Positions 1 to 56,715 of a DNA stretch of 56,715 nucleotides are shown piece by piece. The DNA comes from a virus. Its lineage: Duplodnaviria; Heunggongvirae; Uroviricota; Caudoviricetes. Each line of letters begins with the position of its first letter. The first letter of the stretch is position 1. The notes beneath the pieces were generated by a model, which was given only the letters and a program-made list of their open reading frames with translations, had not been told where the DNA came from and searched no databases. The stretch is from IMG/VR virus record IMGVR_UViG_2622736468_000005. One strand, given 5' to 3'. The position numbers and the translations under genes are program-made.

Positions 1-558
1 ATGAATACAGCTATAACTTTTTTTAACGAGTCACCAAAAGTCTTTTTCAAAGATGGTCGCCTGGTTACCACCTCTCAAGCTGTTGCCGACTACTTCGATA
101 AACAACATAAACACGTTTTAGCTAAGATTGACACACTCGACTGCTCTCCCGAATTTACATCAGCCAACTTTTCGGCCGATGTTCAGACTGTCGAAATTGG
201 CAACGGCGCAGAACGTGAATCACGATGCTACCTGATCACAAAAGACGGCTTCATGTTCCTCGTAATGGGATTTACTGGCAAAAAAGCAGCCAGACTAAAA
301 GAAGCTTACATTGAAAAATTTAACGCAATGGAAGAAGAACTCCACAAACGTCCTCCTGCAGCACAAAACTCCCCCGCCCCAAATAATGGATGCGCATTAC
401 TGATCCACTTCGATAAACACGGTCAGGTCGAGTTCACAGAAAAAGTCCCCGCCGATGCGATGGTATGCACTCTGGAACGGTTTAAATTTTATCTGGAGCA
501 ACATGGGTGGATCGTTGCCCGTAAAGAACAATTGGTGGAAAGGTTGATGCGGTTTTAA
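1..558 (+). CDS. Rha-family phage regulatory protein (antirepressor-like)
   Basis: 185-aa ORF from track; N-terminal region resembles Rha/phage regulatory protein family; hairpin plus T-run terminator just downstream (~570-600). Starts at window edge so true start uncertain. Confidence 0.5.
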   Translation: MNTAITFFNESPKVFFKDGRLVTTSQAVADYFDKQHKHVLAKIDTLDCSPEFTSANFSADVQTVEIGNGAERESRCYLITKDGFMFLVMGFTGKKAARLKEAYIEKFNAMEEELHKRPPAAQNSPAPNNGCALLIHFDKHGQVEFTEKVPADAMVCTLERFKFYLEQHGWIVARKEQLVERLMRF

Positions 559-684
559 TGAATGCAAAACCCCGGATGATCACCGGGGTTAATTTTATCG
601 AGCGTGATTGCCGCTAATCGCCATCGCTCTGATTGAGCGTAAATCATTCAGGTTATTCAGTTCTTCCTTCTGCTCTCGCTGACG

Positions 685-831
685 TCAATAAATCCCATCA
701 TTGCGATCAACCTCATCCTTAACCATTGATGCGAGCAGTTCTTCCAGTTTCTGCGCTGACAGCTTTACCTGGTGATCTTCAGCATCTTCCCGGGCTATTG
801 TGGTTCGCGCAGTGGCTGATTTTGCTGACAT
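685..831 (-). CDS. hypothetical small protein (48 aa from internal Met of track ORF 685..966)
   Basis: Only the distal part of the 93-aa track ORF lies outside the tfa-remnant; weak RBS; no recognisable motif. Confidence 0.15.
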   Translation of the reverse strand: MSAKSATARTTIAREDAEDHQVKLSAQKLEELLASMVKDEVDRNDGIY

Positions 832-919
832 CACCACAGGGGGCAGACGGACCATTGAACCATGGCCTCCGGAACAAATAAGGGCAAAAATAACAACCAC
901 TATCGAAAGCTCACAAACT

Positions 920-1135
920 AACCGCAGCACGTTCCTGCATACGACGTGTCTGCGGCATAATCCCAATGATTACTCCCTGACAGGATTTGCAGGCCACTCA
1001 ATATCAGGTGCAGTTGATGTATCAACACGATTCAACAATACCCGATATTTATTCCATGCCTCCAGCAACGATCTTTCTTCCGCCGTTGCGATTTCCAGAT
1101 CTACAGCATCCTGCAGTGGCGCAATATACTCACTG
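920..1135. repeat. direct repeat copy 1 (~216 bp) of the 3' end of tfa plus its terminator hairpin
   Basis: Near-identical by eye to 1971..2187; contains imperfect hairpin ccgcagcacg...cgtgtctgcgg. Confidence 0.8.
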
Positions 1136-1146
1136 AATTCCTAGAT
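964..1146 (-). pseudogene. tail fibre assembly protein C-terminal remnant (tfa fragment, no start codon)
   Basis: Minus-strand translation [60 protein letters not shown] closely matches the C-terminus of Tfa at 2019..2603; an in-frame stop lies immediately upstream. Confidence 0.7.
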
Positions 1147-1295
1147 GTGGAACTGTGTGGTGACGGTCTTCCAGCCATTCGGCTCCTGCTGTATCGAAGC
1201 ATACCAGGCTATTTCAATATCGCTATGCTGCGGCAGCATTTAACCCCTTGTAATTCATCGCCATAATTGATTTAATTAACAAATAAAACTATAAC

Positions 1296-1964
1296 ATGGT
1301 GAAATTAATGAAAAAAAACACAGATGATGGGGCTAAAATTTACACACCACTTACCCTAAAGCTTTATGACTGGTGGGTTTTGGGAGTATCAAATCGGCTT
1401 GCATGGGGATGTCCTACAAAGGAACACCTTCTTCCACACTTTCTGGAACATTTAGGTAACAACCATCTGGATATTGGTGTTGGAACTGGGTTTTACCTTA
1501 CTCACGTACCTGAGAGTAGTCTGATATCTTTAATGGATTTGAACGAAGCTAGCCTGAACGCGGCATCTACAAGGGCTGGGGAATCAAAAATTAAACATAA
1601 AATTAGCCATGATGTTTTTGAACCTTATCCCGCGGCGTTACATGGTCAATTTGATTCCATTTCCATGTTTTACCTTCTTCACTGCCTGCCTGGAAATATA
1701 TCTACAAAAAGCTGTGTAATACGCAATGCGGCGCAGGCCTTAACTGACGATGGAACTCTATACGGAGCCACAATTCTTGGCGATGGAGTTGTGCACAATA
1801 GCTTCGGTCAAAAACTGATGCGCATTTACAATCAGAAAGGCATCTTTTCAAACACAAAAGATTCCGAAGAAGGCTTAACACATATACTCTCAGAGCATTT
1901 CGAGAATGTTAAAACCAAGGTTCAAGGTACTGTAGTAATGTTTTCCGCTTCAGGGAAAAAATAG
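1296..1964 (+). CDS. class I SAM-dependent methyltransferase (moron; substrate unknown)
   Basis: 222-aa ORF; glycine-rich motif I LDIGVGTGFY typical of Rossmann-fold SAM methyltransferases; gene is AT-rich relative to flanking tail genes and on the opposite strand. Confidence 0.6.
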   Translation: MVKLMKKNTDDGAKIYTPLTLKLYDWWVLGVSNRLAWGCPTKEHLLPHFLEHLGNNHLDIGVGTGFYLTHVPESSLISLMDLNEASLNAASTRAGESKIKHKISHDVFEPYPAALHGQFDSISMFYLLHCLPGNISTKSCVIRNAAQALTDDGTLYGATILGDGVVHNSFGQKLMRIYNQKGIFSNTKDSEEGLTHILSEHFENVKTKVQGTVVMFSASGKK

Positions 1965-1970
1965 CATCCA

Positions 1971-2187
1971 ACCGCAGCACGTTCTTGCTTAAGACGTGCT
2001 GCGGCATAATCCCAATGATTACTCCCTGACAGGGTTCGTAGGCCACTCAATATCAGGTGCAGTTGATGTATCAACACGGTTCAGCAACACCCGATACTTT
2101 TTCCAGGCTTCCAGCAATGAGGTTTCTTCCTCCGTTGCGATTTCCAGATCTACAGCATCCTGAAGTGGCGCAATATGCTCACTGGCT
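1971..2187. repeat. direct repeat copy 2 (3' end of intact tfa plus terminator hairpin)
   Basis: Matches 920..1135; perfect hairpin ccgcagcacg(ttcttgcttaaga)cgtgctgcgg immediately after tfa stop. Confidence 0.8.
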
Positions 2188-2603
2188 ACCTGCATCAGGC
2201 TGTTTTTTGTTTCTTCCGCCTCCCGGATCCGGAACAGTTTTTCTGCTTCCGTATCCTTCACCCAGGCTGTGCCGTTCCACTTCTGAAACTCCCCTTCCGG
2301 GGATAACCAGGTAACATTTTCCGGTAACGGACCGAGTTCAGAAATAAATAACGCGTCGCCGGAAGCCACGTCATAAACCGTTTTACCCCGATGATCTTCA
2401 ACGAGATGCCACGATGACTCATCACTGTTGAAAACGGCCACAAAGCCAGCCGGAATATCTGGCGGTGCAATATCGGTACTGTTTGCTGGCAGACCTGTAT
2501 GAGGCGGAATATATGCGTCACCTTCACCAATAAACTCATTGGTTCCAGCCAGTAGATTATAAATTTTTATGGTCCGTGATTGTTCACTCATTCTGAATAC
2601 CAT
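2019..2603 (-). CDS. tfa: tail fibre assembly protein (lambda Tfa-like chaperone)
   Basis: 194-aa ORF directly downstream of stf with overlapping start/stop (2603); position and size as in lambda stf-tfa. Confidence 0.8.
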
Positions 2604-5600
2604 TATGCAAGCCTCACAATATAGTTAAATGCGATGTTTTTGACGGTGTTTTCCGCGTTACCAGCAGCGTTAACGGTGATGGTGTGTCCATGTGAACCAA
2701 TCGCAACCGAGTGCGTATGCGCACCAATACCTACAGTATGTGCGTGTGCACCTGCGCTTGCAGCAGTACCCGATACAGAGTGCGTATGAGCGCCTGCAGA
2801 AGAAGTGTTAACACTGTATTTAGAATAATCAGGTGATCCACTTCCCGGAGCACCTTTGGTGCCACCTGAAACAAATGTTATCGAATGGGTATGTGCACCG
2901 GCTGAAGCAGCCGTACCGCTAACACTATGGGTATGCGCCCCGGTGTTATTCGTGGATTTAGTGCCGTAATCAAACGACGATGTGGTTTTCGTCCCCAAAT
3001 CCGTACTGGATGCGCTGGCGCTGTGGGTGTGCGATTTAATGCCGTCCTGTTCCTGAGACAATACGGCCCGACCACTGGCAGGTTTGCCCTTAATCGTCCA
3101 GCCACGCATATCAGGGATCACGCCTGACGGATAAGCGGCTGCAAGTTTCGGGTATGCAGATTTGTCAAAAGTCTGCCCCTGCATCAGGGCATAACCAGAC
3201 GGAACGGTATCTGATGGCCACGGGATTGGTGCGCCGACTGGGTAGCTTTCTGGTGGAAGATTTTTCGAGGTATAAACTTCTGCCCAGTCTTCCTCAAAAC
3301 CATAGCCATCTCTTGAGGAACGGTAGAACAGACCTCCATTTCTGTAATGCGCCTTCATCCGCAGGGTCCGGCAACTTCCGACTCCGGTATAGAAGTTAAC
3401 CAGAATATAGCTGTTGCCAGAGCGGGTGACATTGTAAGCGCCTGATTCGGCATTCCATGGAACGCCACCATCCGCATCGGCATATGTATCCGTTGCCCTT
3501 CTGGCAAAAGCAGCCACATGCGCGGCGGTTAAAGTAATATCTTTTGAACCATCAAACTCAACCCCAGAAACCCGTCTTGGCGTTTGCAGCTTTGTTGCTG
3601 TCAATGCGTTACCGTTCAGACTTGCAGACAGCTTGGTTCCAATAACCAGTTCGCCGGTTGCGTTATCAATAGCAAACGGTCTTAATGTATTCCATCCACC
3701 ATAAACATCACCTTGATTGGTAAGCAGCAGGTAAGTTTTAGCGCCATCATTACGCCATAATGCCCCATACTCCCCACCTATCATTCGAATCTGATTACCA
3801 CCACGCGCTACAATTTCGTCTGTGGCAAAAAGTTTTTTGCACGACAAGTTATCGTTAACGATTAACGAATGGGACTCATAAAAACCACGCCCACTCTTAA
3901 AATCAAGGATAACGTCCGCCGCGATACATTCAGTCGCCGGATTTGTTGCCCCAAACTTATAGGTCGTATCATTAACAACGAGATCAGCACCAGGTGCGGA
4001 TATTGACAGGCCATCTTCGATAAACGCAAAAACAGGGAAAGCAGCGCCATCAACATAGAACACAGAGCGCAAATCATCGCCCTTATTACTCATCATTATT
4101 GAGTGGATGGCTCGTTCATTGTTTTGATATTGCCAGAACATTCCATAAGCATAACGCCCCCTGTCAGTCCAGCCACCAGGCATAACAAATCCGTTAAACT
4201 CGCAGTTATTCATCGGATCGCCTGCGGTTCGCGTTGCCGTGGTGATAATGACCCTTGATGCCAGTTCGCTTACTGAGCCAGCAGAACGCATAACAACAAC
4301 AGGATAATATTTTCCAGATGTTGCACCTGCAGGAGCGTTAACCCGCACATAACGCATACCACGTTTATCAGCAAAGTCTGTTTTACTGACCGCGTTAATG
4401 TTGTTCAGGAAGCGTCCCTTATCGGGTATATCAGCGCCGTTCTGGTCTTTCTGCAGACGTTTCTCTGCATTGTCATAGGCTGCTTTTACTGCCTTTGGCG
4501 TTGCCGCCAGCGTTTCAGACGTGCTGTTGGTCGCGCTGCTGAGCTGTACTATCCCCTTTTTCGTCGTGCTCGCATCCTCAAGCGCCACGGCGGATGCAAT
4601 ATCCTCTGCCCGTTTTGCCGCTGTCTCGGCGCGCGTTGCCGCGGATTCCGCCGTACTTTTGCTCTGAGCTGCCGCCGTCGCACTGCCAGCTGCCTCTGTC
4701 GCCTTCGTGGATGCCGTCGTGGCGCTGCCCTTTGCTGCTGACGCCTGTCTGGTCGCCTCATCTTTTGAAGCAGACGCAGATGATGCCGATGACGCCGCCG
4801 AACTGGCGGACGATGCGGCAGCCGTTTTTGAGGATTCTGCGCTGGTTTCCGAGGCTTTCGCGTTCGTTTCGGATGTCTTCGCTGCCTCTTTTGAGGCCGC
4901 CGCATCCCGTGCTGAAGTGGCTGCTTCTGACGCTTTCGTGGTCGCGGTGGATGCAGAAGTGGCTGCTGATTGTTGTGACGCTGCCGCATTCGTTTCTGAC
5001 GTTTTCGCCGCACCGGCACTGGTAGCCGCCGCGCTTTTTGAGGACTCTGCAGCGGCAGCACTTTTTGATGTTTCAGTAGCCTTTGTTGATGCCGTTCCTG
5101 CGCTGGAAGACGCTGACTGAGCCGACATCGCGGCCTGCCCGGCTGATGTGCTGGCTGCACGTGCTGAGCCTGCAGCATCAGTCGCATGGGTTGCCGCCTC
5201 ACTGGCAGATATGCTGGCATCGCTGGCTGACTTCTTCGCGGCTGCCGTGTTCTGTGCCACCGCGGACGCGTTACGCGCCACCTCTTCCACCATCAGTTCA
5301 AAACGGCGCAGTGCCTCAGGACGGGCATCATCCTCCGTCATGGCACCGAGAAAATCATTCAGCGTACCTGGTCTGGAACCTTCATAGACGGTAATGGTCC
5401 CGGCATGTGAAGGCGGAAAACCTTCAACCAGCAGGGTGACGCTGTACTGACCATGCTCAACATCCATGCTGTAACGTCCGGCTTCATCCGGATTTTCAGA
5501 GGCCACCGTGTTCACCACCACCGTGCTGCTGGTTCGTCTGGCCTTCAGCACAATGGTGCAGTTCTGTACTGGTTTTCCTGTGCCATCTTTAAGCACGCCA

Positions 5601-5629
5601 GAAATTTTTACTGTCATACTTTCCACCAA
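2603..5629 (-). CDS. stf: side tail fibre protein (lambda Stf-like)
   Basis: 1008-aa ORF; N-terminus [26 protein letters not shown]... and C-terminus ...[31 protein letters not shown] match lambda Stf as I recall it; central Ala/Ser/Thr-rich low-complexity region. Confidence 0.85.
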
Positions 5630-5767
5630 TAAAAAAAGCCCGCAGCAGTGACGCTACGGGCTTCAGGACAGTGTAACTTTACGTTTCCTCAAATGCAGTT
5701 CACCCCATAAGGTGGATGAACCTGCGTATCATAACAATATTTACAGAAGATAAATCGGCGTCTGTTG

Positions 5768-6367
5768 TCAGAAACGGTATCCGATACCAACAATAAATGC
5801 ATCCGTTCGCCAGTCGCCACTACCGGAACCTTCATAAGCAAGGTCAACGGCCACGGATTCGGTCGGGTTAAACTGCACGCCAGCTCCCCACGCCAGAGAC
5901 GTGTTGCTGTGGCGACCGTCATCACTTCCGGTCAGCACGTCGTGCGTTTTCCCCTTGTTGTCAGTTACGCGGAGATAATCCCCGGAGAAAGTCGACACAC
6001 GGCTGTAAGCCACACCCGCCATCGAATACGCGCTGAACCATTCATTCACGCGTACAGACGGCCCCGCCATCACGCTGAACCAGCGGTTACGCACGGAATC
6101 TTCATGCCAGCGGGTATCGCTGTAGCGCGTTTTTTGCTCATCCTCAGCATTGGCATAACTGAAGGACGTAATCAGCCCCAGCGCGTCCGTAAACTCATAA
6201 CGGTATTTCACGTTAATCCCGTTCAGATCATCACTACCGGGAACGTTCGTCGAGGCATGGAGATACCCCGCGCTCAGCGTGGACTGATGTTCTGCTGCAC
6301 TCGCTGGCGTAGCAGCGGCGACCTGCCAGACTACTGCGGACAAAATAACAGCACATAATTTACGCAT
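5768..6367 (-). CDS. lom: Lom/Ail/PagC-family outer membrane beta-barrel protein
   Basis: 199-aa ORF with signal peptide (AAATPASA-AE), ends in aromatic residue (GYRF); located between J and stf as in lambda. Confidence 0.8.
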   Translation of the reverse strand: MRKLCAVILSAVVWQVAAATPASAAEHQSTLSAGYLHASTNVPGSDDLNGINVKYRYEFTDALGLITSFSYANAEDEQKTRYSDTRWHEDSVRNRWFSVMAGPSVRVNEWFSAYSMAGVAYSRVSTFSGDYLRVTDNKGKTHDVLTGSDDGRHSNTSLAWGAGVQFNPTESVAVDLAYEGSGSGDWRTDAFIVGIGYRF

Positions 6368-6434
6368 AATTACCTCTCGCTTTTCTGCAATAAAAAAGGC
6401 GCCATTTCTGGCGCCCGTATCTGGGTTATAAAAT

Positions 6435-9400
6435 TCAGCTAATCGTGATGCCTGCAGTGGCTTTCTTCATCACCACAACCAGCAAATCGCTGATACTTGC
6501 TGTGGGATACCAGTTATTTACCAGCCATGCTGACACCGAAAACTCCAGTGTCATGTGACCGTGACCGGCAGGCATATCAATAACACCACTGTAAATCAGC
6601 GTATTATCCAGCGCGGTACGGTTATAAATTTCAGCACCGTTTTTCCGCACTATCAGACGGCATGAGGAGTAAATATCAGTATGCTCTTTCTCATGTTTAG
6701 CGCCGCTGAATGCCACCGCCGGAATAACAATCTGCCGGTCAAACGGCTGATCGTCATAAACCCTGACGGTAATGGTTCCTGATGGCCACCGCTCCGGTGC
6801 ACGGGAGTCCCGGGGGAAAGCTTTGCCCACTGTTTTAACGAGATCGCCTTCAATCTGGTTCGCGGACAATTTTCCCAGAACCCGACAGTTCTCGTTAATC
6901 GTGACGTTGTTGAGCGTCCCGGAGTTCGCATTCACGTTACCGCTGATATCGGCATTTTTCGCCGTCAGCCGCCCGTCCGGTGTCAGGGAAAATGCCGGAG
7001 GATTACCGCCGCTGGTAATGGTGGGAGCCGTCAGATATTTCAGGAACACTTCATTCATAAATATCTGATCGCCCTGACCAACAAACATCGGCTTTGTGTT
7101 GCCATTCGCAGGATTAATCATCGCAATCCTGTCTGCCGCCAGCAGCACCTGACTCTGCATTCCTGCTGGCGTATTCTCAATACCGGCACCGATACCCGCA
7201 ATATAAAGGCGTCCGTCCTGCATCTGCTGCAGTTTCACGGCCCACATGCTGTTCAGGTTATTATTTGTATCAACCTGAACTTTCTGTATCTGCTGGATTG
7301 CCGCACTCTGATTTTCCAGTTTTTTATTGACGGTCTGCGTGATTTCATTGCTGACATTCGTAATGGACGTCCTGATTTCAGCCAGGTCCGGCGCAAGCTG
7401 ACCGTTATCAATCTGCGTCCACAGCTCCTGGGCCAGATGTGTTTTCCCGATTTCTCCTTTGAAAAAATCCAGGTAACCTTCCGCATCATCGCTCGCCCGA
7501 CCGACAGCCTCCACGAATGCCGATTTGCCAACAGTATTCACACTGCGGATATAAAAATAATAATCATGGCCCGGCTTGATATTGATACTGGCAGCTATCC
7601 AGTACAGCGCCGAGCCAAGATAGCGGGCTGCGGTTTCAACCTGCCTGATATCCGCAATCCGCTTTTCTGAGAACCAGAACTCAAACTGTACCGTCGGATC
7701 ATAAACGGCAAGATACGGCGTGGCGGTTATCTGAAAATAGCCCGGCGTCAGCTCAATCCGCGACGGCGCTGCCGGTGCGGCAATCCGGAAGGTGGTGGTG
7801 GCAGGTTCACCCTGCTGGCCATAGCTGTTTATCGCCCGCACCGTCAGGGTGTATTCCCCGAGCGGCAGGCCGCTGAAACGGTGCTCCGTGTCTGCGGTGA
7901 TGGCGGTGGTCACCAGTCTGGCATCCGTTCCCTTACCACTGGTCAGGCGCAGACTGAAGCGCACACCCTTCACCACCCGCGGCGTGTCCCATTTCGCCTG
8001 CGCCAGATACTGGCCGTCAGCTGCGCTCACCTCCACCGTCAGGTGCTGCACTGCCGGTGGGATGACGCTGTTCAGGGAACCTGACTGCGGCTCAAAGCGG
8101 GCACCGTTATCCACGATGGCTTCTTTTTCCGGTACGTGCTGCACCGCCGTGATGGCAAAGGTGCCGTCCGTGTTTTCCCGGACGGAGACACAGCGGAACA
8201 GGCGACGGCGCAGTGACGGCAGGGAGAGTCCCCACACCCCGTATGTCTCCACACCATCAGGCAGGGTACTGACCTGTATCCGGTCCGGCGCGGGGTGTTC
8301 GGTGATGTCCACACTCACCGGCTTACCGCTGCCGTTAATCAGGTTCACCGTGGCGGCACCGGTCTCCGGAAGTGTCACTTCACGGTCCAGCGTCAGGGTG
8401 CGGGTGGCAGCATCAATGGACAGGACACGTCCGCCGGTCAGGGTCCCGGCATAGTCGTTATCACAGATTTCAATGATGTCACCGGGTGTGTGCCGCAGCC
8501 CCTGAGACCCGAGCGTGAAATCCACCGTCTGCGTTTCCAGCAGTTCGGTCTTTATCACCCACAGTCCGGCACGGTGGGCCTGACCGCGGCTGGTACAGCC
8601 GAACGCGTCCATCTTCAGCAGGTTGCGTCCGTAGCGCAGTATGGCTTCCGGGTCTTCCACCAGTTCCGTGGAGGTCTGCCAGCCGTTCTGCGGGTCGGTG
8701 TAATTCACCTCCACCGCCGTGTGCCGGTCCTTCAGGGCACTGAAGCTGTAGCGGAATCCCACGCCGTTATCATCCACCACCACATCGCTGTTGGTGTACG
8801 GCCACACCACATCCGACGGGCGGTCCTGAACGAACGTCAGCGTCTGACCGTTCCATACCGGCATACAGCGCATCGCAGAGCAGAAATCACTGAGAACGTC
8901 CCACGCCTTACGCTGTTGTGCCAGGTACGCATTAAAGGTCATCCGCGGCTCGGTCCCCCCGAAACCATCCGGGACCGTCTGATCGCAGTACTGCCCGATG
9001 GCATACAGCGCCCACTTGTCCACATCCGCCGCCCCCAGACGTTTTCCCATGCCGTAGCGCGGGTGAGTCAGCATGTCCCACAGGCACCAGGCCGGGTTGT
9101 TGCTGTATGCCGGTTTCAGACTGCCGTCCCAGATACCACTGTACGTGCGTTTTTCCGGGTCATAGTTTGACGGCACCTGGATGATGCGACCGCGGATATG
9201 GTAGTTCACCGTCATCTGCTGGCCGCCGAACTGCTCCGCATCCACCTGCAGCCCCACAATGGCCGTGTTCGGGTAGCACTGTTTCACATCGATGATTTCG
9301 GTGTATGACGACCACAGCGTCTTATTCTGCAGCTGGTCCGTGGTGCTGTCCGCCGTCTCCCTGACCATCCGGATGTTAAAGGGCCGGGGAGGCAGATTAT

Positions 9401-9908
9401 CCAGAATCACCGAGGCCAGGAACTGTGAGGTGGTCTTGCCGTTAATGGTGACGTCCTTTTCCGTCACCCAGCGGCCATTACGCTGTAACTGAATCAGAAT
9501 CCGGACAGAGGAAGGATTACGGTCGCCCTTTGACGTGGTCTGCACCAGTGACTGCACCCCGAAGGTAACCCGCAGGCGGTCAATGTTCGCGGACGTAATG
9601 GTGCGCGTCACCGGTTTTGCCTTCGTCACTTCCACGCCCAGTCCGGTTTCAGCTCCGGAGGACTCAAAGCCTTCCGGTGGTGTCTGCTCCTGCTCCCCGG
9701 CGCGCCAGACCGCCGTCACACCGTGTATCACGGGATTGCCGTCCGTGTCCGTCAGTGGGGTTTTGTTCACCAGAATACTCTGCAGTCCCTTCACCGGACC
9801 TTCTATCGGTCCCTCACCAATCGCATCAATCACACTCATCATCTGCGTGGATTTGAGATTATCCTTCGCCTCACGAGGCGTGTGTGCCTTACCGCCACCT
9901 TTTCCCAT
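6435..9908 (-). CDS. J: tail tip host-specificity protein J
   Basis: 1157-aa ORF; long N-terminal and internal stretches collinear with lambda gpJ (e.g. [22 protein letters not shown]..., [25 protein letters not shown]...). Confidence 0.9.
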
Positions 9909-10016
9909 ACAGCCTTCCCCTGAATAAATTAACCGCCACTTGCCATTCCGTACAGAAGTCGGATATCCTTCGCCCGAAAAGCATGAAACACATTTCTGCC
10001 ATGCTAAAGAGAAACC

Positions 10017-10048
10017 CCGGTATCAGCAGATACCGGGGTTTTCTTTCA
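10017..10048 (+). terminator. intrinsic terminator-like hairpin (ccccggtatc-agca-gataccgggg + T-run) in I-J intergenic region
   Basis: Perfect 10-bp stem followed by ttttcttt on plus strand; weaker in minus orientation. Confidence 0.45.
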
Positions 10049-10147
10049 TGCCCACCGATAATCCTGTTGGTTAAAACCGGTAATGGCATAAAAATTCTGA
10101 ATATCTTCACATTTTCACACACTGACTGTGGCGCTTATAATTTCGCT

Positions 10148-10246
10148 GCGTTAGTGTTTTTTTGCCCGAGTAACAAAAACAACTCCTTAACATTGATCTT
10201 CATTTGTCTGTCCCCGCAGCTCCGCGATCACTGCGGGATTTTTTTA
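10148..10246 (+). ncRNA. candidate small RNA antisense to the tail operon (promoter at 10114..10141, terminator at 10212..10245)
   Basis: -35 TTCACA / 16 bp / -10 TATAAT on plus strand, then about 100 nt with no good ORF, ending in hairpin cccgcag...ctgcggg + T7. Confidence 0.3.
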
Positions 10247-10250
10247 TGTT

Positions 10251-10931
10251 TTATCCCTGTCGCCCGATAACCACGACCTTTCCGCCCCCGCCTTCATCAC
10301 GGGTGCTGATGTCCTGGGATATACGGCGGGAGCCAACCAGCATTTCCCCGTAAGGCACCGGCATCGGGTTCCCCTGGGCAATCATGTTATCCAGCGAGGA
10401 AAAGTACGTGTTCTGTCTGCCGTTATCCGTTGCGCGGTAATCCGGTGTTTTTGCCTTCGGGGCCAGCATCTGGGCCACTCCGCCCAGAATCATGCTGGCT
10501 CCAAGTGAAAACAGCATCGTGGTGGCAGAAAAACCACCGGCTGCCAGGGCTGAACCCCATAACGCCATTGATGCCCCGGCAGTGAAGAAAGAGCCCACGA
10601 TGGCTGCCGCCCCCAGCACAATCTGCAGTCCACCCTTTCCGGCCCCGGCCAGTCGCGGCACAATGTGGATGACCGTTCCCTCACCCAGCTGTTCGTGAAG
10701 ACGGGCGTACACCGCCTCCGGTGCCGTGTCATAACCGGCAATACGTATCTGGTACCAGCCTTCGTTCATCTGACGGCGAAAGCCCGGCATCTGCATCGAC
10801 AGGGCGCGAATGGCTTCCGCTGCCGTGTTCACATACAGGCTGAGGCGGCGGCCAAATCGTTGTAAATCCCCGTGAAGGCAGATGCGTGCCAGTGGCGGTG
10901 ACGCCAGACTGAATGCGTTCGTCGTTGCCAT
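10251..10931 (-). CDS. I: tail assembly protein I
   Basis: 226-aa ORF; N-terminus ...LASPPLARICLHGDLQRFGRR... and glycine-rich hydrophobic middle match lambda gpI. Confidence 0.85.
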   Translation of the reverse strand: MATTNAFSLASPPLARICLHGDLQRFGRRLSLYVNTAAEAIRALSMQMPGFRRQMNEGWYQIRIAGYDTAPEAVYARLHEQLGEGTVIHIVPRLAGAGKGGLQIVLGAAAIVGSFFTAGASMALWGSALAAGGFSATTMLFSLGASMILGGVAQMLAPKAKTPDYRATDNGRQNTYFSSLDNMIAQGNPMPVPYGEMLVGSRRISQDISTRDEGGGGKVVVIGRQG

Positions 10932-11572
10932 TTTTCGGAATACCTCTCCCGTTTACTCAGTTGTTCAGGCAGATGGTGAAGCAGCTCACCGTTGCCGCAG
11001 TAAATGGCGGCATGGTTCGGTACCGAAGCACCAAAGCAGCACAGCAGAATATCGCCCGCCTGTGCAGAGGACAGGGGCACCCGGTAAAAGCCGGTGACCG
11101 CCATATTGTCCAGGTACAGGTTCTGGCCGTTGCGCCACCAGTCATCCTCGCGATGAAAATCCGGCATATCAATTCCCGCCAGATGGTATGCATCCCGGAA
11201 CAGCGTGTAACAGTCCGTCACCCCGTGCTCAAAGCGCCGTCCTGTCAGATGTGGCACACAGCGGAATTTATGAATTTCCCCCCGGCAGACCAGCCACCAG
11301 GGCAGTGCGCTTTTTATCTGCAGCCGCCGGTCAGCCTCGCTCAGCCAGGGCAGCTCACCGGGATGACTGTGGACCAGTGCCACAATCTCCCCCTGCATCT
11401 CTGCCCGCAGCCAGTCTTCCGGTGCGATACGAAAATACGCCTCCGGCTCTGCGGAAATATTCACACAAGGGATATACCGCTCCCCCTCCGGCGTGCTTAT
11501 CACGAAGCCGCACGACTCCGCAGGCGCACACCGCCGGGCATGTGCCAGAATCGCTGATTCAGTCTGTGTCAT
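10829..11572 (-). CDS. K: tail assembly protein K (JAB/MPN + NlpC/P60-like)
   Basis: 247-aa ORF; HSHP metal-binding motif and Cys-containing C-terminal half as in lambda gpK; 103-bp overlap with I suggests 3' end uncertain. Confidence 0.8.
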   Translation of the reverse strand: MTQTESAILAHARRCAPAESCGFVISTPEGERYIPCVNISAEPEAYFRIAPEDWLRAEMQGEIVALVHSHPGELPWLSEADRRLQIKSALPWWLVCRGEIHKFRCVPHLTGRRFEHGVTDCYTLFRDAYHLAGIDMPDFHREDDWWRNGQNLYLDNMAVTGFYRVPLSSAQAGDILLCCFGASVPNHAAIYCGNGELLHHLPEQLSKRERYSEKWQRRTHSVWRHRHWHASAFTGIYNDLAAASACM

Positions 11573-11577
11573 TGGAT

Positions 11578-12275
11578 TTACTGCGAAAGTTTGTTAATGG
11601 AAAGGAAACCGCCAAAATTAGCCACCATGCCGCGCATCTCACACCCGCGCATGCACTTGCTGCATCTGTCCTTACGGATATCCGTGGTGGGGTTGTCGAA
11701 CTCATCCGCCACCGCAGGACCGTTATACCCGCATTCATCTCCCCGGTAATCCCACATACAGGTGTTCGCCAGCATGATGCGACCAGGAAACAGCGCCCCG
11801 TCCGTCTCGGTCGGTGTCGCCAGCACAAACGAGGCCGTCATGGCCGTCAGCTCTGACATCTGCTCCACCACCCAGCGGTCGCTCAGCTCCTGCTCCGGGT
11901 CTGCCTCCGGATTGCCCGCAACGAAATTCACCGCATCCAGAAAACGCCCATACACCCGACGGCGGACCACCGTGGCCCCACCAGACTCTGCAGGTCTTCC
12001 GCCATCCCGGTGACCAGACCGAACAGATTGGACACCGTCAGCAACGGTCTGGCACTGCTGCCCTTCCCGCTCATCTGAAAACCGCTGCCGTCAATCGGGT
12101 ATGCCTGATATTGCCGCCCCTGCCAGGTGACCGGCTCCCCTTTTTCATTCAGCTCATTACAGAAAAAATACCGCTCACCGCCCTGCACCGTCAGGTCAAT
12201 TTCCCAGAGCACCACCCGCGGTGACTGCTCTGATTTAACCGACTCGTTCAGACTTTCTTCGTGGATCTCCTGCAT
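11578..12275 (-). pseudogene. L: tail tip protein L, interrupted by a 1-bp frameshift (track ORFs 11928..12275 and 11578..11970)
   Basis: N-terminal ORF matches lambda gpL up to ...GMAEDLQSLVG, C-terminal ORF matches the rest (VRRRVYGRFLDAVNF...FGGFLSINKLSQ); frames differ by one base at a C4 run at 11976..11979. Confidence 0.8.
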
Positions 12276-12284
12276 AAACTTCCA

Positions 12285-12473
12285 CCCATAAAAAAGGGGC
12301 GCAATGCGCCCCGAACAAAAAAGTTCAATTAAAAATCGAAAGCAATGAAGGTAATAAAATGAAAATTAAATCGGCTAATTGCCGTTTGCAGTGACCGGTG
12401 AAAACTATACTTTCACCGATACAGACCATCTGTGAGGGCAGATGGTCTGTATTTGTTCACTCACCAGTTATCA
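12285..12473 (-). ncRNA. candidate 3'UTR-derived sRNA (IpeX-like) downstream of prophage porin gene
   Basis: About 190-nt untranslated segment after porin stop containing a 12-bp perfect hairpin (acagaccatctg...cagatggtctgt) and ending in a strong intrinsic terminator (ggggcgca-ttg-cgcccc + T-run). Confidence 0.3.
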
Positions 12474-13610
12474 TCAGAACTGATAAGTCATACCAACGGC
12501 AACGATATTATCCGTTGCAACACCTGCATCCTGGGTAAACTGACTTTCATCAATCAGATTGATTTTATAATCAACATAGGTGGACATATTTTTATTAAAA
12601 TAATATGTTGTACCCACATCAATATATTTAACCAGATCCTGATTGCCATAGTTTTTACCACCGACAATTATATCCTGAGCACGAGACTGCAGGAACGCCA
12701 GAGATGGACGCAAACCGAAATCAAACTGATACTGTAATACCGCTTCAAAGTTCTGGGCTTTATCTGCCACCCCTTTGTCGCCAAAGGTCGTCATATTCTG
12801 AGTCTCAGAATATATTGTCGCCAGATAAATGTTGTTGGCATCATATTTAAGCCCGGTGCCCCACATCTCAGCGTGTTTACCTTTTGCAACACTGCCGGAA
12901 TCAACAACTGTTTGAGTACCGTTTACTGTTTGCGTACCATTCAGGCCTTTCACCTGATTGTTGGTACGGTCTGCGTTAGTATATGCAGCCACGATACCAA
13001 AACCTTCATATTCATAACTGGCAGAGAAACCATAACCATCACCATTAGCTTCCTGAAGGTCATCACGTTCATTCTTGCCCTGATACTGAGCTGCAAAATT
13101 CAGGCCATCAACAAGTCCAAAGAAATCAGTATTACGGTAAGTCGCCACACCAGAAGTACGGGCAGTCATGAAGTTATCGGTCTGAGTCCAGCCATCACCA
13201 CCAAACTCTGGTAATACGTCGGTATAAGCACCAACATCATACGCAATACCATAGTTACGACCATAATCAATGCTGCCAAAGTCACCGAACTTCAGACCTG
13301 CAAACGCCAGACGAGTCTTATTACCCGCAGCACCGTCTGATTCAGTTTTATTACCAGAGAACTGATATTCCCACTGACCAAAACCGGTCAGTTGATCATT
13401 AATCTGAGTTTCACCTTTAAAGCCCAGACGTGCATATGTCCGATCACCATCATTTCCCTTATCGCTGGAGAAATAATGCAGTGCCGTTACACGTCCATAC
13501 AGATCAAGCTTATTGCTATCTTTGTTATATACTTCCGCAGCCTGCGCACCAGCTGCAAAAATCACAGCCGCAGCCACGGCTGAAAGTGCCACTGTCATTT
13601 TTTTCATCAT
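12474..13610 (-). CDS. general bacterial porin of the OmpC/OmpF/PhoE family (prophage moron)
   Basis: 378-aa ORF with signal peptide ([12 protein letters not shown]), porin signature stretches ([23 protein letters not shown]-terminal ...VAVGMTYQF); AT-rich flanks; inserted between tail genes L and M. Confidence 0.85.
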
Positions 13611-13699
13611 TTGTTCCTTATTTTAATTGAACTATTCATGAATTGGGCTGTCATGAACGCCAGTTAAAATATTTTACTACAAATTCTGAATTCAATTCA

Positions 13700-13735
13700 T
13701 TAAATGCAACAAAATGTAAACAAGAGACAAGTTTC
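13700..13735 (-). promoter_or_regulatory. putative OmpR-binding box in porin promoter region
   Basis: Minus-strand sequence TGAAACTTGTCTCTTGTTTACATTTTGTTGCATTT resembles OmpR sites of ompC/ompF (GTTTACATTTTG, TGAAAC). Confidence 0.35.
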
Positions 13736-13812
13736 ACACTTTCTGTTAAGACGACAAAAAATAATTTTGCATGAAACAATAAAGATTAATTTATAATACA
13801 ATTCTTGGAAAT

Positions 13813-14154
13813 CTATGAGATTACCTGCTCAATCGTGCAACTGAAATCACTGTACCGGGCATTATCCGTGACACTCCACTCACGGCACACAACCCTCACC
13901 GTTCGGTTATGTTTCGGCGGTCGCCACAAAAAGGCACGGTAACCACCATGCCACGATAAAAACTCTTCCAGCCATCGCCGGGTCGCCTCATCCGTCACCC
14001 GGAACACCGCCTGAAACGTCTTCAGTCGGGCATTAAGTCCCGTCGGGCGGCGCTGTTCATAACCGTCACCAAACCGTACCCTCGCCACCGACGGTTTCTC
14101 ACTCACCTGCATCCCTTCACGCGGGACCAGATGCAGCGTTTTTATCTCAGCCAC
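13813..14154 (-). CDS. M: minor tail protein M
   Basis: 113-aa ORF with VRFGDGYEQR...GLNA motif as in lambda gpM; position between H and L. Confidence 0.8.
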   Translation of the reverse strand: MAEIKTLHLVPREGMQVSEKPSVARVRFGDGYEQRRPTGLNARLKTFQAVFRVTDEATRRWLEEFLSWHGGYRAFLWRPPKHNRTVRVVCREWSVTDNARYSDFSCTIEQVIS

Positions 14155-17100
14155 TCAGCATTCCTCCGTCACGTCGCATGGACAGCATCACCGCCTGCAC
14201 CCGCTGGTCAATCAGTTGCACAAGGCTGCCCGCAGCTTCCGGCCCTATCTGGCCATTAGTCCCGTCATTCTGAATGGCGATATGGTAGACCGGGGAATAC
14301 ACCAGACCCGCACTGCCGTTCATACTGCCCACCGCTCGCACACCCAGCGAGCCATCCGCCGCCCGGGTCAGGGGCATAATGGCTTCAGGACCGGCCTCCC
14401 CCATAAGTCCCGCCCCTTTTGCAAAGGCAAAGTACGTGGGCGTATCCACAATACTGTTGCTGTACGCACTCAGGTTTGCCGAGGTAAACACGCCGCCTTT
14501 TGCATTGGCCACCGCCCCGCCCAACCAGTCACCAATGCTGCCGAGAAATCCTCCTGCACCGGACATACTATTTGCCGCCGTCCTGATCCCGTTGACAATC
14601 GCGGCATTCATAAGAACTTTTGATATTTCCTGCAGCACTGATGAGGCCCAGCTGCGCCATTCCACTTTATTCCCGTTCAGCACCTCCGTGATGTTATTCA
14701 CCATCCCTGAGATACCCTCCGTCGCAAGTTGTGCTGCCTGTGAGGCGTAATCGGACGCATTATCCACCCAGTTACTGAACCCCTCCTGCAGCCCTTTCTG
14801 CCAGTCCGCACGCTGCACATCCGATTCGGCATAAAAGGCTGCCTGGTCCTTAAGGCGTTCGCTCAGATACTGCGCGTTCTGTGCCCGTGCCTGTCTGTAA
14901 AAATCCTCACTGATATCCCCGGTCTGATACTGAGACTGAAGGTCCGCATCCTTCTGGCGGAAGCTGTCGCGGATCTGCTGCAACTCCCGCATGCGTTCCC
15001 TGGCTCGTTCTCCCTGCCCGTACCCCAGCAGTTCGGCTTCATTTGATGCACGCGCAGCCACATTATCATTCTTCAGGGTCTCTTCCCGGTACCGTAACTG
15101 CTCCCGGATTTTTTGCTGGTCAATCAGGGCCGCATTGCGCAGCAGTTCCTGCTTCTGTATCTCCGTCAGGGTTTTCAGTTCGCCCTGCGCTGTCTGGTAC
15201 TTCAGCTTCGCCAGTTCTGTATTCTGACCCGCCAGTGCCAGTTGCTCTTTCTGCTGCTTCAGTAGCCGGGAAAAACTGTCTTCCGCTTTTTCCGTCTCTG
15301 ATTTTCCACCCCGGGATTTGGGTTTATTCGCCTCGTTATTGCGCCAGGCTTCCAGGGCATTACTGATATAACGTTGTCTCGCCTCCTGATACGGATCACC
15401 CACAAAACCGAGGTCATCCGCCGCATACCCCAGCCGGGCACGCTCTTTTTCTTCCCCTTTCAGTCTGGACAGGGCCAGCTCACGCTCTGTTTTTGTCAGG
15501 GCACTCTGCTGTTTATCATCCAGAGTGGCCTGTGGCAGCCGTAACGGCACATTCACCAGTCCCTGCCGCTGCTGAAGCAGTTCATTACCCTGCCCCAGCA
15601 GACGGTTGAATTCCGTATGCTGACCGTTCATAACCAGCATGGACTGGTACACCTTATTCTGCTCTGCCGCCTGCTGACGAATTAACGCCACACGACGGTC
15701 TTCCAGCCCGGCAAGCACATCCTGAATGGACTGCGCTTTTTCCTGCATCTGTGCCAGACGGGACTGCTCAACGGCAAGCTGCTCTGTTGCCTGAGCAAGC
15801 CCTTCCGTTACGGTCTTCACCGAGGTCAGATGGTTTATCATGAATCCGTCACCGGTCGTCCAGCCCGGGTTCGCCAGAACATACTGATATCCTGCGATTT
15901 TTTCCTGCAGGGATTTCACCCGACTGGCCTGTTCATCAATCAGCCGGTTCTGCTCTGTCAGCGCCGCCCGTGTTCGTCCTTCATTATCTGAGGCTTCAGG
16001 CAAAGACATTGACGGCGTTTTATGCGCGATTTCATCTATCGTCAGTGCATACTGGCGCGCAGACTCCCTGGCCTGCTCCTGATTCTGGTACAGCGTGTAC
16101 CATGCTGCAGCCCCCAGCATCACCAGTCCGGGTACGCCACCAACCAGCCCCAGCGCACCGCTCATCAGACGTGAGCCCACCGCCGTTGTACTGTTCAGCG
16201 CATTCTGGGCGGCGCTTCTGGCAGCAATATTTCTGTTCAGGCGTTCCTGTGTGGCCGCCAGACGGGCCTCTGCAGCAATCTGCATCTCCGTCCCGCGGGC
16301 TGCCGCCACGGCCTGCTGAGCACGGTACACGGCTGCCCTTGCCCGCGCCGTGGCAATCTGCGTTCCCCTGAACTGTGCTTCCGCCAGTGCAACTTCATTA
16401 CGTGCAGCCGTCACAAGTCCTGCCGTGGCAGACATCGCTCCGGAGGCCATATTGCCAAAGTACCGGGCCACCCCGACGGCAACCAGCGCACCCACAGCTG
16501 TTGCCACATTATCAATCTGTCCGGCAACACCGTTCAGCATGCCGGAGAGCGTTTTTGTCACCCCGCTGGCCTCATTCGCACCGCCCACCCAGGCCATAAA
16601 GGCGTTTTCCACCTTTGTGATCCCGTCAGAGACCGTTTCTGGCATGGCGGCATATTCATCACGCAATGTCCCCAGCTGGCTGATTAACGCGGGCACGACT
16701 TTATCCGCCGTCAGTTGACCATCGTCCGCCATCGCCTTCAGATCTTTACGGGCCACGCCCATGCCTGCAGCCAGTGCACGAATGATCCGGTCACCACTTT
16801 CATTGACCGAATTAAATTCCTCACCGCGCAACACACCCTGTGCCAGCGCCTGGCTGAACTGGGTGATCACCGAACCCGCCTCAGCCGTACTGGCACCGGA
16901 GATTTTCAGCCCCGTGGAAATGGCCTCCGTCACCTTCAGTACATCACCGGCACTGTAACCATATTCACGCATCGAGGCAGCCGAACGGGCAAACAGGGCC
17001 GCATTATCCGAAAAAGCGGTACCTGTCCGCTGACTGATATCCATCAGCACTTTCTGTGATGACGAAAATTCATCGGATGACTGTGATGCCTGTTTCAGAC

Positions 17101-17389
17101 GGGCATTCACGGAACTCCACTCATCAGCCAGTGAAATCAGGTGTCCGGTGGCAAAGGCACCGGCAAATGCGCCAGCCATTCCGACAGCCGAAGCGCGGAT
17201 TTCCGTCAACTGGCTGTTCAGTTCTGCCAGGGCACGTCGCTGCTCCCGGGCTGCCGCAGCGGCCTGACGCCCGCCATTCTGCAGGGTCCGGTAATATTCA
17301 CTGCCCATACGGGAAGCCCGCTGGATCTCCGACTGGAATGACTGTGAATTTGCCGAAATTTTGATAATCAGTTCACGTAACGTCGCCAT
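14147..17389 (-). CDS. H: tail tape measure protein H
   Basis: 1080-aa ORF, coiled-coil rich, C-terminus ...NDGTNGQIGPEAA...RRDGGMLSG matches lambda gpH end. Confidence 0.85.
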   Translation of the reverse strand: MATLRELIIKISANSQSFQSEIQRASRMGSEYYRTLQNGGRQAAAAAREQRRALAELNSQLTEIRASAVGMAGAFAGAFATGHLISLADEWSSVNARLKQASQSSDEFSSSQKVLMDISQRTGTAFSDNAALFARSAASMREYGYSAGDVLKVTEAISTGLKISGASTAEAGSVITQFSQALAQGVLRGEEFNSVNESGDRIIRALAAGMGVARKDLKAMADDGQLTADKVVPALISQLGTLRDEYAAMPETVSDGITKVENAFMAWVGGANEASGVTKTLSGMLNGVAGQIDNVATAVGALVAVGVARYFGNMASGAMSATAGLVTAARNEVALAEAQFRGTQIATARARAAVYRAQQAVAAARGTEMQIAAEARLAATQERLNRNIAARSAAQNALNSTTAVGSRLMSGALGLVGGVPGLVMLGAAAWYTLYQNQEQARESARQYALTIDEIAHKTPSMSLPEASDNEGRTRAALTEQNRLIDEQASRVKSLQEKIAGYQYVLANPGWTTGDGFMINHLTSVKTVTEGLAQATEQLAVEQSRLAQMQEKAQSIQDVLAGLEDRRVALIRQQAAEQNKVYQSMLVMNGQHTEFNRLLGQGNELLQQRQGLVNVPLRLPQATLDDKQQSALTKTERELALSRLKGEEKERARLGYAADDLGFVGDPYQEARQRYISNALEAWRNNEANKPKSRGGKSETEKAEDSFSRLLKQQKEQLALAGQNTELAKLKYQTAQGELKTLTEIQKQELLRNAALIDQQKIREQLRYREETLKNDNVAARASNEAELLGYGQGERARERMRELQQIRDSFRQKDADLQSQYQTGDISEDFYRQARAQNAQYLSERLKDQAAFYAESDVQRADWQKGLQEGFSNWVDNASDYASQAAQLATEGISGMVNNITEVLNGNKVEWRSWASSVLQEISKVLMNAAIVNGIRTAANSMSGAGGFLGSIGDWLGGAVANAKGGVFTSANLSAYSNSIVDTPTYFAFAKGAGLMGEAGPEAIMPLTRAADGSLGVRAVGSMNGSAGLVYSPVYHIAIQNDGTNGQIGPEAAGSLVQLIDQRVQAVMLSMRRDGGMLSG

Positions 17390-17436
17390 TCACCTTTCTC
17401 CGGGCGTAAAAAAACCGCCTCAGCGGTTCTCATCAT

Positions 17437-17750
17437 TCATGACTGTGCTGCAAAGCTCAGCGCGTCTTCCAGCGCCGCAAACGGATCCACCTCCGGCTTA
17501 TCCTCATCCTCGCCCCAGCAGAGCATGGCGTCCTTCAGTGCAACATTCATCCCCTGTGCCCCGAAAACCGCTTTCACGATCTGTGCATTACGGATATCCC
17601 GCGCTCATCACCCAGCGGGGACACCCTGTCAAACTCCATCCACATCATCGCCTCGCTCGCACTCAGGCTGTGCCGCAGTTCGGATAAGGTGCGCCCCAGA
17701 CGGAGCGCAAGTCGCATCAGAAAGCGAATTTCCGGGCGGGCTACTTTTTT
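17437..17750 (-). CDS. T: tail assembly chaperone T portion of the G-T fusion (reached by -1 frameshift), itself interrupted by an extra 1-bp frameshift near 17598..17600
   Basis: Reading in -1 frame from the slippery site gives KKVARPEIRFLMRLALRLGRTLSELRHSLSASEAMMWMEFDRVSPLGDERG then a premature stop at 17574..17576; a third frame continues QIVKAVFGAQGMNVALKDAMLCWGEDEDKPEVDPFAALEDALSFAAQS-stop. Confidence 0.55.
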
Positions 17751-18115
17751 CTGGCCGACTCTGCATCAGCGATCAGTTCCAGTGCCTGACGCAGCAACCG
17801 GGCATGTACCGGACCATAGACGGCCAGCACCTGCTCACGGTCGTCCGGAGTGAACACCCGTTGCAGGTCAGTATCACACAGGACATCGCAGAACAGCGTC
17901 ACATCCGCTTCCAGGTTACGGCGGGTTTTCGCCACCACCGACAGGGTATCGTCATCCTCTCCATCACCATTGAGCACTTCCTGCCACAGATACCAGGCCT
18001 CTGCCGAAGGCTCCCGCAGCACCACGCTGACATTTCCCCATTCCGGCACCTTCACCGTTTTATGACGGAACCCTGACAGTCTGGCCAGCGCCAGTGTTTT
18101 CAGATCTTTTGCCAT
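17741..18115 (-). CDS. G: tail assembly chaperone G
   Basis: 124-aa ORF between V and H ending ...AESARKK-stop with slippery heptamer at its 3' end. Confidence 0.7.
   Translation of the reverse strand: MAKDLKTLALARLSGFRHKTVKVPEWGNVSVVLREPSAEAWYLWQEVLNGDGEDDDTLSVVAKTRRNLEADVTLFCDVLCDTDLQRVFTPDDREQVLAVYGPVHARLLRQALELIADAESARKK
17744..17750 (-). promoter_or_regulatory. programmed -1 ribosomal frameshift site (A AAA AAG) for the G-T fusion
   Basis: Minus-strand AGA AAA AAG TAG at end of G; classic X XXY YYZ heptamer; -1 frame is open and encodes a gpT-like sequence. Confidence 0.65.
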
Positions 18116-18120
18116 AAGCC

Positions 18121-18837
18121 TTATCCGCCCGCACCATTAACCGTTACTGTACACGCATCAGAGGTAATGCTCTGCGGCTGTTCTGCAGAATCCGTTACCT
18201 CGCAGGTATAAGCCCCCTTATCACCTGACTGCGTATTGGCTTTACTGAAAGTGTCAGTAGTCTGTCCCTCTACCGGCTGACCATCCTTCTTCCAGGCGTG
18301 TTTATAAGGCGGCGTTCCCCCGTTGACACTGACTGACATTGTCAGCAGCGCACCGGTATTCACGGTAAGTGTCTTCTCCAGATTTTTCACAAACGCCAGC
18401 GGTACCACATAGGACACCGGTTTACCCTTCAGGCGAAGTGAAAACGTTGCAGCCACCACGCCGTTGGTACCGGATGACCAGGTGTGCTGACGCACTTCCG
18501 CCAGGAACTTAAAGCCCTTACCGGACGGAAACTGCACCTTAAACGCATACACCGTGTCATTGTCATAGGCATCACGCAGGGCGTTCTGGGCCTGATTCAG
18601 ATAAAAATTACCCGACATGGAAATCTCGGACGACGCCCCCAGACCGTTGATGTTCTCCTGCTCTGTGGAGCAGAGCGTGGTCACATCAATATCCTGTTTC
18701 TGCCCGGCGGTGAACTGGACTTCCTTGATGGTGCAGTCCAGGCGCAGATATTCCGCCTTATCCATAGTTTCAGCAGTCGCCGGGGCAGATGAAATCATCA
18801 CCTGCGTCAGCTGTGAGCGTTCATACAAAGCAGACAT
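18121..18837 (-). CDS. V: major tail protein with C-terminal Ig-like domain (gpV-like)
   Basis: 238-aa ORF immediately upstream of G; C-terminal ~80 aa Ig-like (GAYTCEVTDSAEQP) as in many major tail proteins. Confidence 0.7.
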   Translation of the reverse strand: MSALYERSQLTQVMISSAPATAETMDKAEYLRLDCTIKEVQFTAGQKQDIDVTTLCSTEQENINGLGASSEISMSGNFYLNQAQNALRDAYDNDTVYAFKVQFPSGKGFKFLAEVRQHTWSSGTNGVVAATFSLRLKGKPVSYVVPLAFVKNLEKTLTVNTGALLTMSVSVNGGTPPYKHAWKKDGQPVEGQTTDTFSKANTQSGDKGAYTCEVTDSAEQPQSITSDACTVTVNGAGG

Positions 18838-18903
18838 TCTGCCTCCTGATAATAAAAAACCCGCACGCGGCGGGGTATGGGTTTTGTAGAAAAAAAGAAA
18901 AAG

Positions 18904-19248
18904 TCACACCGTGACCTGAAACTCCAGGGTTGCACGGTAACAGCGGTTTTCCGGAATATAGTCCTGCATTTCACTGACGGATCCCGGGGCCAGCAGCATT
19001 ATGGCTTCACGGGCGTCCTGACGTATCTGACGCGCCTGCGTCACAGTCCCGGCATAAACGTCTATCTGCACCGACACTGAGGACTCCGCCTGCCCGCCCA
19101 TCACGTCCGCAGACACCGATGAAATCAGGCTGAAAACCACCCACGGAAGCGCCACCGACGGCCTGCCATCCAGCAGGGGGACCACATACGGGTACACCTG
19201 CCCGCCGGCAAGATGCGCCAGATGAGGATACAAATCCGCCTCCGTCAT
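18904..19248 (-). CDS. tail terminator-like protein (gpU functional analogue)
   Basis: 114-aa ORF directly upstream of major tail gene; overlapping stop/start with next gene. Confidence 0.45.
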   Translation of the reverse strand: MTEADLYPHLAHLAGGQVYPYVVPLLDGRPSVALPWVVFSLISSVSADVMGGQAESSVSVQIDVYAGTVTQARQIRQDAREAIMLLAPGSVSEMQDYIPENRCYRATLEFQVTV

Positions 19249-19691
19249 CGTCTCAGTACCTCATCAATGGCCCGGTTCATCCGAGCAATCGCCACCTGCG
19301 CTGCCTGTTCACTGCGCACATCAAATGCCGGACGCACAAACGGGTGCGGTGGCATATTCACGGTCCCCATTTCCACAAACCGCCAGTAGAAAGCATTGCG
19401 CGGGTTATCCGCCTTCATGGTGTTATCGCTGTTACCGGTGTCCGGATTAACACCACGGATATGGACACCGGATTCCATCCCGCCATCGCGGGAGCGCCGG
19501 GAAAGGACCACCACATTGCGGCGCAGTTTCCCCCTGCGTACCGGTGCCCGTGACACCACTTCTTCTTTCAGCACATTCGCCCCCGCACGGGTTGCCTCAC
19601 GCAGCACCCGGTTATTTTCCGCACCACTCAGAAGCTGCAAATCGCGGCTGATGTCCTCCAGCCCCGAAAAATCCAGCAGGGTTTCGATCAT
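19245..19691 (-). CDS. tail completion protein (HK97 gp10-like)
   Basis: 148-aa ORF in head-tail joining block; translationally coupled neighbours. Confidence 0.45.
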   Translation of the reverse strand: MIETLLDFSGLEDISRDLQLLSGAENNRVLREATRAGANVLKEEVVSRAPVRRGKLRRNVVVLSRRSRDGGMESGVHIRGVNPDTGNSDNTMKADNPRNAFYWRFVEMGTVNMPPHPFVRPAFDVRSEQAAQVAIARMNRAIDEVLRR

Positions 19692-20038
19692 TTTTCCCCT
19701 CCCAGCCGACAGAGAATTTCCAGACGCCCACCAGTCGCATCCGGCACGGGCAGCCCGACAACGTTCAGGATCCGGTCACGCCATGGACCACTCAGCACAT
19801 GAAGTCGTGACGCTGCCGTGATTTCCCGGCCGGACTGACCGCGCACCCAGATGCGGATTTCCGCCTGCGCCATTTCCGCACCGGACTGCATCCGCTCCCG
19901 GCTGCTCCTGCCACGGATATCCGCATGAATTTTCCCGCATGACACCCATTCTTCCGTCATTTCTCCGGCAGCATTACGGGTTAACACCGGGTTCAGAACA
20001 CTTATCATCTGTGTCAGACGACCTGCAGATATTGCCAT
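19688..20038 (-). CDS. head-tail adaptor / head closure protein
   Basis: 116-aa ORF in conserved position. Confidence 0.45.
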   Translation of the reverse strand: MAISAGRLTQMISVLNPVLTRNAAGEMTEEWVSCGKIHADIRGRSSRERMQSGAEMAQAEIRIWVRGQSGREITAASRLHVLSGPWRDRILNVVGLPVPDATGGRLEILCRLGGEK

Positions 20039-20047
20039 TCCCCCTCC

Positions 20048-20374
20048 TCATAACACCGTCGGACAACGCAAATCGTAAATCAGCACGGAAACAGAAAACG
20101 GCAGCTCCCCCTGAATCAGTTCTTCCCGCTCCGCAAGATCCGGATTCCGGTACAGCATCCCGGTCAGTCGCATGGCAGCCCCCTTCATCCGGGTTAATGC
20201 CTCGCCCGGGATCAGTTCACCGTCCTCACGAATCACTTTATCCCGGCTGCCCTGAATGTAGGCCAGCAGCACGGCGGTAGCCTGACGAACCTTGTCCATC
20301 AGCATGTCATCATCCGCGTCATGGTCGACACGCAGATGTGCCTTGATCTCTTCCAGTGTCAGTAATGCCGTCAT
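20048..20374 (-). CDS. head-tail connector protein (gp6-like)
   Basis: 108-aa ORF immediately after portal; stop of portal overlaps its start. Confidence 0.45.
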   Translation of the reverse strand: MTALLTLEEIKAHLRVDHDADDDMLMDKVRQATAVLLAYIQGSRDKVIREDGELIPGEALTRMKGAAMRLTGMLYRNPDLAEREELIQGELPFSVSVLIYDLRCPTVL

Positions 20375-30375: not shown

Positions 30376-30480
30376 GGATATTTATCAGGATTTATCGGTT
30401 TCTGAGCCCTGGATATGTTTATCAGTTCCAGCCTGTTGCCTCAGGCTGCTAACAGGTCAATACAATCATGAGGATTATTT

Positions 30481-30753
30481 ATGGACAATAACACCATTTC
30501 TCTACAGGAGTTGCTCGACAGCATTTCCAGGCTTCGGGAAGACGTGAATACCCTTACCGTCGCCTTCTCATATCTGGCATTCTCAATTCCAAGGGAACAG
30601 ATGCAATCAACGCTGGCATCAATCCAGTTTGAATCATGCAATCCCAAATGGTCTCAGGAACAACAAGACTCTTTCAGGCGGCTTGCTGTATTACTGGATG
30701 AAAAATATGCTGGTAAAATTACCATTTCGGCGGACTCTTCAGAGAACCCGTAA
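30481..30753 (+). CDS. hypothetical protein (opposite-strand gene inside lysis cassette)
   Basis: 90-aa ORF with GAGGA RBS 7 nt upstream; convergent with 30719..31063. Confidence 0.4.
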   Translation: MDNNTISLQELLDSISRLREDVNTLTVAFSYLAFSIPREQMQSTLASIQFESCNPKWSQEQQDSFRRLAVLLDEKYAGKITISADSSENP

Positions 30754-31063
30754 TTATTCCCGGTAGTTTTCCTCTGTAGGTTATCAACACATCCTGCGCC
30801 TCTAAAATTACGGGGCGCTTTTCCGGCGACTGCTCATCCCCTTCACATAACCCGGCAGCAACATCCAGGAAGACCTGTCTGATGCTCCTTCTGGCTGCTG
30901 CCTCATAAAACTCCAGCGCGGCACCTTCAACACGGTCCAGCGAGATGTCCAGGTCAAAAATTTCACCGTCAAAGCGTTTTTTGTCCCGTAACGCTAAAGT
31001 TACCGTAACTTTATTCTCAAAATTGCGGATCCCTTTCACAATCAGTTCATAGTTTTGAGTCAT
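30719..31063 (-). CDS. hypothetical protein between holin and endolysin
   Basis: 114-aa ORF with GGAGAG RBS; starts 4 nt after holin stop. Confidence 0.4.
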   Translation of the reverse strand: MTQNYELIVKGIRNFENKVTVTLALRDKKRFDGEIFDLDISLDRVEGAALEFYEAAARRSIRQVFLDVAAGLCEGDEQSPEKRPVILEAQDVLITYRGKLPGIITGSLKSPPKW

Positions 31064-31067
31064 TGAA

Positions 31068-31283
31068 TTACTCTCCCCGTGCCGCCTTACGACGGTCCTC
31101 TCTGATTTTGAAATACAGGTTAGTCAGATATGTCAGCAGCCCAAACAGCAGACTCCCCAGCACGCCTATTGCCGCCCACTGAGACGGGGAAACCCTGTCC
31201 AGCAACTGCAGGAACCAGTAGCCCGTTCCCACCGCTGACGTGGTGTATGACACACCTGTTGTGATTTTTTCCATCTGGTACAT
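31068..31283 (-). CDS. S: pinholin (phage 21 S-like class II holin)
   Basis: Start taken at Met27 of the track ORF 31068..31361 ([10 protein letters not shown]..., dual-start motif); two TM segments; C-terminus ...[22 protein letters not shown] matches S21. Confidence 0.8.
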
Positions 31284-31433
31284 ACCCCGTCTCCCGTTAT
31301 CCGGAAGCTGACAACAATAAAAAAAGCCACCAGTTAAGTACTGATGGCTCTGATAACTCATGCAGGCGTCTCAGACGACCCACTGACACTACCGGTGAGT
31401 TTAACGATACCTTCCATTTGACTGGCTCACTTT

Positions 31434-33302
31434 TTATGATGATGCCGGTGCATTTATCTCCAGCACCAGACTTTCTATCTCAACGCCATACGCTGCATTT
31501 TTTGTAACATCCGTCAGCGTCAGCGCATTCAGCCCCAGTGTCAGACTGTCTTTTATGACCTGGAATGCCGGGCCAACCAGTCCATTCAGTTTCGGAGTAA
31601 CCGTGGCACTGCCGGCGGTGAACACCAGCTCCAGCGTCTGCCAGTCGTTACTGTAATTCCCGAACTCGCCCAACTTTGTGTTTCCGGCTTTCTTGTGATG
31701 CATCAGATTCAGTTTGCCGTCTGTGGTCTGGGTGAAGAACGACATCAGGAACGGGTTACCAGTCCCGGTCATCGCCACGACGTCAGGTAACGCTACATCG
31801 GTATACAGATAAATTCCCAGACCGAACTGGTTGTTGGTCAGTGCGCCTGACAGTCGAAACTTACAGCTCAGTCTGCCACCCCGTGTCAGCAGGGAGACTG
31901 CGTCATCCACCGGGCGCGTCAGGGACCAGGCTTTATTGCTCTGCTTGGCGATCTTAAATACACCATCTGACAACTGAATTCCGCCATTCTTAATGCTCCA
32001 GCCCTGCGCAGCAGCATCTCCGGCTGTCGGCAACAGGGAGATTGTGCGTACGGATGCATCTTCAGACGGCCCCGATGGCGTGTCGCCGCCGGGCGAGGGT
32101 TTGATTTCCGGTGCCTTACCACTGATGAAGGCTGAGGTGCGACCGGCTACGTTCAGAATAGCAGTTGCCATACGATCCGGAATAATGCTCCTGCGCGCCC
32201 ATGAACTGAAATGTGTCGGGCGGTTTGATGATACCTGGTTTCCATTCGTTCTCGATGCCGCACCGTAATATCCTGATGCCGGAATATCCGGATCTTCTGC
32301 CGGTGCGTTAGTGGCGGTATTGACGCCGTTACCGTCTGTCATGAAGGGCACAAAATAAACGCCCTCACTCTCCCTGTTTTTATACCCTCCGTACACGGTG
32401 TCGTACTGGGTAGCGTATGTATTTTTCCAGTAATACGTCGTGTCACCACAAATCCACGGCACATCTGCAGCACTGCCACCATGACACTGCGCGTTAAACA
32501 CAGTGAGGTCAGCACGAAACTGCTTCAGCATGGCTGTAAACAGCGCAGGTTGCTGTGCGTAGGTGGCGGCGCTCATGTCAAACTCTCCCTGCATCCAGCA
32601 CACCGCCAGCAACACATTTTTCGGGTTCTTCTGTAATGCAGCTTTAGTGCGCGCAATCAGGTCCTGATATAACGGTTTACCCACACCCCAGCGTGCCGAA
32701 TCCTGGCTGGCCCCCGTGTCCGCACTGAATGTCCCCTCCGCGCCCTGGGTGAATGCCGAACCACCACGACAGCATGGTACCAGCAGGATCCCCGCGTTAT
32801 TCGGGATATACGGAAGCAGTTTTTTGGCAATATGTAAGCCCTGGCCGACACAGCCGTACTGCCCTTTGCTCAGGTCTGCCTTCGGATGATTCAGCGTACT
32901 CATATCCTGCACATCATGCAGGCAGTGGTCGGCCGGAATAATATCGTTATATCTGCAGGCAGCCCCACCCGGCGTCACTGTACTGCGGCGCGCCAGCTGT
33001 TTAATGCGCGGATCCGGAGCATCGTATGAATCCGGCAGCGGAAGCCCTTCACCGTAAGCCATGGCATTGGACTGCCCGGCCAGTACGATGACGTAGTACC
33101 ACTCCGGCTCAGTTGCACCACTGACGACCACATCACCTTCTGCTGCAATCGCCTGCATCAGGGTATAAGGGGTTATGGCCACCGGACTACCAAACGGCTG
33201 CCAGCCCTCTTTCAGTTTATGTGTCAGCTTTTCCGCAAGATCTGACGGCGACGCCGCCCTGACAACATCATAGTGTTTAAATGCCATGGTTCTTTCCACC
33301 AT
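31434..33302 (-). CDS. prophage-encoded sialate O-acetylesterase-like protein (NanS-p / YjhS family, SGNH-type)
   Basis: 622-aa ORF with VIVLAGQSNAMAYG esterase motif; located between tRNA/Q region and lysis genes, as nanS-p is in Stx-type prophages. Confidence 0.65.
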   Translation of the reverse strand: MVERTMAFKHYDVVRAASPSDLAEKLTHKLKEGWQPFGSPVAITPYTLMQAIAAEGDVVVSGATEPEWYYVIVLAGQSNAMAYGEGLPLPDSYDAPDPRIKQLARRSTVTPGGAACRYNDIIPADHCLHDVQDMSTLNHPKADLSKGQYGCVGQGLHIAKKLLPYIPNNAGILLVPCCRGGSAFTQGAEGTFSADTGASQDSARWGVGKPLYQDLIARTKAALQKNPKNVLLAVCWMQGEFDMSAATYAQQPALFTAMLKQFRADLTVFNAQCHGGSAADVPWICGDTTYYWKNTYATQYDTVYGGYKNRESEGVYFVPFMTDGNGVNTATNAPAEDPDIPASGYYGAASRTNGNQVSSNRPTHFSSWARRSIIPDRMATAILNVAGRTSAFISGKAPEIKPSPGGDTPSGPSEDASVRTISLLPTAGDAAAQGWSIKNGGIQLSDGVFKIAKQSNKAWSLTRPVDDAVSLLTRGGRLSCKFRLSGALTNNQFGLGIYLYTDVALPDVVAMTGTGNPFLMSFFTQTTDGKLNLMHHKKAGNTKLGEFGNYSNDWQTLELVFTAGSATVTPKLNGLVGPAFQVIKDSLTLGLNALTLTDVTKNAAYGVEIESLVLEINAPASS

Positions 33303-33547
33303 CTGAAAAATGATTCTTTAAAATACCTGACATGTAATACAGAAAAAACACAAAACCATACCTTAAATAAAAACCTCATCATCAAGCAGATATGCATGGA
33401 TAAACTACAAGACGAGATATAAACCACCCTGCATTTAAATAAACAATAAACAACATCAGAAAAATAATTCTGCTCTATGGTTTACAATCAAAAATATCAT
33501 TTATACTTTTCAGAACATCACCAGCAAGGCATAAACAAGGAAACTAA

Positions 33548-33883
33548 ATGAAGTGGATTGTGATTGATACAGTTATCCAGCCATCATGCGGAATATCTTT
33601 TTCAGTCATATGGAGTAAAATAAAATTAATAATCTGGTATCAATCGGATGCTTTCTTACCTCCTGAAAGTATATTTACACTGACTCACACAGGCATCATG
33701 CTCAATAACAAAGTGCTACCTGTAACCATTTACAACGTAGTACCATTCAATAAAACATTCTGGAATTTAATCAAAAACAGCCAGGAATGCCCTACAAATA
33801 CAGATAACGTATTGAATGAATGCTTTAATAACCGTTGCACTCTGCAAATATGTCCTTATGGGCTAAAACAACAAAGTCCATAA
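33548..33883 (+). CDS. hypothetical Cys-containing protein, very AT-rich orphan gene
   Basis: 111-aa ORF; upstream TTTACA-17 bp-TATACT promoter-like sequence and AAGGA RBS; no recognisable family. Confidence 0.35.
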
Positions 33884-33918
33884 GCAGTTTACTCACATCT
33901 GACAAAATCAATATAAAC

Positions 33919-34140
33919 AGCCCCTCCGGAGAGGGGCTGGAGAGTGGCGCTATGTGCCATTGCATGGTGCCGGGTGCCTCCCGGTGAATTCAGTACCAGC
34001 ACCTGAATCCGCGATTATCCCATATACCTACTCGCTGATTACCCCTCCGCACAGGGGGATTCACCATGCGAAATTTTTTAACAAACTTCCCGCCGGCCAG
34101 ACAATAATCGCCAGCCTGAATTATGAGCAACGTGGCATTT
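33919..34140. repeat. repeat element copy A (~220 bp) beginning with perfect 20-bp palindrome agcccctccggagaggggct
   Basis: Shares palindrome and several conserved blocks (gcatggtgcc..cctcccggt.aattcag, gggggattcaccatgcga, ttttaacaaa, cagacaat) with copy B; compensatory changes in stems. Confidence 0.55.
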
Positions 34141-34381
34141 TACGGGAAAACTGTTTTCTGCAGTAAAAAGGCCCGCCGGAGCGAGCCTGGAAGGATAGCG
34201 GTCATGTGATGCCGGTTTCCCGGTAACTCAGCATCGGTATCTGAGTCAACGTTTTCTCTACTGGGTCATTTCCGATACGTTCCGCCTTCCGGCAGACTTT
34301 CATCACGTCAGAAAATATAGCACCCTGAGTAACAGGACAGTACTCAGAATTCAGGAAACTGTGACACATCCTGCACAGAAA

Positions 34382-34600
34382 AGCCCCTCCGGAGAGGGGC
34401 TGAAGTATAGCCTAATTTCTGTCTGTCGCATGGTGCCAGGGGCCTCCCGGTAAATTCAGCCTGTCTACTGAATTTGCATGTTCTCTGGATCATACACTTT
34501 GCCAGATGCCCCGCCGCTGAGGGGGATTCACCATGCGATGTAATTTTTAACAAATTCTCCGGCAGCCAGACAATCATCAAGCTGTGGAATTGTGAGGTAT
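34382..34600. repeat. repeat element copy B (paralog of 33919..34140)
   Basis: Same palindrome and conserved blocks; hairpin aaattcag-cctgtcta-ctgaattt. Confidence 0.55.
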
Positions 34601-34749
34601 TTAAAAATTTCAACGGGTAACTGATACCCTGCTAATCGCCTGATGCTTTCTTTTTCAGCAACGGGAAAGCAACAACCACACACCCGCCACCAAAACACCA
34701 TCAGACAGCACCGACATTATCCGGCTGCTGAAGTCCACCATCACCACCA

Positions 34750-34826
34750 GAAACAACAGGAGTGCAACCACAGCTGCTTAGAAGGCAATTGCTCTGTCCG
34801 GCTGAGCTAACAACGCATGATGCAGA
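34750..34826 (-). other. degenerate tRNA-Arg(UCU)-like remnant
   Basis: 5' half has tRNA-like D-arm and CCTTCTAAG anticodon loop; T-arm and acceptor 3' strand do not pair. Confidence 0.3.
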
Positions 34827-34829
34827 TAA

Positions 34830-34906
34830 TGGACCGCCATCGGGGACTTGAACCCCGCGCAGCCAGCTTCGAAGGCTGGCGCTCTATCCCGATGAGCTAA
34901 TGGCGG
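34830..34906 (-). tRNA. tRNA-Arg (anticodon read as TCG)
   Basis: 77-nt cloverleaf on minus strand: acceptor CCGCCAT/ATGGCGG, D-arm GCTCATCGGGATAGAGC, anticodon loop CTTCGAA, T-arm CGGGGTTCAAGTCCCCG, 3' TCCA. Confidence 0.7.
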
Positions 34907-34913
34907 TATGTGA

Positions 34914-34989
34914 TGGTGGCCCTTGCTGGATTTGAACCAGCGACCTGGCGATTATGAGTCGCTCGCTCTCACCACTGAGCTAAAGGGCC
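34914..34989 (-). tRNA. tRNA-Ile2 (anticodon CAT, ileX/ileZ-like) or tRNA-Met
   Basis: 76-nt minus-strand sequence GGCCCTTTAGCTCAGTGGTGAGAGCGAGCGACTCATAATCGCCAGGTCGCTGGTTCAAATCCAGCAAGGGCCACCA; 7-bp acceptor stem, CTCATAA loop. Confidence 0.8.
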
Positions 34990-35038
34990 GGAAGCAGAAT
35001 AATAATGGTGCGTAATTAATTCTGCAATCTCATCCGTT

Positions 35039-36088
35039 TCAAACGATTAAATCCTGAACTTCCCTGACTGTCTGCTCAAAACGTCCGGTCTCCAGTTCAA
35101 CGCCAATCGCACGACGCCCGAGCGCCAGTGCAGCTTTTACCGTTGAACCTGAGCCCATAAAAAAATCTGCAACCAGGTCACCCGGACGACTGCTTGCGCT
35201 GATTATCTGCTGCAGCATTTCTGCCGGTTTTTCGCACGGATGTTTCCCGGGATAGAACTGCACCGGTTTATGTGTCCACACATCCGTGTACGGCACCTGC
35301 GCCGTCACACCAAAATACCGCCGCAGATGCTTATATTCACTCTGCAGCTCCACATACTGCCGGTTCAGTGACGTATACGTATCCACCAGCTGGTGGTGGG
35401 GCTTTTCCAGTTCACCGCGCTGATGTTTCTCTTCTGCCACCCGGGCAAACAGCGACTGTAATTTCAGATAATCGCTTTCGTTCGGTAGCTGCCACTGACT
35501 GGCACTGAACCAGTGCGACACCATGTTTTTCTTTCCTGTGGCATCTGCAATCTGTTTTGCCGTTATCCCCAGGGCCGCGCGCGCATCACGAAAGTAAGAA
35601 ATCAGCGGGGCCATCACATGCTGTTTCAGTGCACTGCCCTTCGCCGCATACCCGGCATCTTTCGGACGATACGGCCCCTGATAATGTTCCGCGAACAGAA
35701 TGCGCTCTGTGGCGGGGAAATACGCCCGCAGGCTTTCCTTGTTGCATCCGTTCCAGCGTCCGGACGGCTTCGCCCAGATAATATGGTTCAGCACACTGAA
35801 GCGTTCACGCATCATGATTTCGATATCAGATGCCAGGCGATGACCACAGAACAGGTAAAGACTTCCGGCAGGTTTCAGCACCCGCCAGAACTGCGCCAGA
35901 CACTGGTCCAGCCACTTCAGGTAATCATCGTCGCCCTTCCACTGGTTATCCCAGCCCTCAGGCTTCACTTTAAAGTACGGCGGGTCCGTGACTATCAGGT
36001 CAACAGAATTTTCGGGTAACGACCGGATAAATTCCAGGCAGTCGGCGTTGATTAACTCACAACTGGATATTTTTACAGTATTAAGCAT
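35039..36088 (-). CDS. orphan DNA methyltransferase (N6-adenine/N4-cytosine type, DPPY motif)
   Basis: 349-aa ORF with catalytic DPPY (LIVTDPPYF) and C-terminal SAM-binding FxGxG (FFMGSGST); no adjacent restriction enzyme. Confidence 0.8.
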   Translation of the reverse strand: MLNTVKISSCELINADCLEFIRSLPENSVDLIVTDPPYFKVKPEGWDNQWKGDDDYLKWLDQCLAQFWRVLKPAGSLYLFCGHRLASDIEIMMRERFSVLNHIIWAKPSGRWNGCNKESLRAYFPATERILFAEHYQGPYRPKDAGYAAKGSALKQHVMAPLISYFRDARAALGITAKQIADATGKKNMVSHWFSASQWQLPNESDYLKLQSLFARVAEEKHQRGELEKPHHQLVDTYTSLNRQYVELQSEYKHLRRYFGVTAQVPYTDVWTHKPVQFYPGKHPCEKPAEMLQQIISASSRPGDLVADFFMGSGSTVKAALALGRRAIGVELETGRFEQTVREVQDLIV

Positions 36089-36224
36089 GGATCATTAAGC
36101 CTGTCTCTGATAGGCTCATTCTGCTTTTGCGCAAAGCAGTGGGCCTGAGGTTTGCTTGTGAACCCAACGCATGAGCAGATGGCTGGTGGGTGCCCCTAAC
36201 ACCCACCAGCCGCCCATTTACCAC

Positions 36225-36255
36225 AAATAAAAAAGCCTTCACTGCGGAAGGCGTC
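36225..36255 (-). terminator. intrinsic terminator (gccttc-cgcagt-gaaggc + T6)
   Basis: Minus-strand hairpin followed by ttttttatttg, between small ORF and methyltransferase gene. Confidence 0.5.
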
Positions 36256-36436
36256 TGTAACAACCGAACTGATAGTCTGCCAGACCCGCCATAACCAGCT
36301 GGGTCAGTATTAACTGGCAGCGTTCGCGTGAAAGGTAAGTATTCTGCGCTATCTCCCCGACTGTCGCCGGTTCGGTAACGCTTAATTCATTAAACACCAC
36401 TCTGGCGGTTTCTGTCATATCCTGCTGTTTTAGCAT
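36239..36436 (-). CDS. hypothetical small protein downstream of Q (start at internal Met)
   Basis: About 65 aa (MLKQQDMTETARVVFNELSV...); may instead be non-coding late leader. Confidence 0.25.
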   Translation of the reverse strand: MLKQQDMTETARVVFNELSVTEPATVGEIAQNTYLSRERCQLILTQLVMAGLADYQFGCYRRLPQ

Positions 36437-36564
36437 GTCTTTTTCCCTTTTCCGGTTAACGTGACACACCAATAACTCTTGTCGAAAAAGCCAGCAAGCT
36501 GAAAGACAGGTATTCACCGCCACCAGCGCGTTTACTGTACTGACGCGATTTCAGTCATAAAAAA

Positions 36565-36590
36565 CCCGCCAGGCGGCGGGGTGTAAAAAA
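36565..36590 (-). terminator. candidate tR'-like intrinsic terminator just downstream of Q
   Basis: Minus-strand cccgcc-gcctg-gcggg followed by tttttta about 75-100 nt after Q stop; upstream TTGATT...TAAATT promoter-like sequence could be pR'. Confidence 0.4.
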
Positions 36591-36662
36591 TCTTCTAACG
36601 TCAGGCATAAAACGCCCATCGTTAGAGCAAATTTACCACAGATTCGGGAAAAATCAACAACA

Positions 36663-37484
36663 CTATCGCGTTACCCTCTTTAACTGCCGCTCCGCCCATG
36701 CCTCTTCAATGTCAAACCGAACCACCAACGTATCGTAAAAGCGTTTCACTGATTTTTTCCACGTATCAAGCGTGATAGCACTCGTCACTTTGCATATGGC
36801 ATTAAATGCCTCCGTTGATGGCAGCCTTTCACAGCCACGACCACCACAACGCTGGCAATCTCTGATAACAGGCATACCACGTTTTACCGACTCTTCACGA
36901 TGAATGGCGACACCACGCCCACGGCAATCCTTACAGGCGGTGGAAACCTCACCCTTTCCGCCACACTCCGGACAGGCAACTTTTACCACCTCCCTGACTT
37001 TTTTCCATTCTTCCCAGTAAGACGGATACACGCCTTTTGTGCACTTTGCCCACACTGGTGGCTTACCATCCGGATACTGGATCTTGTTTGTAAAAACCTC
37101 GCTTTCAATAAATTTTTTTCCGTGACAGCAGGGGCACTGTTTTTTGCTCGCCGCGCTACGGGCATAATCTTCAAACGCATACGAAGCCATAATGCGCATC
37201 ACTACCGGTTTTATTTCTGCCGGAAGTTTTCTCAACGCCGCCACACGATCGCACCGACTGAGTGCATAATCTGCCAGTAATTCTGTTGCCCGCGCCCTGT
37301 CATTCATACTGATGCCCATTTTCCCCAGGAACGCAGAAACCCCCATCTCAGCCCGATTCTGTGTCATGCCCTGCGCGGCCATCACATCAGTGATACTCAG
37401 CGCATCTTTTGACGTTGAGGCCGATGCATCGGTCAGGCCAGGGGATTTTGGGGAGTAGTATTTCGGTAAATCTTCCAGTTTCAT
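36663..37484 (-). CDS. Q: late-gene antiterminator Q (zinc-binding type)
   Basis: 273-aa ORF with multiple CxxC pairs (CPCCHGK, CPECGGKG, CKDCRGRG, CQRCGGRG); positioned after rusA and before late operon. Confidence 0.7.
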   Translation of the reverse strand: MKLEDLPKYYSPKSPGLTDASASTSKDALSITDVMAAQGMTQNRAEMGVSAFLGKMGISMNDRARATELLADYALSRCDRVAALRKLPAEIKPVVMRIMASYAFEDYARSAASKKQCPCCHGKKFIESEVFTNKIQYPDGKPPVWAKCTKGVYPSYWEEWKKVREVVKVACPECGGKGEVSTACKDCRGRGVAIHREESVKRGMPVIRDCQRCGGRGCERLPSTEAFNAICKVTSAITLDTWKKSVKRFYDTLVVRFDIEEAWAERQLKRVTR

Positions 37485-37855
37485 TTTTTGACCTGCTCTT
37501 CATGCATTATGGGGTAAATCTTCACCCCCATACGTCCACCAGATACTGGCTGACCACGAACGATATTGATTTCATCAAACTGCTCATCGTCCATTAACAC
37601 TCCCGCATGCGTCAGCGCATCCAGCGGTGCTTTCAGGATATTGTCCAGGTCGCGACGACGCTTATCCGGTGGCTCTGCAATCACCTTTATCGCCAGCCTT
37701 CCGGACAGGCTTAATTTCAGCCGCTGCTGGCGAACAATAAGCGCCACAGCCCGGCGATAACGCTTTCCCTCCTCCGAGATAAAATATGTGCTGCCACGGC
37801 GTCGCCAGTAAGTGTTCACCGTCGGCGGGTAAGGTAAAACCAAATCTATGAGCAT
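37481..37855 (-). CDS. rusA: Holliday junction resolvase RusA
   Basis: 124-aa ORF; N-terminus MLIDLVLPYPPTVNTYWRRRG and RRRDLDNILKAPLDAL match RusA family. Confidence 0.85.
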   Translation of the reverse strand: MLIDLVLPYPPTVNTYWRRRGSTYFISEEGKRYRRAVALIVRQQRLKLSLSGRLAIKVIAEPPDKRRRDLDNILKAPLDALTHAGVLMDDEQFDEINIVRGQPVSGGRMGVKIYPIMHEEQVKK

Positions 37856-38132
37856 CAGTCACCTCTTTTACCCAAGCACGCCAGTTGCAAAGGCGTGATC
37901 AAGAAAACGAAAAATTAAATCAACCTGAGAACCATGCTTTTCTTCGAACGCCAGAGGATCCGCATGAAGCTCGTTGTGATGCTCCCGACACAGCGGTAGC
38001 GTGAAAATATCGTGAGATTTTGTCCCCATTCCGCCCTGACCATGACCAATCAGGTGATGGGGATCGTCGGCTGGCTTATGAACCGCCCCGGGAATCCTGG
38101 AGACTAAACTTCCTGAGAAAGAGGTAAACAGG

Positions 38133-38459
38133 ATGACTAAAAATACTCGTTTTTCCCCCGAAGTCCGTCAACGGGCAGTCCGTATGGTTCTGGAAAGTCA
38201 GAGCGAATATGACTCACAATGGGCGACAATTTGTTCCATTGCTCCAAAGATTGGCTGTACGCCGGAGACTCTGCGTGTCTGGGTTCGCCAGCATGAGCGG
38301 GATACCGGGGGCGGTGATGGAGGGCTCACCACCGCTGAACGTCAGCGTCTGAAAGAGCTGGAGCGTGAAAATCGTGAACTGCGCCGCAGTAACGATATCC
38401 TTCGCCAGGCTTCCGCTTATTTTGCGAAGGCGGAGTTCGACCGCCTCTGGAAAAAATGA
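38133..38459 (+). CDS. IS629 transposase OrfA (HTH)
   Basis: 108-aa [25 protein letters not shown]...; slippery A AAA AAT at its end. Confidence 0.85.
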
Positions 38460-39346
38460 TGCCACTGCTGGATAAGCTGCGTGAGCAGTACGGGGTCGGA
38501 CCGCTATGCAGCGAACTGCATATTGCCCCGTCAACGTATTACCACTGTCAGCAACAGCGACATCATCCGGATAAACGCAGTGCCCGTGCGCAGCGCGATG
38601 ACTGGCTGAAGAAAGAGATACAGCGCGTATACGATGAAAATCACAAGGTATACGGTGTGCGTAAAGTCTGGCGTCAGTTGTTACGGGAAGGTATCAGAGT
38701 GGCCAGATGCACTGTGGCACGTCTCATGGCGGTTATGGGACTTGCCGGTGTTCTCCGGGGTAAAAAGGTCCGTACGACCATCAGCCGGAAAGCCGTTGCC
38801 GCAGGCGACCGCGTAAACCGTCAGTTCGTGGCAGAACGACCTGACCAGCTGTGGGTGGCTGATTTTACTTACGTCAGCACATGGCAGGGCTTCGTCTATG
38901 TGGCGTTCATCATTGATGTGTTTGCCGGATACATCGTGGGGTGGCGGGTCTCATCGTCCATGGAAACGACATTCGTGCTGGATGCACTGGAGCAGGCGTT
39001 ATGGGCCCGTCGACCGTCCGGCACGGTCCATCACAGTGATAAAGGTTCTCAGTATGTATCGCTGGCCTACACACAGCGGCTTAAGGAAGCCGGATTACTG
39101 GCATCAACAGGAAGTACAGGCGACTCGTATGACAACGCGATGGCGGAGAGCATCAATGGTCTTTACAAAGCGGAGGTAATACACCGTAAGAGCTGGAAAA
39201 ACCGTGCAGAAGTGGAACTGGCCACACTCACGTGGGTGGACTGGTATAACAATCGACGATTGCTGGAAAGGCTGGGCCATACTCCTCCGGCAGAAGCAGA
39301 AAAAGCTTATTATGCTTCCATCGGAAACGATGATCTGGCAGCCTGA
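38456..39346 (+). CDS. IS629 transposase OrfB (DDE integrase domain)
   Basis: 296-aa ORF overlapping orfA in -1 frame; DDE-type catalytic core. Confidence 0.85.
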
Positions 39347-40229
39347 GTTCACAGATAAAACACTCTCCAGGAAACCCGGGGCGGTTCACTTACCACAACA
39401 CGCACACGGCTGTGTCTTCACCCAGCGTGTGTATTTCTCGTTAACCCAGCGGCGACGTTTAGGTCGTTTCATGAAAGATTCCGGAGACTCAGGATCAACG
39501 GCAATGCTGACCACCGTCTCTTCCTGTGGCGGGTTTTGCTGGTGGGCGTGAGGCAGCGGCGCAAGATTTTTTGTGCGCTGCTTCAGTATGCTGGTGGCGG
39601 TCTGCTCTCCCGGTACGATGTCGCTTTCACGGTACATTGAGCGGATTTTTTCCGCACGCAACCCCAGCGAACGACGTAATACCGCTTCCGGTAGCGCGTC
39701 CGCCACCTGATTGCGGACCGCCCACCAGGATAATTCAGCCAGCGATAATTCCCGTTCCTGCGAGCCATTCATTGCATGGCGTATGACGTCAATCATCCAT
39801 GCAGACAGGTTTTGGTGAGCAAGTTGCCCGAGTGATTCGGAGGTCTGGTCGCGCAGCTGGTTGTCGCAGTGCCAGCACAACACCATTGCGCCGGTACCAT
39901 AACGGTGAATGACGGTTTCACTGTGGTGATAATCGCCGTGTGGCCACTGGCAGGATTTAACATGGCGCAGTAACCAATCAGACAATGCGCCAGCGCCACC
40001 AGCAGCACGAATCACTCGTTCGTCGCTGAAAAATGGCAGTAATGATTTATCCTCCGCCAGCGGCTGGCGAACGGCAGGAACGACCCCGGACGGCAGATTA
40101 CGCATGCTTTTCGGTTCCGGCTCCACCAGTACCCGGGTATTGTGGAATACCGGCATGGATTCACGGCCCGGCTTAACGATCACCAGCCCGAGTTCCGGTA
40201 CCAGAACAGGTCGAAGTAATACCCGCACG

Positions 40230-40514
40230 TTACCTCCAGATGCGTTGCTGGAATGTGCGGGACGGACGCGGTGGGCGTTCGGAATAAGGGAGTCTGACGT
40301 AGATTATCCAGTGACGATAATCGAGGGTGAGGGCTTTCCTAAACTCATATCCACGTCTGCGGTAGTTATGAATCAGCCATTCGGCCTGTTCTTCAGTACA
40401 GGGATCGTGCTGATACCAGTCATATTTGAATGCGTGAGAACGCCACCCGTGCCTGCTGGCAAAGGCAGAATCAGAATTGCGAAATTTGAAATTATGCGCC
40501 ATTGTCATCTCCAA
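40230..40514 (-). CDS. hypothetical protein
   Basis: 94-aa track ORF; probable start at internal MAHNFKF; unknown family. Confidence 0.3.
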   Translation of the reverse strand: MEMTMAHNFKFRNSDSAFASRHGWRSHAFKYDWYQHDPCTEEQAEWLIHNYRRRGYEFRKALTLDYRHWIIYVRLPYSERPPRPSRTFQQRIWR

Positions 40515-40558
40515 TGGCGCTGCAGGTTGCCAGTTGTTCAGGCTGGCTCACGTATTAT

Positions 40559-40735
40559 AACTTATTCCCGAACTACCTTGAAACCGAGTCTTTCCAAGTA
40601 TTCAATGAATGCCTCAACAGATAACACTACATGATCATCAGGAATTAACGCTGTGTAGGTAATACCCCCATTCTCAACGCGCACAGCATAGAGGCCATCT
40701 TCACTAAAAATTTCACGTAATTCTTCGATTTTCAT
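40559..40735 (-). CDS. hypothetical small protein (58 aa)
   Basis: Minus-strand ORF MKIEELREIFSEDGLYAVRVENGGITYTALIPDDHVVLSVEAFIEYLERLGFKVVRE, below track length cutoff. Confidence 0.3.
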
Positions 40736-40865
40736 CAACAGAATCCTTCCAGATAAATAGCACTCCCCTGTTCGGGGTCCATCCCTCTTCTCCCTGCGCG
40801 CTACTTAAGTATTTTTGATTCTATTCTGGCACCGTCCAAAACTTCAAACACGTTGAAAATAAAAA

Positions 40866-40886
40866 CAAAAAACCCGCCGAAGCGGG
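40866..40886 (-). terminator. intrinsic terminator after HTH-peptidase gene (cccgc-ttcg-gcggg + T-run)
   Basis: Minus-strand acccgcttcggcgggttttttgtttttatttt immediately after stop at 40892. Confidence 0.6.
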
Positions 40887-40891
40887 TATAC

Positions 40892-41998
40892 TCAAACAAT
40901 CTGGAAAATATTTCTTGGATTTGTAATAGGTCTGTTGATGGAGAACAACTCACGAATTAAATCTTGGCTCAAGCCAGTTTTCATAAGAATTCTTAGCCAG
41001 GTTGCATCATCCAGCATTTCAATCGCCTCGGCCAGCATGCCGGGTTCTTCAGGGCGCAAAAGTTCATCACCAGGTTCAACTCTCGTATACCCTCTGGAAT
41101 TAAGATGCATATAGCCAGTTCTTGCCTGTTCCTGGGTCAATAAGCCTAATGCGCTGGCTCGATAAATACACATTTTAAGGCTGATTTTCCATCTAAGTTT
41201 AAATTCAACCAGAGCATTCCAGTCGAATTGCTTACCTCGTATTCGTGGAAATTCTTTAATGAAAGATAACCTGGGAACTAATAAGGCGCTCGAAAAGTGA
41301 TCGGCTTGTGATTCCGTAAGTTTATCACCTGTCGTTATGCCCTCATGCATTACTAAATGCCCTAATTCATGACCTAAATCAGAGCGAAATCTACATATGC
41401 TTTTTTTAACATTGTTCCTGATGATAACAGGCCTGTTATTGTGAACAGTAAAAGCATCAACACGATCATCGACTCCCGTAACATGCGCAACGATTACCCC
41501 TAAACTCTCCGCCAATTTAACCATTGATGATATAGGGCCAAGACCTAAATTCCAGGCACGGCGACAATCTTCTGCCACTCGCTCAATATCATTCGGAGTA
41601 AGTAATTCAGCCCCTGGGTGCTCCGGTATGTTAACGTCAGGAAATTCGATTTCACCTTCAACAGCAGAAATTATAATATTAAGAATCTCAGCCCTGGCCA
41701 ATACACTATTAGTCAGCGTTTGAGTCCTGGACTTCTTACTCCGAAAATGGCAGACATCACTTTCCAGAGCGTATTTTCGTTCAGTAAAAAGAAAACTGGA
41801 CTTAATCATAAGCGCTGAAGATATTAACTCAAGACATTGCTCCGATGGCCTGCACCCCTTCTCCAGTTTGCTAACGAATTGCTTTGTCTTGCCAATTTTT
41901 TCGGCTAACTCTTCACAAGAAAGCCCAACAGCCATTCTCGCTAGTTTGAGCTTATCACCCCGATACTCAGTGAAGTTATTCACCTGATGTTCCATCAC
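40892..41998 (-). CDS. HTH-XRE DNA-binding domain fused to ImmA/IrrE-family zinc metallopeptidase (M78, HEXXH)
   Basis: 368-aa ORF; N-terminal HTH (LKLARMAVGLSCEELAEKIGKTKQFVSKLEKG), central HEXXH (SDLGHELGHLVMHEG); AT-rich gene. Confidence 0.7.
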   Translation of the reverse strand: MMEHQVNNFTEYRGDKLKLARMAVGLSCEELAEKIGKTKQFVSKLEKGCRPSEQCLELISSALMIKSSFLFTERKYALESDVCHFRSKKSRTQTLTNSVLARAEILNIIISAVEGEIEFPDVNIPEHPGAELLTPNDIERVAEDCRRAWNLGLGPISSMVKLAESLGVIVAHVTGVDDRVDAFTVHNNRPVIIRNNVKKSICRFRSDLGHELGHLVMHEGITTGDKLTESQADHFSSALLVPRLSFIKEFPRIRGKQFDWNALVEFKLRWKISLKMCIYRASALGLLTQEQARTGYMHLNSRGYTRVEPGDELLRPEEPGMLAEAIEMLDDATWLRILMKTGLSQDLIRELFSINRPITNPRNIFQIV

Positions 41999-42626
41999 TG
42001 CTCACATCCAAATCTTTATCCTTCGTACGCCGACGAAGAGGCACCTTATTAATCTCCGCTTCGTCAGGGAGTGTGTTATAATCAAGAGGCATAAGCGGCA
42101 TCGATGCTGTAGATTGATGAGAAACTATACTAATCTGAGCACCATAAGTATTAAATCCAACAAGAGCTACCTCCCAACGAGGCAGTGTGGACTCTAATTC
42201 ACCATCGCCCTCTTCGGATAAAAAAGGCTCAGCTATGACTCGCCATGTAATATCTTGCTCAGCCTCAACATCACCAAACAATGAGAGCTGCTCATACTCT
42301 ACTTTATTTCGACGCAGACGATGTTTCTTTTTGGGGTTATTAATGCAATCTTTGGTAAATTGTAGCGGAACTTTATTTAAAGCAACTACATAGTCCAACC
42401 CCTTGGAAATCATCTCAAGGCCAGGAATTGCATCTTCATTTTGAATAAGATGATTTCTGACCCAATCATAAGCCCTTACACCTTCAGACCAGTTGCTGTC
42501 TAATGCGTGCTTATGATAGTACAGCTGCTCAAGTACGTTAGCGATCTCCGCCAACAAGTGGCGAACATAGTTTTCAGCAAGATAAGGTTGAAATTCCCAA
42601 CAAGGAGCTAACTGATTTTCATTCAT
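41976..42626 (-). CDS. hypothetical protein, upstream partner of HTH-ImmA/IrrE gene (unknown family)
   Basis: 216-aa ORF overlapping the next gene by 23 bp (operon); promoter-like TTGACA...TATGTG upstream; AT-rich. Confidence 0.5.
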   Translation of the reverse strand: MNENQLAPCWEFQPYLAENYVRHLLAEIANVLEQLYYHKHALDSNWSEGVRAYDWVRNHLIQNEDAIPGLEMISKGLDYVVALNKVPLQFTKDCINNPKKKHRLRRNKVEYEQLSLFGDVEAEQDITWRVIAEPFLSEEGDGELESTLPRWEVALVGFNTYGAQISIVSHQSTASMPLMPLDYNTLPDEAEINKVPLRRRTKDKDLDVSSDGTSGE

Positions 42627-42701
42627 TTCAAGTTTCGCTTTTTTTAGAATTCGTAAACCACATATTTTCGCATTTTTCTATTTTTGTCAACCAGACTAAT
42701 G

Positions 42702-42722
42702 CAAAAACCCGCCGAAGCGGGT
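42702..42722 (-). terminator. intrinsic terminator after hokD; same hairpin sequence as 40866..40886
   Basis: Minus-strand aacccgcttcggcgggttttt; identical stem-loop to the downstream copy. Confidence 0.55.
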
Positions 42723-42791
42723 TAAGTGCGGGTGCGTTGAGGATGCCTGGCACATCAGAGGTGGCGGGAGATTACTCCCCCGCCGGGTCTC

Positions 42792-42947
42792 TTACTCCTC
42801 AGGTTCGTAAGCTGTGAAGACAGCGACCTCCGTCTGGCCGGTTCGGATTCGTACCTCGCAGAGGTCTTTCCTCGTTACCAGTGCCGTCACAATGACGGTT
42901 AAACAGATGACGATCAGGGCGATTAGCATCGCCTTTTGCTGCTTCAT
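42792..42947 (-). CDS. hokD: Hok/Gef-family small membrane toxin (HokD/RelF-like)
   Basis: 51-aa ORF MKQQKAMLIALIVICLTVIVTALVTRKDLCEVRIRTGQTEVAVFTAYEPEE with AAGGAG RBS; track ORF 42792..43004 carries an in-frame N-terminal extension. Confidence 0.8.
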   Translation of the reverse strand: MKQQKAMLIALIVICLTVIVTALVTRKDLCEVRIRTGQTEVAVFTAYEPEE

Positions 42948-43238
42948 AGCCTGCTTCTCCTTGCCTTTCGGCACGTAAGAGGCTAACCTACGTGTGTAGA
43001 GCATAGATATGGCCTCAGATTAATGTTAAGCGTCTTGCCGGACGCGTAATGTTAACTGGGGCTTTTCTCTATCTGCCTTTTGGTGTTCATGCCTGAGACA
43101 GATAGCCTCAAGCACCCGCTGCAATTCTACTTAACTCTCCTTTTCCCGCAAACCGTTTTTATCCCCAGCGGCAAATCGAATACACCACCAGCGCCACCGC
43201 CATCGCAATTCCTACCGTTGTTAATGCTTCAGGCCAGG

Positions 43239-43583
43239 TCATCGTAAAATATCCTCCACGCTTATCAGTCCGTTCCGCTCCAGATAACTCATCGCCTTAT
43301 CCGGTAATTTGCAGTCTGGCTTCGCTTTCCTCAGTTGCCAGGTTAACTGCTTTACCAGCATGGTTAACTCATCGACCAGACGCTGATATCCCACTGGTTT
43401 GTATTCATGCAATTTACCGGCTGGCTCTGCTGCCAGCGATACCAGTGCGATTTCCAGAACAGCAATATCCATCTTATATGTGCGGATGATGTCATGGTCG
43501 ATTGTGCCCGGTATGCACAGTCTCTGTGCTTCAATAGTCTCCTCTGCGTGAGCTATTAACTGCTCTCTGGTAAAAGTCGTCAT
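43239..43583 (-). CDS. hypothetical protein (nin-region)
   Basis: 114-aa ORF; N-terminus MTTFTREQ... is paralogous to next small ORF. Confidence 0.4.
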
Positions 43584-43750
43584 GCCGTAGCCCCTTCTTG
43601 ATATTTTTCAAACCAGAACACAACCGGCTCTGCTTCCAGCGATGCCAGCGCAATCCGTGCCAGTTCCATTTGTTCACCACGGGTAAGCCCGTTTTCAAGC
43701 GGGTTTTTAATGAACAATTCAATACGTTCTTTGGTAATAGTGGTCATGTG
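43583..43750 (-). CDS. hypothetical small protein (55 aa)
   Basis: [62 protein letters not shown]; shares MTT-T...IA.ASLEAEP pattern with 43239..43583. Confidence 0.3.
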
Positions 43751-43757
43751 TTACTCC

Positions 43758-44021
43758 TTAACCCGCAGTGCTTTCAACTGATGAGGGGAACAAAATCTTT
43801 TCATCAAACCCTGCATTCATATCATGGACAGCAACACACCAATCCATTGACGAACGATTATCAAGAGCCTCCATGATTTCATCCATGCGGCGCAGGTCAT
43901 ACAGGTAAATGCTTTTATCGCCAATGGTGTAAAAACCAATTTTTTTCGGTGATGGACAGCGATCAAGAACGTCCTGTAATTCGTTCAACCATGCCTGTTC
44001 TTTTTTTGTCAAAGTTGCCAT
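43758..44021 (-). CDS. hypothetical protein
   Basis: 87 aa from internal Met (MATLTKKEQAWLNELQD...) of track ORF 43758..44111; AAGGA RBS. Confidence 0.35.
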   Translation of the reverse strand: MATLTKKEQAWLNELQDVLDRCPSPKKIGFYTIGDKSIYLYDLRRMDEIMEALDNRSSMDWCVAVHDMNAGFDEKILFPSSVESTAG

Positions 44022-44022
44022 A

Positions 44023-44241
44023 TCAGTTTTCCTTATACGGATTAATTTTATTGTGCAGTGTGTTGAACGGAGCCCATACCACGTCGTTATACAATTCAAT
44101 AACTGGCTCAATTATTTTTCCGATTCCCCATACCAGAATTAACGGGGATATCGGTATCATCAACACGATAAACAGAATGAGAAACAAAAATTCTGTCGCT
44201 CTACTTTTTCGCGGATATTCTTTTCTGAATAATGTAGGCAC
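44023..44241 (-). CDS. hypothetical small membrane protein
   Basis: 72-aa ORF with one strongly hydrophobic segment (FLFLILFIVLMIPISPLILVWGIG). Confidence 0.35.
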   Translation of the reverse strand: MPTLFRKEYPRKSRATEFLFLILFIVLMIPISPLILVWGIGKIIEPVIELYNDVVWAPFNTLHNKINPYKEN

Positions 44242-44242
44242 A

Positions 44243-44458
44243 TCACTCTCCTTTGTTGCTCCTCAAAATTTTATGCCCTGGCGCAAAAGCACGCGTTTTG
44301 TCGGCACTTATTCGCCACCCATCTTTACGTGCCTCTTTTGCACAGCCAGCCCATGACGTACCGATATACTCACCAAAATCTGGCGACTGATATTTGCCAT
44401 CCGTACACTGGCGGCAATCACAATAGAGATGCATGGTATAACTTGCGGCAATACCCAT
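44243..44458 (-). CDS. hypothetical Cys-rich small protein
   Basis: 71-aa ORF, CDCRQCTDG motif. Confidence 0.3.
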   Translation of the reverse strand: MGIAASYTMHLYCDCRQCTDGKYQSPDFGEYIGTSWAGCAKEARKDGWRISADKTRAFAPGHKILRSNKGE

Positions 44459-44818
44459 TCAGCCTCCTTTGATGCCCGTGTTTACAACCAGGCAGGCCTC
44501 CTTGAGTACCCAGTCAATAGCGTCTTTCCATGCTCCGGTTTCAACTGGCGGATCCTCACGCCGTACCTGTTCATAAAAGCGCACAGCTTTAACCAGTCCT
44601 TCTGATGTCACCGAAGCTGGCGGGGCCGTGAATAACGCCTGAATTTCATAGTTTGGTCTGTCGTTACAATCCTCTTTTGTCGGGACATATTTCCAGTCAC
44701 CAACCCACTGCTTCCCCTGAAAGTCTGTAACGCCTTTTTTCACGTAGCGATATCGCCATGCCACTGGTTTTGCCTGCCCTACCTTTTCATGCCCTTCCTG
44801 ATAATTAATCTCGCTCAT
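44459..44818 (-). CDS. hypothetical protein
   Basis: 119-aa ORF, translationally coupled to neighbours. Confidence 0.35.
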   Translation of the reverse strand: MSEINYQEGHEKVGQAKPVAWRYRYVKKGVTDFQGKQWVGDWKYVPTKEDCNDRPNYEIQALFTAPPASVTSEGLVKAVRFYEQVRREDPPVETGAWKDAIDWVLKEACLVVNTGIKGG

Positions 44819-45261
44819 TCATCGCCCCACTCATCACAATATGCTTCGACCGGTGTTTTCCCTGCTTCATAATCATCACGCCATGCTTCAGCATCAGCGG
44901 CACTTCCACCGCGTAACTCTGCATAATCCATTAACAGTTCATGCCATTCTTCAAAACTGGCGTTATATTTAGTTGAACCAAAATCAGCCATTTTGTTCTT
45001 CCTCTTCGTCTTTTATTTCGTGGTATGAGTAATTGCAGTAGTTAAAGAAAATATCTTTAGCTTCATCCTGTATTTCATCTGGTGTTGCATCATCATCCAC
45101 TTCGAATTCATCCTCGAAATCTCCACCGGCTATTCCCGTTTCAATAATTATTTTGAATTTTCGCATTTCACTACCGCCCTTTCGGACGGCCTCCTGATGT
45201 TCTGAGGGTGCAGAAATCCCTCCGGTTAAGGATTTGATTTTATTTACAGTGCTAAATTTAA

Positions 45262-45618
45262 TTATTCAGTTCTGGATTTTGTCGCCCTGCATATCCGCGC
45301 TTTCGCGTTACGCTCAATCTGAATTAACTTTTCTATATTTTTCCGCCTTTCCTGTTCCTCCTGGCGCAATAGCCTTACATCATCTGCCAGTCTGGTTTCT
45401 CTTTTCGCCACAGAGAGCATCCAGTCAAACGGCTCCACAACTGCACCGCAGATTTTACAGCGGACCTGACGCTCTTTTTCGTCAACCCGAACAGAGGCGT
45501 GATGACAATATGGTCTTTCCGATGGCTCATAAAGAAAATTAACCTGATTACGAGGGTCATCCTCTTTTACCGGAAATAAAACGATATTGCTTAACTCATC
45601 CTCTGGTTTTATTTCCAT
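45262..45618 (-). CDS. hypothetical protein with zinc-ribbon-like Cys/His pattern
   Basis: 118-aa ORF (CHH...CKIC). Confidence 0.3.
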   Translation of the reverse strand: MEIKPEDELSNIVLFPVKEDDPRNQVNFLYEPSERPYCHHASVRVDEKERQVRCKICGAVVEPFDWMLSVAKRETRLADDVRLLRQEEQERRKNIEKLIQIERNAKARICRATKSRTE

Positions 45619-46057
45619 GCTCCTCTCCTTTGATGCGAATGCCAGCGACGCGTAATGCGTGTTCTAAGTCAATCAGGTAAAGCCAACTGCCATTTTCTTT
45701 AGGTATCATGACATGTCGCTCATCTGCATTTATCGGGTGTCCATATCGAAGGTCGTAGCGAGTCGGTAATTGAACTTCCCGCGCTTCCAGTTCAGCAATA
45801 CGCTTGCTCCCATCAGAGATAACGCCTTCGTAATACTCACGCTGCTCTTTGAGTTGTGATTTTGCTTCTTCCAGTCCATCCAGCAAATCAGCGATAATAT
45901 CCGCTTCCCGATGACGGATGTGACGCTTAAACGCAGCAAGAGCCGCATCACAATCCCGTTCAGCATTTGGGCTGTCCGGGATAGCCTGATACCACGCCAG
46001 CGTCGACTGATAGTTTTGTGCTGCCTCACGAAGCGCCTCATAGTTAACCTCTCTCAT
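45596..46057 (-). CDS. hypothetical protein
   Basis: 153-aa ORF. Confidence 0.35.
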   Translation of the reverse strand: MREVNYEALREAAQNYQSTLAWYQAIPDSPNAERDCDAALAAFKRHIRHREADIIADLLDGLEEAKSQLKEQREYYEGVISDGSKRIAELEAREVQLPTRYDLRYGHPINADERHVMIPKENGSWLYLIDLEHALRVAGIRIKGEEHGNKTRG

Positions 46058-46419
46058 TGAGCCACCTCCTGATAAATCACTGCATGCCCCAGTTTCTCCG
46101 CCAGTGCCAGCTCTGCCTTAGCGCCCGCTGACCGCTGCCAGCCATTCAGCATGTAAATCGCATCCACACAACGAATCATTGCCATGCAAATATCCATGTA
46201 GTGCGGCTGTGTCAGCCCGTCCGGAAGTACTGCCGGGTTTAAGACGGTATGCCCTTCCCGTTTCAGTTCCTCTTCCGCCTTGTGAAACGCCTCACGGTTG
46301 AAATTTTCATATCCCGTCATTGGACCGGCAATATAAACTCTGACCCTCACTCCATCACCTCCTGAAAGTTTCCCCGATAGAACGCCAGCACACGCTGCAT
46401 AACTTCGCTCTGGCGGCAC
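46054..46419 (-). CDS. DUF4406-like (nucleoside 2-deoxyribosyltransferase-like) protein; start probably downstream of track start
   Basis: VRVRVYIAGPMTGYENFNREAF motif; 73-bp overlap with upstream ORF suggests shorter true N-terminus. Confidence 0.4.
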   Translation of the reverse strand: MPPERSYAACAGVLSGKLSGGDGVRVRVYIAGPMTGYENFNREAFHKAEEELKREGHTVLNPAVLPDGLTQPHYMDICMAMIRCVDAIYMLNGWQRSAGAKAELALAEKLGHAVIYQEVAQ

Positions 46420-46754
46420 TCACGACAAATTATGTTCTGCCGTCTGTTGTAACGACGTATTTCTCCGTCAGGTAACTTTCGAATCAGTGTCGGGTCAGCA
46501 GCCTTCTCCGGTGTCTTACGCCATACGCGATACGCCTGCTCTGATGGAAATACCCCGCAACCAGAGAGCCAGACATCACCACTGGCCGCAAGCGCACCAG
46601 ATAAACGACGAATAGCGGTCTTACTGACACCCGTTTTATCTGCCAGTTGTCGAAAAGTTTCTCGTCCGCTCAGGCGCACGAATTCCACAATGCGCGCCTT
46701 CACTTCTTCCCGCTCTTCTGGTGTAAATACTTTTGCCATAAGCGCCTCCGGCAA
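46347..46754 (-). CDS. hypothetical protein with HTH-like segment
   Basis: 135-aa ORF. Confidence 0.3.
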   Translation of the reverse strand: MPEALMAKVFTPEEREEVKARIVEFVRLSGRETFRQLADKTGVSKTAIRRLSGALAASGDVWLSGCGVFPSEQAYRVWRKTPEKAADPTLIRKLPDGEIRRYNRRQNIICRECRQSEVMQRVLAFYRGNFQEVME

Positions 46755-47543
46755 TCACTTTTCCGATACAACACGGCGGGAAGAATCAGTAATCTGTCGA
46801 ACAATATCCCGGTGCTTGTTCACCTCCCGCAGCGCGGCGCAGACTCGCTCCCACTTCTGAACATCACTTTTCGCCCTGCGCAGCGCCAGGTTTGCCCTGC
46901 GAAGGGACGGAAAAATCAGCTCATCTGCTTGCGTTTCGGTAAACGATGGCAACGGCTGCACAATGTCCGCCACAGTTTCTGTTTTAATTTCTTCCTGTGT
47001 TGCGGCTTCCCGGACTGGTAACGCAGCACCTGCTGGCTGAGGAAAGGCCTTACCATCACTTTCCGTTACCAGCGCGGCTTTCGGCTCTGCTGGTAAATTA
47101 TCGCCCGGCATGCAGTAACGAAATTTATCGTTCTGATTAACGCGTGCCAGCCGCCCCGTTGCGGTTACCACCGCCAGCGTGGAGGCAACCTTGCGAGTAC
47201 TGACGCCGAACTTACCCGCCAGTTCCTCACACGTTTTAGCACCATCCTGACCGATAAACTCAATCATCATGTCTGCGGTAACTTTTTGTTCGACCTCCCC
47301 GGTCAGCATATCCTGTGCTTCAGATTTTACTGGCCGCTCTTCGGTTACCCGGGATTCACCTTCGCCAGCCAGAAACCAGGTGTGACCAGTTTTATCAACG
47401 ACGCCATTTCTTTTGAGTTCCCACAGCTCGTTGAGAACCTCTTCACGACTGATATCAAGTCGCGCGGCCAGTTCTACCGATGTGGCTTTTCCCATTGCTT
47501 TCAGTGCGTCAAATACGGTTTCCATTAAAATTTCCTCCGACAA
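46755..47543 (-). CDS. hypothetical protein with winged-helix-like repeats
   Basis: 262-aa ORF. Confidence 0.35.
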
Positions 47544-47558
47544 AATCGTTTCTCAGAT

Positions 47559-48224
47559 TCAAATAAAACCAGCTGCCTTCCGGCGTTCGTATTCCTGTTT
47601 CAGCCGTTCAATTGGCGTTGGCCCTTGCGGGTGTTTCGCCCCTTCCAGTTGTCGTCGCACTGGCGGAACACTCATCCCGTTACCAACATGCTTTGCCCAT
47701 TTCGTCAGTTGCCGTTCCGCAAGTCGTTTTAACTCACCCTGCGTCATCTGGCGCTCAATCCCTCTGGTACGCATTTCGAGGCAGATGTGGTACAGCACAG
47801 GCTGAGGCCACGGATATTTGTCGCTTCCGTCATATCGCCAGGACTCATCACGCCAGCGGCGGTACTCCTCCATCACAGCATCCACCGTCAGGCCAAATGG
47901 ATTGGCCCCGCTTTCTGAAATCAGCGCCACAAACTCAGCCAGGTCCGGAGGCCATGTTTCACCCGCCCGGCAGCGGTCCATGCACTGGCGGCAGACCTGT
48001 CGGATTTGCTGCTCAGTCATCGCGCCAATCTGTGCAATCCAGAGCTTCGAAGGTGCGGCCCCGTTCTTCTGGGTCCAGCGGTTCGAATAAACCTCCCCCA
48101 TGAGTTCCCACAGCTTCCAGACCGTTTCCGTCGCTGATAAATCCGTTTTCACGTTCCCACTGCTCACGTGCTGCCCGAATTTCCTGAACTGCCCGTGATG
48201 CGGTGCCACCTGGTGCTGCTGCAT
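47559..48224 (-). CDS. replication protein P-like (helicase loader); start uncertain
   Basis: 221-aa ORF; C-terminal half resembles lambda P (…YPWPQPVLYHICLEMR…, C-terminal basic tail); 211-bp overlap with upstream ORF. Confidence 0.55.
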   Translation of the reverse strand: MQQHQVAPHHGQFRKFGQHVSSGNVKTDLSATETVWKLWELMGEVYSNRWTQKNGAAPSKLWIAQIGAMTEQQIRQVCRQCMDRCRAGETWPPDLAEFVALISESGANPFGLTVDAVMEEYRRWRDESWRYDGSDKYPWPQPVLYHICLEMRTRGIERQMTQGELKRLAERQLTKWAKHVGNGMSVPPVRRQLEGAKHPQGPTPIERLKQEYERRKAAGFI

Positions 48225-49028
48225 GGTTTACCCCCTTGCTGACTGGCTTAACCTGCGCCCTGACGTGATTTACGTGACGGGCGAATTTCTGCTCCCACTG
48301 AACCTGCGTGAAAACTTTCCCCTCCGCTGCCCAGTAGTCCCGGAAAGCGGCAAGTTCAGCAGGTGTAAATTCCGGCTCCGGCAAAGCCATCCCCCACAAC
48401 GCAGCCCGTCGTCGAAAATCCGGCGACGGATGCCAGTCATCGACCATCGGAAATTTCCCGATGGGTTCGCTCAGTCCATCCAGGGATGCAGGTTCTGCTG
48501 CCTGCAACGGCGTACCACTCGACTCACTGGTCGGAGCACTCTCGCGCACGTGCGCGTTATGTGTGGGGTTTAATTCTTTATCTGTATCTTTATCTGTCGT
48601 GACTCGTCGTGACACCCCTCATTCTGTTTTCGTAATTTTTCCCTCTCGCGCTGCGCTCTCTTGCGCTCTGCCGGGGATTTCGCGGTTTGTGAAACGTTGC
48701 CATTGTCCTCTTTCAGTACCTGGCGTTTTTCCCATCCGGTGATTAAATCTCCATCAAGTACCCGCCCCTGCATTGCCTGTAAAATTGAATCAATTACTTC
48801 TTCCGTCACATCAAGCGCACTTGCTAAATCTTCCGTCGTGACATCAATGTGACCACGTAGTGACACGCCGTGACATGTCGTGACATTTCGTGACGCGCTC
48901 ACCAGAAGGTGGATATACACTGCCATCACTGTTGCAATTGGCTGCCCTGACACCCTGGCAATTGTTCGCCACTTAGGGTCATTTGGCATGTCATGCCATA
49001 ATCTGAGCCAGGCGTTAGCCATACTCAC
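48013..49028 (-). CDS. replication initiator (O-like) carrying origin iterons; two track ORFs probably one gene separated by a 1-bp homopolymer frameshift at 48615..48618
   Basis: N-terminal ORF (48570..49028) ends ...KQNEGCHDESRQIKIQIKN-stop; adding one G in the G4 run gives ...KQNEGVSRRVTTDKDTDKELNP... continuous with 48013..48615 (which starts on GTG right after a stop). Confidence 0.45.
48849..48898. repeat. iterons: five ~10-bp direct repeats TGACAnnnCG (origin of replication inside O-like gene)
   Basis: gtgaccacgtag tgacacgccg tgacatgtcg tgacatttcg tgacgcgctc at 10-bp period; two more copies at ~48595..48615. Confidence 0.6.
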
Positions 49029-49093
49029 CTCTTCTGATACCGAATCTTTTTACTCACAAATTGCCGGAAGTGATCCGGTATGAATATTGCGAG

Positions 49094-49519
49094 TCAATGC
49101 ACAGCCACAATATTTCCTGCAGGGCCACCACGATTCATCTGGTTGAAACCAGCGATCGCCACTGCGACAAAATCATCAGCGTCTCTCACCAGTCGTTCCC
49201 GCGTCTCCACCAGCTCCCGAAAATAAGCTGAACTGTGGCTGCGCATTCGGGCCACCAGCAGAGGCGGCATTGCTTTTTCGATCGCTGGTAACAACGCCTG
49301 AATTTTTTTAACCGCATCAGGAGTGTCTTTCTCCACCCAGCGGAAAATTTTCTGGGTATTGCGAGCCAGGGCTTCCGGATGGCTGTCGTCATATAATTCC
49401 GGGAACGTCATACCAAGCTCAAAATAAGCCCGGGTTATTTCAGCTGCCGGAACTTTTTCACCGTCCGGATGCGCCCAGGCATTCATCGCCATGCGGATGT
49501 GCTCATGCCTGATTTTCAT
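49094..49519 (-). CDS. YdaT-like / phage CII-like regulatory protein
   Basis: 141-aa ORF MKIRHEHIRMAMNAWAHPDGEKVP... immediately downstream of cro-like gene. Confidence 0.55.
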   Translation of the reverse strand: MKIRHEHIRMAMNAWAHPDGEKVPAAEITRAYFELGMTFPELYDDSHPEALARNTQKIFRWVEKDTPDAVKKIQALLPAIEKAMPPLLVARMRSHSSAYFRELVETRERLVRDADDFVAVAIAGFNQMNRGGPAGNIVAVH

Positions 49520-49777
49520 GAATCAACTCCGATGCATTTGGTGTGTTAGCCTTGAATCCAACAGGTAAGCCGTCGGTTGGATTCGGGTAAATATCAGGCC
49601 GGAGTTCATGAGGTGTAACCTCGAAATTCGTTACTTCAGCAACACGTAATGCTTTTTCAGGGCTGAATCTTTCATAGCCCCCAGCACTCGACTTACATGC
49701 ACCTGAGATAAACCCGTTAGCTTCCCAAACTGTAGCTGGGTGATATGTTTCTCTTTTAAATAGTCTCTTAAGTTCAT
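49503..49777 (-). CDS. Cro-like / YdaS-like HTH protein, apparently frameshifted at a C5 run at 49678..49682
   Basis: Frame 1: MNLRDYLKEKHITQLQFGKLTGLSQVHVSRVLG...; adding one G gives ...VLGGYERFSPEKALRVAEVTNFEVTPHELRPDIYP... with the expected HTH-then-LRPD layout; divergent from repressor gene. Confidence 0.45.
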
Positions 49778-49884
49778 AGCCAACCTTCTACGTTATGCCT
49801 CGAGCAAATATTAGCCCCGCTAATTTTAAAGATCAATAGCCAGACTATCTTTGATAATATTGGTAAAACAAATAAACTCTATGT

Positions 49885-50346
49885 ATGAAAAAAACACGCG
49901 AAGTGATTGCAACTCCAGAAGCGAGCAAGAATTTAAAAGCCGCATGGAATGCAAGAAAAAAAGAGCTGAAGCTGACTCAAGAGCTGGCGGCTGAGTTGTT
50001 GGGATTCGAATCTCAAGGCACCGTTAGCCAGTATCTGAACGGCAAGATACCGGTAAATACCGACGCTGCGCTAAAATTTGCGGCTCTGTTAAAGGTAAAA
50101 CCAGAGGACATTCGAGAAGACCTTAAAGACTTAATGAATTATGTAAGATCATCAGATACTTATGATGATAACTTTTCAGGCAAAGGATGGAGGCTGGTCA
50201 ATGAAGAACAGGCAGAGTTACTTAACCTCTTCGAGATTCTACCTGCGTCAGAAAAAGCCAAACTCCTTAACCAGCTACGTGGACTAAACAAGCTCTACGA
50301 GGAAGCCTTCGAGAACATGCTGGCACTAAAGAAACGTAACCAGTAG
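49885..50346 (+). CDS. prophage repressor, DicA/RacR-like HTH protein (no S24 peptidase domain)
   Basis: 153-aa ORF; HTH (LTQELAAELLGFESQGTVSQYLNGK); C-terminus resembles DicA; divergent from cro-like gene. Confidence 0.6.
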   Translation: MKKTREVIATPEASKNLKAAWNARKKELKLTQELAAELLGFESQGTVSQYLNGKIPVNTDAALKFAALLKVKPEDIREDLKDLMNYVRSSDTYDDNFSGKGWRLVNEEQAELLNLFEILPASEKAKLLNQLRGLNKLYEEAFENMLALKKRNQ

Positions 50347-50377
50347 CCACCGCTCACTACCCCATCCACAACAAAAA

Positions 50378-50410
50378 AACCGACGTCTTAGTCGGTTTTT
50401 TTGTGCCATA
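50378..50410 (+). terminator. intrinsic terminator after repressor gene
   Basis: aaaaaaaccgac-gtctta-gtcggttttttt. Confidence 0.55.
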
Positions 50411-50493
50411 ACTTCTGCAAATCAGCTGTATAACTAATATTTTTCCCTTGAAAAAACATTTACATAGTTACCAAATCAAAAATATCATACGCC

Positions 50494-50525
50494 ATACTGT
50501 TGACTTAAAACATCCGCGTTACTAA
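50494..50525 (+). promoter_or_regulatory. candidate early-left promoter (TTGACT-17 bp-TAATAT)
   Basis: Near-consensus sigma70 elements upstream of ydfA-like gene. Confidence 0.4.
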
Positions 50526-50599
50526 TATTTCTATCAAGAACAGCACGGCGCTGTAGGTTTTAGTTCCGCCACCCGGCGTTAAGGGGAAATGAGGTCAGC

Positions 50600-50755
50600 A
50601 TGGATACTATCGAGCTTGGCAACAACGAATCTCTGGTGTACGGCGTGTTTCCCAACCAGGACGGCACATTCACCGCGATGACGTATACCAAAAGCAAAAC
50701 GTTTAAAACCGAAAATGGTGCCCGTCGCTGGCTGGAAAGAAACTCAGGTGAGTGA
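50600..50755 (+). CDS. ydfA: YdfA-like small protein
   Basis: 51-aa ORF MDTIELGNNESLVYGVFPNQDGTFTAMTYTKSKTFKTENGARRWLERNSGE; strong RBS AAGGGG; below track cutoff. Confidence 0.55.
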   Translation: MDTIELGNNESLVYGVFPNQDGTFTAMTYTKSKTFKTENGARRWLERNSGE

Positions 50756-50756
50756 T

Positions 50757-50885
50757 ATGGATTTCGACACAATCATGGAAAAGGCTTACGAAGAATACTT
50801 CGATGGTCTTGCCGAAGGCGAAGAAGCTCTCAGCTTCAGTGAATTTAAACAGGCGCTTTCCAGTTCGGGAAAATCTAACGGCTGA
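50757..50885 (+). CDS. ydfB: YdfB-like small protein
   Basis: 42-aa ORF MDFDTIMEKAYEEYFDGLAEGEEALSFSEFKQALSSSGKSNG immediately after ydfA. Confidence 0.5.
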   Translation: MDFDTIMEKAYEEYFDGLAEGEEALSFSEFKQALSSSGKSNG

Positions 50886-50914
50886 TAAGCGAAACAGCAC
50901 CGCGAGGAATCAGT

Positions 50915-51133
50915 ATGCAGAAACGAGAACCCGTCATCATCGCGCCAGACTATACCGATGATGAACTTTATGAGTGGATGCGCCAGAAAATTAATGCAGT
51001 GCAGGATCTGAAATGGGCCAATGAAGCCAGGACTAAGCAGGCTGAAAATCTGTCCGCTCTGGAGCAGGATATCACCAGGCTGGAAAAAGCAGCGGCATTA
51101 AGCATTGCCAGAATGGTTACATACCCACGTTAA
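50915..51133 (+). CDS. ydfC: YdfC-like protein
   Basis: 72-aa ORF MQKREPVIIAPDYTDDELYEWMRQKINAVQDLKWANEA... Confidence 0.55.
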   Translation: MQKREPVIIAPDYTDDELYEWMRQKINAVQDLKWANEARTKQAENLSALEQDITRLEKAAALSIARMVTYPR

Positions 51134-51155
51134 TAGCTAACCAACGAGGCTAATA

Positions 51156-51557
51156 ATGGAATTTAAAGATTTACCAATGCCATTCCAGGAAATGGCAGCG
51201 AATGTGGTTCGCTCTCAACTGGCGACTCTTGACCTGAGTACTGTAGAAAAGGAAACCATCGATACTATATCCGGTAACGTGCGTCGTGCCTTTATAGGTC
51301 TGTATGAAGAGAAGCGCCTATTCGGCGGACAGAATTCGCCTGAAAACAAGAATCAAGCAAATGATGAGAAGCTGAAACACATTATCGCCTTACTTTTGGA
51401 AGACGCAAAACGTCTACAGCAACTGGAACCAAATGCAGGCACAGAGGCCCGCATTTGGATTGCCATGAAATCACTCAAATGTGAAAGCAGTGATTATTTC
51501 AAAACAACAATTAAAACTACTCAACTTTCGGGAGAGCTACTGAAGAAATTGCCATAA
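51156..51557 (+). CDS. hypothetical protein
   Basis: 133-aa ORF with RBS; not part of the K-12 Qin dicBF operon as I recall it. Confidence 0.4.
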   Translation: MEFKDLPMPFQEMAANVVRSQLATLDLSTVEKETIDTISGNVRRAFIGLYEEKRLFGGQNSPENKNQANDEKLKHIIALLLEDAKRLQQLEPNAGTEARIWIAMKSLKCESSDYFKTTIKTTQLSGELLKKLP

Positions 51558-51795
51558 GAGCATGGTCTTTCTCTTGTTCTGCAAGATGAGCATTAATACC
51601 TGGTATGGTTTTTTCAAATTTATCTATCTGTTGAATAACAACTTCGCGGTATACGTTTGTTTTTGTACCACCAAGCGCAGCCGTTAATGCAGAAAGCATA
51701 TTTAGTATCATATCAGTGCGATATGAAAGAATCCTGATAGCTTCATCTTGTTTTTCAATAATAGATTGCAGGGCCTCAATTTGCTTTTTATCCAT
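51517..51795 (-). CDS. hypothetical protein (coiled-coil), opposite strand within early-left region
   Basis: 93 aa from Met at 51795 (MDKKQIEALQSIIEKQDEAIRIL...) with AGGAGGG RBS; AT-rich. Confidence 0.4.
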   Translation of the reverse strand: MDKKQIEALQSIIEKQDEAIRILSYRTDMILNMLSALTAALGGTKTNVYREVVIQQIDKFEKTIPGINAHLAEQEKDHALMAISSVALPKVE

Positions 51796-52126
51796 TTCAC
51801 CCTCCTGAGGGTTGGTAATTAAGGAGTTCTCCACGGGTCAGGTGGAGTGCGTGCGCCGGACACGGGTGAGCATCCGGCACTGACAGTTTACTGAAAGGAT
51901 ATGTCCCTGAAAAGTCAGGGCATAACGCGAAAGCGCACGGCGAAATTGGTCTCTCTGTACGGTGTCGTTAAATTTAGTTCGACCGTGCGCTTCCGGTTGT
52001 GGCAATCCGCGAAATGGCGCGGCGGTAAGTATGGCGGGGTTATTCCTTCCCCGCTGAGGACACCGGGTTGTCAGGTTGACCATACGCTTAAGTGACAACC
52101 CCGCTGCAACGCCCTCTGTTATCAAT

Positions 52127-52184
52127 TTTCTGGTGACGTTTGGCGGTATCAGTTTTACTCCGTGACTGCTCTGCCGCCCTTTTT
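52127..52184 (+). ncRNA. dicF: DicF small RNA (cell-division-inhibitor sRNA)
   Basis: Sequence tttctggtgacgtttggcggtatcagttttactccgtgactgctctgccgccc + T-run matches DicF as I recall it; immediately upstream of dicB. Confidence 0.6.
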
Positions 52185-52353
52185 AAAGTGAATTTTGTGA
52201 TGTGGTGAATGCGGCTGAGCGCACGCGGAACAGTTAAAACCAAAAACAGTGTTATGGGTGGATTCTCTGTATCCGGCGTTAATTGTTAACTGGTTAACGT
52301 CACCTGGAGGCACCAGGCACCGCATCACAAAATTCATTGTTGAGGACGCGATA

Positions 52354-52542
52354 ATGGAAACGTTATTACCAAACGTTAATACGTCTGAAGGTTGTTTTGA
52401 TATTGGTGTTCTGCTCAGTAACCGGGAGTTTACTGAAGATGCCATTAATATGAGGAAATATGAGCCTTATCTGCTCAATTATAATTCCATACTTTCCCGA
52501 ATTGCTCTTCTTGAACTTGGTATTTTCGGAGAACGTCAATGA
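52354..52542 (+). CDS. dicB: cell division inhibitor DicB
   Basis: 62-aa ORF METLLPNVNTSEGCFDIGVLLSNREFTEDAINMRKYEP... resembles K-12 DicB; RBS GAGGA. Confidence 0.7.
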   Translation: METLLPNVNTSEGCFDIGVLLSNREFTEDAINMRKYEPYLLNYNSILSRIALLELGIFGERQ

Positions 52543-52727
52543 CTTCAGCATTTGCACTGATGATGACGGTTTTTCTTATAACGGGTGAATCACAGAATGT
52601 GATTACCGGAATTTATGCAAGTAAAGAATCCTGCCTCCAGGCAAGAGACGAGCAAAAAATTTCTGGTGAATGCCTCCCGCTAAAAAAAGTATCGCTGTAC
52701 CTGAATAACGAAACACCGGCTGGATAA
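52539..52727 (+). CDS. ydfD: YdfD-like small membrane protein
   Basis: 62-aa ORF MTSAFALMMTVFLITGESQNV... overlapping dicB stop. Confidence 0.5.
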   Translation: MTSAFALMMTVFLITGESQNVITGIYASKESCLQARDEQKISGECLPLKKVSLYLNNETPAG

Positions 52728-52822
52728 CCCTCCAGCCATATTAACACCATACCAACGGATTAAAAATGCCAGCAATGGCAGGGATTCGTTCACCCTGAAA
52801 TCTGTAATGAGGTTAAAACAAA

Positions 52823-55294
52823 ATGAGTAAGGTCTTTATTTGCGCTGCTATTCCTGACGAACTGGCAACAAGGGAAGAAGGCGCTGTGGCTGTAGCCACA
52901 GCCATTGAAGCTGGCGACGAACGCCGTGCTCGAGCAAAATTTCACTGGCAATTCCTGGAACATTATCCGGCTGCTCAGGACTGCGCTTATAAATTTATTG
53001 TCTGCGAGGATAAACCTGGCATACCCCGCCCTGCCCTCGATTCATGGGATGCTGAATATATGCAGGAAAACCGCTGGGATGAGGAGTCTGCTTCCTTTGT
53101 CCCGGTTGAGACTGAATCAGATCCGATGAACGTCACTTTTGACAAGCTGGCCCCTGAAGTACAGAACGCTGTCATGGTTAAGTTCGACACATGTGAAAAC
53201 ATCACCGTTGATATGGTTATTAGCGCACAGGAATTGTTGCAGGAAGACATGGCAACATTCGACGGACATATCGTTGAAGCGTTGATGAAAATGCCAGAAG
53301 TTAACGCCATGTATCCGGAGCTTAAGCTGCATGCCATCGGGTGGGTTAAGCATAAATGTAAGCCTGGTGCCAAATGGCCCGAAATTCAGGCAGAGATGCG
53401 CATCTGGAAAAAACGTCGCGAAGGTGAACGCAAGGAAACCGGAAAATACACGTCTGTTATTGATCTCGCCCGCGCCAGAACCAATCAACAGCACAGTGAA
53501 AATTCAACAGGAAAAATCAGCCCGGTCATTGCTGCCATTCATCGCGAATACAAGCAGACATGGAAAACACTGGATGACGAACTGGCCTACGCTCTCTGGC
53601 CTGGTGATGTGGATGCCGGAAACATTGACGGCAGCATCCATCGCTGGGCAAAAAATGAAGTTATCGACAACGACCGCGAAGACTGGAAGCGTATCTCGGC
53701 ATCAATGCGCAAACAGCCTGATGCCCTTCGCTACGACCGCCAAACTATTTTTGGCCTTGTCCGTGAGCGTCCGATCGACATTCACAAAGATCCCATAGCA
53801 CTGAACAAATATATCTGCGAATACCTGACGACAAAGGGCGTGTTTGAGAATGAAGAAACAGACCTGGGCACTGTTGATGTTCTCCAGTCATCAGAAACAC
53901 AAACTGATGCAGTGGAAACTGAGGTATCTGATATCCCAAAAAATGAAACCGCGCCGGAAGCTGAACCATCTGTAGAGCGTGAGGGGCCGTTCTATTTCCT
54001 CTTCGCAGATAAGGACGGAGAAAAATGCGGTCGCGCAAACAAACTTTCTGGTCTGGATAAGGCACTGGCTGCTGGCGCCACTGAAATCACAAAAGAAGAA
54101 TATTTTGCCCGAAAAAATGGCACATACACGGGCTTACCGCAAAATGTAGATACCGCTGAAGATTCAGAACAACCAGAGCCGATAAAAGTTACCGCTGACG
54201 AAGTAAACAAAATTATGCAGGCAGCCAATATCAGCCAGCCTGACGCCGATAAGTTGCTTGCTGCATCACGTGGTGAATTTGTTGAAGGGATTAGTGACCC
54301 GAATGATCCGAAATGGGTTAAGGGGATCCAGACCCGCGATTCTGTGAACCAGAACCAGCATGAATCGGAACGGAACTACCAAAAAGCGGAACAAAACAGC
54401 CCAAATGCGTTACAAAACGAGCCAGAAACGAAACAGCCTGAACCAGTGGCGCAACAGGAAGTGGAAAAAGTCTGCACCGCCTGCGGTCAGACCGGCGGCG
54501 GCAACTGCCCTGATTGTGGCGCGGTGATGGGCGACGCAACATACCAGGAAACATTCGATGAAGAGTATCAGGTTGAAGTTCAGGAAGATGATCCGGAGGA
54601 AATGGAAGGCGCTGAACATCCACACAAGGAGAACACTGGCGGCAATCAGCATCACGATAGCGATAATGAAACTGGCGAGACGGCAGATCGCTCAATTAAG
54701 GTGAACGGTCATCACGAAATCACATCCACCAGCAGGACGTGTGACCATCTAATGATCGACCTTGAAACCATGGGAAAAAATCCTGATGCCCCGATCATCT
54801 CAATAGGTGCAATATTTTTCGATCCGCAAACCGGAGATATGGGACCGGAATTTAGTAAGACTATCGATCTGGAAACTGCTGGCGGAGTCATTGATCGGGA
54901 CACCATTAAATGGTGGCTTAAGCAATCACGCGAAGCGCAATCTGCCATTATGACCGATGAAATCCCGTTAGATGATGCACTGTTACAATTGCGGGAATTT
55001 ATCGACGAAAACTCCGGTGAATTTTTTGTTCAGGTTTGGGGAAATGGAGCCAACTTCGACAACACGATTTTGCGCCGTTCATACGAACGGCAGGGGATCC
55101 CCTGCCCGTGGCGTTACTACAACGATCGCGATGTACGCACAATCGTTGAGCTGGGGAAAGCCATAGACTTCGATGCCAGAACGGCTATTCCATTCGAAGG
55201 TGAGCGCCATAATGCACTTGATGACGCCCGTTACCAGGCAAAATACGTTTCAGCTATCTGGCAAAAACTGATCCCAAATCAGGCTGATTTTTAA
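52823..55294 (+). CDS. large phage exonuclease (YdfE-like N-terminus, zinc ribbon, C-terminal DEDDh 3'-5' exonuclease domain)
   Basis: 823-aa ORF; C-terminal ~180 aa with DEDD exonuclease motifs (MIDLETMG, FDNTIL, HNALDDA); CxxC...CxxC ribbon. Confidence 0.65.
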   Translation: MSKVFICAAIPDELATREEGAVAVATAIEAGDERRARAKFHWQFLEHYPAAQDCAYKFIVCEDKPGIPRPALDSWDAEYMQENRWDEESASFVPVETESDPMNVTFDKLAPEVQNAVMVKFDTCENITVDMVISAQELLQEDMATFDGHIVEALMKMPEVNAMYPELKLHAIGWVKHKCKPGAKWPEIQAEMRIWKKRREGERKETGKYTSVIDLARARTNQQHSENSTGKISPVIAAIHREYKQTWKTLDDELAYALWPGDVDAGNIDGSIHRWAKNEVIDNDREDWKRISASMRKQPDALRYDRQTIFGLVRERPIDIHKDPIALNKYICEYLTTKGVFENEETDLGTVDVLQSSETQTDAVETEVSDIPKNETAPEAEPSVEREGPFYFLFADKDGEKCGRANKLSGLDKALAAGATEITKEEYFARKNGTYTGLPQNVDTAEDSEQPEPIKVTADEVNKIMQAANISQPDADKLLAASRGEFVEGISDPNDPKWVKGIQTRDSVNQNQHESERNYQKAEQNSPNALQNEPETKQPEPVAQQEVEKVCTACGQTGGGNCPDCGAVMGDATYQETFDEEYQVEVQEDDPEEMEGAEHPHKENTGGNQHHDSDNETGETADRSIKVNGHHEITSTSRTCDHLMIDLETMGKNPDAPIISIGAIFFDPQTGDMGPEFSKTIDLETAGGVIDRDTIKWWLKQSREAQSAIMTDEIPLDDALLQLREFIDENSGEFFVQVWGNGANFDNTILRRSYERQGIPCPWRYYNDRDVRTIVELGKAIDFDARTAIPFEGERHNALDDARYQAKYVSAIWQKLIPNQADF

Positions 55295-55358
55295 TGTTCA
55301 ACCCCGGTCGTTGCCCACCAGCTATAGTGGCGGCGACCATGATTAGCGAACGACGCTC

Positions 55359-55607
55359 ATGGCAAGACTTATTCTGCTCACTGAGTGGGCAAAAGAGGAA
55401 TTCAGTGAACCGGTCCCTACTCCGAGTACGTTAAGTAAATACGCTAAAGCCGGAATGATATTTCCTCTCCCCAAAAAAGTTGGAAGACGCTGGCGAGTGG
55501 ATCCGCAAGCTCGCTTTGTCGGAATGGTAAACAAGCCGGAGGTGATCGCCACAGATCACCCTGCTTTGAAGAGGATACTGGAAGATGGCGCGCCCGCGAA
55601 AATATAA
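55359..55607 (+). CDS. xis: excisionase (Xis-like)
   Basis: 82-aa ORF immediately upstream of and overlapping integrase; MARLILLTEWAKEEF...KVGRRWRV motif. Confidence 0.6.
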   Translation: MARLILLTEWAKEEFSEPVPTPSTLSKYAKAGMIFPLPKKVGRRWRVDPQARFVGMVNKPEVIATDHPALKRILEDGAPAKI

Positions 55608-56715
55608 AACCGATGTTCCGGGATTATCTCCGTATTTTGACAAAAGAAATAACAAAGTTTACTGGCGTTACAGGCATCCCATAACAGGCAAAAATCACGG
55701 TCTCGGCAGTATTGACCAGAAACTGGCAGAAACTATTGCAGCAGAAGCGAACAGCCGTCTTGCCCGGCAGCAAATGGAACAAATGCTCAGTCTGCAGGAG
55801 AAAATTATTAGTGATACCGGCGGTTCATCAACCGTTACCATTTTTCTGAATAATTACAGAAAAATTCAACAGGAAAGATATGAAAACGGCGAGATCAAAC
55901 TCAACACGCTGAAACAGAAAGCGGCCCCTCTCAGGGTATTTGATGAACGTTTTGGCACCAGACCGTTAGATGCCATAACCGTAAAAGATGTGGTATCAGT
56001 ACTGGAAGAGTACAAGGCCAGAGGACATAACAGAATGGGACAAATTTTCAGGAAAGTACTGATCGATGTTTTCCGGGAAGCTCAGCAAACGGGCGATGTC
56101 CCGCCAGGCTTTAACCCTGCAGAATCGGCAAAAAAACCGCAGGTGCGGATATCAAGACAGCGACTGACTTTTGATGAGTGGATGATGATTTATAACGCAG
56201 CGGAAAAGAATGGTTACTTTTTACAGCGCGGTATGCTGCTGGCACTGATGACAGGCCAGCGCCTTTCAGATATTTGCAAAATGCAATTTTCGGATATCCG
56301 GGATGGTTATCTTCATGTCGAACAGCAAAAAACAGGAACCCGGATTGCCATCCCTCTGGCTCTGCGTTGCGATAAATTAAATCTCACCCTGGATGATGTA
56401 GTGTCATCCTGCCGCGATTGCGTTCTTAGTCCGTGGCTATTGCACCACCATCACGCGAAAGGGACAGCTAAGCGCGGCGGGATGGTTAAGCCAGCAACAT
56501 TAACCGTTGCATTTAAAAAAGCCCGGGATTCTGTGGATTACAACTGGCGTGCTAATGGCACCCCACCCTCTTTCCATGAGCAGAGATCTTTATCAGAGCG
56601 ATTGTTCAGAGAGCAGGGGGTTGATACCAAAATTTTGCTAGGCCATTCGAATCAAAAAATGACCGATATTTACAACGATGTACGCGGTAAGGAGTGGAAA
56701 AAACTGGTCATTTGA
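55585..56715 (+). CDS. int: tyrosine site-specific integrase (lambda Int family)
   Basis: 376-aa ORF; N-terminal MARPRKYK arm-binding region; C-terminal catalytic region with R...HxxR...Y (LLGHSNQKMTDIY). Confidence 0.85.
   Translation: MARPRKYKTDVPGLSPYFDKRNNKVYWRYRHPITGKNHGLGSIDQKLAETIAAEANSRLARQQMEQMLSLQEKIISDTGGSSTVTIFLNNYRKIQQERYENGEIKLNTLKQKAAPLRVFDERFGTRPLDAITVKDVVSVLEEYKARGHNRMGQIFRKVLIDVFREAQQTGDVPPGFNPAESAKKPQVRISRQRLTFDEWMMIYNAAEKNGYFLQRGMLLALMTGQRLSDICKMQFSDIRDGYLHVEQQKTGTRIAIPLALRCDKLNLTLDDVVSSCRDCVLSPWLLHHHHAKGTAKRGGMVKPATLTVAFKKARDSVDYNWRANGTPPSFHEQRSLSERLFREQGVDTKILLGHSNQKMTDIYNDVRGKEWKKLVI

Follow-up and report, generated by a model that had tools for sequence, protein, structure and literature searches.

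The closest described counterpart of the locus studied here is the dicBF operon of Qin, a cryptic prophage remnant of Escherichia coli K-12, in which ydfC runs directly into the dicF leader and which carries the DicA/DicC immunity pair. SieB, a membrane protein for superinfection exclusion known from Rac, P22, and lambda, offers a second comparison; in the annotation of K-12 Rac, sieB is convergent to the DUF1391 gene ydaF and adjoins the kilS sRNA and kilR. Morons, for their part, are reportedly autonomous promoter-gene-terminator units inserted between phage genes, while toxin-antitoxin pairs such as RalR/RalA in Rac or RelBE are made of two small adjacent genes whose transcripts overlap and are potentially antisense. 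In phage P22, sieB belongs to the early-left operon and is expressed from the prophage (PMC8022706, PMC10883804).

In this study, we analyzed the window, i.e., the whole stretch of 56,715 nucleotides of viral DNA in IMG/VR record IMGVR_UViG_2622736468_000005, to which all positions refer. Its dicBF module contains, between ydfC and the DicF leader, a two-gene cassette that is a common version of interchangeable cargo in a fixed slot and represents ordinary prophage mosaicism.

Organization of the dicBF Module

The annotation of the locus is provided in Table 1. Its gene order is that of K-12 Qin, except for the cassette. A preliminary description of this DNA had recognized a Qin-type ydfABC-dicF-dicB-ydfD module, and every one of these features was recovered at, or very near, the place that it had assigned. 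The three small ORFs taken for YdfA, YdfB, and YdfC are 94–98% identical to their K-12 counterparts (50 of 51 residues, 98%, in the case of YdfA), and the ORF taken for dicB covers the complete PF05358 profile (1–62 of 62), though its product is only 63% identical to K-12 DicB. The ydfD-like product is 43% identical to K-12 YdfD. The label of Qin-type applies to the dicBF module only: the repressor at the DicA position, whose counterparts in near-identical loci carry a helix-turn-helix annotation, shows 27% amino acid identity to K-12 DicA and is heteroimmune to Qin, and the prophage as a whole resembles a full-length lambdoid one of the ompW-site type, whereas Qin is a remnant. Neither the contiguous ydfC-dicF leader nor the DicA/DicC pair of the K-12 form was found in the window. 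The consensus scan gave two promoter-like sites, TTTACA-18-TATCAT (10/12) and TTGACT-17-TAATAT (9/12), which by their position are candidates for the dicB-operon promoter.

Table 1. Features of the dicBF locus, with positions in the window.
Feature	Position	Strand	Basis
DicA-position repressor gene	49885..50346	+	PF01381 HTH_3, E = 1.1e-9
Promoter-like sites at the dicB-operon promoter position	50459..50529	+	consensus scan
ydfA (DUF1391)	50600..50755	+	PF07151, 96.4 bits (cut-off 27.3)
ydfB	50757..50885	+	phrog_2061; 40/42 aa identical to K-12 YdfB (95%)
ydfC	50915..51133	+	phrog_1744; 68/72 aa identical to K-12 YdfC (94%)
Block absent from K-12 Qin, type II cassette (A3+B2)	51154..51809		clean indel, blastn
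Gene A, 133 aa, operon strand	51156..51557	+	phrog_1363, E = 3.4e-45
Gene B, 92 aa, convergent with A	51517..51795	-	phrog_18692, E = 5.9e-63
Conserved structured leader of gene B, ~87 nt	51796..51879	-	RNAalifold, 8 variants from different contexts
Weak promoter-like site TTTTCA-17-TAAACT, candidate B promoter	51885..51913	-	8/12 match
Untranslated DicF precursor leader	51810..52126	+	conserved with slot occupied or empty
DicF sRNA	52127..52179	+	Rfam RF00039; 53/53 nt identical to K-12 dicF
dicB, divergent allele	52354..52542	+	PF05358, 122.5 bits (cut-off 27)
ydfD-like gene (DUF1482)	52539..52727	+	PF07358, 54 bits (cut-off 25)

The covariance model of DicF was matched in full (model positions 1–52 at 52128–52179, + strand) with 76.7 bits, the gathering score being 48. 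The sRNA had thus been correctly named in the preliminary description, which set its end at 52184, 5 nt too far. Its precursor leader showed a mean column identity of 95–97% among 6–7 loci. Between the cassette edge and dicB, the 544 nt of non-coding sequence share 94.9% identity with K-12, a value also obtained for the DicF leader, and 98.9% with an empty-slot locus. The worry that the additional genes might alter the processing of the DicF precursor was therefore not borne out and, as far as the sequence can tell, the cassette leaves the signals for DicF and DicB production unaltered. Two ORFs within the DicF leader, of 95 aa (-) and 64 aa (+), were rejected as genes because their alleles differ by 1-nt indels.

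A Polymorphic Slot between ydfC and the DicF Leader

In blastn comparisons with K-12 Qin, window positions 50562–51153 corresponded to positions 2970–3562 of the K-12 locus and window positions 51810–53500 to positions 3563–5256. The two matches abut in K-12, which is therefore contiguous where the window has 656 extra bases. This block contains the forward gene A and the convergent, reverse gene B, whose 3′ ends overlap by 41 bp. The preliminary description was right that two genes without counterpart in K-12 Qin lie between ydfC and dicF; that they had been inserted there was not demonstrated, given that the site is a polymorphic slot occupied in many E. coli. It had accepted that finding both genes in canonical Qin-like operons would count against it, and this is partly the case: the same two genes were found between ydfC and dicF in 124 of 5,426 complete E. 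coli genomes. Across all 5,426, the empty junction of the K-12 kind is present in about 2,002, and at least 855 show a filled slot whose reverse gene has the ribosome-binding site of gene B.

The slot was seen empty, with A only, or in five occupied forms, and five discrete cassette types were distinguished among 120 IMG/VR loci, all of them with a single type of A N-module and a single B ribosome-binding site. The variable portion is exactly the C-terminus of A plus B. The empty sites examined (K-12, phage Tritos, and strain MNCRE44) have one common junction, and what all occupied sites share is the beginning of A and the leader of B; this points to an old presence/absence polymorphism with allele swapping. 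Our literature search found no described variable region in dicBF, and a search by protein accession returned no paper.

That a mobile element recently entered a Qin-type operon would agree with the clean indel with respect to K-12 and with the empty form being the commoner one in E. coli genomes. We consider it highly improbable, since the block has no flanking direct or inverted repeats, transposase, or integrase, and its two edges are shared by five allelic cassettes. Moreover, the K-12 sequence is kept up to 2 nt before the A start codon, including a mutated A ribosome-binding site, and to within a few nucleotides of the B Shine-Dalgarno sequence. Neither target-site duplications nor the same block at unrelated genomic sites were seen.

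Gene A Is a Modular Fusion

Gene A is a mosaic composed of an N-module (aa 1–55) present in all cassette types, a linker, and a C-module (aa ~69–133). It matched phrog_1363 over positions 1–126 of 139, and both modules were matched separately in phages by tblastn; the gene is split across N-only and C-only PHROGs and is accordingly a fusion. In other phages, the C-module is found as a stand-alone first early gene of 71–95 aa, and it is 60–62% identical to a 71-aa Salmonella protein. All 263 homologues of A are named hypothetical. No match above threshold was obtained in Pfam, NCBIfam, or PADLOC, those to PADLOC-DB 2.0 being at chance level (E = 0.025 and 0.059). The AlphaFold model had low confidence (overall pLDDT 59.5, approaching 80 in the N-module alone), and its sole meaningful Foldseek match in PDB and BFVD was a 52-aa stand-alone copy of the N-module from phage phi191. 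Both phrog_1363 and phrog_18692, the latter matched by gene B, are PHROG families of unknown function.

Gene B Is a Real Gene under Purifying Selection

The convergent gene was found at the coordinates proposed in the preliminary description; its product is 92 and not 93 aa long, because the 93 codons include the stop codon. It matched phrog_18692 along its entire length (1–92 of 92). Its overlap with gene A and its lack of a known domain might suggest that this reverse ORF is not a gene at all. This is effectively refuted by its dN/dS, which was 0.08–0.25 in frame and 0.4–3.1 in the other five frames; in addition, the ATG is preceded, at 5 nt, by a strong Shine-Dalgarno sequence (GGAGGG), and homologues with as little as 33–44% identity keep the length and the conserved core.

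The family is tiny, with 22 clusters among 5.8e9 proteins and 15 representatives among 1.84e9, and a scan of one genome per species found none. Gene B was not detected by tblastn in 50,697 deposited phage genomes, so that it is so far a prophage-only gene. The genes of this family always lie antisense to an early operon that adjoins the repressor, in Rac-like prophages of Salmonella as well as in P2-like and other lambdoid ones. The protein, a putative coiled coil in the preliminary description, is small and acidic, with a pI of 5.7, no transmembrane segment, and a maximum 19-residue Kyte-Doolittle hydropathy of 0.93, and a low-confidence AlphaFold model (pLDDT 68.6) gives it three helices. 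Its best Foldseek match was the generic three-helix ribosomal protein bS20, neither A nor B giving any match at E ≤ 0.001 against PDB and BFVD. No Pfam family was matched at E ≤ 0.01, nothing exceeded the thresholds of NCBIfam and PADLOC, and profile searches of the A and B family alignments against PDB sequences returned chance matches only (E ≥ 0.3).

Given this arrangement, A and B could be a cognate pair, either toxin and antitoxin or effector and self-immunity, in which B would act as an effector in the lysogen and the C-module of A as its early neutralizer. The restriction of the variable portion to these two elements is consistent with this, as are the association of A3 with B2 in 38 of 38 IMG/VR loci, the 71-aa C-module convergent to B with the same 41-bp overlap in Salmonella, and a faint RelB-like NCBIfam match in B. 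That match, nevertheless, reached 15.9 bits against a cut-off of 50, and no toxin or antitoxin domain was found above threshold in either protein. The partners are also separable: in FORC_043, A3 stands beside an unrelated reverse gene of 57 aa; A22 and A7 each occur with two unrelated B types; and B is found without the A C-module in loci L010, L013, and L014. Additionally, the shared 13-codon tail is accounted for by the overlap itself. Thus, despite a likeness to RalR/RalA or RelBE in size, adjacency, overlap, and potentially antisense transcripts, we regard a cognate pairing of A and B as improbable.

A Shared Structured Leader and a Candidate Promoter Precede Gene B

All reverse genes of the slot follow one and the same structured leader, which comprises helix 1 (~51853–51879), helix 2 (51829–51847), and an anti-Shine-Dalgarno segment (51822–51826) that pairs with the Shine-Dalgarno sequence (51802–51806). 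In the alignment, 93.8% of the cells were paired, in comparison with 34–48% when the partners were slid, and the observed level of covariation was reached in 0 of 500 shuffles. Compensatory changes included a 4:4 swap in the Shine-Dalgarno helix, and helix 2 occurred with three different stem sequences. The leader also contains a CCCTGAAAAG hairpin, for which a boxB/nut-like nature may be a candidate reading.

The candidate B promoter abuts helix 1 on its upstream side and, with its 8/12 match, falls below the standard threshold of the consensus scan. Equivalent hexamers were located at a distance of 89–93 nt ahead of the B start codon in loci L010, L012, and L013, whose upstream contexts are otherwise unrelated, and a weak promoter-like site at a conserved position stands before all reverse genes of the slot. 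Regarding the other end of the unit, no terminator was found after gene B in the window, and a terminator-like hairpin lies 3′ of B-family genes in two other contexts (L013 and L014). Promoter activity, expression in the lysogen, and translational gating are candidate features of gene B that these signals suggest.

The hairpins might instead belong to the operon strand, as processing or stability signals of the DicF precursor, the cassette being mosaic early cargo with no role in the lysogen, made of ordinary genes for phage development or host takeover, with B expressed in the lytic cycle only or to a negligible extent. Even loci with an empty slot, and hence without B, show 97% conservation over the 544-nt non-coding stretch; the B promoter match is weak; and small acidic helical proteins such as B are typical among early phage proteins. 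The single-base variants of helix 2 are divided, since two keep pairing on the operon strand only, while four favour the B strand. The U.G and G.U pairs of helix 1, however, form only on the B strand, and the anti-Shine-Dalgarno/Shine-Dalgarno helix with its compensatory swap is sensible only for a B-strand gene. B also follows this leader in a P2-like prophage and in Salmonella loci with otherwise different flanks, and the antisense orientation is conserved across phage types. In consideration of all this, the cargo interpretation deserves attention but is, in our judgment, unlikely.

Comparison with sieB and Morons

Gene B runs against the early-left operon and converges on a small early gene, as sieB does in Rac. 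The sieB site lies between the DUF1391 gene and kilS/kilR, whose counterpart beside gene B is dicF/dicB, and the flanks on the sRNA side are homologous: those of Rac, Salmonella, and the window align up to '...GTTGTGCCC', where the occupants diverge. In contrast, B has no sequence or fold similarity to SieB, being a soluble acidic protein of 92 aa; it falls outside the SieB Pfam profile and lacks the membrane character of that family, with which it shares the antisense early-left position. The leader of Rac sieB is also unlike the B-type leader, and no defence system was matched by B among the PADLOC-DB 2.0 profiles. By analogy of position, B may have a role in exclusion, although a shared position does not prove a shared function.

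B resembles morons in being a small accessory gene that has a candidate promoter of its own, comes and goes between conserved neighbours, and is found in unrelated phage backbones of lambdoid and P2-like type. It differs from them in the weakness of that candidate promoter and in the lack of a terminator in the window, as well as in the antisense arrangement of the unit, which overlaps the neighbouring gene, and in the use of a single leader by several unrelated ORFs.

The explanation that we favour, and to which we give somewhat better than even chances, is that of a fixed slot with swappable cassettes, in which B would be an autonomous moron, possibly for superinfection exclusion, and the DicF and DicB signals stay unaltered. 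Between ydfC and the DicF leader, the early-left dicBF operon has an accessory slot of fixed position, empty in K-12 Qin and filled in the window by one of at least five interchangeable cassettes. Gene A would be co-transcribed with the operon, its first 55 codons being constant and its C-terminal part variable, and alleles would probably be swapped by homologous recombination between the A N-module and the B leader. Gene B would most likely be an autonomous transcription unit, with a weak promoter abutting the structured leader of ~87 nt, expressed independently of the repressed lytic operon and antisense to it. A CUCC(U/A) element in the leader would mask the Shine-Dalgarno sequence and thereby keep the synthesis of B low and gated. 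Once the operon is active, B would be silenced by convergent transcription reading across it and the 41-bp overlap. From the homologous flanks that place B at the sieB position, we infer a moron expressed from the prophage, most plausibly for anti-phage interference.

In weighing this explanation, we counted in its favour the indel, the census, the five cassette types, the selection on B, its antisense position, the sieB flanks, the expression of P22 sieB from the prophage, the leader structure, the promoter-like hexamers, the terminator-like hairpins after B in two other contexts, and the conservation of DicF and its leader, and against it the 8/12 promoter, the missing terminator in the window, the lack of similarity to SieB or defence proteins, the prophage-only distribution of B, and the split among helix 2 variants. 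A bolder form of it, which we hold to be distinctly doubtful, would make the slot a plug-and-play site where one promoter and a gated leader drive at least five unrelated reverse genes at the Rac sieB site, B and its slot-mates being new superinfection-exclusion or abortive-infection proteins and the A C-module serving the escape of their own prophage upon induction.

Significance for Prophage Biology

Descriptions of the dicBF operon are usually based on K-12, in which the slot is empty. At least one in six complete E. coli genomes has a dicBF operon with an extra pair of uncharacterised genes, the reverse one probably having an operon-independent, antisense expression. As for the biology of DicF, occupancy of the slot changes neither DicF nor its leader; convergent transcription from the slot could, even so, alter the amount of operon transcript that reaches dicF and dicB. 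Should the reverse genes prove to act as sieB does, the slot would be a compact and easily searched source of new prophage exclusion functions, and the shared leader would illustrate, on a small scale, the reuse of one expression signal by unrelated cargo genes.

The dicBF Module and Its Additional Block

The ORF list, the sequence, Pfam and the identities to K-12 agreed in placing the small genes of the Qin-type module where the preliminary description had located them. YdfB and YdfC shared 95 and 94% amino acid identity, respectively, with the annotated K-12 Qin region, and the repressor of the window shared 27% with its Qin counterpart. DicF had been correctly recognized and its start correctly set, with all 53 nt of 52127-52179 identical to K-12 dicF, but its end is at 52179 and not at 52184. 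In blastn, K-12 gave two collinear blocks abutting at positions 3562/3563 of the K-12 locus and 656 bp apart in the window. The intervening DNA contains exactly two genes, a forward gene (A, 133 aa) and a convergent gene (B), which lies at the stated place and encodes 92 residues instead of 93; the two have a 41-bp overlap at their 3' ends. Both are thus absent from K-12 Qin, as had been claimed.

Features of the dicBF locus and of related loci
Feature	Locus	Position (strand)	Basis or remark
cro/YdaS-like gene	Window	49631-49783 (-)	Opposite the repressor
Symmetric hairpin	Window	50368-50400	Just past the repressor gene
ydfA (DUF1391)	Window	50600-50755	Pfam; 98% aa identity to K-12 Qin
Additional block	Window	51154-51809	blastn against K-12
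Gene A	Window	51156-51557 (+)	phrog_1363
Gene B	Window	51517-51795 (-)	phrog_18692, full-length match
Non-coding stretch (544 nt)	Window	51810-52353	
64-aa hypothetical ORF	Window	51901-52095 (+)	RefSeq, strain 042; probably spurious
boxB-like hairpin	Window	51907-51923 (+)	DicF leader
DicF	Window	52128-52179	Rfam, 76.7 bits (gathering score 48)
STnc100-like match	Window	52177-52386 (+)	Rfam, 38.7 bits (gathering score 47)
DicB	Window	52354-52542	Pfam; 63% aa identity to K-12
YdfD family (DUF1482)	Window	52539-52727	Pfam; 43% aa identity to K-12 YdfD
A-only slot	L140 (strain 03_3503)	1742-2200	
DicF/KilS-like sRNA	L007 (Salmonella Rac-like)	3734-3782 (-)	36 bits, below gathering score
kilS	L141 (Rac)	4906-5003	
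Insertion between DicF and dicB	L002 (NCCP15648)	5117-6283	Also in L142 (E. coli 042)

Two further observations concern the surroundings of the module. The cro/YdaS-like gene carries a 1-nt deletion in a G-run (near 49679-49683) with respect to E. coli 042, giving a frameshifted product of 50 aa instead of 91 aa, which is either a lytic-switch pseudogene or a homopolymer sequencing error. The hairpin past the repressor gene, AAAAAAACCGACGTCTTAGTCGGTTTTTTT, has A-run and T-run tails and looks like a bidirectional terminator; it also gave weak sub-threshold Rfam matches to STnc370 and IS128.

Polymorphism of the Slot

The preliminary description had the two genes inserted between ydfC and dicF. 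This goes further than the comparisons allow, given that the slot between ydfC and the DicF leader is polymorphic in E. coli and the same cassette (A plus B) was found at ≥80% coverage in 124 of 5,426 complete genomes. A similar-sized block matching the cassette at its two edges only was present in many more. In the annotated strains O157:H7, PEC148, ABU 83972 and FORC_043, a forward gene starting with MEFKDLP and then a small reverse gene lie between ydfC (or ydfA) and dicB; the forward proteins have residues 1-55 in common and diverge beyond them, and the reverse proteins of the slot are mostly unrelated to one another.

IMG/VR was scanned with the conserved right edge, a design blind to empty sites, and at least 120 loci were classified. 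Five discrete cassette types appeared among the matches listed: A7+B11, the O157 type (at least about 40 loci), A3+B2, the type of the window (at least 38), A22+B18 (at least 20), A22+B24 (at least 10) and A7+B21 (at least 3). In a rough census of complete E. coli genomes with junction-specific queries, the K-12-like empty junction was found in about 2,002 and the ribosome-binding site of the reverse gene joined to the leader in at least 855. The empty junction (GCTAA/GGTT(G/A)G, the slash marking the joint) was identical in K-12, the functional phage Tritos and strain MNCRE44, and K-12 keeps the sequence to 2 nt before the start codon of A and to a few nt from the Shine-Dalgarno of B. No flanking repeats of the block were found. 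An A-only form also exists, which has lost the reverse gene together with the initial ~25 nt of the leader. These comparisons indicate that slot occupancy, which may go back to either a deletion or an insertion, is an old, shared polymorphism and not a private insertion in the window.

Positional Equivalence to the sieB Site

The order in K-12 Rac is racR, ydaG, ydaF (DUF1391), sieB on the opposite strand, the sRNA kilS, kilR, ydaE, racC, recE and recT; that of the window is repressor, ydfA-C, A, B on the opposite strand, dicF, dicB and exonuclease. The layout is the same, with sieB in place of B. The Salmonella flank can be aligned to Rac as well as to the window as far as GTTGTGCCC. Past this point Rac runs on into the upstream region of sieB itself, and the other two run into the leader of B. 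Since the flanks are homologous up to one point and then diverge, sieB and B are, by position, alternative occupants of one slot. By sequence and membrane criteria, however, B differs from SieB. The sieB gene of P22 sits in the early-left operon (PMC8022706), and sieB is expressed from the prophage and aborts superinfecting phages (PMC10883804). The DicF/KilS-like sRNA of the Salmonella Rac-like prophage can be aligned to Rac kilS, pointing to a relationship between the kilS and dicF leaders.

Genes A and B

The two halves of A match different PHROGs, and none of its 263 homologues has a name or comes from outside the Enterobacteriaceae. The C-module (residues ~69-133) occurs in Salmonella prophages as a free-standing 71-aa protein (60-62% identical), and its core ELKHIIALLLEDAKRLQQLEPNAGTEARIWIA opens the first gene after the DicA-like repressor in phiES15, pAEv1818 and Shigella phage 75/02 Stx; the N-module stands alone in Stx phages. 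Therefore, A is a fusion of small phage modules. Its predicted structure was confident for the N-terminal helical hairpin only, and no relatives emerged in PDB or BFVD.

B is under purifying selection, with dN/dS of 0.08-0.25 in frame versus 0.4-3.1 in the other five frames (Salmonella homologues, 72-74% identity). Its family is tiny (a set of 5.8 billion proteins yielded 22 clusters, and one of 1.84 billion yielded 15 representatives), with no match in 50,697 phage genomes or in a set of one genome per species. Even at 33-44% identity, distant members still have the same length and the core YR(T/S)D..LN.LSALT.ALGGTK.NVYRE. The reverse gene of ABU 83972 also belongs to the family as a distant member (32.6 bits with a profile built without it); profile comparison rejected those of O157, PEC148, FORC_043 and pAEv1818. 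B is acidic and soluble, its low-confidence model has three helices, and fold and sequence searches gave no informative match. Both A and B are uncharacterized proteins.

Every placeable B-family gene lies antisense to an early lytic operon, near a prophage repressor. In Salmonella Rac-like prophages B stands between a repressor-proximal 71-aa gene and ydaE-recE-recT, again with a 41-bp overlap; in a P2-like prophage it converges with a 214-aa early gene, likewise overlapping by 41 bp, and in another lambdoid prophage with a CI-like repressor. These partners vary by context and are alike in their last ~13 codons only, a likeness due to the overlap itself; a functional link between A and B is therefore not necessary.

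Leader and Candidate Promoter of the Reverse Genes

The ~87 nt before the start codon are conserved ahead of all slot occupants. The B-family genes of Salmonella and of the P2-like prophage have this stretch before them too, although the DNA further upstream is unrelated. RNAalifold predicted three helices: a 5' helix of 9 bp with U.G and G.U pairs on the strand of B only; a second kept with three different stem sequences; and a third between CUCC(U/A) and (A/U)GGAG, the Shine-Dalgarno, in which a 4:4 compensatory swap was seen. Structure cells were paired in 93.8%, versus 34-48% with partners slid, and none of 500 shuffles reached the covariation score; with only eight related sequences, this amounts to support but not to proof. 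Four contexts have a promoter-like site that stops 5-7 nt short of the first helix and lies 89-93 nt from the ATG: TTTTCA-17-TAAACT in the window (weak, and not called by a standard scan), and TTAATA-17-TAAAAT, an extended -10 (TGtTATTAT) and GATTAT at three other loci (L012, L013 and L010, respectively). Two other contexts have a terminator-like hairpin after B, and the window has none. We infer that B may constitute an autonomous unit that is expressed weakly and gated at translation. Within the DicF leader, the hairpin CCCTGAAAAGTCAGGG is similar to the boxB of lambda nut sites (GCCCTGAAAAAGGGC) and overlaps the candidate -35 of the reverse gene.

DicF Context

The preliminary description had raised the question whether the additional genes alter DicF processing sites. 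No alteration was seen: 317 nt lie between the end of the cassette and DicF, and the processing-related sequences are unchanged. In the passage of PMC5069750 that cites Faubladier et al. (1990), the DicF 5' end is an RNase E product and the 3' ends, near DicF, arise by termination or RNase III; the sequences for both ends are the same in the window. The DNA from A to DicF showed no + strand terminator, and any effect of the cassette on DicF would, speculatively, act via convergent transcription.

The non-coding stretch before dicB shared 94.9% identity with K-12 and 98.9% with an empty-slot locus, and its mean column identity over seven loci was 97%, whether the slot was occupied or not. It is more conserved than the flanking protein genes, such as that of DicB, and one ~40-nt block within it has two haplotypes. 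The 64-aa ORF annotated there shows 1-nt indels among alleles. The STnc100-like match, to a Salmonella sRNA, covers the DicF-dicB spacer and takes in the conserved CACCTGGAGGCACCAGGCACC hairpin. The DicF copy of one O157:H7 prophage (L003) departs from the sequence common to K-12 and the window in its loop and 3' half (alignment columns 343-370), its leader being conserved. In the closest prophage relatives, the insertion between DicF and dicB comprises a Rha-family regulator gene and a duplicated 5' dicB fragment; the window lacks it.

Significance of the Cassette

The cassette of the window is real but ordinary, one of the frequent alleles that fill a variable accessory slot of this mosaic prophage operon. 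The mild novelty lies in how the slot is built: its conserved flanks take in a piece of a coding sequence at one edge and a structured leader at the other, unrelated reverse genes stand behind one common leader, and its position is equivalent to the sieB site.
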